A stretch of 64,000 nucleotides of DNA, taken from NCBI GenBank assembly GCA_047495785.1, contig JBLDXI010000042.1, positions 2,542,001 to 2,606,000 of the forward strand, in the 5' to 3' direction. A program made the position numbers and the translations under genes. This DNA comes from Lepidodermella squamata (Eukaryota; Animalia; Gastrotricha). Numbering within the stretch: position 1 is the stretch's first letter; each line of letters starts with the position of its first letter. The notes under the pieces are model-generated. The model made no database searches. It saw only the letters and a program-made list of their open reading frames with translations, and was not told the origin of the DNA. Shown in pieces: positions 1 through 64,000 of the stretch.

Positions 1-38
1 GGTTCGGAGTCAGAAGACGGTGTTGATGTCTTCATGGC

Positions 39-413
39 TTATTTCGAGCTGGTGTACTTGGTGACGGCCTTGGTACCTTCTGAAACGGCGTGCTTGGCAA
101 GCTCGCCAGGCAGAAGGAGACGCACAGCCGTTTGTACCTCTCGACTGCTGATGGTGGCCTTCTTGTTGTAGTGGGCCAGGCGCGACGACTCGAGAGCGAT
201 GCGCTCGAAGATGTCGTTGACGAACGAGTTCATGATGGCCATAGCCTTGCCGGAGATGCCGGTGTCAGGGTGAACCTGCTTCAACACCTTGTAGATGTAG
301 ATGTTGTACGACTCGCGGCGGCGATGACGCTTTTTCTTCTCACCAGCGGTCTTCGGCTTCGCGGCCTTCTTCGAACCCTTCGAGGCAACTTTACCAGTAA
401 CCTTCGGCGACAT
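39..413 (-). CDS. H2B: Histone H2B
   Basis: Intronless; MSPKVTGK...[23 protein letters not shown]...AVTKYTSSK. Likely ATG is at 413, not the ORF-track start at 482. Any 3' stem-loop would lie outside the window. Confidence 0.98.
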
Positions 414-807
414 GATGATTGATTTAGATTGTAAGCGGTGATAAAGCGAAAAGTTAATACAACTTCCGAACAATCTAGGCACGCAATTTCGCTATCGTTA
501 TAACATCCGGTCGGCATTAGCGCGCGCGTCCTGTTACGCTAACGAGTGTGGCGTTTCAAATTAAGATGCGCACGTGCCTCGCAGCCAATAAATTTCGAGC
601 AACGACGCGCGCGCGGTAAAACTACGCAATTTGATTGGCTAATAAAGTAGTAAACACCGAGTTTGAAAATTTGAACTTTTTAAATTGGAAAATCAACGCC
701 AAAGTGGGGTATATAAGAGAAAATCAGGTGCTCGGCAAAATTTGTTCGTGCTCAGACTGCAAATTTCGCATTCTTTTCGCTTTTAAAACTCAACAACATC
801 ATCAACA
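414..807. promoter_or_regulatory. Bidirectional H2B/H2A promoter
   Basis: CCAAT boxes (agccaat ~583, gattggct ~633), TATATAA ~710, (GC)n tracts at ~520 and ~606. Confidence 0.75.
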
Positions 808-1251
808 ATGTCCGCTCCAGCTGCTGGTCGTGGTAAGGGAGGCAAGGCTAACCGCCAGAAGGCCAAGACGAAGTCATCGCGTGCTGGTCTCCAATTTCCG
901 GTCGGTCGTATCACCCGTCTGTTGAAGCGCGGTAACTACGCCGAGCGTGTCGGCGCAGGTGCGCCCGTGTACCTCGCCGCCGTCATGGAGTACCTGGCAG
1001 CTGAAGTGCTCGAGTTGGCCGGTAACGCCGCTCGTGATAACAAGAAAACGCGCATCGTGCCTCGCCACATCCAACTGGCCATCCGCAACGACGAGGAGTT
1101 GAACAAGCTGCTGTCGCACGTTACGATTGCTCAGGGTGGTGTTCTGCCCAACATCCAGACCGTCCTGCTGCCCAAGAAGTCGGCTGAGGCACCCGCTGCC
1201 AAGCCGGCGTCTGGTGGCAAGAAGAAGGCCGCCGCTAGCCAATCTCAGTAA
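808..1251 (+). CDS. H2A: Histone H2A with an extended H2A.X-like tail (...[13 protein letters not shown])
   Basis: [11 protein letters not shown]...[16 protein letters not shown]...[12 protein letters not shown] core; followed by a stem-loop. Confidence 0.97.
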
Positions 1252-1291
1252 GCGACATCATCATCTGGCAGCTTTTCAAAAAGCATGAACC

Positions 1292-1327
1292 GGCCCTTTT
1301 CAGGGCCACAAGTTATTGCAACAGTGT
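1292..1327 (+). promoter_or_regulatory. Histone 3' stem-loop plus conserved downstream element (H2A)
   Basis: GGCCCT-TTTC-AGGGCC at 1292-1307, then ACAAGTTATTGCAACAGTGT; AATAAA at 1328. Confidence 0.93.
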
Positions 1328-3023
1328 AATAAAAGTCATTCCCGTTTCAAAAGAAATAAATTTGATTTGAAAAACAAATTACAATTTCCGTGACTCGTAT
1401 CAGTCTCGATGCACATCACGCCAACTTTTTGTCTATTGTCGTCGTTTTCTCTCGATAAATATTGTCTTGGCAGGGAAAGCAGACATCCTTTAATAATTAA
1501 CAACATTAATTTTTAACAACTTTAGCGTCATCCGATGTCGCATTTGACATGGGTGTTTACCTATTGTTCATGTGAGGCAAACAAAGCGGGGAACGATGCC
1601 GGAATTATTATAAATTCAATGTTTTCTGACTTACGCCGCCGCGCCGTATAGCTGTCGAGCTAATATTATATTCATTGGAAAATGCAAAGTGAAGCAGGAT
1701 TATACTGGCAGTCGAAAATTCTGAGCAACTGAGCCAAGCCACTATTAAGCCGTAAAGTCGAATTCCAGCTGCTGATCAAGCCTTATTTAAGCGCTATTTT
1801 CAACAATAATTCAATCCAGCTCACTAAAAATATAATTAATTAGCCTTTTATTATTTGAATGATTTACTGCGCGGCGTTTATCTGGTGTTGCGAGACCGTG
1901 AAATAAGATGGGGAATGGGGGAGAAAGATCCCGCCGGAGAGCAGCGGCAAAAACAAGATATAAATTTACTTTCTTGAAGTTGGAAATATTTCGGAAAACA
2001 TAAAATGAAGCTGAGAACAGCAGAATCAAAGTTCGAGGCGGAATCGACGCAACTCATGTCTGTCGCAGGAAATTCGTGCAGAATTATAATTTTGGCTGAA
2101 AAATATAGAAACATAATATATCTGCCATAAATTCATGTGAAATTATTATTGAGAATATTCATTTTATATTTAAGAATGCTGCCTTCTTTCACAGTTCTTA
2201 TGGCGATAAAAAATTGGAAATGAAAAACCGCTTTTTCATGATTTTTTTTCCTCTCGAAGTTCCTCATAGACGAAATTTTCAAACGCTGAAAGGAAATAAA
2301 TTTTTTTTCAAAATTTTCAATTTCCTGAAGCTTTTCCAGAATCTTCATAAAGATCGCCGATCTCGAGATAAACGGACGGGGTTGGTAGTGCAATAAATTA
2401 ACTGCTTCCTCGCCAATCGGTCGAACTTCTACTGAACCGTAATACACCTTAGTACTGAACCTGCGGAATTTTCAGCTGAATACAACCGCGCTGTCAGGTT
2501 TCAAACGGTAAAAAGTCAATGTTCGAAAAACCATCGAAAAAACATTTCCGATGATGAATAATTTGATTTTTTATTTAGCTCATGAGTGTTTTAACTAATG
2601 CGATCGAGCGAATTCTTTTCTTGCATTCTGCCTTTCCCTTATTGTCATAATTAATTTATATCTGTAAGGCTCGTAAGGATAACAGCTGACTGTACGCATA
2701 TTGCCCGCAGTAAAATTGTCCGAAAAATAAACACTGAAGATGATCGCAGAATTTCCGATGAGCTTAAATTATGCACAGCTTTTGAGCGCGCGAGTTCGAC
2801 TTGAACGCCGATCGTTGACCAGGCTACAATAGAGCTTGTATCTATGTGGATAAAGTAAATATTGTAAAACAATGGCTCCTATTTGTTAACTGGCGAAGTT
2901 CAGTATGACGAAAAACTGAACTGACCGACTTCGATGTCTCCACACGCTCCAGTACATACTACTGGTTTTTAAATAAAGAAGAACAATTTATTCGAAGAAA
3001 AGCTATTTAAAAATATAAGCTAC

Positions 3024-3292
3024 ATGAAGGCTGAAGTATTACTCTCGATAACCTTGTTGGTCGAGTTCAGCCTTGTCATTGGTAATTGTTATTTTAATTA
3101 CGAAATATGCTAATGTTCTGAATACTTTAAGTTGGCGTTTACGGTGGTGGCGGCGGAAGTTACTACTATACCCCGTTTTGCGATCAAAGCGACAAAAACA
3201 TAAAGTGCGAACATGGAGGCACCTGCGTTTATGGCAAATACTGCTTTTGCACAAGCCCGAACTACGGCGTGTACTGCAAGAACGGTGCGTAA
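3024..3292 (+). CDS. Small secreted single-EGF-domain protein (~72 aa, 2 exons; absent from the ORF track)
   Basis: Exon 3024-3081 MKAEVLLSITLLVEFSLVI; phase-1 intron 3082-3131 (gtaatt...ttaag); exon 3132-3292 VGVYGGGGGSYYYTPFCDQSDKNIKCEHGGTCVYGKYCFCTSPNYGVYCKNGA* with EGF 6-Cys spacing. A GTGCGT at 3285 could extend the gene. Confidence 0.8.
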
Positions 3293-3957
3293 CATTTTGA
3301 GTGAATGATAATTTCGACTTGGAACGTCCCGTGGCGTCTGTCCCGAGGCGACGACATTATTATCATAAACTATATATAAATCTTAGCAATTATCGCAAAC
3401 TATTGCCAAATATCAGATACTAAGTGAAAGTGAATCCCAAGCTCAGATTCAAACTTCAAACCAAATTTTAGAAATCTGAGCGCAAAAACTTCGTTATAGC
3501 CCTTTTTTACGCAAATTAGTACTTACCATATTTTACGAATTATAAGAAACTGTCCTCCAATTTTTTCAAACGGGGTTCAAGTCCTGCCGGTATTTCGTCG
3601 TCGGTCGTGCAGCCAAAAGTATCATATCCAAGATTTTTAATTTTGAGATAAATCGGAAAACAGCTATATTTTCAAAATTTTCTATAAAATATGTCACGAG
3701 TCACTAGTCGAATAACGGGGTAGTTAATCACGGCGGATTGAATGGTGCCATTTTCTTGAAGCTGGCTATTTTTACCGGTGATGCACCGTTTTCGCGCCGC
3801 CGCGTCGAGACATCGGTTGGACATAATACTGTTTTTGTACTTTTTTCTGGTTAGTAAATTTTGTTAGGTCGCGGCTCGATTCCTCATACCCACATAACCT
3901 TTTTTAAGCTATTTTATTTTTAAGCGTGGACCAAGAGGATAATTGTTTCACTTGGTA

Positions 3958-4110
3958 TCAAAATCGCACTCCTGTGGTTCGATTTCTCATGCACGCGATC
4001 ATCTTCAACACATTGGCGATGTCAGCAGCGTCCAGGCCCCTCAGAGCCTTGAACAGGGAAAGTGTAGGAGCTGCCTTCTTCTTCTTTTTCCCGCCTTTAT
4101 TGCCGGCCAT
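3958..4110 (-). CDS. Candidate 50-aa Lys-rich microprotein
   Basis: MAGNKGGKKKKKAAPTLSLFKALRGLDAADIANVLKMIACMRNRTTGVRF*; GC-richer than its flanks; minus-strand AATAAA at ~3913-3918. Confidence 0.5.
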   Translation of the reverse strand: MAGNKGGKKKKKAAPTLSLFKALRGLDAADIANVLKMIACMRNRTTGVRF

Positions 4111-4420
4111 CGTAAGAAGTAGTTAAGTAAGTGTACCGCTACAGTAGCGCAAGCAGAAACACAAATACGTGTAAAAACCTCAGAAAATTTAATATTCAAT
4201 CGCAGATCAATGAAAATCTGCTGTTTTGAATTTTCCTGTTTTGAAATTAGCCCAACTAGAGGGGCCGTTAGGTTTAGCCCCGAGAATGTGTTTGGGCTTG
4301 TCCGGCAAAAAGCGGCAGATTTTGTACGTTAATTTCAAGTTTGAATTCTTATGCGACACCGTCAATATTTTTTTCTTCATATCGGCTGATTTTATTCAAT
4401 TGTTCACCTCATTTGGTTTA

Positions 4421-4456
4421 ACACTGTTGCAAAAACTTGTGGCCCTGAAAAGGGCC
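4421..4456 (-). promoter_or_regulatory. Histone 3' stem-loop plus downstream element (H4)
   Basis: Minus strand GGCCCTTTTCAGGGCC then ACAAGTTTTTGCAACAGTGT; AATAAA at 4391-4396. Confidence 0.93.
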
Positions 4457-4505
4457 GGTTAGGGCTGATGACGCTGATGTTGAGAGCAGTCGATTGATGG
4501 TGATC

Positions 4506-5496
<991 letters not shown>

Positions 5497-5530
5497 GCGT
5501 CTGTCACCGGAATAAGTCCTCACACCGACC

Positions 5531-5565
5531 GGCCCTTTTCAGGGCCACAAGTTTTGCATCAGTGT
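5531..5565 (+). promoter_or_regulatory. Histone 3' stem-loop plus downstream element (H3)
   Basis: GGCCCTTTTCAGGGCC then ACAAGTTTTGCATCAGTGT; AATAAA at 5593. Confidence 0.93.
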
Positions 5566-5726
5566 ATTCAAACCTGTAATATTGTTTTACGAAATAAAAT
5601 AAATTTTGCCTGAAAAATAACGCCGAGCCGAGTTAAAAAAGGGATTTATTTCGGAAACAAGCATAGGTGCGTCATATTGATCGTTTTGAATTCAATTCAG
5701 ATTCATGCTCAGTCACTTTTCGCTCA

Positions 5727-5942
5727 TCAGTTTTTCAATTTTCCGACACCGATGTAAGCGCAAACGTCAATTCCATCGTCGCACGAGGCGAAAGGCCCCT
5801 TCCAGCACTTGACCGCGCAGTTCGAACCGCTCATGTTTGAACAGCCTTGGTAGCATTTCGAGGTGAAGACGAACAGAATAGTCGCGACAACTAGAAGCAG
5901 TACAAAGGCTACTGGAGCCCCGATGCAGCAGAGAAGCTTCAT
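5727..5942 (-). CDS. Small Cys-rich secreted or membrane peptide (71 aa)
   Basis: Hydrophobic N-terminus then 6 Cys (CYQGC..CAVKC..C..C); minus-strand AATAAA at 5645-5650. Confidence 0.6.
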   Translation of the reverse strand: MKLLCCIGAPVAFVLLLVVATILFVFTSKCYQGCSNMSGSNCAVKCWKGPFASCDDGIDVCAYIGVGKLKN

Positions 5943-6534
5943 TATTCTGTTGAGGTTTCAAAAAATAACAATCTAAAATAAATATTTATTTTTTTCTGGG
6001 AGCGTTAAGTTGTTCTTCCGTAAATAAACAGTAGGTATCTAACAGTTTTGGTAATTATCATGAATATTCTGGTAATAAAAATTAAGAAGCTCTGCTAAAA
6101 ATTAAGAGCGCAGCATCTGCACACCGAAAATGATTAACTGAATAAATTTTGGTATTTTATGGCCCGAAAATAGAATCCAATGGCCAGAATTGAAGCGAGG
6201 AGGCGAGGCTTTCATGCGTAATCTATCTCAATTATTTCGGAAAATATGGCTTTGTACTGCTGCCAAGATGTGGGAAGCAGATCGCTAACACGCGATTGGT
6301 TTCTTGAATGAGTAATAGCTGATTCGGCAAAAAACAGCTATTATTCATCGTATTGTTTTTATTCTTATCGGAAGTTAGCCATAAAATTGTCGCTCATCCT
6401 ATGCGACACGTGCCCTCATTAACGATGGTGCAACCGGGTCATAAAGCTGCACCGCCCGCCGTTCAGTCGCGTTGTTTGCAATACGATAGCTTTTTTTGTC
6501 ACATTACTCGATTTTTGTCATAAAAATCACAACA

Positions 6535-7221
6535 ATGGTCTTGTCTCATAAATCAGCTGTATTTCTGTCGATTTTACTCCTGATTTTCGGCGCGGCATCG
6601 GCCGAGTTTCCCGGATCTGGTGATGGAGAAAAGGAGACGGTCAATGAGGAAACAGTCGTTGTCTCAACTATCCCAGTTACCACTGCAATGCCGACGTCAC
6701 ATCTTCCGGAAGGAATAATAGAGAAGGAAGGCTTTCTCAACGACACCAAGTCCGCTGATGACGGGTCCAGCCATCGTGACATCGTGAGTGATCGGAGTAA
6801 GATGGGAGATTCGCCATTTAATGGTCCTTTAATCAGGGGACTAGCGGCGGCGGATGATGAAAGTGGAAATAAGTCGACGGTCACCCACAAAATTATCGAA
6901 GACGGCCATGACGATGTGGAGTTGCAGCCTCATTCTGGCGAAAACATTGATGATTCGGCATTACCTGCGGCTCCTGAACGGCAACTGGCGGGCTCTGTTT
7001 CAGAGTCAAAGTCGAAACAAGACCCACCAGGACCGGCTCCTCCGCGCGAAAAGCCAGTAGCAAGCCAGCAAAGTGAGACCAATAACTCAGCTCAAGATCG
7101 CCTAGGAGGTTTGTGCTACTTTCACATAATATTTTATTGTCAAATTTTCCTATTTTTTTCTACAGTTTACTGCAGCGTAATCGGCCTCGCTGTGGGTTTG
7201 GTCGTCGTCAGTGTTTGGTAA
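6535..7221 (+). CDS. Putative GPI-anchored mucin/proteoglycan-like surface protein A
   Basis: Signal peptide, GSGD motif, low-complexity S/T/E/D/P body; intron 7109-7165; tail NNSAQDRLGVYCSVIGLAVGLVVVSVW*. Confidence 0.75.
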   Translation: MVLSHKSAVFLSILLLIFGAASAEFPGSGDGEKETVNEETVVVSTIPVTTAMPTSHLPEGIIEKEGFLNDTKSADDGSSHRDIVSDRSKMGDSPFNGPLIRGLAAADDESGNKSTVTHKIIEDGHDDVELQPHSGENIDDSALPAAPERQLAGSVSESKSKQDPPGPAPPREKPVASQQSETNNSAQDRLGGLCYFHIIFYCQIFLFFSTVYCSVIGLAVGLVVVSVW

Positions 7222-7658
7222 AACGGAGCTTGGAAAAATTACCTATAACTATAGCTTTACTTCTTTACTGTTGTTGCTGTTTGAATTTAAATGAGAAGCT
7301 TGCGCTTGTTTGATTTCTGATGTTGATGATTGGTTTGATCAGATTCTGCTGGAAAATAAAATTTGATTTTTTTTAATCACGATTTATTCCGACTCGGGAA
7401 ATTCTCACGACATAAATGTTCAAGAGTAAGGAAAAAGGGAACTGTAATCCCACCTGACTGCTGATATATAATTTATGTTCGGCATATTTTTCCACTCACG
7501 TTCGCTACCACCAGGAACTACCAGCCTGAACAGCCAGAATAAGCATCCTGGGAAATAAATTATCGCGAGAGTTCAGAACTAGACTGAATTTATTGCAGCT
7601 GCCTTCTCGTTTTAAAACCATTATTAAAAGCTGTATTTTTAATAATTAAATAATTAGG

Positions 7659-8668
7659 ATGAAGGGACACTGCAATTCGATTTTATTCTTGATTTTAATC
7701 CCAGCGATAGCAGCTCAGGAACCTTTTCCTCCCGCTGGAAATGGCGAAAAAGATTACGAGACTGCCTACAATGCTGTAACTGCGGGTTCGATAAAAGATT
7801 CAGGCATTCGAACCCCGGCCAACAGCGTGATGCCAGTTGATAGCGCGTCGACTAAACTGGATTTGTCCTTAATCACCCTGGAGCCGAAATCGAAAAATGG
7901 GGAAGATCGAGCTTCAAGCTCTGAGAATAACGTGGTGAAATTTCCGAAGAATGCGCAAACTACGAGAGCTATCGAGAGCTTTCAAAAACAAGAACTTCCC
8001 ACCGAATCTCCGAAAATCGAGAAGCCATCCCTGGTCCAAGCTTCGCCCATACCGGTTGCTGAAAAGTCTTCAACCTTCGTCGAAGATGTTGCCAACAAGA
8101 CGCGAGGTTCAACTGCAGAAGAAAATTCATCAACCAAATTGTTTTCTAGTCCTGATACCACGACAATTATCCCTGATCGTGTTACAGTTAATGAGGTAAC
8201 AAAATTAAAGACAGCAGATTTAAGCACAACGATCGAAACGATTGACCCAAATTACGGTCAAAGAGAGGTCAGCGATTCGAATCCAGCGACAACTAAATTC
8301 GCGAACGGTTTTAATCCCGCTGTCGAGGTAGGCAGTGAAGCAGATCTGCCTTTAGTTCCAATTGCCCCGAAACACATTGCGCCCTTAATTATCGATGATG
8401 ATCGAGCCGAGGCTTTCGAACCCAAGAAAGCTAATCAGGAACGCCTAATTGCAACAAAATCACCTATCACTGAGAGTAGCGGAAATGGCGCCAACACCAA
8501 GGCTGTCAATCTCGAGAAATTTTGGGTCGATCCTAAAAAATCGGAGGCAGAAATCCGTAGGCTTAATCATTTCGAAATTCTCACCACAAAATTATTTGTG
8601 TTTCAGCTCGCCGAGATCGTTCCTGTATCATGGCTCTTTTATTGACTGCTGCGATTTTCGTCTTTTGA
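7659..8668 (+). CDS. Putative GPI-anchored mucin-like surface protein B (tandem relative of A)
   Basis: Signal peptide, FPPAGNGEKD start, S/T/P-rich body; intron 8557-8606 gives tail SEAEIPRRDRSCIMALLLTAAIFVF*. Confidence 0.72.
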
Positions 8669-11030
8669 AATGAAGAAGAAATAATGATAGAAATTCGAGT
8701 TTTATCTGACAATTTCGTTAATTTTGCTAATTTTCTGGCATTCAAAGGTCAGGTAGCTGGATTAATAAATTTCCGAAGAAATACGCACATAATGACACAT
8801 TTTTCGTCGTCGTTTTTCCGAGTAATTTTTTGCTTTCAACCATTTTTTTCCGTGCGCTGATTTTTTGGTTGTGAATCATGCACATATCGGCGCGTAGCCA
8901 TTGCGTCGCCTCCTGATCACGGCGTGACAGCACTTGCTTTCACGCTTCAGCGGATATTTAACTTCATGTCGAAATGGGCTTTTTCACAGCTTCAAGCATT
9001 TTTTAGCAGTGACAATAAGACCAAAATTCGCTTAAAACACACTGTTTTCAATTTTCAAACTCGTCAAACCGTTGTTACCTGATGTTATTCATACCGGCCG
9101 GTATTGGCAACGAGTGAATCCCGAATCCCTTTGGTGAGGCGTTTTCGATTTCAATTTCACCGACATGAAATCCGCAAACAATTTGAAGTCTTTGAAAATA
9201 ACGTCAGGTTTGCCAACTTTCTTACCAATCTCTTTGATGTTTCAAAAGTTTAATTTTAGCTGTTTTGATGCTGCGTGAGCCGATCGACACAAAACTCTGC
9301 GTTTCAAGTTTCAACCCGTCATTTATACAGAAGACAACGCCAAGAAGATTCTGTTTGTCTATTCTACCTCTCTCTGTTTAAATTTCATCTTGTAGATATC
9401 TTTGTTACCCTTTTGCCCGAAGGTTTTGCCGTTTTGCATGAGCCAGGGCCAATTTATTATATAATATTAATCTTTAAAGGCATCTAAAAACCTATTGGTT
9501 GCATTGGTTTCCTTTAAAGTTCATTTTCAAATTTCACTTGCGATCTTCTTTCGATCTGATTGCAATCTCAGCAGCCCTAGTTTTTAAATAATTAATCAAA
9601 ATTATTATACAACAAAAATAGAAAAAATCGTTTCTTGAAATATCTTGAAAAAAATTCTATTAAACAGTGGAGATTTGTGCTTCGTGTGGAATTAATGCTT
9701 CAATTTCCTTTTGTAAATCATTCAGCACAACGCTTCTGTCAGTTCACCTGTATATATTGTAAATATAATTAAAGTGCTATCATTTCCTCTCCTAACTGTA
9801 AATAGCCGTAGGTAATATGCCATCGCGCATTATATTTTTCTTCTAGTAATATGGATGGCTGAGTCTTGTCAAATTGTGTTCTATGTTCTATGTTACGCCT
9901 GACCTTGTATAATGTCTGTGAAAAATGTGCTGCTAAAGTCTCTTTCAACCGTGTCGAATCGTTCATCGATCGTCGACAATCCTTAGACTAATGTTTTATC
10001 TTTCATTGACCTAATTATTTCACTTTCCTCACTCCTCACTTCTCCTCACTTTCGTGTGCTTCTTCTGTTGATGCCTACTAAAATATTTAAAAGAACATGC
10101 ATTGTTCTGTCGAAATTGTATTTGATTTTTCCTCATTTCCTCATCATGTCTCGATTTCAATTTCTCCTTTGGACTGGCCACCTTGACCTTGCTGTCTATG
10201 ACGCCTGGCCACCATTCAAATTATTATGATGCTAAAAAAACTGTTGAGAATGATACAAAACTCGTGAGATAGAGCGCTAAAAGTGTCAGGTTTCGCTCTG
10301 ATTCTGTGAAAGCTACCTTTCATCTATTGAATGAATTTGATCAAAAGCCTTCGTGTCTCGATGACAAATTGTCAATTATTCGCATCGCCTATTCGTTTCG
10401 TGCGACACTGAACTAATTGCTCTGGCTGATATACAATTGTTTTTGCTCAAAAGAAATAAACTCACATTTGCTGCACAAAATTGTTTTCAATCGTTCATTT
10501 TTTATTTTTTTCCCTCATTTTCAAGTCAACAATATTTTTGGCTACTTGCATCATCGTGCAAATCAAACTGAGTAATAATGACACGTTGCGGAAGAAACGG
10601 AACATAAAATTCACGATTATTTGGAAGGTTTCGAAAATGCTTCGTGAAGTCAGTGAGGAAATAACGTTTTGAAAATGAGAGTCAAACTTAACACCGGCAC
10701 TTTTTTTAATGTTCTGCGACTACAACAACAATCGGGCGATAGGAGAAGCAGAAACTAACGTGAATAAACTAGAGTTGAGAGTTCATTTTGATATCACACG
10801 TGATTAAATGTTAAGACACCTGAATGCGTACTGGTTGTATTTCACGATAATGACTTCAAAGCAGATGATTTCATAATACTCTAATGAAGCGACTATTTTC
10901 GAGGTTTTAAAAAGTTCTCGTCTAACAAGGATGCAATTTTATTATAATCAGTTATAATATCATAAAAATCACGAAAAATGCTATAATATTTGCATATATT
11001 TATATATTGGTGAGGCATTCACAATTTCAC

Positions 11031-13911
11031 TCAACTAGCAGACAAATAATTGTGTATAAACGAGTTTAATTCGCCATCGACCCATCCGGCTCGGTTTCTC
11101 AGAATCTTCGCCTTGTTGTTGGCTTCCTCGACGGCGACGGTTCTTTGCACAACAGTGGTCAATTCAGTTTCCCACTCGTCCTTCACGCGGGAGGTAGCTT
11201 GAATAGCAGCTTGGCCAATCGATTGAACATGCGCTTGAACTTGATGAGCGCATGAAGCTGAAGTCAAATCAGCAACTTGTTGCAATTTCGTGGCACAATA
11301 GCCCGCATACTGCGATTTGAAGGCCCTTTCTTTCGCCCGAGTAGTCCAAGTAGCGCGTTCGTACATGTACAAGCCACCGTACATAGCGCCACCAACGACC
11401 AAGATCTTCCAACCAACCATTCTGAAGGCCAGAAAGCCGAACAACACGATTGCCATGCTCGATTTAGCCGCAGTTTCAGCCATGTTACTCACGACCAGAG
11501 CAGCTAAGGCACCATTCTTTTCTCCCAGGTTGTTGGCCAACGGGATATTCGCGGCTGATGAATTGCGGCGGAACCACTGTTCGTGAAATTTGTTCGCAGT
11601 CTTGTTCCAGCCGAACCATTTCTGAAGAATATTACTCAGCCCGAGACTGAAGTGAAATTCAATGTCCTCCGTGAAATCGCCGCATAAATTGTGGCAATCG
11701 ATTGTGTAGATGATACTCAAATCACGGTAACCAGCTGCGTTTGCAGACATAAGAACCGGGGCGATAACTTGCTGTGATAATTGTTGGCGCATGTCTTGAG
11801 GCACGATTGCTGTCAAATTATCACCGAGTTGCTTCTGAATCTCATCGACACTTTGCAATAAACGAGTTGAACAGCGGTGTTTCAAATTTCGACACAAAGC
11901 TGATTCAAGGTGCTCCATCAGTTCTTTCTTGTAAACGGCCAAAACAGCAGCATCTGAATGGAAAGGTCGTTCGAATTCGTCCAATAGAGCTGGGAGTCGC
12001 CGAATTTCGGCTCCAAGAGCAGTAGATACTTGTCGATTAACCTCATCACCTGAAAGATAGATAAAATTGTAAGTCACGGAAAATCGAATTAAGCGAATCA
12101 ATTTGTCTTAAGAAAACATCAGACCCGTCTTGAAGAAGATAAACTTGTCATTTAAAATCAAATCTTCAATTATCATCACAATGGAACTTGTATTGGCCAC
12201 GTCAGCCAGTGACGGATTAAAACATACCCAAATGAGAAATCTGCTTCTTGAATTCAGATTGAAGGCGGTGGACATTCTTTTCGAATTGCTCGATGCGTTG
12301 AACAAGCTCTTGGCGCCGTAGAATGAGTTCATTCCTAAAAACGTGCAAATTTTAGCAATTGCCGCATTATTGTTAAATCCCGACGTACTTTTTGTTACAC
12401 GTCTTTTCATAAGCCGAGTCCATGGCGCGGCGCAGGTCAGCGAGTAACGCCTTGCCACATTGAACATGCTGCTCGAATTTCGTTTGAATAGCAGTGTGAC
12501 TGATGCATTCTTCAAAGCGACGTTCGAATTCATCAAATGCCATAACGCGCTGCAAGTAGCCCTCCTGTAATGTACCCATGGGTGGCTGAATACCACGCTC
12601 TTGTTGAAGCCTATACGCAACATCGAAGAATAGAGAATTTCATTGGGAGATATCTTACATACCTGTAAGCGAGAGTCTCTTTGGAAGACACAAAGAAAAC
12701 GCGATTTTCCGCTTCAGAGCGCGTAACAACTTTCAATTCATCAACCAAAAAGCGAATATTGCGTTCCAAGTGTTGGCGCCGCACCTGAAAAATACCAAAT
12801 TTTATTTGATGATAAGTCATATTGCTCGCAACTCTTACCTGTTCCATAGTCTCTGGCTCGCCAGCAGATGCATCCCACCGGTTGTTCAAAATAAATACAT
12901 TAGGCTTCGAGAGGCGATCACTGACTTTGACAAAAAAGTTCTTCTCGGTTTGCATGACGGTAGATTCGGCATTGCTGACGAAAACAAAAACATCAGCGTC
13001 TAGACAGTATTTATCGATCCAAATATCGAAATCGGGCGATATATCGATGCCAGGACTGTCTACGAGGAGAACTTCTTCCTTCAACATTTGACATTTGCTT
13101 TTCGGCCAAATGATTCGGATCATTGCATTCGAGTCAGCTTTCTGCTCGCTCAGAGCATGAGCAAGCTGCGAGATAGACTGAAAAGGGCAACATATCAAGT
13201 AAATGATAGGCTGTGGCTGAAAGTTCTAACTTACTAAAATATTTTTTGGATCTCCGGAGTCTTCTGTGAGAATGTAACCGTCCTGTGTATTGCTACCTTC
13301 AACCTGGATAAAACAGTTGGTGGTATGACCGAGACCAGTGGGAAGAAGCTTCTCGTGTAGCATGGCATTGATAGTTGAACTTTTTCCATTTGAAGTTCTG
13401 AAAATAAAGCAGGGTATTAGTATTTGAGCCTGCTGACATATTTTGTGTGCATCAATTTACACCTAACATCAGACCCGTCTTGAAGAAGTAAAACTTGTCA
13501 TTTAAGATCAAACCTTCAATTATCATCACAATAGAACTAATATTGGTTAGCAAACAAACAATTTAAAAATTACCTTCCAAAGAAGACTACTTTCATTTGG
13601 TTGCGGCCGATAACTTCAGTGATTGCTTTCACTTTATCACAGTAGGATTGCAGCTTTTCTACGTAGCCAGCTTCAAAATGCTCAGGACATCCTACGATGA
13701 AGTCTTGTGCTTCACAGATGAAGGCAGTAGTCTCTTTAAACGCTTCGTTGATCTTTTTCTTCGCATGACCGAAGATCTTTAACGGACTATTAACAGTTTC
13801 GCGCTGACCATTTGTCTGGAGCGCAGCAGTCCTTGATATGGGCAAGGAGGTGCCATTAGCAGAAGCGTCCTGATGTATTCCAGTTGATGATGATCGAGTG
13901 AAACCAGACAT
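11031..13911 (-). CDS. MFN: Mitofusin (Marf/fzo-like dynamin-family GTPase), ~7 exons
   Basis: MKVVFFGR|TSNGKS P-loop, [16 protein letters not shown] hairpin [30 protein letters not shown]. Confidence 0.95.
12115..12184 (-). ncRNA. SNORD21: Box C/D snoRNA, SNORD21/U21-like, copy 1 (intronic)
   Basis: Box C GTGATGA (12179-12173); guide TTCAAGACGGGT; box D CTGA (12122-12119). Guide is complementary to the conserved LSU rRNA sequence ACCCGTCTTGAA; ~70 nt upstream of the 3' splice site. Confidence 0.9.
13465..13534 (-). ncRNA. SNORD21: Box C/D snoRNA, SNORD21/U21-like, copy 2 (intronic)
   Basis: Near-identical copy offset by 1350 nt in intron 1; box C 13529-13523, same guide, box D 13472-13469; ~71 nt upstream of the 3' splice site. 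Confidence 0.9.
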
Positions 13912-14362
13912 TGTCTCAGTATGACATTATTATAAAATATGAAGATCCCAGCGTGGAAATCGCGACGCGGTAACTGGGTGAGTTTTTGAATCTCAGGCGA
14001 GGTCACGCCGCGCCCGTTAAAAACCGCACCTCACTTCAAATCGAGAAACCGCGTGCTAATTTGACACAAATAAACAGTCAAATATATTAATTAAACCCTA
14101 TTAATTTATAAATATCCATAACATATTTCCTTATATAGCTGTGGCTAAGCGTCCTTGTCGGCGGCGGAATCGAGCTGAGGAGGTCAGAAGTCAGGAGTCG
14201 GTCGACGTTGGCCAACTTGTGCTAGCAGGTTTTCGCTTTATTAATACTCATCGGCTTATGTTTCTCACCTTTTCGTCAAATGAGCTGACATTTATCGAAC
14301 ATTGAACTTGAAAACTGTGTAGAATTTTAAAGAATGACAGTTTTCTGACCCGTTGTTCGGGC

Positions 14363-16038
14363 ATGGCAAATAGTGCTGGCAATAGAAACAAATACGAAGT
14401 TAGTAACTTCGAACCGGCATTCACCGATCTTGATGACTTACAAGGAGCTGAAAATTCCATCAACTTGGAATTCGCATCCGTTGAAAGTGACGAACGGGAG
14501 ACTTATTACTCCGAAGAGTCAACGACAAAAAAAGCAGATCCATTAGAAATATATCGATCATTGCAGGATGATTTCGTGATTCGGGATTCTGATAGCCCAT
14601 TCGTTTATGAAAAATATTCCACACCGAAGCAATCAACGAGTAAAATTGAAGCCACTTCTTCGATAAGAATTTGTATGTATTTGTTGATATATCCGATTCT
14701 TCGATTTATTGAAACTTTTGCAGATGACTCGAAGACTCCTGAACCGGTGGAAATATCGAACAATGATGTTTTTTACAGAGATGACGACTTCGATGGCCCT
14801 ATACCTATTACATCTCTTGCCCTGCCCTTGGCACCGGCGAAACCTCAGAATCAACTAACATCTGCTGATGAAATCGGTAGATTGGACTCTGTTTTGAAAA
14901 GGTGGCAAGCTGCTGTAGCTGATGAAAGTGAGAACGAAAATATTGGAAGTCCATCCTTGAGTAAGATTTCTTCTTTACGGCTGTTTATATAACTAGATAG
15001 TGTTTTTACAGTTGTTTCACAGAGTGAATTCACCCGCAAATCACCCTCTGTCAGATTTGACGAACCCACCTATCCGACCTTTGCTGAAATATCTTTTCAA
15101 GACGCGATAGCTTCTTGCCTGGGCGTTTCGATTCAACCTAGTCACTACTCGGCTTCTGCTGTTCTCCGTCACACGACTTCTTCGACTCTAAATTGTTGTG
15201 TTTCCGCGCCCGCGAATGATTCAAGAGCTGCTACTGATCGCGCGTTGGTATTTGCGGTCGCTGATTGGCGCTACAATGAAACTCTTCCTACACACTGGCA
15301 AACTCTAGCAACTATTTACAGCAAGATAACCGGAGAGCAGAGTACAATATATCGATACGGATCGCATTGGGAAAAAATCGGATTTCAAGGCAGCGATCCT
15401 ATTACTGATTTGAGAGCTGCTGGATACCTCGGCCTGCTTCATCTGCTATTTTTGTCAACACAGGCGACTGCTTTAATGCAACAATGTTACAGCTTATCGA
15501 TACAACCTCACGGTCACTTTCCTCTTGCTATCACTGGGCTGAATTTGACTCGCATGGTGATGTCGGCGATTAGAAGTGGTCGCCTAAAAGTGGAGAAAAA
15601 CAAAACTAGGACTAATTCAATCGTCGGCGGCCGTCACGCAGCGGCAAGTGATCGATTTCTCACAGCCTCGTGTAAACTGTACGTTGCCCTGTGGCAAAAT
15701 TATGCAACTATTTGGTCGTCGAAAAACTGTACGATTCACAATTCGCACGAAGTATTGCAAAGTATGACGATTTTCCAATTTGCATGATAAATCAACTGTG
15801 AATTTTAATTTTAGAGTTGGAAAAGATGGCTCAGCGCCAGACTAATCAGCTGCTTAAACGATCGTCAAGTTGCCTCAATGGGAATTATCTACTGCAGCAG
15901 CGAAGTTCCATATATGCACCGCCTAAATCAAACGAAGAGTTCAATAGAAATAGCAACGTGCGGGCATCTAAAAATGGAAGCACTTCTCAAAGTCAACCAC
16001 AAGAAAACATAAAATACACGGATATTTCAAAGATTTAA
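14363..16038 (+). CDS. ELMOD3: ELMO/CED-12 domain protein, ELMOD3-like (~4 exons)
   Basis: YGSHWEKIGFQGSDPITDLRAAGYLGLLHL, FPLAITGLNLT; head-to-head with mitofusin. Confidence 0.85.
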
Positions 16039-16712
16039 CTTCTTTCTTTTTTCTTCATTTCTTCATTTACATGAGATGAGAAAAACACAACGCACCTGCT
16101 GCATTTTACAGTTGACTAGGCAAAACAATTTCGCAAAAGTTGCATATTTAATACGCAAAAGCATCTTTTTATTCACATATTTTTCTTTCGTATCATATTA
16201 TTCCGGAAATAGCAACATATAAATAATATTTGATAATTCCAATTTTGATAGCGCTTGAATGAACGAGTGCTCTATTTTTTGCCGTTTGCCAAGCTAATTT
16301 TATTAAATATTCCGACGGGGAAGATCTCATCATAATAATAGCAAGAATTTGTGCCGTTCCGTGAAAGCATATACTCGCCGCGATAACAAATTTTTCGACT
16401 AAATCTGAATTATAAAATCGTAAAAGAACTGCTTTTATGTAAAATAATCCTGGAAAGATAGAGCGACGAATGACTAAAATATTGCGTGTGCATTTCAGCT
16501 CGATCGCCTACGTTATTGTTATCGCTATCGTTGTTGCTGTTTTATTCTAATGGGTGGTCTGCATTCTATTATTGAAATTTCATCGCGCTGTGATGTTGAA
16601 TATGATCTTGAAGAAATATCATGTCCTAAACGAATAAAAGCGTCATTTTTCCGGAGCTATATGGCGTGTTATTCTTGTCAGCAAAGCCAGAAATACTGGT
16701 TTTGTTTCAGTA

Positions 16713-17967
16713 TTATGGCTCGGTAAGCAGTGGCTTCAATTCATACATTTTTTCATCGGAATATTTAGCGCCGCCATTTTCGTCGCGTTTATCGGTTTTC
16801 GCCATCGAAAACAAATACACGGTGGCCGTCGCAAGTATCGATCCGGCGAGTGGTCCGAACCAGTAAACCTGTTAAATTCGCCGCGGAACGATTCATTAAT
16901 GAATAGTAAACATTGTTAAAATTTAAATCGAAAAAATTTACGTGCTGATGGTTCCAACAGCCCCAGACGATAGCTGTGATGAATGATTAACGATCAATCG
17001 ACAGTAATATTTCATAAGGGACAAACCTGGCCCAACAGATCTAGCCGGGTTCATACTATCAAAATATAAATATAACTTCGATTATTCAGAGTTAATATGT
17101 ATTCCGCACCTTCCACCGGAAAAAGGCCCCTAAAAATTTGACAGTTTAGCTAATGTAAAATGGCAAAATTCAGATTTTATTTACCGCAAAGTAGATCAAG
17201 GTTGTCATAGCCACGAAGATACCGAATATTAGCGGAATTGGGGGTCGATTAGTTGGTCTACCGCTGAGTTCAATCACGTCGCAAATTGCTAAAATTGTGA
17301 AAACCAGTACGAAGGTCGCGAAGCATTCGATGAAAATAGCTTGAAAATCGGCTGAAAAATAGCAAAAATATTCAAAGCAAACTAGTGTTATTACTGTCTG
17401 TTGTACATATCAAAGGAGAAGGATTCGTGCAGAGGAAGGGTCCATCAGCGCCTGGAATTGACCTAAGAACGGCCGATAGGGCAAAGGATGCGACCATCGA
17501 GCCAACACACTGGCTCACAGCGTAGCCAATGGTTCGCATAACGGAAATTTTTCCGAGGAGCATGAAAGCGACAGAAACGACTGGATTGATATGACCGCCG
17601 GAAACGGGTCCTATCATTAGTACAATACCGCTTAAAATTGCGCCAACTGCTAGGCTGTTTCGCAGTAAATGATCCGTAAAAACGACCGAATCGATAGCTG
17701 CGGCTAGAGTTCCGTTGGGTTTCGAACTTCCATATACGACAAGTTCCTCATTTTCGCCCTGTAGCGATGACTCATCTGTGGGATAGCTGGCGGTGACAAA
17801 TCCGAATCCACAGGCCAGGAAAATCAACATGAATGTTCCTTGGAAAATTAATAATTAGACTGAGTAATTAGTCCGCTGTTGTTGTTACCGATGAATTCGG
17901 CTAAGAAATAAATTGCCAACCGTGGCGACTCCTCATCGTCCCAAATTTTGATTTTGGACCGTCGCAT
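16713..17967 (-). CDS. Aquaporin (MIP family, AQP8-like filter residues), multi-exon
   Basis: LAEFIG|TFML, SGGHINPVVS, GPFSGGSMNPARSVGP, VYWFGPLAG; includes ~20-32 nt exons. Confidence 0.92.
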
Positions 17968-18525
17968 TCAAGTTTCAGGAGCAATACAAACTGGGCAACA
18001 GATGAAGTGAAATGAGGCGTGAACGAGTTGTTAATCAACTTATTCGCGTTTAGCCAAATCCTAAGCAGCAGCCCAGCTGTGCCGGCAATCCTGCAGGCTT
18101 CAGACTTGCGATTATCTGCTCCAACTTGATTTATAAGCAGATCATGAAACACGCCCTCACAATATTTCGCTACTAGTACCGTCTCGCGAATGGGCAAAAT
18201 CTCAGGTTCCACGTTTATAATTCTCGTTTTATTATCAAATTAATAAATTAAATTATTAAATTATACAATTGTAAATTGCAGATTATTTGTGCAATTTTCA
18301 AATATACGTGGGTATTTACAACTTTTCCTTGAGCTGAAAATATATACAGTTCTGTCGTTTCGAGTCGATTTACATCAGAGGTATGTAATCTAACAAAAAT
18401 ATAGCAGAATTCCAGATCAACAACTTGCTACTGAGAATGAAAAAGGATAGGCCTTGCTGTTGAAAATTCCAACTATCTTCCCACACAGCAAGAATAGCTC
18501 TGCTTTTCGTTGGATCTATATAATT

Positions 18526-19792
18526 TTACAATAGATTTAGGCAAATAATCACAGAGAGAATCAGTAGAAAGGAATTCGTTAGACAGTGATGACTTTCACC
18601 CGAGCCTGCTAGAATTCTGAGTGCTCTCCATATAGGCGGAGGCTCTTGTGTGATACCCATAGTTTTCGCGAAATCCGGCAGCGCAGCGTATGGGTCATTC
18701 GAAACATAGGGCAGCATTGAAGGCTGAACTACAGTCGGTTTGACCATGCGTAGCCGAGCATTCTGGTGGTTCAAATAAGCCCCGCTATTCGAGTGATCAA
18801 TCTTCCTCGACTGCGGTGGCCGGTTCGATTGACTAGTAGGCCCACCCCCCTTCCGACGGCTGAGACTGGGCGCCCTAGCTGCGGACCGCTCGACAAGATC
18901 CGCCAGGAGGGACGGCGAGGGTGGCACTAAAGCATCGCCGAATAAATCATTAGGCTGCGGTACCATCAAAACTGACGGTTCAGTGCCCGGATAGTAATCC
19001 AACGATTCTTCATACGGCCGGCCGTATTGGCCAATTTGGTCCATGTACCTAATAGGCTGATGGAGTGGGCCGATAGTTGTTACCCTATCCAGCTCATCCG
19101 GAAAGTCCGTCGACGGGCGAGGCGGAGGAGTCAATACTATTACGGAATCGCCGGATTTTTGCATAATATTATTTTTTGTTTGCTTCGGCGCTCTAACAGT
19201 TGCATTAAGGTCATTGCAATTGTCATCCGTGCAGCATTGAACAGAAAGAACATCGACGTAAACAGCGGTTTCTGAACCAAGGTAGATGTGCGTACTCTTC
19301 CCTAGCAGTTTTTTCTGGGCCTCGCACGCTTCGAGCGACATACACATTTTAAGGGTGAGATCTTCGTTAAAAGTGGTGTCGTAATAAATGACTTGGGAAC
19401 AGGCAGGCGTGACAGATGACAGGGCTAACGTACTGTCGATTTCATTAATCGAATAATCTGGATTGGCAGGTTTCGGTTCCAACTCGCAAGACATAGGAAA
19501 TCCTAAGTCCGGAACATTCAGAGCTCGAGAAAAATACGAATTGTGCGAGTTTCCGTAGGTTCCACAAGCCGTGCTAAAATGAAGTTGAAATTAATTGATA
19601 TTAAATTGTTTGATTCGAGGTCGAACCTTGATTCTCCATTGCAGCCGCAACAGACGTAGCATTGAAGAGCTGGAAAAATTGGGTTGATGATAAATTGATC
19701 AAGTAGGAAAATTCTTTACCGAAATTCGGCTCTGGAAATTCGAGAGTAGTGATTAATGTAATTAGGAACCATTTTTTAACGTAATTAGCCAT
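18526..19792 (-). CDS. Ly6/uPAR (three-finger) domain protein with Pro-rich stalk and GPI-type tail
   Basis: N-terminal hydrophobic exon; LQCYVC...CCTDDNCN signature; C-terminal SGESHHCLTNSFLLILSVIICLNLL. Confidence 0.8.
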
Positions 19793-20690
19793 ATTTCATA
19801 TGTTTAATCTCCTGTGTGCACTTGAAAATTAGGGATCGCGATCACGCGGGCGCGGTGTTGTGGGAACGCCACCAAAGTTTCGCTGTCGCTGTCGTGTTTT
19901 CGTGGCTTGGCCACGTGCGCGCGCGAAAACACCGTGCGCATCAACAACAACATGGCAATCGATCCTGAGTAAACAAGCCGCAAACGTAAAACTAACAATT
20001 TGCAAAGCCACTACCTGATGGATAAATTTCAGCGTTTCACAGCTCTCTAGCGCCTTTCAAAAACCAAGACGTTGTTTTCGCCAGCTCTCGGCTGTTTTAG
20101 TCGCAAGGAATCGATTGAAACGACAAAATACCTGATGTCATTTTTAGCACAACAATTTTTTATTATTTTAATTATTTTTCCTCGTCGAATTCGATTAGTT
20201 ATATTGTGCGTATAATATAATGAGAGAATATAAGAGCGATAACAATATAATATACAAACACAAAGATGATGAGTGAGACTTCTTCCTTCTTCTTCTTCAT
20301 CCGCACCATTCCCTCCGAATAATTGCTAGCTACAGCAGTTTTTCAAATTGAGATGAATAATTGTAAAAAAAAACGTGTGAGAGAGAAGCACCAACAGTTG
20401 AACTGTATAAGAGTTCGGTAGATTTTTGTCATGTTCAGGAGCTTTGATCATTTTTTTGAGTGTTTTGATTTGAGTCCGGACTAGACAATATTATAGCCTA
20501 AACAAATGATTTCAAATTATAGTATAAAGGGTATAAATAGTAATCAGATGCACAAAATGTTTGCACGTTCAATGAAACTAAATTTTTTTCGGGCATTATC
20601 ATCAGCAGCAACAAAAAAATTATCGGTATTTTTCTTTCATCTCGTAAAAAGGAGGGAATTTCGTCGAGGATATTTTCGCCTGATCTCTCG

Positions 20691-23600
20691 TCACTGATAG
20701 TGCTTGTCGTAGCGCCTCGCGCGTGAACTGAAGTAGAAACGCGACCGGATAGCTGCGCATTCGCGAACATCACGACCTTCGCGAGCCGCCGTCGGGAAGT
20801 CGACCTGCCGGCCGTTCAACCGCAGCGATTGAATACAGCCGTCGAAGTGTTTGTGGAACGAGCCGCCGCTCATTTGGCCGAGTTTCGGCGCGCCGCCAAT
20901 GTAGACGCTGCCGTCGACGTTCAGATCGGTGTCGCCGCCGTCGGACGAGAAGCTGAGGCCGAGTTGCCGGTCGTTGTCGAGCTGCAACTGGAGAGAACCG
21001 CCGCGGCGTTCGACAACAGCCGTGTGCTCACGGCCGTCATCGACTCGGTTGACACTGGTCAGCATCAGCGTGGACGTGCGGAGTGGGCTGAGGCGAACGC
21101 GGACGTGGAGATGGCCGTCGGTTACGGCGATTGCTAGGAAATCGGCAACATCGCCGTAGATGTGGGGCGGCTGGCCGTACCAGAGCAGGACGCCGTGTTC
21201 GGCTGAGGTGCGGAATTCGATGCGGATCGACTCGCTGGCTGAGCCCGAGGCGCCGCTTGACAGCGCCGATCGGTCGAGTTCCAACCAACCGCTACCGACA
21301 AAGGCTGGCTGCGACGGAATTCCGCTGTCTGAAATGAAACGAAAATTGTAGCTACGAAAATCGATCAATTTAATCGAGTGATCTACCCGCAAAAATCTAG
21401 AATTCAAAATAATCGAGATATTCGCATTGAACCTTTTCCAACCCCAAACCTAACCCTAACCCTACTTGAGGCTAGATCGATTCCGCTTGATAATCGACGT
21501 TTCAAATTCTTAGAAAAACTAGGAAAAACTAGAAGCAAGAAAATGGGTCTCAATTAGATTAGAACCAAATTATGAATACTTAATTAAATCACCCAAAAAT
21601 GCCTCCACAAAATTGTTGGAAATATCAAAAAATCCAAATGAAGTAAAAGATAAAATTACGGATGCATTTCTCATGAAGGCGTGATTATCAATTAGAACGC
21701 GGCCTAATCATGATTTTACAAATTTTATGAAACTTTTGAATTTGGTGCGCATTTTCGAAATTTGGTTCCGGTTTGAAATTTGGCTAGAATATCCAGAATT
21801 TGGAGGTGAGATGATCAATTTTGCACCCCTTTTCCAATTTTGCATCCTGAATTCTAAGCTTTTATCTCCAGCTACAGAAAACCATACCAAATTCCAAGTC
21901 CATGTCCCAAAAATGGAGATTTCATAACCAAACCAAATTTCCCACGAAAGGTTGGGAATTCGTTATTTTTGAGTCGCTGAACCATGTTTTTATTCTGTTA
22001 GCTATCGGAATTCAGCGTGAATCTTGGAAAGAGATGCCAAATAAGAGCAAGATCGGTCAATTAGATGGCTCAGATTCAGGGTCGAAAAATAACGATTTTT
22101 TTATGATTTGCGCTGAAAACTTAGATTTGGGGATGGTTTCATGTACCTTTGGGGATGCATTAAAGATAAAGTATTCAAAATACTTACTAAAACCTTTAAA
22201 AATTTCAGGGCTTTCTACCGAAAATGAGGCTGGATTCTCAAATCGAATCAATTCTAAATCAAAACTTACAAGTGAATTCGCAGTTATCACCGTGATGAGG
22301 CAGCTTGCACGAGCATTTGTAGACCTTTTCGCCAGCAACGCACTCGCCATTTGGCGGCGAGCAGGGCGGCGTCGAGGACAGCTCGAGTTGTCGGCACACA
22401 TCGACCACATTCTGGCAGTCCTCGCCGTGGAACCCAGTCTGGCACGAGCAATAATGCCGCTTACCCGGCTTATCGTGGCACAGACCGTTGTTCTGGCACG
22501 GCCTGGCGTCGCAGCCAGTCGACGGCTGGTGGCACTGCACAACGTGATAGGCCGCGACTTGATGCCGGCCAGACGCGTCGCCCTCGGGCTGCAACAGCGG
22601 CACCTGGGCCGGGCCGTGGTACAGCCACTTGATACAGCCGAGGAAACCGGTCAAGCCCGACAGCGCCGAGTGGCCGCTCAAACTGTCCAAGGTCGGATCA
22701 ACGCCTCCAACATAGACCGTCTTATCGACTCCGATCGCAAAATTTCGCATACGACCACTGACTGGGGCGGAGATGACCTTCTTCGCGCCTCCGTTCACAA
22801 TCAACTGGCCGCCGTTTTGATCACACTCTGCAATAGCCGAGTTCCAATCTGAGTATTCAACAGTCGCGTCAGACTCAATGCTAGACGGCGTGCTGCCTAG
22901 GACACTGAATGTGAACTTCACGCGGCCAGACGAGGTGAGGGAGAGCAGGAAGAAATCAGGCGAGGCACTGCTCTGCGCGAAGAACAAAATCTGGCCGCTT
23001 GAGGTACGGTGCGGCCTGAATGAAATGCCAATTCGCAAATCGGTCGGCTGGAAGTCCTTCAGGGTAGTTCGCACGAATGACGTCACGTTGAATTCTGGGA
23101 CGGTGACTACAATATCGCGAGTCTCGCAATTACGGCCCTGGAAACCGGCCGGGCAGAGGCACTGGTAGGAGCCTGGCGCCCGCTGCAGGCAGATACCCTC
23201 GCCGCACAGGCCCTTAAAGCACTCTTCCGAGGTTTGACGGTCGCAGAACATGCCGAACGAGCCGGGTCGGCAGACGCAGCGGAAGCCGCGTTCGTTGTCG
23301 AAATTCTGGCAAATGCCGCTGTTTTGGCACTCAACCGAATCGACTTGACACGTTTGGTACGACTCGAATGACGCATCGACGGCGTCGTAGTGCTCGGAGG
23401 TTGGCGAGAAGTCAATGACACGGTCCTGAACCTTAAGGCGGCTGATGGCGCCGATGAATGAATCGGTCGTCTGAATTTGCGACGAAGATCTCGGCGAGTA
23501 GGGGCGAGGTAGAGCACCGAGGAATAGGAAATTAGCCCGGAAATCGATTGCTTCATTAGGTTGGGGCAGGGTCAAGGTCTTCGAATCAACCCCGACCATC

Positions 23601-26600
23601 ACAGTGATCTCACCGCGTTTTCGGGAAATCCTAACCGTGTGCCATTTATTCAGCGCCAAAGTCGGCGAAATCACGCCGTGAATCGGTTTCGCGCCCATTC
23701 CTAACCCGGCTGAAGCTTCGAGGTACAACTGCGAATTTCTCATAGCGATACAGAAGAAATCAGCGTCTGATTCCTGGCTGCCCTTGTACAATATGCGGCC
23801 GTTTTCGCTCTCAGGTCTGAACGTCATTTCAATGCTCAAATACTCGGCTGGCTTTGTAATTCCGTCCTTGACCTTCATGTAAGATGAAATTTGGCGGAAT
23901 GACGGCAGTCTGCGTTCGATGTAGAGACGAAGAGGCAGAGTTGCTGAGCCGTGTGAGTTAGTCGCGACGCATTCGTACTCAGACTCATCGGCGAGACGGG
24001 CCTCGGAAATTTCGAGAATATTATCAGCAACCGTAGCTCGAGATGTCGTGATAGGTCTGCCGCCTTTCAACGACCAGGAGTAGACGATATCAGGGTCTGA
24101 ACTCGCGAGGTAGGAGCCGCAATCGAGGCGAACATTCGAACCGACCAGGGCGGTGTGGACGTCCTCAGGCGGGTCGAATCTGGGCGGTCCGCCGAGAATC
24201 ATGATTCGGATACTGCTCGACGCTCGCCCGACTGAGTTCTCAGCTTCGCACGTGTAGTGACCGCCGAAATCAACCGAGGTGATGCGGATCTTCAAAAAGC
24301 CTTCAAATCGTTCAATATCGCTTTCCATCGCACTTGACGGGCCTGTCCAGGTGATAGCGGGCTGCGGCTGGCCGGTTGCCGAGCAGTTGAGGGCCAAATA
24401 TTCGCCGTACATGACAGTGTAAACGCTTTCGGTCGGGTAAATCGTGACTGTTGGCGGGATTCCGGTGATTTGGACGTCGATGCGGCCGATGAAAACAAGG
24501 CCACGGATCGATACTTCGCAAGCAAATGATCCAGAATCGGCAACAGTTGGCGAATCTAAGCTGAAAAATTGAAAAATCCCAGCTTAATAAATTTCAAATT
24601 TTAATAAATTAAAAAATGACGATTTTTGTGACCTTTAAAATTTCCGCTTTAATAATATAGAAAATAGGTTTACATGTAAACTGCTTCGCCCTGATGAACC
24701 AAGCGATCGCCACGATACCATCTGTAATCCACGATTTCAACATCCCGAGGCACTCCAGTGACCGCGCATCGCATTTCACACGGCTGGCCAGCAATAGGAC
24801 GTGGCGGGCGGACTTCAACGTTAACTCGAGGCTCTGATAATTTCGAAATAAATCGATAAAATCACGAAAAAATTCAAGAAAATTACCATGAACGTGAACG
24901 AGGAAGTTCCGTTCGATTGATCCAGCGTCGTTGGTAACCGAGCATTTGTAACGGCCACCGTCGGTTCTGCGAACCTGGGCGACTTCGTAAGTCGCAGTTT
25001 CGCGGCCCACGCTTCGGCCTTCCTTCAGGAACACGTAAATCAAATGGCCATAGCCGCGAGCGCTACAGTCCAAAAACAGCCGTTCGCCAACAAACAAATT
25101 GATCTCTTCATCGGCGTCGTTCGAAAACTGAGGCCGTTCAACCACCTTCAGGGTGTAACGATCAGCGGCACGGTTACCGTAGCCGTCATCACCGTTGCAA
25201 ACGTAGATGCCACTGTGGCTTGGGCTGAGAGATCGGAAAATCAGCTGGTTATTTTCAGCCGAGATTCCGTCCCAGCTTCGCCCGTCTTCGCGTTGGAAAC
25301 TGATTTGAATACGACGGCCATCTGTTTGAAAATCAGTAAAATAATTGTATAATTCGCCAGGAAATTCGGAAAACTATAGATAATTCTATATTACATTTTT
25401 GAACACAAAAATTACAGAAAAAATCACACATTTTCAGCTTTTTCAAGCCGAAATTATAGCTAGAATATTGTGTCACGCAGATAGAAAGAGGGCAAGCAAT
25501 GATTTTATAGAGTGTTCTGATTACATGATAAGTGTGGAATGTCTTGTTCTTTCTGCTTTTTTATGTATGAAATGTGCGAAGAGTGGTGCGCATTGAATTA
25601 AAGCGAAATGATCACTCAAAACGGATTTTCATGTAATGAAAAAAGCTAATGGTGTTTTTTGTATACCTTGACCTTCAAGTGCACCTTGGTGGCCTTCTGC
25701 ATCGAGTTATGTAAAATTAATTGTCAGTAAAACAGTTCAAGTATAAGGAAACACGAGACAAATTGTGCTAAAAATTCGGCGAAAATTTACCTCCTCCGCA
25801 AGTCATCACGAAATTACGGCCTTCGAACGCATCGCCCTCGGCCACAATTTTAACGGCGAAATTGCGAATGCCACGATGGGTCAGATCGACGCGGGCTGTT
25901 CCGGAGTTTCCGTGTTCGTCATTAGCCGAGCACTGGTAGCCGCCGTTATCGGCATCGTCCCAACGTTGGATAATCAGGGTCGAACAGACGCGATCTGAGC
26001 AACGAGCATTCGAGGCGCGAGAATCACGGGGTGAGACAGTTCCGCGAGGGAACGTCCACTCGGCATGAGACAACACAATGCCATTCGAAGGGACGCCTTA
26101 AAAAATCCAAAATTACCACAAATTAAGGTGGGTAAAAAATTAATTACAGTGAAGGCTGATTTCCTCGCCCAAATAGATACGTTCTGGCCGTCGGATGTTA
26201 ACCTGGAACTGCAGCATTTCTAGGAAAATATATAGCTGAAATGGGGTTAAAATTCGGAATCGGGACAAACTGATCATAACGGTAATCGAAGCTTCAGCCA
26301 CAACTTTGCCATCGCTGATTGTCTTGATCTGGCAAACATAGCCGCCTGCATCGTTCTGGTCGAATCGAGTCAGCGATAGAATGCCAGTTCGTTCGTCGAA
26401 GCTGTGCTTTTCTGGGATCGGGCGTCCCCGCTCGCGAACCCAACCGAGAACAAGCGACGATGGCAAACCGTCAGCTTTGCATGTCAACTCGCCCGAACCG
26501 CCGGCTTGAATGTCCTCAGGGCCGTGGATTGTCACAACTTGAGATGAAAAAATAACGCGGGAAGACAAATTATTAATCAAAGTCAATCACGATATAAATC

Positions 26601-29600
26601 AGCATGAGAAACACCTCGAACGCTTGAGACGAGTCTATTTTGTTGTTGCAAACATATTACATAGTTTTATTTTTTCGAGTTGTGTTTCAGACTTCACGAA
26701 GAAATAACATCGCACAGAGCAAATACGTGAATATTATGTAACGGCTCGTTGAAAGCAGAATTTTATTGGTAGTGACATAGCTGAGAGAAAAAAATAGTTT
26801 CAAGCTTTGAAAAAAATCAATCGGGTAAAATTTTGAACGGTTCAGAAATAATAACGAATTCATCGCGCGAAAAATACTAAATTAACAAGGCGGCTACAAA
26901 AATAAGAGCACAACTGCTCGCGGCAACGAATAGCGATGATGATGAAGATGATGATGCGGAGAACAAGGATCGAATTGAAGATTTCTGCGGCTTTTTCGTC
27001 GTTTTGTCGTCTTCTACATTGTAATCCTCGGCGGACATTTGCGGCGAGAACAACGGCTGGTCATCAAGGTAGATTTCGCCGTTTTTCGACTTGACTTGCG
27101 ACGCGATTTGAGGCTCATTTTGCGGACTGTCGCCCAAATCTGCGACAACCACTACTGTTTCGCTGTCATCATCATCCCCAGCATCATCTACAGGTTCGTT
27201 GGTTTTTGTTTCACTGTTCAACTTGGCATCAGGCAATTGATTTACAAAAGAAACCGAGGTTAAGGAAGAGGCAAACGAAGAACTGCCAGGTGGCGAGGCT
27301 AAGAAGGCTACTGCAGAGTCTTTTTTAACTAAATTTATGTCTTTTTCATCATTATAATTGCTGGTTTTATCGTCGGGACTGTCCAGATCGATGATTCCTG
27401 GATGGGTAAAAATAAACATTCAATTTAAGGTCGATTTCATCTTCGGCAAGCCATCAGCTCAGCTGGTTAATCATCAATCACGGATCGAACAGCGGCATTA
27501 GCAGCGGCGGAGAACTCAGCCCAGTCATCGTGTGAATTAAGCCACAAAATTAAAGTGAAAACGCTCAAATTTTGAGCTTCAACCTATCACGGTAAACCGC
27601 TAACGAGTGATACAACAAAAATGGGACCGCAGCCAGTTAGATTGATTAAAAAGCAAGCTACCGAAGCCTAAAAGTGATTTTTAAGGCCGCGGTCCCTGTA
27701 TTAAGTCGAAGCTTCACACGTTTTGAGCATTAATGGATTGAATGAAAGGTCAAGGACTTATCATGCTAATCACAATAGACCACATTAAATCACCGAGAGA
27801 TACTTAAAAAACGAGGATATTTTTTTTAAATAGTGTTGACGGTTAAAATACGAAGCGATTAATCGTCTACAAAATTTCCACGAAAAGCGCTTTAGCTTGG
27901 CAATATTGCGGAATGACCATCAAAACTTGCTAACCTCCGTTTCGTTTTCAATTAATTAACAAACACAAATCGAACGCAAGGTTGGCGATAGCAGTTCAAG
28001 TCGACGATGGCTGATTACAATTAATTAATTAATAAAACGTGAACATAAACCAAAAAATAAGCTGAAAATAAACGCGTCGTTCATTCGAGGTGATTTTTCA
28101 TATCATGCGATTGCAACGTAAAATAATAAGCGCATGATTCATTTTTTGAGATTTTTCGAAAATAATTTTCGAACTTACCGACTACTGATTTCGTGATGCG
28201 GTTCGAGGTATCGCCACGTGGGTAGCAAGCGTAGAGACCGGCGTGGTAAGACTGAAGTGAGTTGATAACAATGCGAGTTTCGCCATCGGTCTGGAAAACT
28301 TCGACGTCATTGCGGCTTCGAGTGGCCGGCGAGTCGATTTCCAAGATCTTGTCACGAGCTCCTGAGGTGGCCGTGCACTTGATAGTTACTCGGCTGCCAA
28401 CTCGCAGCGGCTCGGGCTCAACTGTCATTTGCAGGCGGACCGGGTCCTGAACGACTTCAATGTTCACACTGACATTGGCCTTCTTCTCATTTCGACCGCG
28501 TCCGTTCCGGCCCGAGCAAACAAAAGTGCCGCGATCAACCAGGCTGATCGAGTTGATGAGTAACTGGGCGACAGTTCGCTCTTCCTGGGGGTTGGCCAAC
28601 GGTGAGAAGAACAGAGGCGCGTCGGAGCCTTGATGCGTGATCTGCAGCGGGCGGTGAGGTTCGGCCTCAAATTGGGCACCGGGCTTCGGGAAACCCTCAG
28701 CCACGCACCACAGCTCGAGTCGCTCGCCAACTTTCAACTTGATATTCTCGTTTTCACCCAACCGGCGCGGGCCGCGAGGCGAGACTAGTTCGATGTACAC
28801 TCGCAGCGAGTTGAGGCGAATATCTAGAAAATTATGAAAAAAAGAATTAAAAATACGCTAAAAATACTAAAATTTGTGCTCAGTCAGTCATAAATTTATG
28901 GAAAATTCAGATAACTATTCGGAAAATTTTGGAATAAATAGAAAAATTTGGATTTAGAGCACAGAAAATTTTCGAATTAGGTTCCGCTACAAATAAAATT
29001 TTCAAATTCGTAAAAACTTACGATAAATAGTGACATCAAGAGGCGAGCTGGCAACACGGCGACCATCGCTGCGTCGTTTAGCGACGCAAAGCCTTGAAAT
29101 GTGGGTTGGCGATTGGCGAGTAGCCTTCAAGACGAATGAGTTGCTGTTCGAGATGACACGATCAACACTGTAACGAAAATTCAATATTATTTCGGGAAAA
29201 ATTAGGTAAAAAAAGAAACGAACTCATTGGCATCGACCCAAATGATATCGATATCATCGATCATTTCTTCACCCTTGATTTGACACGTGAATTCGATTTC
29301 CTGACCTTCACGGATGATTTGCTTGTTGCCAGGGAAAACTTCAAGCTCGACATCTGAAATAATTTAGAAATTAAGAGTCAAAATAAGGGAATATACTGTA
29401 GGAAAAATAGTACTTCGCAGGCCATTGTTCGGCTTTTTCATGTCACGCCGATGATGAAGCGCGACTTGCTCATAATAGTCAGCCTCGACGAAAACGAAGG
29501 CGCTGATTATGAGCAAGCAAAGGTGACCAGTTGAACTGATCATCGTTGACGCAATATATCACCCGCTTATTTGAACTAAATGCTACACTAACGAAAAAAA

Positions 29601-32600
29601 CAGGCGTGTTATTTTCGCCCAAGTATGAAATCGAAGCAGGTAGCGTTGCGCGTTTATACCCTACCGGTCTGTATTGAGCGCGGGAAGCCAAAATAACCAA
29701 TGCCTATCTTTGATTGCTGGCTGCAGCGAGAAACACGCGGCCTTAGGTGCAGGTGGTCTTATACAGATATACGATTGAAAAATGAGGGAGGGATTTCCGC
29801 GATTTTGTTATTATTTTTGCAACCCCATGCAATATACGTTTAATGTATACAATCTCGATTGGTGCGAAGGTATATATAGCGAGTGTTCTAATGCCATTGC
29901 GCGCTCAAAGTGTTTTGAAAACGAGTCATCGCGGAAAAAACGCTCGCGCTAGCCGAATTAAGTAATCAAACCGCAATTAGTGTGTAGCAAAAAAACAGAG
30001 AATATAGATGGGCACTTACTGCGAACGACGACGATAGCTTCGGAACGGCCCTCGGAGCCGTACGCCTCGCAGCTGTAAGCGCCGGCGTGCTGTTCGTTGA
30101 AGCCGTCAATGTTGAGCGTGAGGCTCTTCTCGCCTTGTTTGTCGACGCGTTGATCGCGCTGGAACGCCAACGTTTGGTTCTGCTGGCCCAGCCGGCGGAT
30201 GTGGAACACCACGATAGGCTTACCCTGCAGCAGTGTGCAGCCGATCTTAACGTTCTCGCCCTTGTAAGCGTAGTAAACGGTTGTGTCGAAACGAACAAAC
30301 GGATGAACTAACATAAACACAAAAGCAGCATTCGATAATCTCAATAATCGCATGGCGAGACATTCCAAAATGCAAAAAATTGTGGATTATTTTTGCTCAG
30401 AAAAAACTTCCGAGGCGCTATGATTTTCTCAGAAAATCCACCAAATATTTTACCAAAATTAAATTTTAATCCCAAAAAATCGAATAAATTGCATAGTAAC
30501 TTACCGACATCCGGAGTCATGCTCAATTGACCAGAAGCGGTGAGATCAAGGTTGTGAACGCGAATCGAGCAAGTGTAGGTGCCTTCATGTTCGGTTTTAA
30601 CAGCAACAATTTGAATTTTCTTCGCCTGAGCGTCATGAGGCCGCGCTCCGGCTGGCAGAGCCGAGCCGTCTTTGCGCCATTCAATGCGATCACCCCGCGG
30701 CAGTGTGAAGCCGAGGCAGCGGCACTCGAATAAATGAGAATCGCCCTCCTTAACCTGAGCGGAGCTAGGATCAACCTCGAGACCGACAACGCCAACTCGG
30801 ATGTAATCGACAGAAGAGCCATCAGGGTGGTCGTAACGACAGTTGTATTCGCCAGCATCTTTCCAGTCAACACTTTCGAGGCGAAGTTCCAAGGTTCGGT
30901 CACCGATATCACGAATCTTCGACTCGAGACCCTCGCCACCCGGCGGGTTGCGTTGCCAGGTGAAAAGACCGTCCTCTTGGGCGCCACCGGTCAGCTTGCA
31001 AGTCAGGGTCAAACGATCGCCCTTTCGGACGTAAATTTCCTTTCCTTGAATGATGTGAACCTTCGGCTTTGGCTTTTCGACTCGGAGGCAGTCGTTGGGC
31101 GTTCCGCGACGGGCGTCACCCTTAAATCCAGGCAAGCAGTTTTCGCAGAAATCGCCTTCGGTGTTGTGTTGGCAATTCTGTTTTGACAAAAAATTCAGAT
31201 TAAAATACGTTTTTCCAGTAAAAAAGGGATAGGAAGGTTGCATTTAGGGTAAGGACTCACAATGCAATAACCGGTCCGGTCTTCACAAATTTGTGCGTGG
31301 TTGTGGCATTGGCATTTCTTGCACGTTCCAAGGTACAATCCTTCGATGCTGTGGTAGTAACCAGGCTTGCACAGCTGATTTTTGCAGAAAAAACAACATA
31401 CAACAAACAGGTAAAAATAGTGCATCAAATTATTCACTTCACATATAAGGGCAATTCAATCATCCCCACGCGATTTGAAATGCAGACATCATATCAGACG
31501 TACTAAACAAATTCCTGAATAGTCGTTACATGTTTGCGAATGGCCATGGCACAAACAACTTGCGCAAAGGCCAAGCAGCAAACCTTCAGCTTTGTGAAAA
31601 TAACCCTCTTGACAAAGCTAAAATTTCGCGAATTCAATTTCATGAATACCCCATTTTTTTAGAGAAATTAGAAAATAATAAATTACCTCGCAAGAGGTTC
31701 CTTCGGTGTGAGGAACGCGGGTGCAGTCGCACATTTCGACCTCAGGAGCCGGAGCGCCAGTTCCTTCACGAGAGGCGATGGTCATGGAGACATCAGACAA
31801 ATCGCTCCTCAAACTGCTGGTTCCAAACGTAGCCAAAATGTGAATATGAGTGATATCAGACAGAGCCATCAAAAGTTCTTCACGGCTCTTCTCCTGGAAG
31901 GAATCACCACTGATGTACAGCCAATTAGCTTCGTTGATTAAAATGTCGTAGGTCAAGCGGAAATCCGGAGCTTTGAACTCAGACAAGCTAGGCGCGTCGA
32001 GTTTTGAGAGCAACTCGAAATTATTGCCGTAGAGACGAACCAGCTTAGTAGCAGCGACATTGCCCTGGGCGACGGTTGAAATCGGCCGAGCATCACGGTC
32101 AGGCTTGTAACTGACGGTGAATTTCAGTTTACCACCATAGGCCGTGACTTTGAAGCCTTCAAATGCCTCTGGCAGGCGCCACCAGAAAATCTTGCCATTT
32201 TCTTGCTCGGTGAACTGGTCGAAGTAGATTTCATTCTTGCTTCGATCGTACTTGACCTTGCTTGTCAAATTAACGGCAGGGCGGTCTTCAGGGAAAGCTT
32301 GCTGGTCATCACCCGGTACGGTGAGACCAGTCATCTCAGCCAAGTTGAAGCCTCCGGTATCGCGATGGTTATCGAACGTGGCAATAATCTACACAAAAAT
32401 TGTCTTTTTAACCTAGAAATCGGTCAAAAAAAAGCGTTAATTACAGTTTTGCGGCTCCATTTAGAGCTCGAGCAAGAGACGTTGTGTCCGGAGCAGAAGC
32501 AGCGTAAACAGCCCTCAGAGTGCAGGTGGAAATAGCCGGGCAAGCACTGGTCGCACAAACGACCGGTAACGCCTGGTTTGCACGTGCACTTCTTCGTAAC

Positions 32601-35600
32601 TGGGTCAACGTATTTCGTCTGAGAACCAAGCGGGTGGCAAGCTTCTTGATCGGCTTGACAGTCTTCGGGAGTGCCACGACGGGCATCGCCCCGGAAACCA
32701 GGCTTGCAACGCTCGCAGTTGTCTCCTTCAGTATTGTGGGCGCAGTTCTAAGAAACAACAAAGATAATTGAATTTTTCAGATAATTTTTTCATAATACCA
32801 AGCATCGGCCATTTTCTTCGCAAGTATCTGCATGGTTGTGGCACATGCATCTCGAGCATTTGCCCTGGCGATCGCGGTAATACCTCGGGGTGTCGCACTT
32901 CTCGCAAGACATGCCCAGGTAGCCAGGCGGGCACTCGCATTGCTCGATCAAATTAGCTTGGTCCGAGCCACTTCGACCGGCAGTAGTCAGTTGAACATTG
33001 CCAAACTTGGTCAAACGCTGGCCACGGTCTTCAGCGTACGAAATTCGGATCAAAACAGCTTCGAGGTTAGCTAGAGCGTGCATGAACTCGTCACGGCCGA
33101 CCAAATTCGGTGGGGTTGAAACGTCGCCAGCACCGTGCGCTTTAATTTCCGGCTTTTTGATCTTACGCCAAGCTGATTGCTCAAACTCGCCCTCGACGAG
33201 ACGAACGCTCAGATCCCACCGCTTACCGTCCTGGCTGATAACAGGCCGGACAGAGCTAACACTGCTAAGGAGGTAGTTGTAGTAAACGCGCTGACGGTCG
33301 GAATCCTTCTTCCTCTACAAATCAGAATATAGTAAATAAAAATTCCTCCTTAACAATTTTCCAACTTACCACAAGCAAAATATCAGCCTTAGCCAATGGG
33401 TTGAAAGGAGGTCGATGCATAGTGAAGCTGAACGAGTAGTTCAAATAGCCACCGTAAGACAGGAGCCAGCTATCGACGACAGCTGGATTGATGCGGACAT
33501 ACAAATCGCGGCGACCATTCTGATCGAAATAGGCCTCAAATTCACGTTCGTAGTCATCGATAACCCACATGCCACCCTCGTTGCGCCAACGCGGCTTATC
33601 TGTCTCAGTATTCGCCTCATCGACAACATCGGGCGAGGTAGAGTCAGCGCGGATAGTGCTCAGGAATAAATCTGAGCTCTTGCAACGGTCGGAAACGCCC
33701 GAGCACCAGCACTTCTTGCAGTCGGACTGCTTCGTAGCCAAGGCGTTGAAAGTTCCCGGCTGGCATTGAACCTTCGCCACCACGACGATAAGCTGGCAAT
33801 CCGGGACGGCTAGAACACGGTCTTTCAAGTTCAACGCCTCGCAAGTGTAGGCACCCTCCAGCTCTTTGCTAACATCTCGGATGATAAGTTCAGAGGTTCC
33901 GTTGTAATAATCCTTCTGTTCGATGCGTCTATCATCGGGCAGATGTTGCCAGTTCCACCGCCAGACGATCATCGGGAAAGGCTTGCCGGTGGTTACGCAA
34001 CGGCATTTCAAAGTTCCGCCTTGAGGTATGAAGTTCTCTTTCACTGGAGGTTCAATGACTTTAGGCCCGGAGCAGTCGATATCAGAGCGGTCGGAGCACT
34101 GGCCCTGGCGGTCGTCCGGGCAAAGCCAAGACCGTTGAACGCACTGCCGGCGGTCAGCGCATTGCCACATGGTGAAATTGTCGCAAGAGCCTTGGTCGGA
34201 GTGGCGAGGCCAGCTTTTACAGCCCTCCTCGTCTGAATTATCGCGAACTGTCTCTGAACTGCAGTCATCCTGGCCATCGCAGCGCCAATAGACAACGATG
34301 CAACGGTTCTTGTTGATCTTGCAGCGCCACTCGTTCGGGTGGCAGTCACCGGACCGGCGGCTGGCGGTATCACACCCGACTTCGTCATCACAGCCCGAAC
34401 AGTCGCAGTGGCCATCGCACACCTTCGAGTTCGGGAAGCAACGGCCATCGGGACAACGCCGCTCGTCATCCTTACAAAACGCTCCCTGGCCTGTTATTCA
34501 GAGGATTTTCAGTTAAGACGGATTTCTAGGTCAAAATATAACTCACTTGGTACGCCAGGAATGTTCCGTGAGATGGTAATTCGAGCTGTTCCTTCAACGC
34601 CCTCAATACGGCAGACATACTGACCGCCGTCGTCGGTTGATTGGGGCGTAAAAATGAGTTTGTTACCCTCGTTGTAGGCGCCACGAGGCAGGCCTCGGCT
34701 ACGGCCATCCGCGTCAACACGGCTCCAGGTGACGCGGTAGCGAGACGGGTCGAAATCGTCGCAAACGCAAACGAGTTCGACCTGAGTGCCCGCATTCGCG
34801 ATCATCGTATCAGGATCGATGCGGACGCGAGTGGGAGTGCGAGCGGCAGCTGTAAAATCGTGAAAAAACAACTCGTTATAAGAGCTCATATCGCCTGAAA
34901 AAAAGCAACCGATCGGGATTTTTGGAATATCCCTTCAATAAATCGTTAGTTGAAACAACACGCGGGTTGGAAATAAAAGCAAGCGGAAATATCGAAAAGG
35001 GTTATAGAAGAAGAAATTACGGCTCGTAGTCACAACAGCGCCCTTCTCGAAGTGAACGATGGCGATGCCCTGAGCGCCCTGAACCGTGCACAGGTAGGAG
35101 CCAGCGTCGTCCTCTGAAACGACGTTGAATTCCAAGGCTGCTCCATTGATGATGGTTCCTAGCGGCATCGGCTTCTTGCCGAGGCGCGACCATTCGGCCG
35201 TGAATCGGTTGCTCGGTAATCCCTCGACTTGGCACGTGAGGCGCACTTTTGAACCCGGTCGGACGAGAAATTCTTGCGGGTCGACGCGGACCAGAAGGAA
35301 AAGTGGCGGCAAGGTGTGTTTAGCTGTTAACAGTTAATAGAAAAGCGGGGTAAATAGACAGTGATAAGGCGAAGACTGTGCGTTATAACTAGAACCGAGT
35401 TGTCAGATTAAATACTCGGAACTTGACTTTCAAAAGCCTAGTGAAGCCTCACACATAGAAAAGTGTATTCAAGGTAGAAAACGCTGTATTTTTTTTTGCT
35501 ATATATTTCCGAATCTTACCGCAGTTGTACTCGTCGGAGCGGTCATCGCAGTCGACGTGGCCATCGCACCACTGGTCGGCGCGAACGCACTGGCTTCCGT

Positions 35601-38600
35601 CGTCGCAAACTTTCTCGTCGGAAGAGCAAGCCGCCGGACAGCTGTCTTCGTCACGCCCATCGCCACACTCGGCAATGCCGTTGCACCGGGCGGCGCAAAG
35701 ACCATCGCATGCCACCTCGTCGGTGGTGCACTTGGTCTCGTCCTCGACTGAATGTGGAAATAGAATGTTAATGCAAATTCAAGTTTCAGAAACTTCCACC
35801 CAGTGAATATAAATCTTGAAAAAAATTATCAAATAACATTTTTGGATTTGGTTGTAGCAGACCAATTTTGGAGAAAAAAATTCATCTTTATGCTTTCCCT
35901 AGTTTTCATTAGATAATATTTGTTTGGAAAAATTTTCAAACTGCTGAGGGGCGGTGCATTTCGAGTCCTTTTTGACGAATTACCGACTTCAAAATGGAAG
36001 CCGAATGTGGGTTAGCTAGGGTGTTCTCATGTTGATGATTGATGAGAAGGGAGAGGCTATGCTAGAAAATCTATCAGAATATATTTTTTGTCCTTTTATT
36101 TCCTCATTCACCACCTTGGATCAATATGAATTCCCAACATCAGCTAATTCAATCGATTCGAAAAATTGTATCTATTTCCAATTTTTCCCATAAAATAAAA
36201 ACCTAAAGCTTCATAACGGAAAATAAATAAAAATAAAAATGAATATAAAATCATAAGGAAAATAATATAGGTAATGGAAAGTCAAAAATTTACTGTCAAA
36301 GCCGACGTTCGCTGCTACGACGCTCGAGCCGCCATTGACGCTCTTGAGGGCTACATCGGCGCCAGTGTTGGGCCGCACGTCGGACCGGCGCGGGTCGAAC
36401 TCGTCGTCGACACCGGCCTCGCCGTCGTCATCATCGCCGTCGAAACCGCCCTCGTCATCTTCGCCGTAGATCTTGCCGTTGCGCTCGGCCGACGCCGTCA
36501 GGTCGTTGCGCCCGGCCGCCGTGACGCCAGCATCTGGCGCGAAACAAGCAACAAGCAGTAAGATGCATTGTAACGCAATTAAATTTTCACTACATGACCG
36601 TAACATCATGTCTAAGCGCCCTAAAATATTTCGACAATAAATATTATCATTACAGCATCAATGAACCGAAAAACGGGTGTAGTTAGCGCCTCATAGCGTT
36701 GCTAATAGCTTACAGCCTCGAGGTGGGATGTGATAATGGAGTAGTAAAAAGGTATCGCTTGACAAGTTGCTCTCCTTGAGTGGACAACAAAGTCGAGAGG
36801 TTGTAAAATAAAGCCAGGGCGTAGTACAATATGCTCTAGATAATAGAGACCGGGGTCGCATCTCCTCGGCGTTGTATTGTATACAAAATGCGCGCGCAGT
36901 CAAGTAAGTTCCGTGATGCCTACTTATAGAGCCTACAGGTGCGAGATGTTGGGGATGGAACCGAAGCCGGCATATATCATCAGCGCGCGACGAAAGGTGT
37001 GCGGCGCTGCTTGGATGAGAAAAGAAAACACGCGCCTCTCGACAAGAGAAGATATATTCTAATTATAAGTCAAGCCCGAGCATCACTACGATGATGATGA
37101 CGATGAGGCAGCCGTAAAGCCGCCGGCCTTTGCTGGTATGGCCAGCTAGTTTTCAAACAGAGACAATGTGTCTCATTGTTAGCCAAACAAACTACACGCC
37201 GTGGCGTGGCGATAATGCAAACGGATGCGCACGTCCAAAGACACAGGTAGGAAGCAGCAGCCGCGGCTGTTGCTGAACGATAAGGCCAGGACATCAGATG
37301 CATCATCGACCTGCGCCCATGCTAAAAACAATGCACAGGCAGGTATCACGATACGGATAAGAAGTAAAATAAAGCATGTCTGTGTTGAGATAGATAGCAA
37401 TCATTGCTTGGGTAGTAGAAAAAGAAAGCAACAGGTAGATGCGCTAAATACGCTTCTTTTCGGCCCAATAACGTATAATATCCTTTCGTATTTTTCATCA
37501 TCATCGGCAGCCAGGCAAAAACGTTCATAAACATAGCAGTTGAGAGAAGGTAGCGGGCGGTCATTAGCCATCGAACAGGGCGGGGCATTCCAAGAAAGTG
37601 GCGCGTTGTTTTATCGCAGACAACAAATGGCGGCGTAATAAGCCGCGGATAAATCACGGTGCTTCGCGCGCGCAAAAGATACCGTGCGCGCAAAAAAACA
37701 AACCATCATTACGCATCACACTTCCGCACGAGTATATTATGCGTCTCTAATAAGCGCGAGTGCTGTACACCTTGCGCTAGAAAATAAAAATAAAACATAA
37801 CCCGAAAAACCCAACTCGGCCAGGCACTCGATTCAATGCACACGGCGCGCAGTTAATAAAACATTTACTGCAGGTGCGCGGGCAAAAAACACGGCGCAAT
37901 GATAACGCCGTCGAGTAATTGCGGAATTCGGGACATTAATGAGATTCTAATGAATAACATCCCAGCGGTGTCGATGGATTGACTGATAACGCACGCATAC
38001 CTATGAAGCAAAGTTTTTGACGTCAGATTAATCCATATACAATAGATCGCAATAGTTACTTGCACACGTAGAAAAACTATCATCTTTAATCTCTTATGCA
38101 CTTGACAGACACGTTGTAGCTCAACGTTAAGGTGGTCGCGATGGTTGGCTCATCTGATAAAAACGCCGATAGATAATAAAACGGAACACATACACGATTC
38201 ATCAAATAATAAAGCAGTTAACCTGGAGAGTTAATATTGATGTATCTGGAGCCTATTATCAAATCAAAAGATTAGGTGAGTCGTAAAAAGCGCGCGGAAT
38301 GCTTTACAAGGCACCAAGATCTAAAGAAGCCGACAAAAAAGGGCGGTGCTAGCCATTACATAGCGCGCATTGCTGGAGGGCGGCGAGTTGAATAAGACAC
38401 GGAAGGCAATAAATTGACATCGTGTCCTTTCTTTTCGCTATACCTACACTTGTTTGTCACCGGGGCTTTTGCTTATTTTGCATAATGTATCGTCGTTAAC
38501 GAGGGTTTAACAGTTAACAAACACGCGGCAGAAACATGCCAATATTCGGCGTGACGTGGTCAAGTAGCAGTCGTCGCAATAGGGGTAAATATGTAAGGAT

Positions 38601-39963
38601 AGGATGAAGGTAAGCAAGCACAATGACAAGGGCGGCTCGCTCAAGAACAATCTCGAACAGCTAATGACCCGAAATACATAGTCAATAATTACCTTCATTG
38701 CGTTATAATAATCACCACTTTCGGTAAAACCTACAAGTTGGCTCTAAATTATGAGCACAAACAAAGCCAGATATTGCTTATAAATAAAACACTCTCTTTT
38801 ATACATGTAGCAACTAATACCTACTGGCAGAGACTCTTAATTAAACGCTCCATAAGAATATTACCATTAATTTCTCAACTTCTTACTCACCCAAGGCGTT
38901 TGTTTGTTCAAACGCAAATCCAGTCGGGTCCAAGGTGAACTCTCCAATTACTCCACTCTTGATGTGATCTATCAAGCGCTGTTGGACTGCCTTTTCGAAG
39001 CTAACGGCATTCGCCGACTCCGTAGTTATATATACCGTGGCCAGAACAATCGGACGGCTACAAAATTTGCGTACAAACAATTTCACACGAACCGCCAAGT
39101 AATTTCTTACCTAAATTTCAGGTACACTATTGTATGCGTACCAGGAATTTTATTGAGTATCTCCTGATACATTGCGTTTCTCACTTTCGGAGCAACCTGC
39201 TTGTATAAATGACTGGCGGAATCTTCCAATGCAGGATCATAGAGCAGAGATGTTATGTTGAGTTTGACTATAAAAAATACTGAAACGAAGTAAGTCAAGA
39301 TTGGGGTGAACTTGAAACAACGAGAGGATTACTTCTAGACTTCAATAGGTCCAAGTCTGGCGGTAAGGAGGTAGTTGCTTCGATTACTTTCCCTAACAAT
39401 TTCTCTGACGGCTCAACGTTTTTCTCAACTTTGATTACCACTGGTTGCGTGGCAACCTTCAGCGTTTCACCGGTTTTGATTACTGAAGCAGGAACAACGT
39501 TATAGTTTAATGTGGTAGTTTCGAGTGACTTCTGAGACAGCGGGTCTATAGTTTTCCAATCGTATTCACTCTCATCATATTCGCCATCTGTTGAATTATC
39601 GGAATCATCGTACATTGACTCCAGAATAACGTCAGCTCTTCCGGATTCGCCAAATGAAATATGTGCATTCGGGCTGGCTTCGAGGGTGATGTTTCTGCCT
39701 CTGGCTTCATTGTTGCCATCGTAATAGGAGCTATCGTAATAATATTCATCTTGATCGTCAGCTTCTTCCAATTTGACTCCAGTAACTGATGTTTTAGTAG
39801 TCTGATTGATGCCAGTATCGAGTTGAATAGCTTTCTAAAGAGCAACAATTATTCAAAAATATCTCTGAAGTCATAAAACCACCTGTTTCGAAGGGACGCC
39901 TCGGCAGCCAGGAAGGAAAGCGCAAGATGAAACGAATATGATATATGCGGCAAAATGCAGCAT
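20691..39963 (-). CDS. HSPG2: Perlecan (HSPG2/trol/unc-52 orthologue): signal peptide, SEA, LDLa plus Ig, laminin-B/laminin-EGF, Ig array, 3 LamG with 4 EGF
   Basis: Domain order is diagnostic. ATG 39963 (MLHFAAYIIFVSSCAFLPGCRG); SEA ~38891-39279; LDLa ~35520-35747 and ~34070-34490; two laminin-IV domains ~33650-31750; Ig repeats ~31070-23900; LamG/EGF ~23870-20691. Confidence 0.95.
21438..21464. repeat. Short degenerate telomere-like (CCCTAA)n tract in a perlecan intron
   Basis: ccaaccccaaacctaaccctaacccta. Confidence 0.5.
25667..25696 (-). other. Candidate 30-nt cassette micro-exon of perlecan
   Basis: gatgcAG|AAGGCCACCAAGGTGCACTTGAAGGTCAAG|GTatac; phase 1-1; encodes EGHQGALEGQ inside a 469-nt intron. 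Confidence 0.6.
26877..27397 (-). CDS. Alternative last exon of perlecan encoding an acidic stalk and GPI-type signal
   Basis: Acceptor ttacccatccAG|GA is in phase 1 with the donor after 28179; ends SASSSSSSSLFVAASSCALIFVAALLI*; AATAAA at 26762-26767. Confidence 0.75.
36294..36609 (-). CDS. Alternative first coding exon of perlecan (signal peptide plus acidic tract, no SEA)
   Basis: MMLRSCSENLIALQCILLLVACFAPDAG...GEDDEGGFDGDDDDG; phase-1 donor A|GTAAAT is compatible with the LDLa exon acceptor at 35747. Confidence 0.75.
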
Positions 39964-41820
39964 GGCTGAAGCAAAATAATCAGAATAGCCGATGCATCGG
40001 CGCGATTGAGGATTCCATTCTTCTTTAAAAATCTACAATCTGAAAAAAACATCGTGTTCAAATTGCCCAAGTTGGTTTGAAACCTTGTAAAATAACTAAA
40101 AAGAAACACATTGATGAATTAAATGACTCATACACGGTTTCAAATGAGCCAGAGATCACCGATAAATAAAACTAAAATACACGGTACGGCTTTCTGACAT
40201 TTGAGTCCATAGATCCCGAATATGCGGCCTTTGTTTCTTAGCATAATTAGCTAAAAACAACGTATCAATGATTGAGCATCAATGACCCACCTGGGAATAC
40301 TTGTTGATCGCGAAGGACTCACAAACAACGCCGAATCAACGATCAGCTGATTTTTGAATTATAGCGCCAAAGTCCTAAAATTTTCACATTTGAAACAAAA
40401 ATTATACAAAATGATTTATTAATTAAATTTTTATTAATCAAAATGTTTAAAAATTTTTCTTAGCGACGTTTATGATTTGGGTTGCCCTCGAGAGTCTCAT
40501 TCAATTGGCTCTTGATGTCTTTCGATCCCGCCTCGTGTTCTGCAATCCAAATGGTTCCTCTGGTATATTATTCCTAAATAATTCTCAAACTAAACTTCTG
40601 CTATTAATCTTACTAGTCTTCTCAAGGCTTGTGAAAAGCTTCTCGGTTACTATATTTTGTTTAGGCCCTTAGGATATAGGTTGTTCAAGACTATTGGCAG
40701 TAAATGGCCTCGCCTTTCCCGAATTTAACATATCCGGTTAATGTGATATCTTGAGTTTGCTTTCTTCAGAAGCCAGGAATAGATGTTGGTGTTCATCTTA
40801 ACTCTAACTTCTAGTTAAACCTACCATTAATTTCGGTGTAATGCTAGGTCTGACCAGTTTAAGCTGATAACTATCTTCCTTGGCTATGCTTGTAAGCAAC
40901 TCGCCGGACTACTAGTCATTTTCCAATAAATTAACAGTGCCTATTAGCTTATTTCCCATCAACTAGTAGCATTTGTGTCTGTCTACATCCTCGCTACCGT
41001 CACGGTTACCGTGCTACTGTGGCTACTGTGACATGGTGAATCGTAAATGATCGATTACGATTGAACAGACCTGATCAGAAAGCAATGCAAAATTTGGGTT
41101 GGCTGAGCGAACGTCGACAGTCGCCAGATACTGAGTGAACGCCACAGTTTCCAGTGTATTGTACCATAATCGCATGCACAGTTTGCGGCGTTCACTCTGA
41201 TCACCATTTATCTCCAAATTTTCCTTCTGGTCTGTTGTTCAGTAATATTCTGACAGGTTATCAACTCCACTTCTCCCAAGCTTAATATTACCCCTTTCGC
41301 TACGATGGAAATGAATGCAACCTTCTGTGGCTCGATTTTCCGCACGGAAGAGGATTTTTTGGTTAATATGACATTATGTATCGGAAATTTAAATGAAGAC
41401 TGCTTTCACTTCCTAACTACCTTAAGTGAAACAAGGATTTGCCGATCCCGTTGAACCTAATCACGTGTTCATGAGATAGCGAATTGATAATTCCACGCGA
41501 AGCCATTTATTTTTCGGTGTTATTTAGCTAGTAAGGAAAACGGGGAAAAAAATAATTTTCTTAGATTATCGTTCTCACCCATTTCCTTGAAAATACGGGA
41601 AATTACGAGGTTCCGCTGGGGTTGAGGCTGTAGCGCGGCGGAATTTAGAGCGTGCTATTCGCTACAGCGAAAGAGGTTGCAGGCAAAATGGGAAATAATT
41701 GTTACAATTGACAAGGTAAGTATTTGCGATAAGGCTTGGATAAATGCGTGAAATTGACTTTAAAGCAGAGCTAATACATTTATTAATCATACCTATAGAA
41801 CTCTTAATATATTGCCAAGC

Positions 41821-43935
41821 ATGGAATCAAACAGAAATCCGGGGCGAAAAGGTCTGATTTTTTCTGAATTTTTTGTTATGGTCTGACATTGCACAATGCT
41901 ATTCATGATAAATTAACGAAACAAAATCGTGCATTATGAAATATAAACGCTAGTTTACGGATTGAAAACATTTTATTCGAGATAACTATCCGCGAAATAC
42001 TAGACGCAACGATGCGTTGATAGCAAATTATATTGTTTTTTGTTTTGCCCAAGAACTCAGGGCAGCGCAGTGATTAGCAGCAGTCATATCTGAAGCGTAA
42101 ATTAACGCGCAATTTCTGGGTTTAAGCGGTGGTGCATGAGCTAAGGTTGTTTTTTCTTTCAGATCTAGAGCAGTGGTGCAATGTGGCTCCGAGAAGCATA
42201 TCGCGCAGCTGTGCGGGGTGCAGCGAGCAACCTCCCCCTGACTGGAATCAATGGCCTAAAGAAATTGACGCGATAACTAAACGCCCGAGAACTCCTAACG
42301 ATCCTTACACTAAGCTGAGCGTTCCAATGGTTAACAATATTCCTAAGGTATGCCATATTTTAGGTTGACTGTAAATTAAATACGTCGCCGTTTACAGGAC
42401 ACAAGCCCATTTTTCCGGCAATTAACAGATAAACCTACACTTCCAGCTAGCAACTCGGCTAATAGCAACTATTCTCGACATTTCCGCGAGAGATATGCAT
42501 CAATCATCAACAAACACTTGTTCCGCGGCCAGCCAACTTCCCATGACTTCGGAATAATAACACCTGAAAAATACCACAAGGAAGCGCAAGAGCCATACAC
42601 AACGTGTACTCAGGAGGCGTTTGAAAAGTGGCCCGGACAAATGGCTGGCCAATTGTGGCTAGGGGACGCGTCGCAACAAAAAGGAGGTAAATTATTAGGC
42701 TGTTAACACTTGAGTGTGATTTACAGCTCCTTATTATCCTAGTTAATGTTATGAATAAAGCGAATTACCCGCATAGTAAAATTATATGTGCGCAAAAAAT
42801 AACGCTGTGGTGGCGAATTCATTGTTAATTGCGGCGCTATTTATCGCTACTTCTGTCGAGTATATAGCAGTGTTGATTCAAATAGCGAATCTTACTGTGG
42901 AACGGAACGGGACCTAGCCCGATATTTCTCTGCTGCCGGCCACTTTATTACGAAAATTAGCCGCAGTGTCTCCTGTTAGATAACCGCAGTAGCTCAAACA
43001 GATTGCGCGCGTTGCGTCAATAGCCACTTGGAGAGGCTGTTGGTATATTAGGCAGCTGATTGGAGGAAAATGCGGTTTGTGGAATGCCGCTCTGTATTAT
43101 AATAACCACAATATATTATTGTACCTGGGCCAAATCGAAGAGATAGGCGCGTTTCGCCAACAACTTGCGCGGTTTGGATTACAAACATTCGCGCCGTCGC
43201 AAAGTAAATAAGATTTCAGAAGCGAGCGCTCTACTGAACGGTAACTCGGCTGTTGGCGCGAGAAACGGAATAGATAGTGTAATGATGATAAATGACTTGA
43301 CCGCTGTTTTACAACACCGCCGCTGATAACACAGTTTTACAGCGGTTTGCGTGAGATTGCCCTGTAAATCATCACATCTTTGTGTTGATTAACTACTTAG
43401 CACGCGGGTCTGAGGATGATAACTGATTTCTGCCTACCTACGTCTCAACAGGTCTGGCAACAAAAAGCCACCAGTATGGAGAGGTGCGAGAACGTTTTAC
43501 CACAATTGACATGTACAGGCGGCCAAACACCAACTGTCCAGGTGAGTGCGTCATGAAATTCGGCCGCCCAGGACTAGGCTATTACCTGCAACGCAATCCG
43601 ACCAACGAGCCGTACTTTGGCTCCGAGATCGCCCTGAATCAACAGGACGTGCTGCAAGACATTCAACCGAAAACCCTTGAAGAGTACAAGTATCGTCAAG
43701 CGCTTGTTCGTGATGAATACGGCAAACGAGACCAGCAATGGCCTCATTTGTCCGAATACAGTGATCGATATGGGCGAAAATCTTCGGTGGAACACATTAC
43801 TAGAAAGTGAGTGCCTTGTTTATTTAACCAATCTCGACTTCATGTTGTTTGTTTTCCGACAGCCCTCGGGACAAAAAACTAGTTGAGCAATTCAATCGTG
43901 CGAAGAATGAGTGCGATTTTCTGGAATCGAATTAG
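41821..43935 (+). CDS. Uncharacterised multi-exon protein (Pro/Tyr/Arg-rich, no TM)
   Basis: Exons joined through consistent splice signals from ATG 41821 through ORFs at 42129, 42518 and 43484 to TAG 43935; AATAAA at ~43940. Confidence 0.7.
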
Positions 43936-43990
43936 AATGAATAAAAACACCCTCGAACCTTTCGCGCCCACCAGCTGAAAATTTTACCAA

Positions 43991-44014
43991 ACAACAACAA
44001 CAACAACAACAACA
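43991..44014 (+). repeat. (ACA)n microsatellite
   Basis: Eight ACA units. Confidence 0.9.
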
Positions 44015-44660
44015 CCAAATTTTGAACTCTAGTTACGTTCTTAGCTTTTCGCCTTGATTATTTTTGTGATAATAACTTTCGATATATGCATTCATATCCG
44101 TCTGAGAAATGAAGATAAATTTTTCTCAACCATGTTTTTTATTCGTAAAAAAGTTGCAGCCAAGTTTGTACAGAAAGATATATAATATATATAAAGGCAA
44201 AAATAGTTCATCATCATCAATCAGCAACAAAATATAAGATATCAAGGTTAATACGACAGGAAGCGGCAGTATTCGAATATTGCATCGAACAATTTAAGAT
44301 ATTTTGAACGTTAAATTTTCACGGATTTCGCAAAAATGAAACACGAATCGGGCACGGGTATGATGACGAGCTACGATGAACTAAGCTGAGCGAAATTAAT
44401 TGATATATACGATGAAAATTAGAATGATAAAATTATAACTTTTTTATCAAAAACCGGTCACCTCATATTTCACGTCCGACTGCACTCGAGCGACATGGCA
44501 CAATAAGAGAATATACGAATAGCGAGTCTTTTGTCGCGAAATGCAGATAATACTAATGAACGCAAAACCGAGGTTCATGATAACTGTTATCAGCCGTAAT
44601 TATAATATTTTCAACACATAGAAGCTAGGAGTACAAAAACCACGATACAAAGATTGCTAT

Positions 44661-46629
44661 CTAGGTGCTTTTGGTCTGCGAATTTTGAACTTCGTCAGTC
44701 TCCCCAGGGACTTGTCGGTGTGTTAATGTTGACTCAGGCTCGTCATTCTTTGCGGCATTGAAAACCTGAAAATAATGATAAAAATTGTGAAAATGAAATT
44801 TTCAATTTTCGCAAAATTACGTCTTCCTCAGATTGCTTGTTCTGATGAGATTCTGCAACTTCTTCCTCTTCATGGCCTTCACTGCCGTCGCTATCACTTG
44901 GTTCAAGGACGCAATCGTTAGCGGGACTCGTGCTAACTGACTGCCGACGCATTCTTCGGTAGACCAGCAGGAGGCCGTTGTATTCAGGGCGTTTTCGGAT
45001 CATTTTCATCAAGTCGTCGAAAGATACCAATCCGTCACGATCCGTATCCATCAAGTTCATAAGATGCTCCACCTCCGATCGCTCCATGCCGTAGTTGTGA
45101 CCGAGCAGGCGAGCCAAGTCATCCTCACTAATCCTTCCATCACCATCACTGAGAAAATTCGAAATTAATAAATCAGAGTAAAATTCAATTTAATCACTCA
45201 TACCTGTCAAATAGTTCGAATATGACTTTCCAAGAATTTTCCGACTCACTTGGCTCAGAAATAATGCTCAAACCAGAGATGAAATCACGGAAATCAATCT
45301 GACCGCTGTTGTCCTTATCGTAAAGAGCAAACAGCTCGCGCACAGGTTCGATGACTGGGAGTGAGAGGTGTTTTGCTAATTCAGCCAAGGTGATTTTACC
45401 GCGCTTCGTTTTGTCGATTTGAGAGAAACGAGACAGCATATTTTGCAAATCCTCATATGATAAACCCAGGCGGCGACGAACAGCGTCGAACCCGACTAGA
45501 GCGGCACTCATTGGATATCCCTTCGATTCGGCAAACATCATAAGGCGGCAATCTTCGAACGTGTGATCAGTAGTCGGGATTCCCAACTTTTCAGCCATCA
45601 AAGCACGGACGTTCTTCGCGTAGAGGTAGCAGTCTTTTATTTCTGCCGGTGAAGGCTTGTAAACAGGCAGAAATTCAACAGTGGCGCGGTTGATCGGCTG
45701 ACACAGGGTAAACCATACGCAAGCGCCAGCGCCTTGGCCTTGAAAGGTCCACGAGTATGTGTCAAGTTTGTTGTGGAATCTCAACAAAATCGGTTGAACC
45801 GGGGCGCCGGGCATAAAAGCGCCAGGTTTAAATGTGATCAAGCAAGAACGATTCGTGCATGTTCCTTCGGGGAACAATAGCAAGTGACGATTGTAACCTG
45901 GATGGCCACTTTGAATCGCAGCGACGCGTTTCTTTATACGATCAATCGTTGCCGTTCTTGATGCCCGCTCAGCGCGCGAGACAAAGATCGGGCGGAGGCT
46001 TTCGATCAGTTCTAGGTCATGCAAATTAATAACTAGTTTTGAAAATAAGAGTGAAACTTACTTCCAAAACAAGGCATGCTTTTGTTTTCGATTCTCGACA
46101 CAACAAATGGAAGTTTAGCGTGAGGAAGCATTAAAGCATCAACGATTGTGGAATGCGGCGCGGCAACGATGACAGGGGCTTCAGATGCGGGAGCCAATTC
46201 TCCAACAACCTCGACGGAAAATCCAAGACAGAAGAAGAGTAAGCGACCTGCGACAGAAATAAAATAATAATGACAGAGCAAACCATAGGAAAACTTACCC
46301 AACGTAGATAGTATTCTGTTGTACATGGCGTAACGCTTAGGATTAGAAATAGGTGCATCAGGGTCCTTGTCGCCAGACCCTCTCACCTCTAGAAAGGCGA
46401 CGAACCAAATCAGAAAGCTGATGAATAACGACAGAACAAATCGCAAAGGAGCGATTGAGATCGACATTAGCGCGAACTAAAAACTCGCGAAATAATTCAT
46501 AATTATGATACGAGTGGAATCACTCACGATAAAAATGTCTTTCACTCCAGGCTGAAGCCTCTGAACGAAAGGATTAACATTAGGCAACTTTCCAGCCGCA
46601 GGTTTCGCAGGTTCTTCTTCCGATTCCAT
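44661..46629 (-). CDS. LPCAT: Lysophosphatidylcholine acyltransferase 1/2-like with EF-hands
   Basis: NPFV, APHSTIVD (HxxxxD), FPEGTCTN, FKPGAF; EF-hands DKDNSGQIDFRDF and DTDRDGLVSFDDL. Confidence 0.93.
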
Positions 46630-47260
46630 TTTTCGGTAAAACTTAGCTGATCATCAATTTACTAGAAAAAGGTAAAAAATGCACAATAGAAAAAGAGCGC
46701 ACATTACTTATATCCCCACAATCGTACACTTTTACAACACAGTTAGCCATCTATTACCCAGGAATCTCCTAATACACACCCATTCATACCACTATCGACA
46801 CCGATATCCGATGTAAAATATCATAATCCCGATCGTTCCCGATATCCAAGATCACCCACCTACTCCTTGAGCATGCTGTAAAACTTTTCAAGCAACAAGT
46901 AACTAGTGTCCCGTGTCCCACAACAGAAAGGTCAAAGGAAAAATGAAAAATCACACATTTTTCAGATCACACACGTTGGATCACGCTTCACACTTCACAC
47001 TTCTTATCTGTTCTGCTTAGAACCCCAAATTGTCCACGGGGCAATCATCTGATATCTGATGGATTCAGGACTCCTGCTGATGCTCTGTAAGGTCAAGGAG
47101 GAAAGACTTTTGGCATCGCTACGGGTCAAGGTGCAACTGAAACCTGATGATTGGCAGATTTAAAAAATGAATGTTTTATAATGTTAACATTTTATTGCAA
47201 CAAACTATCTGGTTTTTTTTTAAATTATGTATTAGTAATTTTTCAAATCTTACAAACTTG

Positions 47261-47273
47261 GTTACTTAGCAAC
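47261..47273. promoter_or_regulatory. RFX X-box
   Basis: GTTACTTAGCAAC ~110 nt upstream of the predicted WDR97-like ATG (47381). Confidence 0.7.
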
Positions 47274-47380
47274 GCGTACCGTTACACTGGGTTTTCAAAA
47301 ACTAAAACCGCGAATTCTTGAACTCGGGCCACATGGGGACTTCTCATCTCTAAGTCATTTGGATTCCCTGTTTTTGTGAA

Positions 47381-50300
47381 ATGCTTTCAGCTGCAGAACA
47401 AAGAGAACAAGAGTTTTTTGTTACAAAAGATGCTCCAGTAAATTATCCGCGCCGGAAAGAAACCAAGCCTCAATATTTGTACGACAATTTTAATATCGCA
47501 TAGCCAGACGTTTTGACCAACCTGCTATATTTCTAGATGGCGAATTCTACGGCTGACTCTACGGGATACTGTCAAAGCCGTAATAGCTACAGAGCGGATT
47601 GTTCAGAAGGTGGTCCATGGGATTTCACACACTCGATCAATATCCCCTAATTTGGCCCCTAATGTTGGCTTTATCTTTGACGCCGTGTTGAATCCAATCG
47701 AAAGGGTATGTCATAAGTCATTCCTGATATTCAATTCCAAATTTATTTGCTAGGAAACCGTGAATATCGACGCTAATTGTGCCTACATTACAAATTGGAG
47801 TGGGCGATTGAATCGGCTCGTCGTTTTCGACAAACCAAATAGTTTTCAAAGAATTCTTCACTGTATTTCATCTAATCAGTTTGTGGCCTGGAAGCCAGGA
47901 TCTGAGAACGTGACTGTTTGTTGAAAATTGTAATACTTGCAGCTATCCACTAAACATTTTATTTCAGCTCTTGGACAAAGATATTCATATAGTTCATGTT
48001 ACGAGCGCTGATATCGCCATTTATTCCGCCATATTTAACGTTCATCGATTTGAGGTCATTCTTGGTCATACCGGCGGTACTTCCGTTAGTTGGATATTAA
48101 ATCCGTAGGGTTACAGGCATAATTCTTGTGACTAATTTAGACGTGGCAATTCCGCTACAATAATCAGTACCTTGTGCAAAGTCGCCACGCTCACTTCCGT
48201 TCTTTTCCGAGCGAGAAGTTCGAATTTCTATCTATTGAAGCGACGTCTAGCAAATCTCAGCGCGGTTTCGCAGCATCATCTCATCTTGTCGTGGTGGGCA
48301 CTAATTATTTGTTCAAGAGGAATCCATAGTTATTTCAATTTTTTCATGAAAGGTTTTCAACTTGGAAACTGGGCATGTCACCGATTACAAAAAGAATCTC
48401 CATCTTACCGCCATTACCGCAATACTATATTTCAATCCGCTGAAGTTGCTTGTTACTGCAGCAAAGGACGGGACAAGTATGATCGGTCTCATCTATGGTT
48501 GACTGAAACCGTAAACGTTATTAATTTTTAGTAAAAGCGTGGAATCCTGATTGGACGATTCGTCGAGTGTTAGTTGGACATACTGGCGCCATAAATTCTC
48601 TGGCATTTTATCCATCTGGCGCTTCTTTCATATCCTGCGGCTCAGATCGGACGATGCGATTGTGGTGTTTAGATACTCCTGGCCAGCTCAGCAGGTTTGA
48701 ATAGTGATGAAATTTTTATGTTATTTTATTGCGGCTTATCTTGAATTTAGTGTGAGCGTGGAAAATGCTCTGATATCTGTCGTGACTGTTCGAGATGAGG
48801 CGTCATTTTTGTCCGTATCTGCAAATGGCCAAGTTGACTTGTGGAAAGCTCAGGATTTACATTTTTTGCAAACATGTGGCGGGTGAGTTGAGCTGTTATT
48901 ATTAACAAATGCCCAAGTCAAACTACTTTGACAGGAGTGGATATTTGAAATTGATCTGTACCACCCGTCCTTTTTGGCCCCTTCGAGCCTGTGCTATGTG
49001 CGGAGATGGCTGTGTGAGACTAATATCCACAACTGACGGCTCAATTATTTCGACTGCTCTTCCTCCTTCGTTGGTACAACACGGCTCCAATCGGCAAATA
49101 AATGATTTGATTGATATTAGTTATTCTGCGTTTGATGGTTTGTTTTAGAATGTGCAATAGCTGGCTATTTACTTATTTTTTGCTCGTTTAGATGTTGCGT
49201 TTGCAATATATAACAAGGGTGAATTCGCGAAATTTGACATGACGACAAATCCAGCGTCTCTGGTATTCATTCATCAGGCGGAAACTGAACAACAGGAGTA
49301 CTCATGCCTGACGATGTACGAAAAGATCTGTAATCCATGGCCTCAACCTAAAGAGAAATCGCTGGCAACAGAGAATCTAAATGTTGTCGGACACCTTGGC
49401 TTAAAAGTTAGCCAGAAATTGAACCGTTGCATTTTATTTGCCGGTCGAAGAGATGGAAAAATTTGTGTCATTGATTGGAGAACTGGGCTAATTCAATACG
49501 ACGTGGAAGGCCATTTAGGCGACGGTGGCGTCAGCTGCCTAGCAGCCACCGAGAAAACCGATGTTCTCATTTCGAGCGGCCACGATCAAATTATTCGAAT
49601 ATGGAAGATTTACCCGTTTAATATTGACGCGTTGTCGCTCATGTCATCTTTCTTCTGCTCACAACTACCCAGGCCGTTATGCACAATGAATTCTAACTTC
49701 AGCGCAGCTTTGCAGCACGCACCGTCAGCCACTTTCGCGTTGGTCACCTACGATTTCGACGTTAATGGTAAGAACTTTTTATTGTTACCTCAATTGATAG
49801 TTTGAAGCAATTGTAATTAACCTGAATGATGTATATAGCTCGAAAGTTGTTCCTGGAAGCGTTAGCTAAAAGCAGTATGTCGAATATCCATCGTATTTTA
49901 TGTTCACAAAATGAGTTCACTATAGCGCCTCAGTTGATATTTTGTTCATCTTCTTAGCTATTTTCCATGCAATTTCGGTGATTTAACATTTTTTAAATCT
50001 TTTCAGATCGAGCTGATCATTCACCCATGGACGATCACACGGATGAAATAGTTGCGATTTCATATTGCAAAAAATTGGGGCTAATGGCAACAGCTGCCAG
50101 CGACGGAACTATTCGAATATGGGACGATTTTAATAAACTCATTAGGTTGGTTGGCGATAAAGCTATATTAACCTGATTACTACCTTGAATCATTTAAATT
50201 TAGAATCTTGGAAGTAAATGGATTGCCCAACAGCGTTGCGTTCTGCAGCCAAAATGGCGATCTTCTCGTTGGACTGGGCGAGAACTTGCATTTCATCAGC

Positions 50301-53300
50301 CACGAACAATGTAAAATCTATATTATCTGCAAAACAAGATTTCATAGCGGTTATCCTAATTGCAGATTTACCACTACCTTACAAAGTAAAGTTGATGACG
50401 ATTCGGATAAGAGAACCGCCAAAAGATCAACCAATTCCTCTGAATGAAGCCGTGACTCGAAATTTATCGAAAAAGGCCTTGAAACTTTTATCTGGAGCTT
50501 CAGCTGCGTCGCGATATTCCCGTTTTGACGATCCTGTACCACCAGAAGAACAGAAACAGTATATTAAAATGACCTTTTTGACATTCCGTATCTTATGAAT
50601 TTAATTTAGGCTGGACATGGAACGAGAGGAAAGAGATAAAGCTTATATGCACCTCGCGAATCAGGATGCTGAAATTCTTCGAATCGGTAAAGGTCTGGAA
50701 GAGTCGAAGAAACCGCCAATAAAGCTGAACCCGTTGGAGAAGAAATCAGCTTTCGATCGCTATCTCGACCATTTCTATTATCGACCCGATACAAGCGCAG
50801 TTGACCTTGATGCTCCCGAGCGAGAAACGCCCCGGGTTCCGCCTGGCGAGGACAATGCGCTGGAAGCTAAGCAGCCTAAATATTTTCCAACTCCGGAACC
50901 TTCGACATTTTTCTCGAAGCGACGACTGGCCTGCCCGAAGCCGAACTGGATAATCGACCCGGCTGCTTTTATTCCAAACTCTGTACTGGCCAAGCTCATT
51001 TTCCCGCCGCCACCACCTGGCACCGAAGAAAAACCGTGGCGACCGCCGGGTCTTAGTGACGAACAACTTGCTCAAATTAGGGCTCACAATGCTAATGTAA
51101 TTTGATCTTACCTATTGCGTTGTTAGTATATAATTTTAAAAATTATCAGCGGAAAGTTGGTCGCAAGCTGAAATATGGGGACACCGAGAGGTCGTTTCAA
51201 TGGGATGATGAAGAAGATACATCATACAAGCAGGCTTTATTGGATGTGGTAAATACGGAGCCGCCTCCACCGACTCCGGTAATTTATACCCTGAATTTTT
51301 GGTTAAATTTTCACCTTGGTTCTTGTTACCAGCCACCTCCAACACCGCCCCCAGAAGAGCCTAAGAAAGTCGAAGCACCATCACGGCAATCGGAGTATTT
51401 GTCACGGAAACTCCAACCACAGCGGCAAGTCAAGAAATTCGTCAGAATTGTCGAGCCACCACGCGAACCAACCCCGGTTAAAATTCCTACACCTCCTCCT
51501 GCTCCATCTCCTATCCGACAAATAGAGGAGCCTGAAATTGAACTGCCGTCTTACATTACTCAATTCATCGGTCAAACTTGGTTCGATCATTACTTCCCGA
51601 GTCCAACGCCGAGAACTTTCCCGCTGAAGCCTCCATATACCGTGATAGCTTTCACTGATTACATGATGTTGCTGTTAACAAAAGCTCCACCCTCAAAATG
51701 GAATTTGACATCGGGTATTTTAGAATCATTTCTTGTTCTTTTCCGGCAATTCGGAGCGCCTGAGAGTTGCGACCCTGAAACTATCCGACGACTGCTTTTG
51801 AAAATGTTGGATTCAGATAGTCTGGCAATTGGTAATTAAAATAATAGAGCATCTTTCGTTTTACATTAATGGTTTGTTTCCCCAAGATCTTAACGATAAA
51901 GACCATCGACAGTTTGTCTATGGCTGCGCCCACGTTTTCGTAACGTTGAATCTGCTCGACTTTCAAGTTGCGACTGAATTCATGGCGTTTTATTTGATTG
52001 GCAATGACTTCACGCGAGAGCTGATGCTTCAAGAATTTTGCATGGCTGGTATGATGGATCCGAAAAATTATTTCGGAGTGGAAATGGACAGTTGGGACCC
52101 GGCCGGTGGTAAAATGGATGAGATGAACGGTAACCAACAGCTACGCAGGCGGCGGGAATTTCGGAAAACTGCCTTCGAATGGCTCAAGAGGTATAATTTG
52201 GTTCACATGTAGACAGCTAATCATAAAGCATCGTATTTTGTCAGCATACTTGTTAGATTACACGGTAGTTTTGTGAAAATGATCACCCTTAAGCATGAAA
52301 ATTTACACAATTTAATGGCATGCAAATGGTTCAAATTTTGTTTGTTCAGAGAATAAGCCTCTAATTTGTTTAGGTGGACAGCGCGTTTCCGCCGGCACTT
52401 GGAGCGAGCTGTCGCTCGTTTGGTGCAGGGCCAAGCTTTAATTGCTGCTGGAAAGCGACCTCAAGGTGCACGCTCTAATCGACGTGCCACGGGTTTGGTA
52501 AGAAATCTTTCACATTGAGTCGAAAATGTTGTTGAAGTCATTATTTCCGTTTAGCCATCTGTAAGCAGTCGAATGAGCGGCGAAACTCAACTTCAACGAA
52601 CTATTGACACTATGCAAGGTAATTTGGCAAAAACTTAATCGGATCTAATCATCTTCCATGTCTCACAGTTGCGATCCGAGCGGCTCCTGATGTTTCCAAA
52701 ATGCCAATTTCAGCCGTAGAAACAATCAGTAAGTATATTAGCCATGATGAAACTTCGTTTTTTATGCAGATAATTGTTTTTAAGACTATTTTTGTGATGA
52801 AATGGCGGAGAAGGATGCTGCTGCCGTCGCTGCGGAAACAGCCGGAGATCGAAATGCAGTTATCGCTCCTGTTTTACCAGAAGCTAAATTGTCTGAGCAG
52901 AAAATCCGGTTGCCTCGAATCGGCGCACTGCGCTACCATGACTGCAATCCTGAGCGCGAATCATTGTGCTATCCAGACTCTCATTTCGCGGCGAAACCAG
53001 CACGTGGAGCAGTTGGCGCCAGTCAATCGCTGCTCGATGATGATTGGGACCCGCTTCGGTTCACCGCTACTCATCTCCGTCTGCCTACGGCTGTTGTCAA
53101 CATTGAGGGGCCAAATAATATTGATTACAGCCCGATGCCGGCTTCAGCTCAACCGCGACGTGTTCATCCTAACGGTATTTCTAAGAGCTCACCTTTTATA
53201 ATTATGTTTCTTAATTTATTGTATTTTACAGACAAGATCAGCGCATTAATGGAGAGAAACCGCTCGTCTTTTATTTTGTTAACGCTGAAATCTGCACCGA

Positions 53301-53356
53301 AATATTTTTATATGCCTTCGTTGGGCGATTTCGAACCTGAGGGAATTGAGATTTGA
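47381..53356 (+). CDS. WDR97: WD40-repeat protein, WDR97-like (many exons; start approximate)
   Basis: SGHDQIIRIWKIYPF..LSLMSSFFC, DGTIRIWDDFNKLIR, VNGLPNSVAFCSQNGDLLVGLG; Pro-rich C-terminal region. Confidence 0.75.
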
Positions 53357-53796
53357 CAACATATTTCTTTCTATCATTGTGATACGGTTTAGTGTGGCCC
53401 CGACCACCTTGATATTTTCATTAAAACAGAGAGAAAAATTACATTGTTGATGGAATGGAATTCCCTATACCATAGTGTTACTGTTACTGTTAATTATCGC
53501 AAGCTGTCCCGCGAGATTCAGCAAATAGTAGAGTCACCATAGGTGCTGAAGCGCGGCTTTCACGAAAGAGAATCCAGCTATATTTGTTTAGCGCCAGCTC
53601 ATGATCATTAATTCCTACTGACCACTGGCTTTCATAAAACTTGCGGGAAGCGATCAACGTGATGCTGATCACAATTGTGAAATTGGGCTTAGTGAAAATA
53701 AATTGGGTACATTTGCAATAGGTAGTATAGGGAGCGAGTCCACCTCCCATCTTCCCTCCCGGTCCCCTTGCAACCGCGTAAGCGAACACGGAGTGT

Positions 53797-53877
53797 GTGT
53801 GTCGGCCATGGTGGCTCAAAGGTTAGAGCCGTGCCTTCTCAGAAATGCAGCCCGGGTTCAATCCCCGGGAACGACAC
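53797..53877 (+). mobile_element. tRNA-derived element (SINE head or tRNA pseudogene)
   Basis: A-box/D-arm TGGCTCAAAGGTTAGAGC; T-arm CCGGG-TTCAATC-CCCGG; anticodon and acceptor stems are defective. Confidence 0.65.
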
Positions 53878-55885
53878 TTTTCGAGCACTCGTGTAGCGCG
53901 TTACAGGTAGAATCTCGGCTAGCAAGGTAGAATAGTGCGCTTGTTCGCCGGCACACACGAACGACCTTGGCCGAAGACAAATGCAAACTGACCTCCCCTC
54001 ATACTCTGTGGGATATTGGAACGACTATTTCGGCAAAATATAATGTTGCAATTCGTTATCAAGAGACCAGTAATTAAGTAATCTTGCTGTCAACTCATTC
54101 AATCTTGGCCGGAAAGAAACGAGAATTGTGGGGCAAACAAGCGCCCAAATTGCGTAACGTAACTTGGGCTAACTTTGTCGTAACGTTTTACTTTCCAGCG
54201 TTCATCAGTCAATCAGTAAATCAAATATATACCTGACCTGATAGATTAATGAACATGCCGAGCAAGCGCAGGCAATCCGCTATCAAGATTGAGGCGTCAG
54301 GCACCAGGAACTAGGAACCAGAAATCCGAAACCAGGAGCAACGGTCGAAGCGGAACAAAAAAATATAATTACCATGCGGCTAATAACCACTGCTTTTTCA
54401 TTTAAGAAATTGTGACATGTAATAAAGAATGGGATTTGTATTCAATTTATATTTATTTTATAATTCTTGCGACCTTGAGGTTTTACGCAAGTCGGACCGA
54501 TTTTTTCAGGGGCGCGCGATAAGGAAGAAGACCGAGGTGAATCGTTCGTGTCCTTTTCTTGCTTGTAGGTCAAGCCTCAGCGTCTGTGGAGCAGGGCGTG
54601 TCACCGAAGCTTCAATATTTGTAACGCAAGTTTTTATCTTAACAGAATGCGTTTTGCGCTGTTCAATGATAAGAGAAGAGCTTTGCTACAGCGCCTCAGT
54701 TTCACTTATTATTCTTCTTTCACTCGTATCAAGTTGTGCTACATTTTCTATTGCTTTCGTTGTTATTTCAATATTTTACCACTGTTATTTCCTCAGTCAA
54801 ATTGTCAAAATCTCACCTCTCACCTCTCACTTGGTAGTTATTAGTTAACAATTGGTAACCAATTTCGTGTTTCAATCAAAATTACTGAATGCCAGTTGTA
54901 ATTCGCGTGTTTGAGGATTGAAAGTCGAGCTTATCAATGTTGACGAATTATGACCTATAAATTTTTCTCCTATAACGTCATCATTTCGCACATTTCTGTT
55001 GAGCTGCTCACGGAGAGCCACCTCTGAATCGGAATTTGAATTCAACGATGAACGAGTTGCACCTGTTAGTTATCGATTATTATTCTTGTACCATCTCAGT
55101 TCGAAAATGAAAGTGACTTTGGCTAACACCTGGAATCTGGACGGCTTAACAATCGACAAAGGCTTTTAGGTTATGTGCAGTTGAAGCCTGTTGGCAACAG
55201 GCAATTCATGATTCCAATGGTTGTCATTCGCATTGACAACGGGATATTATTAATTACTTGGGAACGACAGCACCTGTTGGTAAAATGGCAATTTTGAAGC
55301 TGCGCTCCGTTCAAAGTGCGCAAAGTAACACAGCTTAATTGTTTACCACATGAGTTCCTGTTGATCAACATCATCAGTGCTGACGCGCCCCAAGTGAAAA
55401 CAGAATGAAAATGCAATTTTTGATTTTACAATTCGCTGGAAACATTTGTTCTGGTTCCTTGGCTTAGCTGGGTTTTATTCCAGGCAGCAGTCAACTTAAT
55501 AGGCTTTCGATGTTAGGTTGACAAATTTAGTTGAAAAATGCCTACCACGTGGTTGCTCTATGGCTATTTGATGGGTAGGCGAGGTCTGAGGGAGCTTTAC
55601 ATAATGTTTCAGCGTCTGCTATAGTAATAACATTCAATAGTTTATTAAGAGCACCGCAATATATCCACGCTCTACTAGATGCTCGTCCCTTACTTTAATT
55701 GCTCTAAATATCAACTAAACGCACGTAATCCAATTTTGCTGTATTATTGCAGTGATGAATCACCTCAAGTCTTTTTTAGCTGATCAGTATGTGCACTAGA
55801 GTATGATGTCTAAACATTGGCGTTGAAATATTCTTTCTTCTCAGTCCATAGGCCAATTTATACAAATCAATTGTGATTAATTAAG

Positions 55886-56750
55886 ATGATTAAAGTTTTC
55901 GCACTCGCTTGCATATTGGTAAGTTGCTATATTTTCAAATGGAGCATTATTCAAATTTATTGTCATCCAGCTTGCGGGTTTGGCTAACGCCCAGTCGGAT
56001 GCCACTACAACCCAGGCCCCAACAACAGCCGCTGCCACGACTGCTGCTGCAACAACTGCCGCTCCCACAACCGCCGCGCCTACCACAGCGGCTGCGACAA
56101 CCCAGGCTGCCACCACGATGGCACCGACGACTGCTGCGCCCAAGCCTGATAACAAATTCGTCCTGACCAACGCCTCAGGCGACGCTTGTGTCGTTTTCAT
56201 CGCTCAGTACTTCAACGTAACGGCGATGGATTGCAATGGCATCAGCGGCAGCTGGCTTATTAATACCAATGATACTACGGTCAAGGGAGAATGCGAAGCA
56301 GACTTCAACTTCATGAAGATTCTTGATGAAAAGCGCAACGTTCAGGTTTGGTTCAACTTCACAAAGACTGGTAGCAGTAACAACAACTTCCACATCGGAA
56401 ATGCCGCTGTCGCTTTCGGCCCGGTAGATGATCCTAAATGCGTGAATACGCTCAGCAAGGTCACTACTGATATGCGTGCACCCGAGAGCAGCGTTTACCG
56501 CTGCAACGCTGAGAAATCTATCGTTTTCGACAACTCCACCATCTACCTGTCCGGTGTCAAAGTGCAAGCCTTCCACGAAGGCAAGAGCACCGACTTGAGT
56601 GGTATCGATGAGTACATCTGCATGGAAGACTCCGAGGTGTCCAACATCGTCCCAATCGCCGTCGGTTGTGCCCTGGCTGGTCTCATCGTCATTGTGCTCA
56701 TCGCCTACATCATCGGCCGGTTGCGCCGCCGCCCGTACGAGCCTGTGTAA
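55886..56750 (+). CDS. LAMP: LAMP-family lysosomal membrane glycoprotein (mucin repeat plus single LAMP domain)
   Basis: Signal peptide split by intron 55919-55970; TTAAP/A repeats; SVYRCN...VKVQAF...C..D; TM IVPIAVGCALAGLIVIVLIAYIIG; tail RRRPYEPV. Confidence 0.92.
56005..56140 (+). repeat. 15-nt coding minisatellite (TT[A/Q/M]A[P/A])x9
   Basis: Visible in the translation; mucin-type O-glycosylation stalk. Confidence 0.85.
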
Positions 56751-58116
56751 TCGTCATCTAAACCCGTCTACCTTAATATTCGTTCTAAAAGCTTAGATTA
56801 GTTTGTCTTCACTTCAACTTCTTCACTACATTGTACATACAAAAAATGAGTTGCTACTAATTTGTCCCATGTCTCATTCGTGAAAAATGATAATTATGAA
56901 ATAATTATGTAAAAATGCGGCTGTGCATCTACTTTCGGAACAAAGGCAAACCGTTGATTGCACGCGCTGCTATATGTGTAAAACAAAATAATGAATCGTG
57001 TTTAATGACAAAACAAAACCCTGTGCAGGGCGTGATTTCATCACGTCTGTTGCATTTTACCTGCTGTGTATTATTATTATTATATTACTACTACAATTTT
57101 GATTGGAAAAAATGAAAATAAACTAGTGAAGATAGAAAGCGTCCTTACTTTTGTTTTGGAAACTAACACAACCCGCACTAAAATTCTCGTTTTTATCGTC
57201 GAAGATTTTAGTAGTGCTAATTATAACTTGGAACATGCTACTGTGATTCAAATAGGCCAGTATATGTTAATCCTAAGCAAACGCAGCTTCGATCGCCTAT
57301 AATTACAAGTGTCGCAGTCGCTAATTTTTGTTGCTATAATAGCACCGGAAAAATTCTTACGCGGTGCGTCTTTCAAAATGTGCATTTTCGTTGGAAAACC
57401 GAAAATTCGACAGAAAAAACGTCTAATTCCTTGTTTTATCTTGCTCGTAAAAACAATATTGTAAGTTGAAAAACATGCGCCTTAAAGCTAATCCTTGGCT
57501 ATTTTTCTGCTTCGTCAATTTTTCGACTTTGAAAGTCGTTCTAATTATTAAACAGTGCAAATTTTCGAAATGATGAGCTGACTTGATGATGAGTGTTTGA
57601 GTGCTTCGTACACGGCCATTTTCTGGGTCCCTTGCATTCTGTACCGCTTCATGACCTTTTATGAAAAGGGTAACGGATAGCTGTTAATTGCGTAACGTGG
57701 CTCGATTCGCGATGAAGAAAAACATTGATTATATATAACAAGCTTCGCCGCGGAAACAATTGAAAAAACCTTTACTATTATCCACTCAGTAGAATTACAC
57801 GAAGTTTTTTGCTACCACCTAAAACAACAATCTACAAGAACTTAACATGTGTAGTAATGAATTATATCGTGAATATGCTACATGTATTACTTAATGCTGT
57901 GAATGAGGATGACGATATACGGCGATGCGATTGTGGTGGAAATAAAACGCGAAATGAAAACTGGGTTCTTATGAGTGTTTAAACTCGGAAAGATCACTGG
58001 AACTGAAACAGCTGTCTAGCCATTAAACCGGCTATTACTGTCAGAAAAACGAAAAAGCAGATGTCGAAAATGCTTCGTTCAAATACTGCACTAATAATTT
58101 TCTTTTCATCGACGCT

Positions 58117-59031
58117 ATGAAGGCAAAAATAGGCTTAGTTTTTTTAGCGTCGCTGATTTTCAATGCGGTAGATTTTTCGACTTAGTCACGTGTGTTCATT
58201 AAATTCATTTCACTCCAGGTTGAAGTTTTGTGCGAGACTTCGTGCGTTTGGGCGCAATTTTCCGCCAGATTCCAGTTACAAAGTTTAAATCCAACCATTC
58301 CGTCAGAGGTCAGAACTTTGTACCCTGCCTACGTGTCTCCATTTTTTACCTTACATCTTCAAGGGCTTTTATTTCAAAGTGGATTCACTAGGGCCAATCG
58401 AGACAAAAGTTATCGCAATTTGCAAAGAAGATAGCGCAATGCTGGAGATAACACGACCGCCGATACATCAATTCACGCTGGCTTTTCACCTAGCTCGGCG
58501 CACTATCTTTCTTCGTCACTTATCATTGGAATACGAACTTAAAAACGATTCTCGATTCCCAAAAGGCGCAAGTAATAATCGATTTTCTGTATTTTTTTGC
58601 ATTCATAATTTTATTCTTCAGGGGTGAGGGCCAAACAGGATTTTCATGGCGGTATCATGTTGGCTAAAGATGATGGTTACTACACATGCAGTAACCCTTT
58701 CGATGAGGAATCGGTCCAACTTGCAGTGGACGGAAATTTGTCAGGAAATTACAAAGCTTTTATTAACTTGTCCAATGTGACATTTCAAGTTTTTTCGAAC
58801 GCGATGATAAGCGGCAGTGACAGTGAGTTTCAGGGCCACAGATACCCGTGCGCAACGGACCAAGATAACGAGGAGAAAGCAAAACGCAAAAGCCCTCGGT
58901 TTGTGTCGGTCGGTGCGCTGGCGTTGATAGTTGCGCTAGGCTTGGTGCTCGGCGTGGTTAGCTTTCTCGCCATCGTTATCGCCATTCGCCAACACCGACA
59001 GAAGTCGCGCTATCAACAGATGCCCGAATAA
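58117..59031 (+). CDS. Second, divergent LAMP-family paralogue (4 exons)
   Basis: MKAKIGLVFLASLIFNA|..SCVWAQFSARF..GYYTCSN..NVTFQVF..CATD; TM; tail SRYQQMPE. Confidence 0.75.
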
Positions 59032-59843
59032 GCGTTGCGTGGGCTACTTCGTGCATGAATAAATAACACAACAAACTGACGAGAAGCTGGTGGTTTTTTC
59101 GTCTACTTTCAATTAAAAGCACCAACACGGTGAAAAGATAATTTTGTACTATGAGCATTCTATGCCGAAATCAACTAAAGTTTCTTATCAATTAGTACGA
59201 CACCGATAAATGGGGAAATTAATACGAAATTATTAGTAATTCCACTGTGATGAGAAAATACCTCGAAATGTGTCGAACAATGAGACGAGTATTTCATCCC
59301 GACAGGTGAGCAAACTTTCGTGGCAAGTCTCGCCGATGAATCAGGCTGAAACTCATCGTTTTTATCTCTAATCAAGTAGGTCAAACATCGAGTACAAATG
59401 CTAAGACATTTTTTGATCTGTCCTCAAAAATTATCGCAGCGTAAATCCTTAACCTAAAAAGGCCTCAAATCGATTAATATCCATTGTTGCAAAATAAAAA
59501 AAACGAGGATATTACCCAAAATGGTGAAACTTTATTAACAGCAGTCAGATTTCATCTTCACAGCATTAAATTGCAACAAATGAACGTTGAAAGCTAGCCA
59601 CATAAGCTGCACCCTTCGACACCCATTGCGCAAGCCACCGTAATTATTTCATTTTGAAGAGGTCACGCGGCGGTAAATTTGTTTTTTTTCTACAAACCAA
59701 CAACGATGAAAGGATTGAACAAATATCGCACTAAATGATTTTACGCGCAGTCTCACACATCACACGAAGTCAATTATTATACAGTTTATGTTGTGTCTTT
59801 TTATGCGAAGAATGAGCATGATGGTTATGATTTTTTTCGAAGA

Positions 59844-62800
59844 CTAACGAGATTCGCTGCGAATCAAGTACTCGGGCATTCGTTCAGGAGTCGCCGTCGG
59901 GTCGTAGTTTTGCGCCTTCAGCACCTCGCGGCATAGGCGGAATAGGCAAGTCGGTTTCGTGAATTGGTTATCCACCAGATTGACCAGGCAATAGTTATCG
60001 TGAATATAACGCAGCAATTGATGCGAAGTCGAGTCATTCGGGTACAAATCGGCCCAGACGTTGAGCCAGATCGAGAACGCCTCGTCTTTCCACACGCGAA
60101 ACGCAACTGGGTCGACAACTGTCGGCTGAACGATTTCGCGGCCAGGGAACACGCCCCACGTTACGGCAATCGGCTGTAACTCGTCGCTATTGGTCAGATC
60201 AATCGATAGGCTGGCGTCGATGATGTGATAGTTAACGAGGGGATGACGAGCGAGAGCGTTCAGCAGCAGGGGAATGTAAGCTTTTGGCATGAAGAATTCC
60301 AAGTACGCCTTTTGATAGCAAATGCCATTTTCAGCTCCCTATATCAACAAAATATAACATTTTAATGAATAAGCATGAAAATGAAGAAATAATGTAAACT
60401 TGGAACTAAATGAAATTAGCTTATAGGTTGGGGAAACCTATCGTAAGTGAAAATATGTTAAATTCCGGACGATTTCGATGGTATGCCCAACAGGGCTGCA
60501 GTGTTTTCTTCCCACCGCCGGCTCCAAAATTTCTCAAGTCCAGTCCTTTTCACGAATCAGTAGACAACAAATGTGATGCGTATTGGCACATGAAAGACAT
60601 GCCTTATCGAGGACCCTATGGACCTTAATGGCGTCATATCGAATAAAGAAGGTGTAAAATGTGAGAACTGAGTGTATTTTTAAGGCGTGCGGAAGAAGGG
60701 ATTTTCATTATCCCTTCATTTTATTTGATGCCGATTTCTCCTCGTTCAACTCCCCATTTTACCCCAGTTTCCGCACCGATCTACCAGGCCGCACCGATGA
60801 TGCCATCAATTATCGCGCTCGTAAACATTTGCGTACCAATTTTTACTCATTGATGCACTAATCTTAATCGCATTTTCACTATTTCATTCTGCCATTTTTT
60901 GTTTTCATCGATTTCTCAAACAAACTCGTGTTGTATTTCAATTTTTGAAAAAAATAAATCCAGTTGACTGATATTTTCCTATTGTTTTTGCCAGTTACAA
61001 ATTCAGGTATTACGGCGCTATAATAAGCAGCTATAATATTCAATTTTTCAATTTTTTCGAAAGCAGTCGTCACTAATTAATCACAATTTTATACTTGATT
61101 TCCTGAATGATGAGCTTTCCCAAATTGCCTACTGGATTTTGCTGGGTTGAAATAGATGGCATATGATGAAAATAGAAAAAGCGGTGGGGCATGCCAGGGC
61201 ACAAGCCGAGCTGAAATCTAGCATCGGCATCAAAAATGAAAAACGACCGAAGATGGTCCCGAGTTCGCGCTCAGCGGATGCTGGACCTCATTGAAAACGA
61301 GTACGGAAATATGAACACCCTGGAACAACTTTCAGCGACCTAGGCAGTTTTTCCGCCGCAGATTCAGCTACCTTACAAGAGGTCCTCGACAACCTGGTTG
61401 GCGACCAAGCCGGCACGGAACCCGAGGTTGATCGCTAAAACACTGGAACCGTAATCGCCAAAAGTAAGGACAGCAAGGACAGAAAAACCAGTGATTGTCG
61501 AGCAGTCAATTTCCCTCGGTAAGGATGGCTCAAATTGGACAAATATCTATTCATGGTATCGCTTAGGTATCATATCTTTGAAACTGTATTGTCAGCTACG
61601 ACCCCTCATCGAATACATAGCAAGGACCAGAAATACGTAAAAAAGGGATTTGGAAAGGAAACCGGGTTCCCTCTCACTAATTACGATTTGTCTCCACTAG
61701 TTCAAATATTATTTAACGAGAAAAACTCACCCAACCAAGAACCGGATCACTCGAATCAATGCCATTAACATTCGGCTGGCTGTTGATCGTCAACATGCCG
61801 CTGCTGTTCAACGCAATCAGATCTGTCGAGATGAGACTCGTTTCCTCGGCCAAATTCTCCGTCTCGCTCCACGGCAGCCGGCTCACCTTCGCGCCCTGCT
61901 TATTCGCCATGCCCGCAATGAAGCGTACAAACACGTCCCAGACGTCCCGCTCCGTATCCAATGTTTCACCCCACATTGCTAACATGTTTTTCGATGAATC
62001 ATCCGAAGTATCCAAATGGCGAATGTAGAACGCGTGGTGGTTGAAATCGCCAAAAGCAGCCGCATTTGAGTCACCTTAAAATTTCAAGTTTCAATATTTT
62101 GATCATTTTTGAAAATTTTACTCACCCCATCGACCGTTCGGAAACTCGTCCCAGTTCAGAGTTCGATAAACGTAGCTGCGAGGGTGATTTGACCAGAAAA
62201 TAGGCCGGACTTCTTCCTTTCCTTTCCGCGAAGGATTCGCTGTTTGTTGCTTCCACGGTAATAACGGGCGTTGAACCCGCTCATCACGCCATAAGCCTAA
62301 CTGTTTAACAATATTTATCGTTGCAACGTCTCGATTGAGCGTGTAGAAATGCAGGCCGAATACGACGCCACTCGCCAGCAGTTCTCGACACATTTTCACC
62401 GCATAGTCGATGCCGAATTTACGAATCGCTTCGTCATTCTGTTTATTCGCCTCAATAACAGCCATCGCATCTTCAGGCAGCTCGGATTTCGCTAGAGCGG
62501 TTATCTGCCTTAACGACTGATACGCCTGGATAGGGAATATGCCTGGAATAATCGGGCAGGTGATTCCCAAGTTGCGGCAATCTCTGACAAAAACCAAATA
62601 ATCTTCAACTTTGAAGAACAGCTGAGTGATGATCAAATTAGCGCCAGCGTCGATTTTCTCCTTAAGGTGCATCAAATCTTCTTCGTAGCTATTTGAGTCA
62701 GGGTGGCCACGAGGAGGCGGGTAGCCAGCGACTGCGATAACCATCTCGTGGGATGTCGGAAATTCTTGGCGGATGAAACGAACAAACTCAGCGGCGTAAT

Positions 62801-62965
62801 TCACATCGCCGGCATCCTTCACCCACTTGCGGCCTTGAGGCGGATCACCGCGTAGCGCCATTATATTGGAAATGCCGTAGTTTTTCGCTTGTTGCAACAC
62901 CGATCGCAACTGGCCGATTTTCTGGCCGTAGCATGTGATGTGAAGCATCGACTCCATACCGCAGT
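59844..62965 (-). CDS. MTHFR: Methylenetetrahydrofolate reductase (5' exons outside the window)
   Basis: MLHITC, NIMALRGDPP, VAGYP, IITQLFF, GLHFYTLN, WDEFPNGRWG, TINSQPNVNG, VTWGVFPGREIVQPTVVDP. Confidence 0.97.
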
Positions 62966-63307
62966 CTATAAGCAGAAATCAGAAGCATTATTAAGAGCAA
63001 AATAATACAAAATTCTCTCAATTTCTACCTAATTATAATTTCAATTTGTCGATACTGGGGCTTCAATATCTAACATCTCAACCAATAATGTGGATGATAT
63101 CCTCGAAAACGTTTTTCGGTTTATCATTTTCTTTAAAATGTTAAAATCAAATAGAGACCAGTATTTCCCAAGTTACCCTGACTTGTATTCCTACTTATCC
63201 ATCTCAGATAAGACATACGAGATTCCGTGATTTAACTAGCCCCGTGGTTAACCATCTGGCCGGGGTCGAATCCGGTGGTTAACCAAAACTGACTCTCAAA
63301 TTCTCTC

Positions 63308-64000
63308 AAATTCTCAAATACTCTCAACGCCCGCTACATCCGCGGGTTTGGAACAATATCTTTCGCAAATTAGTCCAACCATAACAGAGCCAAAAGATTA
63401 GCAGATAATATTATGAAGGTTCGAACGAATTACTAGAATTGATTCGATCTGAAGACAGTTGATGAAACTGTCACTTCAAAGCGGCGTTGCAACACCGAGC
63501 AGGACGGCTCCTGGAAGACGAGAATTCGAAATAAATCGGAATGGATTGGATCTAATTAAATATTCTCAAATACTCTCAACGCCCGCTGTATCCACGGGTG
63601 TGAAACGGTGCTGTATTTTCCGCAAATGAAGCAATGTACCGGACCACTGCGTGGCTCCAAGCATGCTAAGTGATGTCGTGGTCAACCCTAAGACGATAGC
63701 TGCCAGGATAGCTTCCAATCTGGGCTATGATATCAAGCTGGCTGAAAGGTTTGCTGGCTCGGTGGCCTCACAACTGGCACTACATGACATGACATCGTGG
63801 TGTGCCGTGCTCTGGGTTGCTGTTCTACGTGAGCATTAGCACAGTCTGCTGGTATAGCCCGAAACACGCCCAACGGCGCTCTTCCAATGAAGCTGCAAAT
63901 TAGTCCATCCAAAACAGAACCAAATCTCGATTAGCAGATAACATGATGAAAGTTCGAACGATTCACTAGAATATATTCGATCTGATGATAGTTGATGAAG
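63308..64000 (+). repeat. Diverged tandem duplication in an MTHFR intron; second copy interrupted by a 267-nt insertion
   Basis: ttctcaaatactctcaacgcccgct...gcaaat|tagtcc...gattagcagataa...ttcgatctga...gttgatgaa occurs twice; insert 63628-63894 is flanked by GCAAAT. Confidence 0.8.

Follow-up and report, generated by a model that had tools for sequence, protein, structure and literature searches.

The window analysed here is a stretch of 64,000 nt (positions 2,542,001 to 2,606,000 of contig JBLDXI010000042.1, GenBank assembly GCA_047495785.1) from the gastrotrich Lepidodermella squamata. Its minus strand carries a gene whose Pfam matches follow the perlecan/HSPG2 domain order (LDLa, Ig, laminin B/laminin EGF, Ig repeats, LamG/EGF). 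These matches comprise Ig (35312-34509), LDLa and Ig (34422-33322), Laminin_B (33104-31618), laminin EGF and Ig (31243-30341), Ig (30368-29958, 28800-28180, and from 26537 and from 25145), Ig with LamG-EGF-LamG (24412-22259) and LamG (21407-20691). Among Atlas clusters the closest is "Heparan sulfate proteoglycan 2" (score 0.98), and domain order and cluster together bear out the initial annotation of the gene as perlecan.

The intron considered here separates two perlecan Ig exons on the minus strand. The upstream exon (28179..28823) encodes two Ig domains (Pfam Ig_2/Ig_3/I-set), is joined in RNA from 28823 to 29022 and from 28179 to 26537, and ends ATC ACG AAA TCA GTA GTC G/gtaagt, with its last base at 28179 in phase 1 (ITKSVV-G). 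The next canonical Ig exon (26272..26537; Pfam Ig match, RNA joint to 28179) starts at 26537 in the same phase. Between them lies a candidate exon whose coding part (26877..27397, minus strand; 172 full codons plus TAG) is supported by sequence, an RNA contig, codon usage and an ortholog open reading frame (ORF). Its acceptor (tttacccatccag/GAATCATCGAT) sets the exon start at 27397 and shares phase 1 with the flanking perlecan Ig exons. The frame is open from 27419 on, ends in the TAG at 26879-26877, spans 521 nt from acceptor to stop (a 173-codon frame) and, read through genomic sequence, is closed upstream by a TGA eight codons before the acceptor. Joined to the donor at 28179, it would read G + GA (Gly) and then IIDLDSPDDK; the predicted nucleotide joint is GTAGTCG/GAATCATCG and the predicted junction peptide …SVVGIIDLDSPDDK.

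The exon peptide is acidic (net charge −16) and Ser/Thr-rich, contains a DYNVED motif and terminates in SASSSSSSSLFVAASSCALIFVAALLI. There, SASSSSSSS precedes an 18-residue hydrophobic run, LFVAASSCALIFVAALLI (26880..26933, minus strand; from translation), with zero residues between the run and the stop codon. An AATAAA found by pattern search lies 110 nt past the stop (26762..26767, minus strand). The initial annotation had described a 521-nt intronic exon at 27397-26877 with a phase-1 acceptor (ITKSVV-G/IIDLDSPDDK), in the phase of the Ig exon at 26537, encoding an acidic stalk with SASSSSSSS and a terminal hydrophobic run but no cytoplasmic tail, and followed by AATAAA about 110 nt past the stop. 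Sequence and translation agree with it on every one of these points (AATAAA at 26767-26762), and the 28179-to-26537 joint to the next Ig exon is present in RNA.

The RNA evidence consists of contigs from one run (X1); contigs drop rare variants, and a minor isoform could escape them. A 562-nt contig joins 27968-27935 to 27397-26870 at GT..AG boundaries, defining a nested-transcript intron (27398..27934, minus strand, 537 nt; joint 27396/27934). It uses the acceptor at 27397 exactly as predicted and is free of mismatches over 27396-26870. The perlecan junction from 28179 to 27397, predicted by the initial annotation, was not seen among the contigs of this run, where 28179 is joined only to 26537 (joint 26537/28179, CT..AC, skipping 1641 nt, the shorter side measuring 178 nt; next joint 26219/26271) and 27397 is joined to 27935 instead. 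The contig over the canonical joint passes the donor unbroken, 178 nt upstream, and the exon contig passes the acceptor into a mini-exon. Coverage is zero over 27969-28178, the exon contig ends at 26870, and no contig of the run lies over 26540-26869, the AATAAA region. Contig depth, a poor measure, is 32.5 in the exon versus 18.8 to 38.5 in perlecan contigs, with no step-down in perlecan across the site, and therefore most exon RNA appears not to derive from perlecan transcripts. In this single sample, the exon comes mainly or solely from the intronic transcript. The candidate exon originally put forward is real, transcribed, coding-like, in phase and conserved, but its perlecan junction is absent from the RNA contigs; the observed 27935-to-27397 pattern matches a nested transcript with its own promoter, the outcome that had been named in advance as counting against the proposal.

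The locus could accordingly hold an independent nested gene, with the two-exon mini-exon transcript serving as mRNA for a small acidic tail-anchored protein with a cytosolic N-terminus, and perlecan as a mere host. We regard this as unlikely, though a serious competitor, as it accounts for the sole transcript structure observed, present at a level comparable to that of the perlecan exons.

The mini-exon and a conserved island (AGCCATCGTCGACTTGAACTGC…) occupy 27935 to about 28012 (minus strand), with RNA over 27968-27935. In a related species (L001; neighbouring Ig exon ~74% identical), the same intron retains both this island (L001 10893-10965) and the acidic ORF. The mini-exon donor after 27935 (GAG/GTTAGC) is conserved in L001, and the mini-exon region, in which RNA coverage ends, probably comprises a first exon and a core promoter. 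Such nucleotide-level conservation of mini-exon, upstream region and donor is what a promoter and 5' leader of a nested gene would show. Read through the mini-exon, the exon frame is closed in both species (TGA at 27950-27948, five codons before the joint; TAA at L001 10932-10934), an arrangement normal for the 5' untranslated region of such a gene. Six of six conserved "residues" of the island use the identical codon, compared with 31 to 36% in real exons between these species (P about 1e-3), and constraint is therefore on nucleotides and not on a peptide. Matches to the island as a common promoter motif within the window were no more numerous than chance, and its DNA pattern recovered four contigs that are GC-rich, unrelated and unmatched by tblastn. 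A conserved RNA pairing between mini-exon and exon was also considered; a 14-nt complement occurs in the window only and, being absent from L001, was taken as chance.

Alternatively, the mini-exon might be an internal perlecan cassette, spliced from 28179 to an AG acceptor at 28012-28011 and ending in a Cys-x4-Cys tail (AIVDLNCYRQPCVRFVFVN, then stop), with the 521-nt exon as 3' untranslated region. An AG does precede the conserved island in both species, and the phase-1 island peptides are alike (AIVDLNC…C[VI][RK]F in the window, AVIDLVC…CIKF in L001), with a stop behind each of them. However, RNA coverage ends at 27968, inside the supposed cassette, the 28179 donor is unbranched, the identical codons in six of six residues depart from real-exon behaviour, the L001 sequence ahead of the AG is purine-rich, and the conserved long ORF is left unexplained. 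We consider this reading very improbable and, on the nucleotide-level conservation and the end of coverage inside the mini-exon, rejected the mini-exon as a short coding perlecan tail.

Several signatures bear on whether the 521-nt stretch encodes protein. An open frame of 172 codons is expected by chance at ~4e-4 (exon composition) or 6e-5 (intron composition). Codon usage in the exon frame (+0.156 per codon) falls within the range of real exons and above all intron windows tested (maximum, 0.007). Codons 1-119, which precede the first in-frame Met, score 0.099, whereas the non-coding null lies at −0.18 ± 0.056 (0 of 20,000 null draws as high), and would be open by chance at ~1e-3 to 4e-3. 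Compared with a ~1%-diverged relative (X2), the exon carries four synonymous and two nonsynonymous changes and one in-frame Asp codon insertion, while indels in the surrounding intron are 1 to 2 nt. Three population samples of the related species show ~10 differences in the intron and 0 in the exon.

A counterpart ORF is present in L001 at 11299-11849 (182 codons; net charge −21; C-terminal hydrophobic run), in the same intron. Its best-placed AG (11297-11298) is a phase-1 acceptor (g/gc, Gly) from which the frame is open for 184 codons, DYNVED of the window corresponds to DYNLED, encoded with synonymous differences, and both species show frame-specific codon usage. The two species thus carry ORFs of 172 and 182 codons that agree in intron, strand and phase, with a chance of ~5e-5 for each. 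Codon usage, the 4:2 ratio of synonymous to nonsynonymous changes and the zero polymorphism in the related species indicate a translated exon; by these measures, the 521 nt form a true terminal coding exon maintained by selection, and its stalk, as compared between the two species, is fast-evolving, acidic and Ser/Thr-rich.

Peptide identity between the exon and the L001 ORF is 24% (best BLASTP E-value, 0.055), and a word-index search found no peptide homologues beyond the two related species. phmmer with the exon peptide against 1.84 billion representatives returned only a spurious repeat protein (P0001), a further protein search at an overly strict E-value cut-off returned only the same relative, and Pfam gave no match on the tail peptide. 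Exact look-up in public assemblies had no record of the 180-aa ORF or the 53-aa Met-started ORF, a scan of JGI metagenomes with the Ig-exon alignment gave no further relatives, and an Rfam scan of the window gave no family. As far as these searches reach, the exon is lineage-specific, with no homologue past close relatives, and the general reach of the finding is therefore limited.

The RNA could also be non-coding or arise as a side product of an intronic promoter or enhancer, with a long frame that is fortuitous or a relic and yields no protein. This would fit an observed RNA in which the long frame lacks a start codon and short upstream ORFs are numerous. It would also fit the failure to find peptide homologues in the 1.84 billion representatives or the word search, and the low identity and weak E-value of the ortholog ORF. 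We nonetheless judge it improbable given the 172- and 182-codon frames with matching intron, strand and phase in two species, the frame-specific codon usage of both, the 4 synonymous to 2 nonsynonymous changes with a sole indel that is in frame, and the zero exon polymorphism in the relative versus ~10 events in flanking intron. Conservation of charge, Ser/Thr content, the DYN[VL]ED motif and the terminal hydrophobic run argues likewise against it.

The first in-frame ATG of the exon frame is codon 120 of 172, behind eight out-of-frame ATGs; in L001 it is codon 34, behind an upstream ORF, and no in-frame ATG is conserved between the species. No first exon with an ATG start or a signal peptide and a good phase-1 donor was found in this intron in either species. 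With an in-frame TGA in exon 1, the nested transcript has no start-codon-complete ORF of the kind expected of a tail-anchored nested gene, and by itself it cannot translate the long frame. Since the 119 codons before the Met are open and coding-like, translation must begin near the acceptor. A nested gene would then have to start at a non-AUG codon near the beginning of exon 2, such as the CTG in the GAT-CTG-G of both species, or at a late AUG. The leader up to this CTG is AUG-free in both species, but non-AUG initiation is rare, the shared GATCTGG block is by estimate short enough for a chance match, the positions of the in-frame AUGs (codons 120 and 34) do not agree, and the phase match with the host exons would be a coincidence expected one time in three.

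The tail can be read in two ways. Its C-terminal run resembles a glycosylphosphatidylinositol (GPI) signal or a tail anchor, and the most hydrophobic 15-aa window of the peptide is the extreme C-terminus in both species. By inspection only, the pattern of a GPI signal is present (small omega to omega+2 residues, a polar spacer, a 12- to 20-residue hydrophobic end, no cytoplasmic residues), as …F-S-A-S-SSSSSS-LFVAASSCALIFVAALLI in the window and …Q-A-S-S-LRFPICNSRH-LFRLLLLLLLSLCYHSSPW in L001, each followed by the stop. The run is fairly strong and could instead be a plain transmembrane segment or tail anchor. A lone hydrophobic segment less than ~30 residues from the C-terminus is also a feature of tail-anchored proteins, which suits a nested gene. 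An endoplasmic reticulum signal peptide for this tail could come only from the perlecan N-terminus through the 28179-to-27397 joint; the observed nested transcript supplies none.

We favour, at a probability of roughly 0.45, an exon that is an alternative perlecan C-terminus and also has its own intronic promoter. An exon frame with no usable start codon, together with a phase-1 acceptor like those of the flanking Ig exons, makes translation most likely as the perlecan C-terminus. The Ig-exon donor at 28179 would be spliced to 27397 and the transcript would end at the exon's own poly(A) site, giving a perlecan cut short, without its last Ig repeats and domain V (LamG-EGF), and tethered through a GPI anchor or through a transmembrane segment that has no tail. 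This exon also serves as exon 2 of the conserved transcript begun at the intronic mini-exon/promoter (about 28012-27935). The arrangement requires two things together, a promoter within the intron and a perlecan splice that is rare or tissue-specific.

We infer the perlecan-to-exon junction, the membrane anchoring and the kind of anchor, and regard a membrane-tethered perlecan as plausible. More tentatively, and with the odds against it, we propose its full form. Domains I-III and the first five or six domain IV Ig repeats would be followed by an acidic stalk that may be tyrosine-sulfated, and an anchor, either GPI or tail-less, would replace domain V. A last exon conserved in two species and paired with a conserved intronic promoter element would act as the switch.

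Perlecan is regarded as a secreted basement-membrane proteoglycan that reaches cells via receptors for its C-terminal domain V. If the proposal is right, an isoform without domain V would be fixed to the membrane and would display its heparan sulfate and LDLa/laminin-like modules at the cell surface, like glypicans and syndecans. Perlecan would then be a second large matrix proteoglycan with a membrane-bound form, besides transmembrane agrin. A literature search for a GPI-anchored perlecan gave none among the titles and abstracts listed. Should the tethered-perlecan reading fail, the locus would still be useful as a clear example of a conserved ORF for which the sole transcript seen provides no start codon; translation of such an ORF must depend on a rare host-gene splice or on non-AUG initiation.

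Three known systems invite comparison. As in intron-nested tail-anchored genes, a same-strand start lies inside a host intron, and one C-terminal hydrophobic segment occurs with no signal peptide in the nested transcript. Unlike them, the locus has no conserved AUG for the long frame, a frame closed in the first exon, and a phase identity with host exons that is not expected of an independent gene.

Short UNC-52 isoforms lack domain V or domains IV-V. Like these, the proposed product is an invertebrate perlecan that stops within the domain IV Ig repeats, without the LamG/EGF domain V; it differs in its added anchor-like tail, the UNC-52 short forms being secreted matrix proteins with no described membrane anchor. 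Caenorhabditis elegans UNC-52 has several functional isoforms, with an unclear role for the shorter ones (PMC6266596).

The third comparison is with NCAM-120 and the H form of acetylcholinesterase. Here, the host-donor junction was not observed, an extra intronic start exon is present, the anchor is predicted from sequence, and the acidic, lineage-specific stalk has a considerable length of about 150 aa, all of which set the locus apart from these two cases. In both of them, alternative last exons swap the C-terminus for a GPI signal; for the phosphatidylinositol attachment of NCAM-120, PMC2120321 lists He et al. 1986 (EMBO J) among its references. The candidate exon shares with them an in-phase terminal exon, here inside an intron between Ig exons and with its own AATAAA, and the combination of a short stalk, small residues, a terminal hydrophobic run and no cytoplasmic tail.

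The host gene, on the minus strand, is perlecan: its exons encode, in order, Ig, LDLa plus Ig, laminin B plus laminin EGF, a run of Ig, Ig-LamG-EGF-LamG, and a last LamG (Pfam), and its closest Atlas cluster is "Heparan sulfate proteoglycan 2." A two-Ig exon (28823-28179, minus strand) closes with …ITKSVV and a single G before gtaagt; this donor shares its phase with the canonical Ig exon that comes next (start 26537, minus strand), across a 1,641-nt intron (28179 to 26537, minus strand). Neighboring minus-strand genes encode a mitofusin (11031-13225; Fzo_mitofusin domain, E value 4e-43) and an LPCAT-like acyltransferase with EF-hands (45194-46476). Directly downstream of the last LamG exon lies a 354-codon open frame (18526-19590, minus strand) without a Pfam match and with a weak codon-usage signal (0.007 to 0.084); it may represent either an unknown gene or a long 3' region.

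The intron between the Ig exons holds a real, expressed, and conserved exon (27397-26877, minus strand; 521 nt from acceptor to stop), which is very probably translated. Its description in the initial annotation (acceptor, phase, frame, tail, and AATAAA) was borne out in every detail on rereading the sequence. The acceptor AG (27399-27398) has a good pyrimidine tract ahead of it; the frame starts with G|GA (Gly) and IIDLDSPDDK… and runs for 172 further open codons to a TAG (26879-26877), with AATAAA 110 nt beyond the stop. Upstream of the acceptor, the frame is closed at only eight codons, so the open reading frame matches the exon in extent. The encoded product is acidic, with a net charge of −16 and 29 Asp plus Glu, and Ser/Thr-rich (38 residues), and its C terminus is SASSSSSSS-LFVAASSCALIFVAALLI, a hydrophobic run with nothing behind it. 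The chance of the frame being open is ~6e-5 to 4e-4, and its codon usage (+0.156 per codon, versus −0.34 and −0.41 in the other two frames) resembles that of real exons and exceeds all intron windows (maximum, 0.007). Against genomic DNA of a ~1%-diverged relative (X2), the exon differs by six substitutions, of which four are synonymous at third positions and two change the residue (S>G and V>L), and by one in-frame GAT (Asp) insertion; indels in the surrounding intron are of 1 to 2 nt. That the exon's RNA is non-coding conflicts with these coding signatures and is improbable.

RNA evidence comes from one run, X1 (labeled only "RNA?"), in the form of contigs, in which rare forms are hidden. 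It is plainly cDNA: introns lack coverage, and in eight places its contigs jump a stretch bounded by CT..AC, which corresponds to minus-strand GT..AG. The canonical joint of 28179 to 26537 lies within a 543-nt contig, 178 nt of it on the upstream side. A 562-nt contig covers the candidate exon (27396-26870) with no mismatch, and its other 35 letters map to 27968-27934, joined across a 537-nt GT..AG intron (minus strand; donor GAG|GTTAGC after 27935). The predicted acceptor at 27397 is therefore used in RNA, its partner being a mini-exon of the same intron (~28012-27935, minus strand), not the Ig donor. The junction of 28179 to 27397, predicted to yield a truncated, GPI-anchored perlecan lacking domain V, was not present in the contigs of this single run, where rare forms are hidden: 28179 joins 26537, and 27397 joins the mini-exon. 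Since de Bruijn contigs pass unbroken through both the 28179 donor and the 27397 acceptor, the predicted splice is not a major junction in X1. There was no X1 coverage on 27969-28178 or on 26540-26869, and binned depths were wholly explained by the contigs. By contig depth, a crude measure, the exon's contig (32.5) is not below the perlecan contigs (18.8 to 38.5), whose depth does not drop across the exon's site. Within the limits of such depths and of hidden rare forms, most RNA of the exon in this sample begins inside the intron, near 27970-28012. The exon's contig ends at 26870, 7 nt past the stop and at a run of T5 (T6 in X2). It carries no unmatched poly(A) letters, and the 120 nt before AATAAA are uncovered; the 3' end may lie nearer, or the contig may have broken at this polymorphic homopolymer. 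Three "opposite strands" joints within Ig exons (25910/26021, 25992/26096, and 26150/26300; window 25910-26300, minus strand) are probably assembly artifacts or hairpin cDNA.

Comparisons cover one related species and the 1% relative. The former was retrieved with the neighboring Ig exon as a protein (P0002, 74% identity) on three contigs from ENA metagenomes (L001 to L003) bearing the entire orthologous perlecan locus. In L001, the perlecan gene spans only ~14 kb, with introns much shorter than in the window, and is followed on the opposite strand by genes for a mitochondrial carrier and a RING-finger protein (17640-19566). The same intron holds an orthologous frame of 182 codons (L001, open 11289 to 11849), with an AG at 11297-11298, phase 1 (g|gc, Gly), a net charge of −21, 36 Ser/Thr, and the hydrophobic end LFRLLLLLLLSLCYHSSPW. 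Its chance of staying open is ~5e-5, and its codon usage is coding-like (+0.179 versus a non-coding maximum of 0.059); among three samples of this species, ~10 differing events fall in the intron and none in the 551-nt exon. The motif DYNLED corresponds to DYNVED in the window, synonymous differences included (tac/tat and gac/gat). Overall peptide identity is only 24% (best BLASTP E value, 0.055); judged from these two sequences, what is conserved is architecture, position, strand, and phase, not sequence.

A conserved intronic start exon spliced to the candidate exon is firmly established. The L001 island (10895-10965; AG|CCGTCATCGACTTGGTCTGC…, donor GAG|GTTGG) matches the window's AG|CCATCGTCGACTTGAACTGC… and donor GAG|GTTAGC and aligns ungapped, and the remainder of the intron is scarcely alignable. 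Read as codons, the island has an identical codon at 6/6 conserved "residues," versus only 31 to 36% in real exons between these species, which argues that nucleotides (promoter or leader) are under constraint, rather than a peptide; in keeping with this, the island contains a 1-nt A-run polymorphism. A terminating perlecan cassette, the other role considered for the mini-exon, conflicts with this nucleotide-level conservation and with the RNA coverage and is scarcely credible. The intron's most conserved non-coding stretch (27969-28012, minus strand; L001 10865-10915) begins ~30 nt upstream of AGCC and reads TTAATT…ATTGTRAT…AGCCRTCRTCGACTTG; X1 coverage starts just downstream of it, and it looks like a putative TATA-like box and initiator region of an intronic promoter. 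Exon positions 27086-27099 (GCAAGTCAAGTCGA on RNA, 14 nt) are 86% complementary to 27991-28004 in the conserved block of the mini-exon, a pairing that is absent from L001 and probably due to chance.

At the joint of the spliced nested RNA, the long frame reads TGA AAA CGA AAC GGA GGA ATC ATC…, with the TGA (27950-27948) five codons ahead; in L001, the frame is also closed through the mini-exon (TAA at 10932-10934). No in-frame ATG comes before codon 120 (MSAEDYNV…, 53 amino acids), which follows eight ATGs in other frames, and no ATG-started exon ending in a good phase-1 donor was found within this intron in the window or the related species. The observed nested transcript cannot translate the long frame. 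Codons 1 to 119, before the window's first Met, have a sense-codon score of 0.099 (coding expectation, 0.17; non-coding null, −0.18 ± 0.056, with 0 of 20,000 draws reaching 0.099), so translation seems to begin near the acceptor and not at the late Met. The nested transcript might itself be the mRNA, with a non-AUG start, its product an acidic tail-anchored protein; this agrees with the RNA observed, and a CTG in a GAT-CTG-G context lies near the start in both species with no AUG ahead in either, but the block is short enough for a chance match, and both rare initiation and a 1-in-3 phase coincidence are required; we hold this to be the main rival reading, rather less likely than entry from perlecan. 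No source of an open phase-1 frame other than a perlecan donor was found, and our main reading, at a probability of roughly 45%, is that the frame is entered from this donor. Splicing of 28179 to 27397 would give precisely the product originally proposed and would account for the missing AUG, the phase, and the fit of frame to exon; the intronic transcript would then need a role of its own, and the junction was not observed in X1.

By inspection, both tails fit the textbook GPI-signal layout (small residues, polar spacer, terminal hydrophobic run, and ≤5 residues after). One parse of the window tail is S-A-S, SSSSSS, and an 18-residue hydrophobic run; one of the L001 tail is A-S-S, LRFPICNSRH, and a hydrophobic run. 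The window run sums by hand to ~−2.6 kcal/mol (Hessa scale), and at that hydrophobicity it may also be an ordinary membrane span. The acidic Tyr motif (EDYNVEDD in the window and EFDYNLEDPD in L001) resembles tyrosine-sulfation sites; sulfation would favor a secretory route, which is only a lead.

Truncated perlecans are known as UNC-52 isoforms of Caenorhabditis elegans (PMC6266596). A full-text literature search on perlecan isoforms, judged from titles and abstracts, returned no report of a GPI-anchored perlecan, and in the reviews retrieved on perlecan and GPI, the GPI term concerns other proteoglycans, going by their titles and abstracts. In NCAM-120 and AChE-H, an alternative last exon supplies the GPI signal, the same type of switch as that proposed for the perlecan exon. 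If confirmed, the perlecan case would be a known type of switch, here in a lineage-specific exon.
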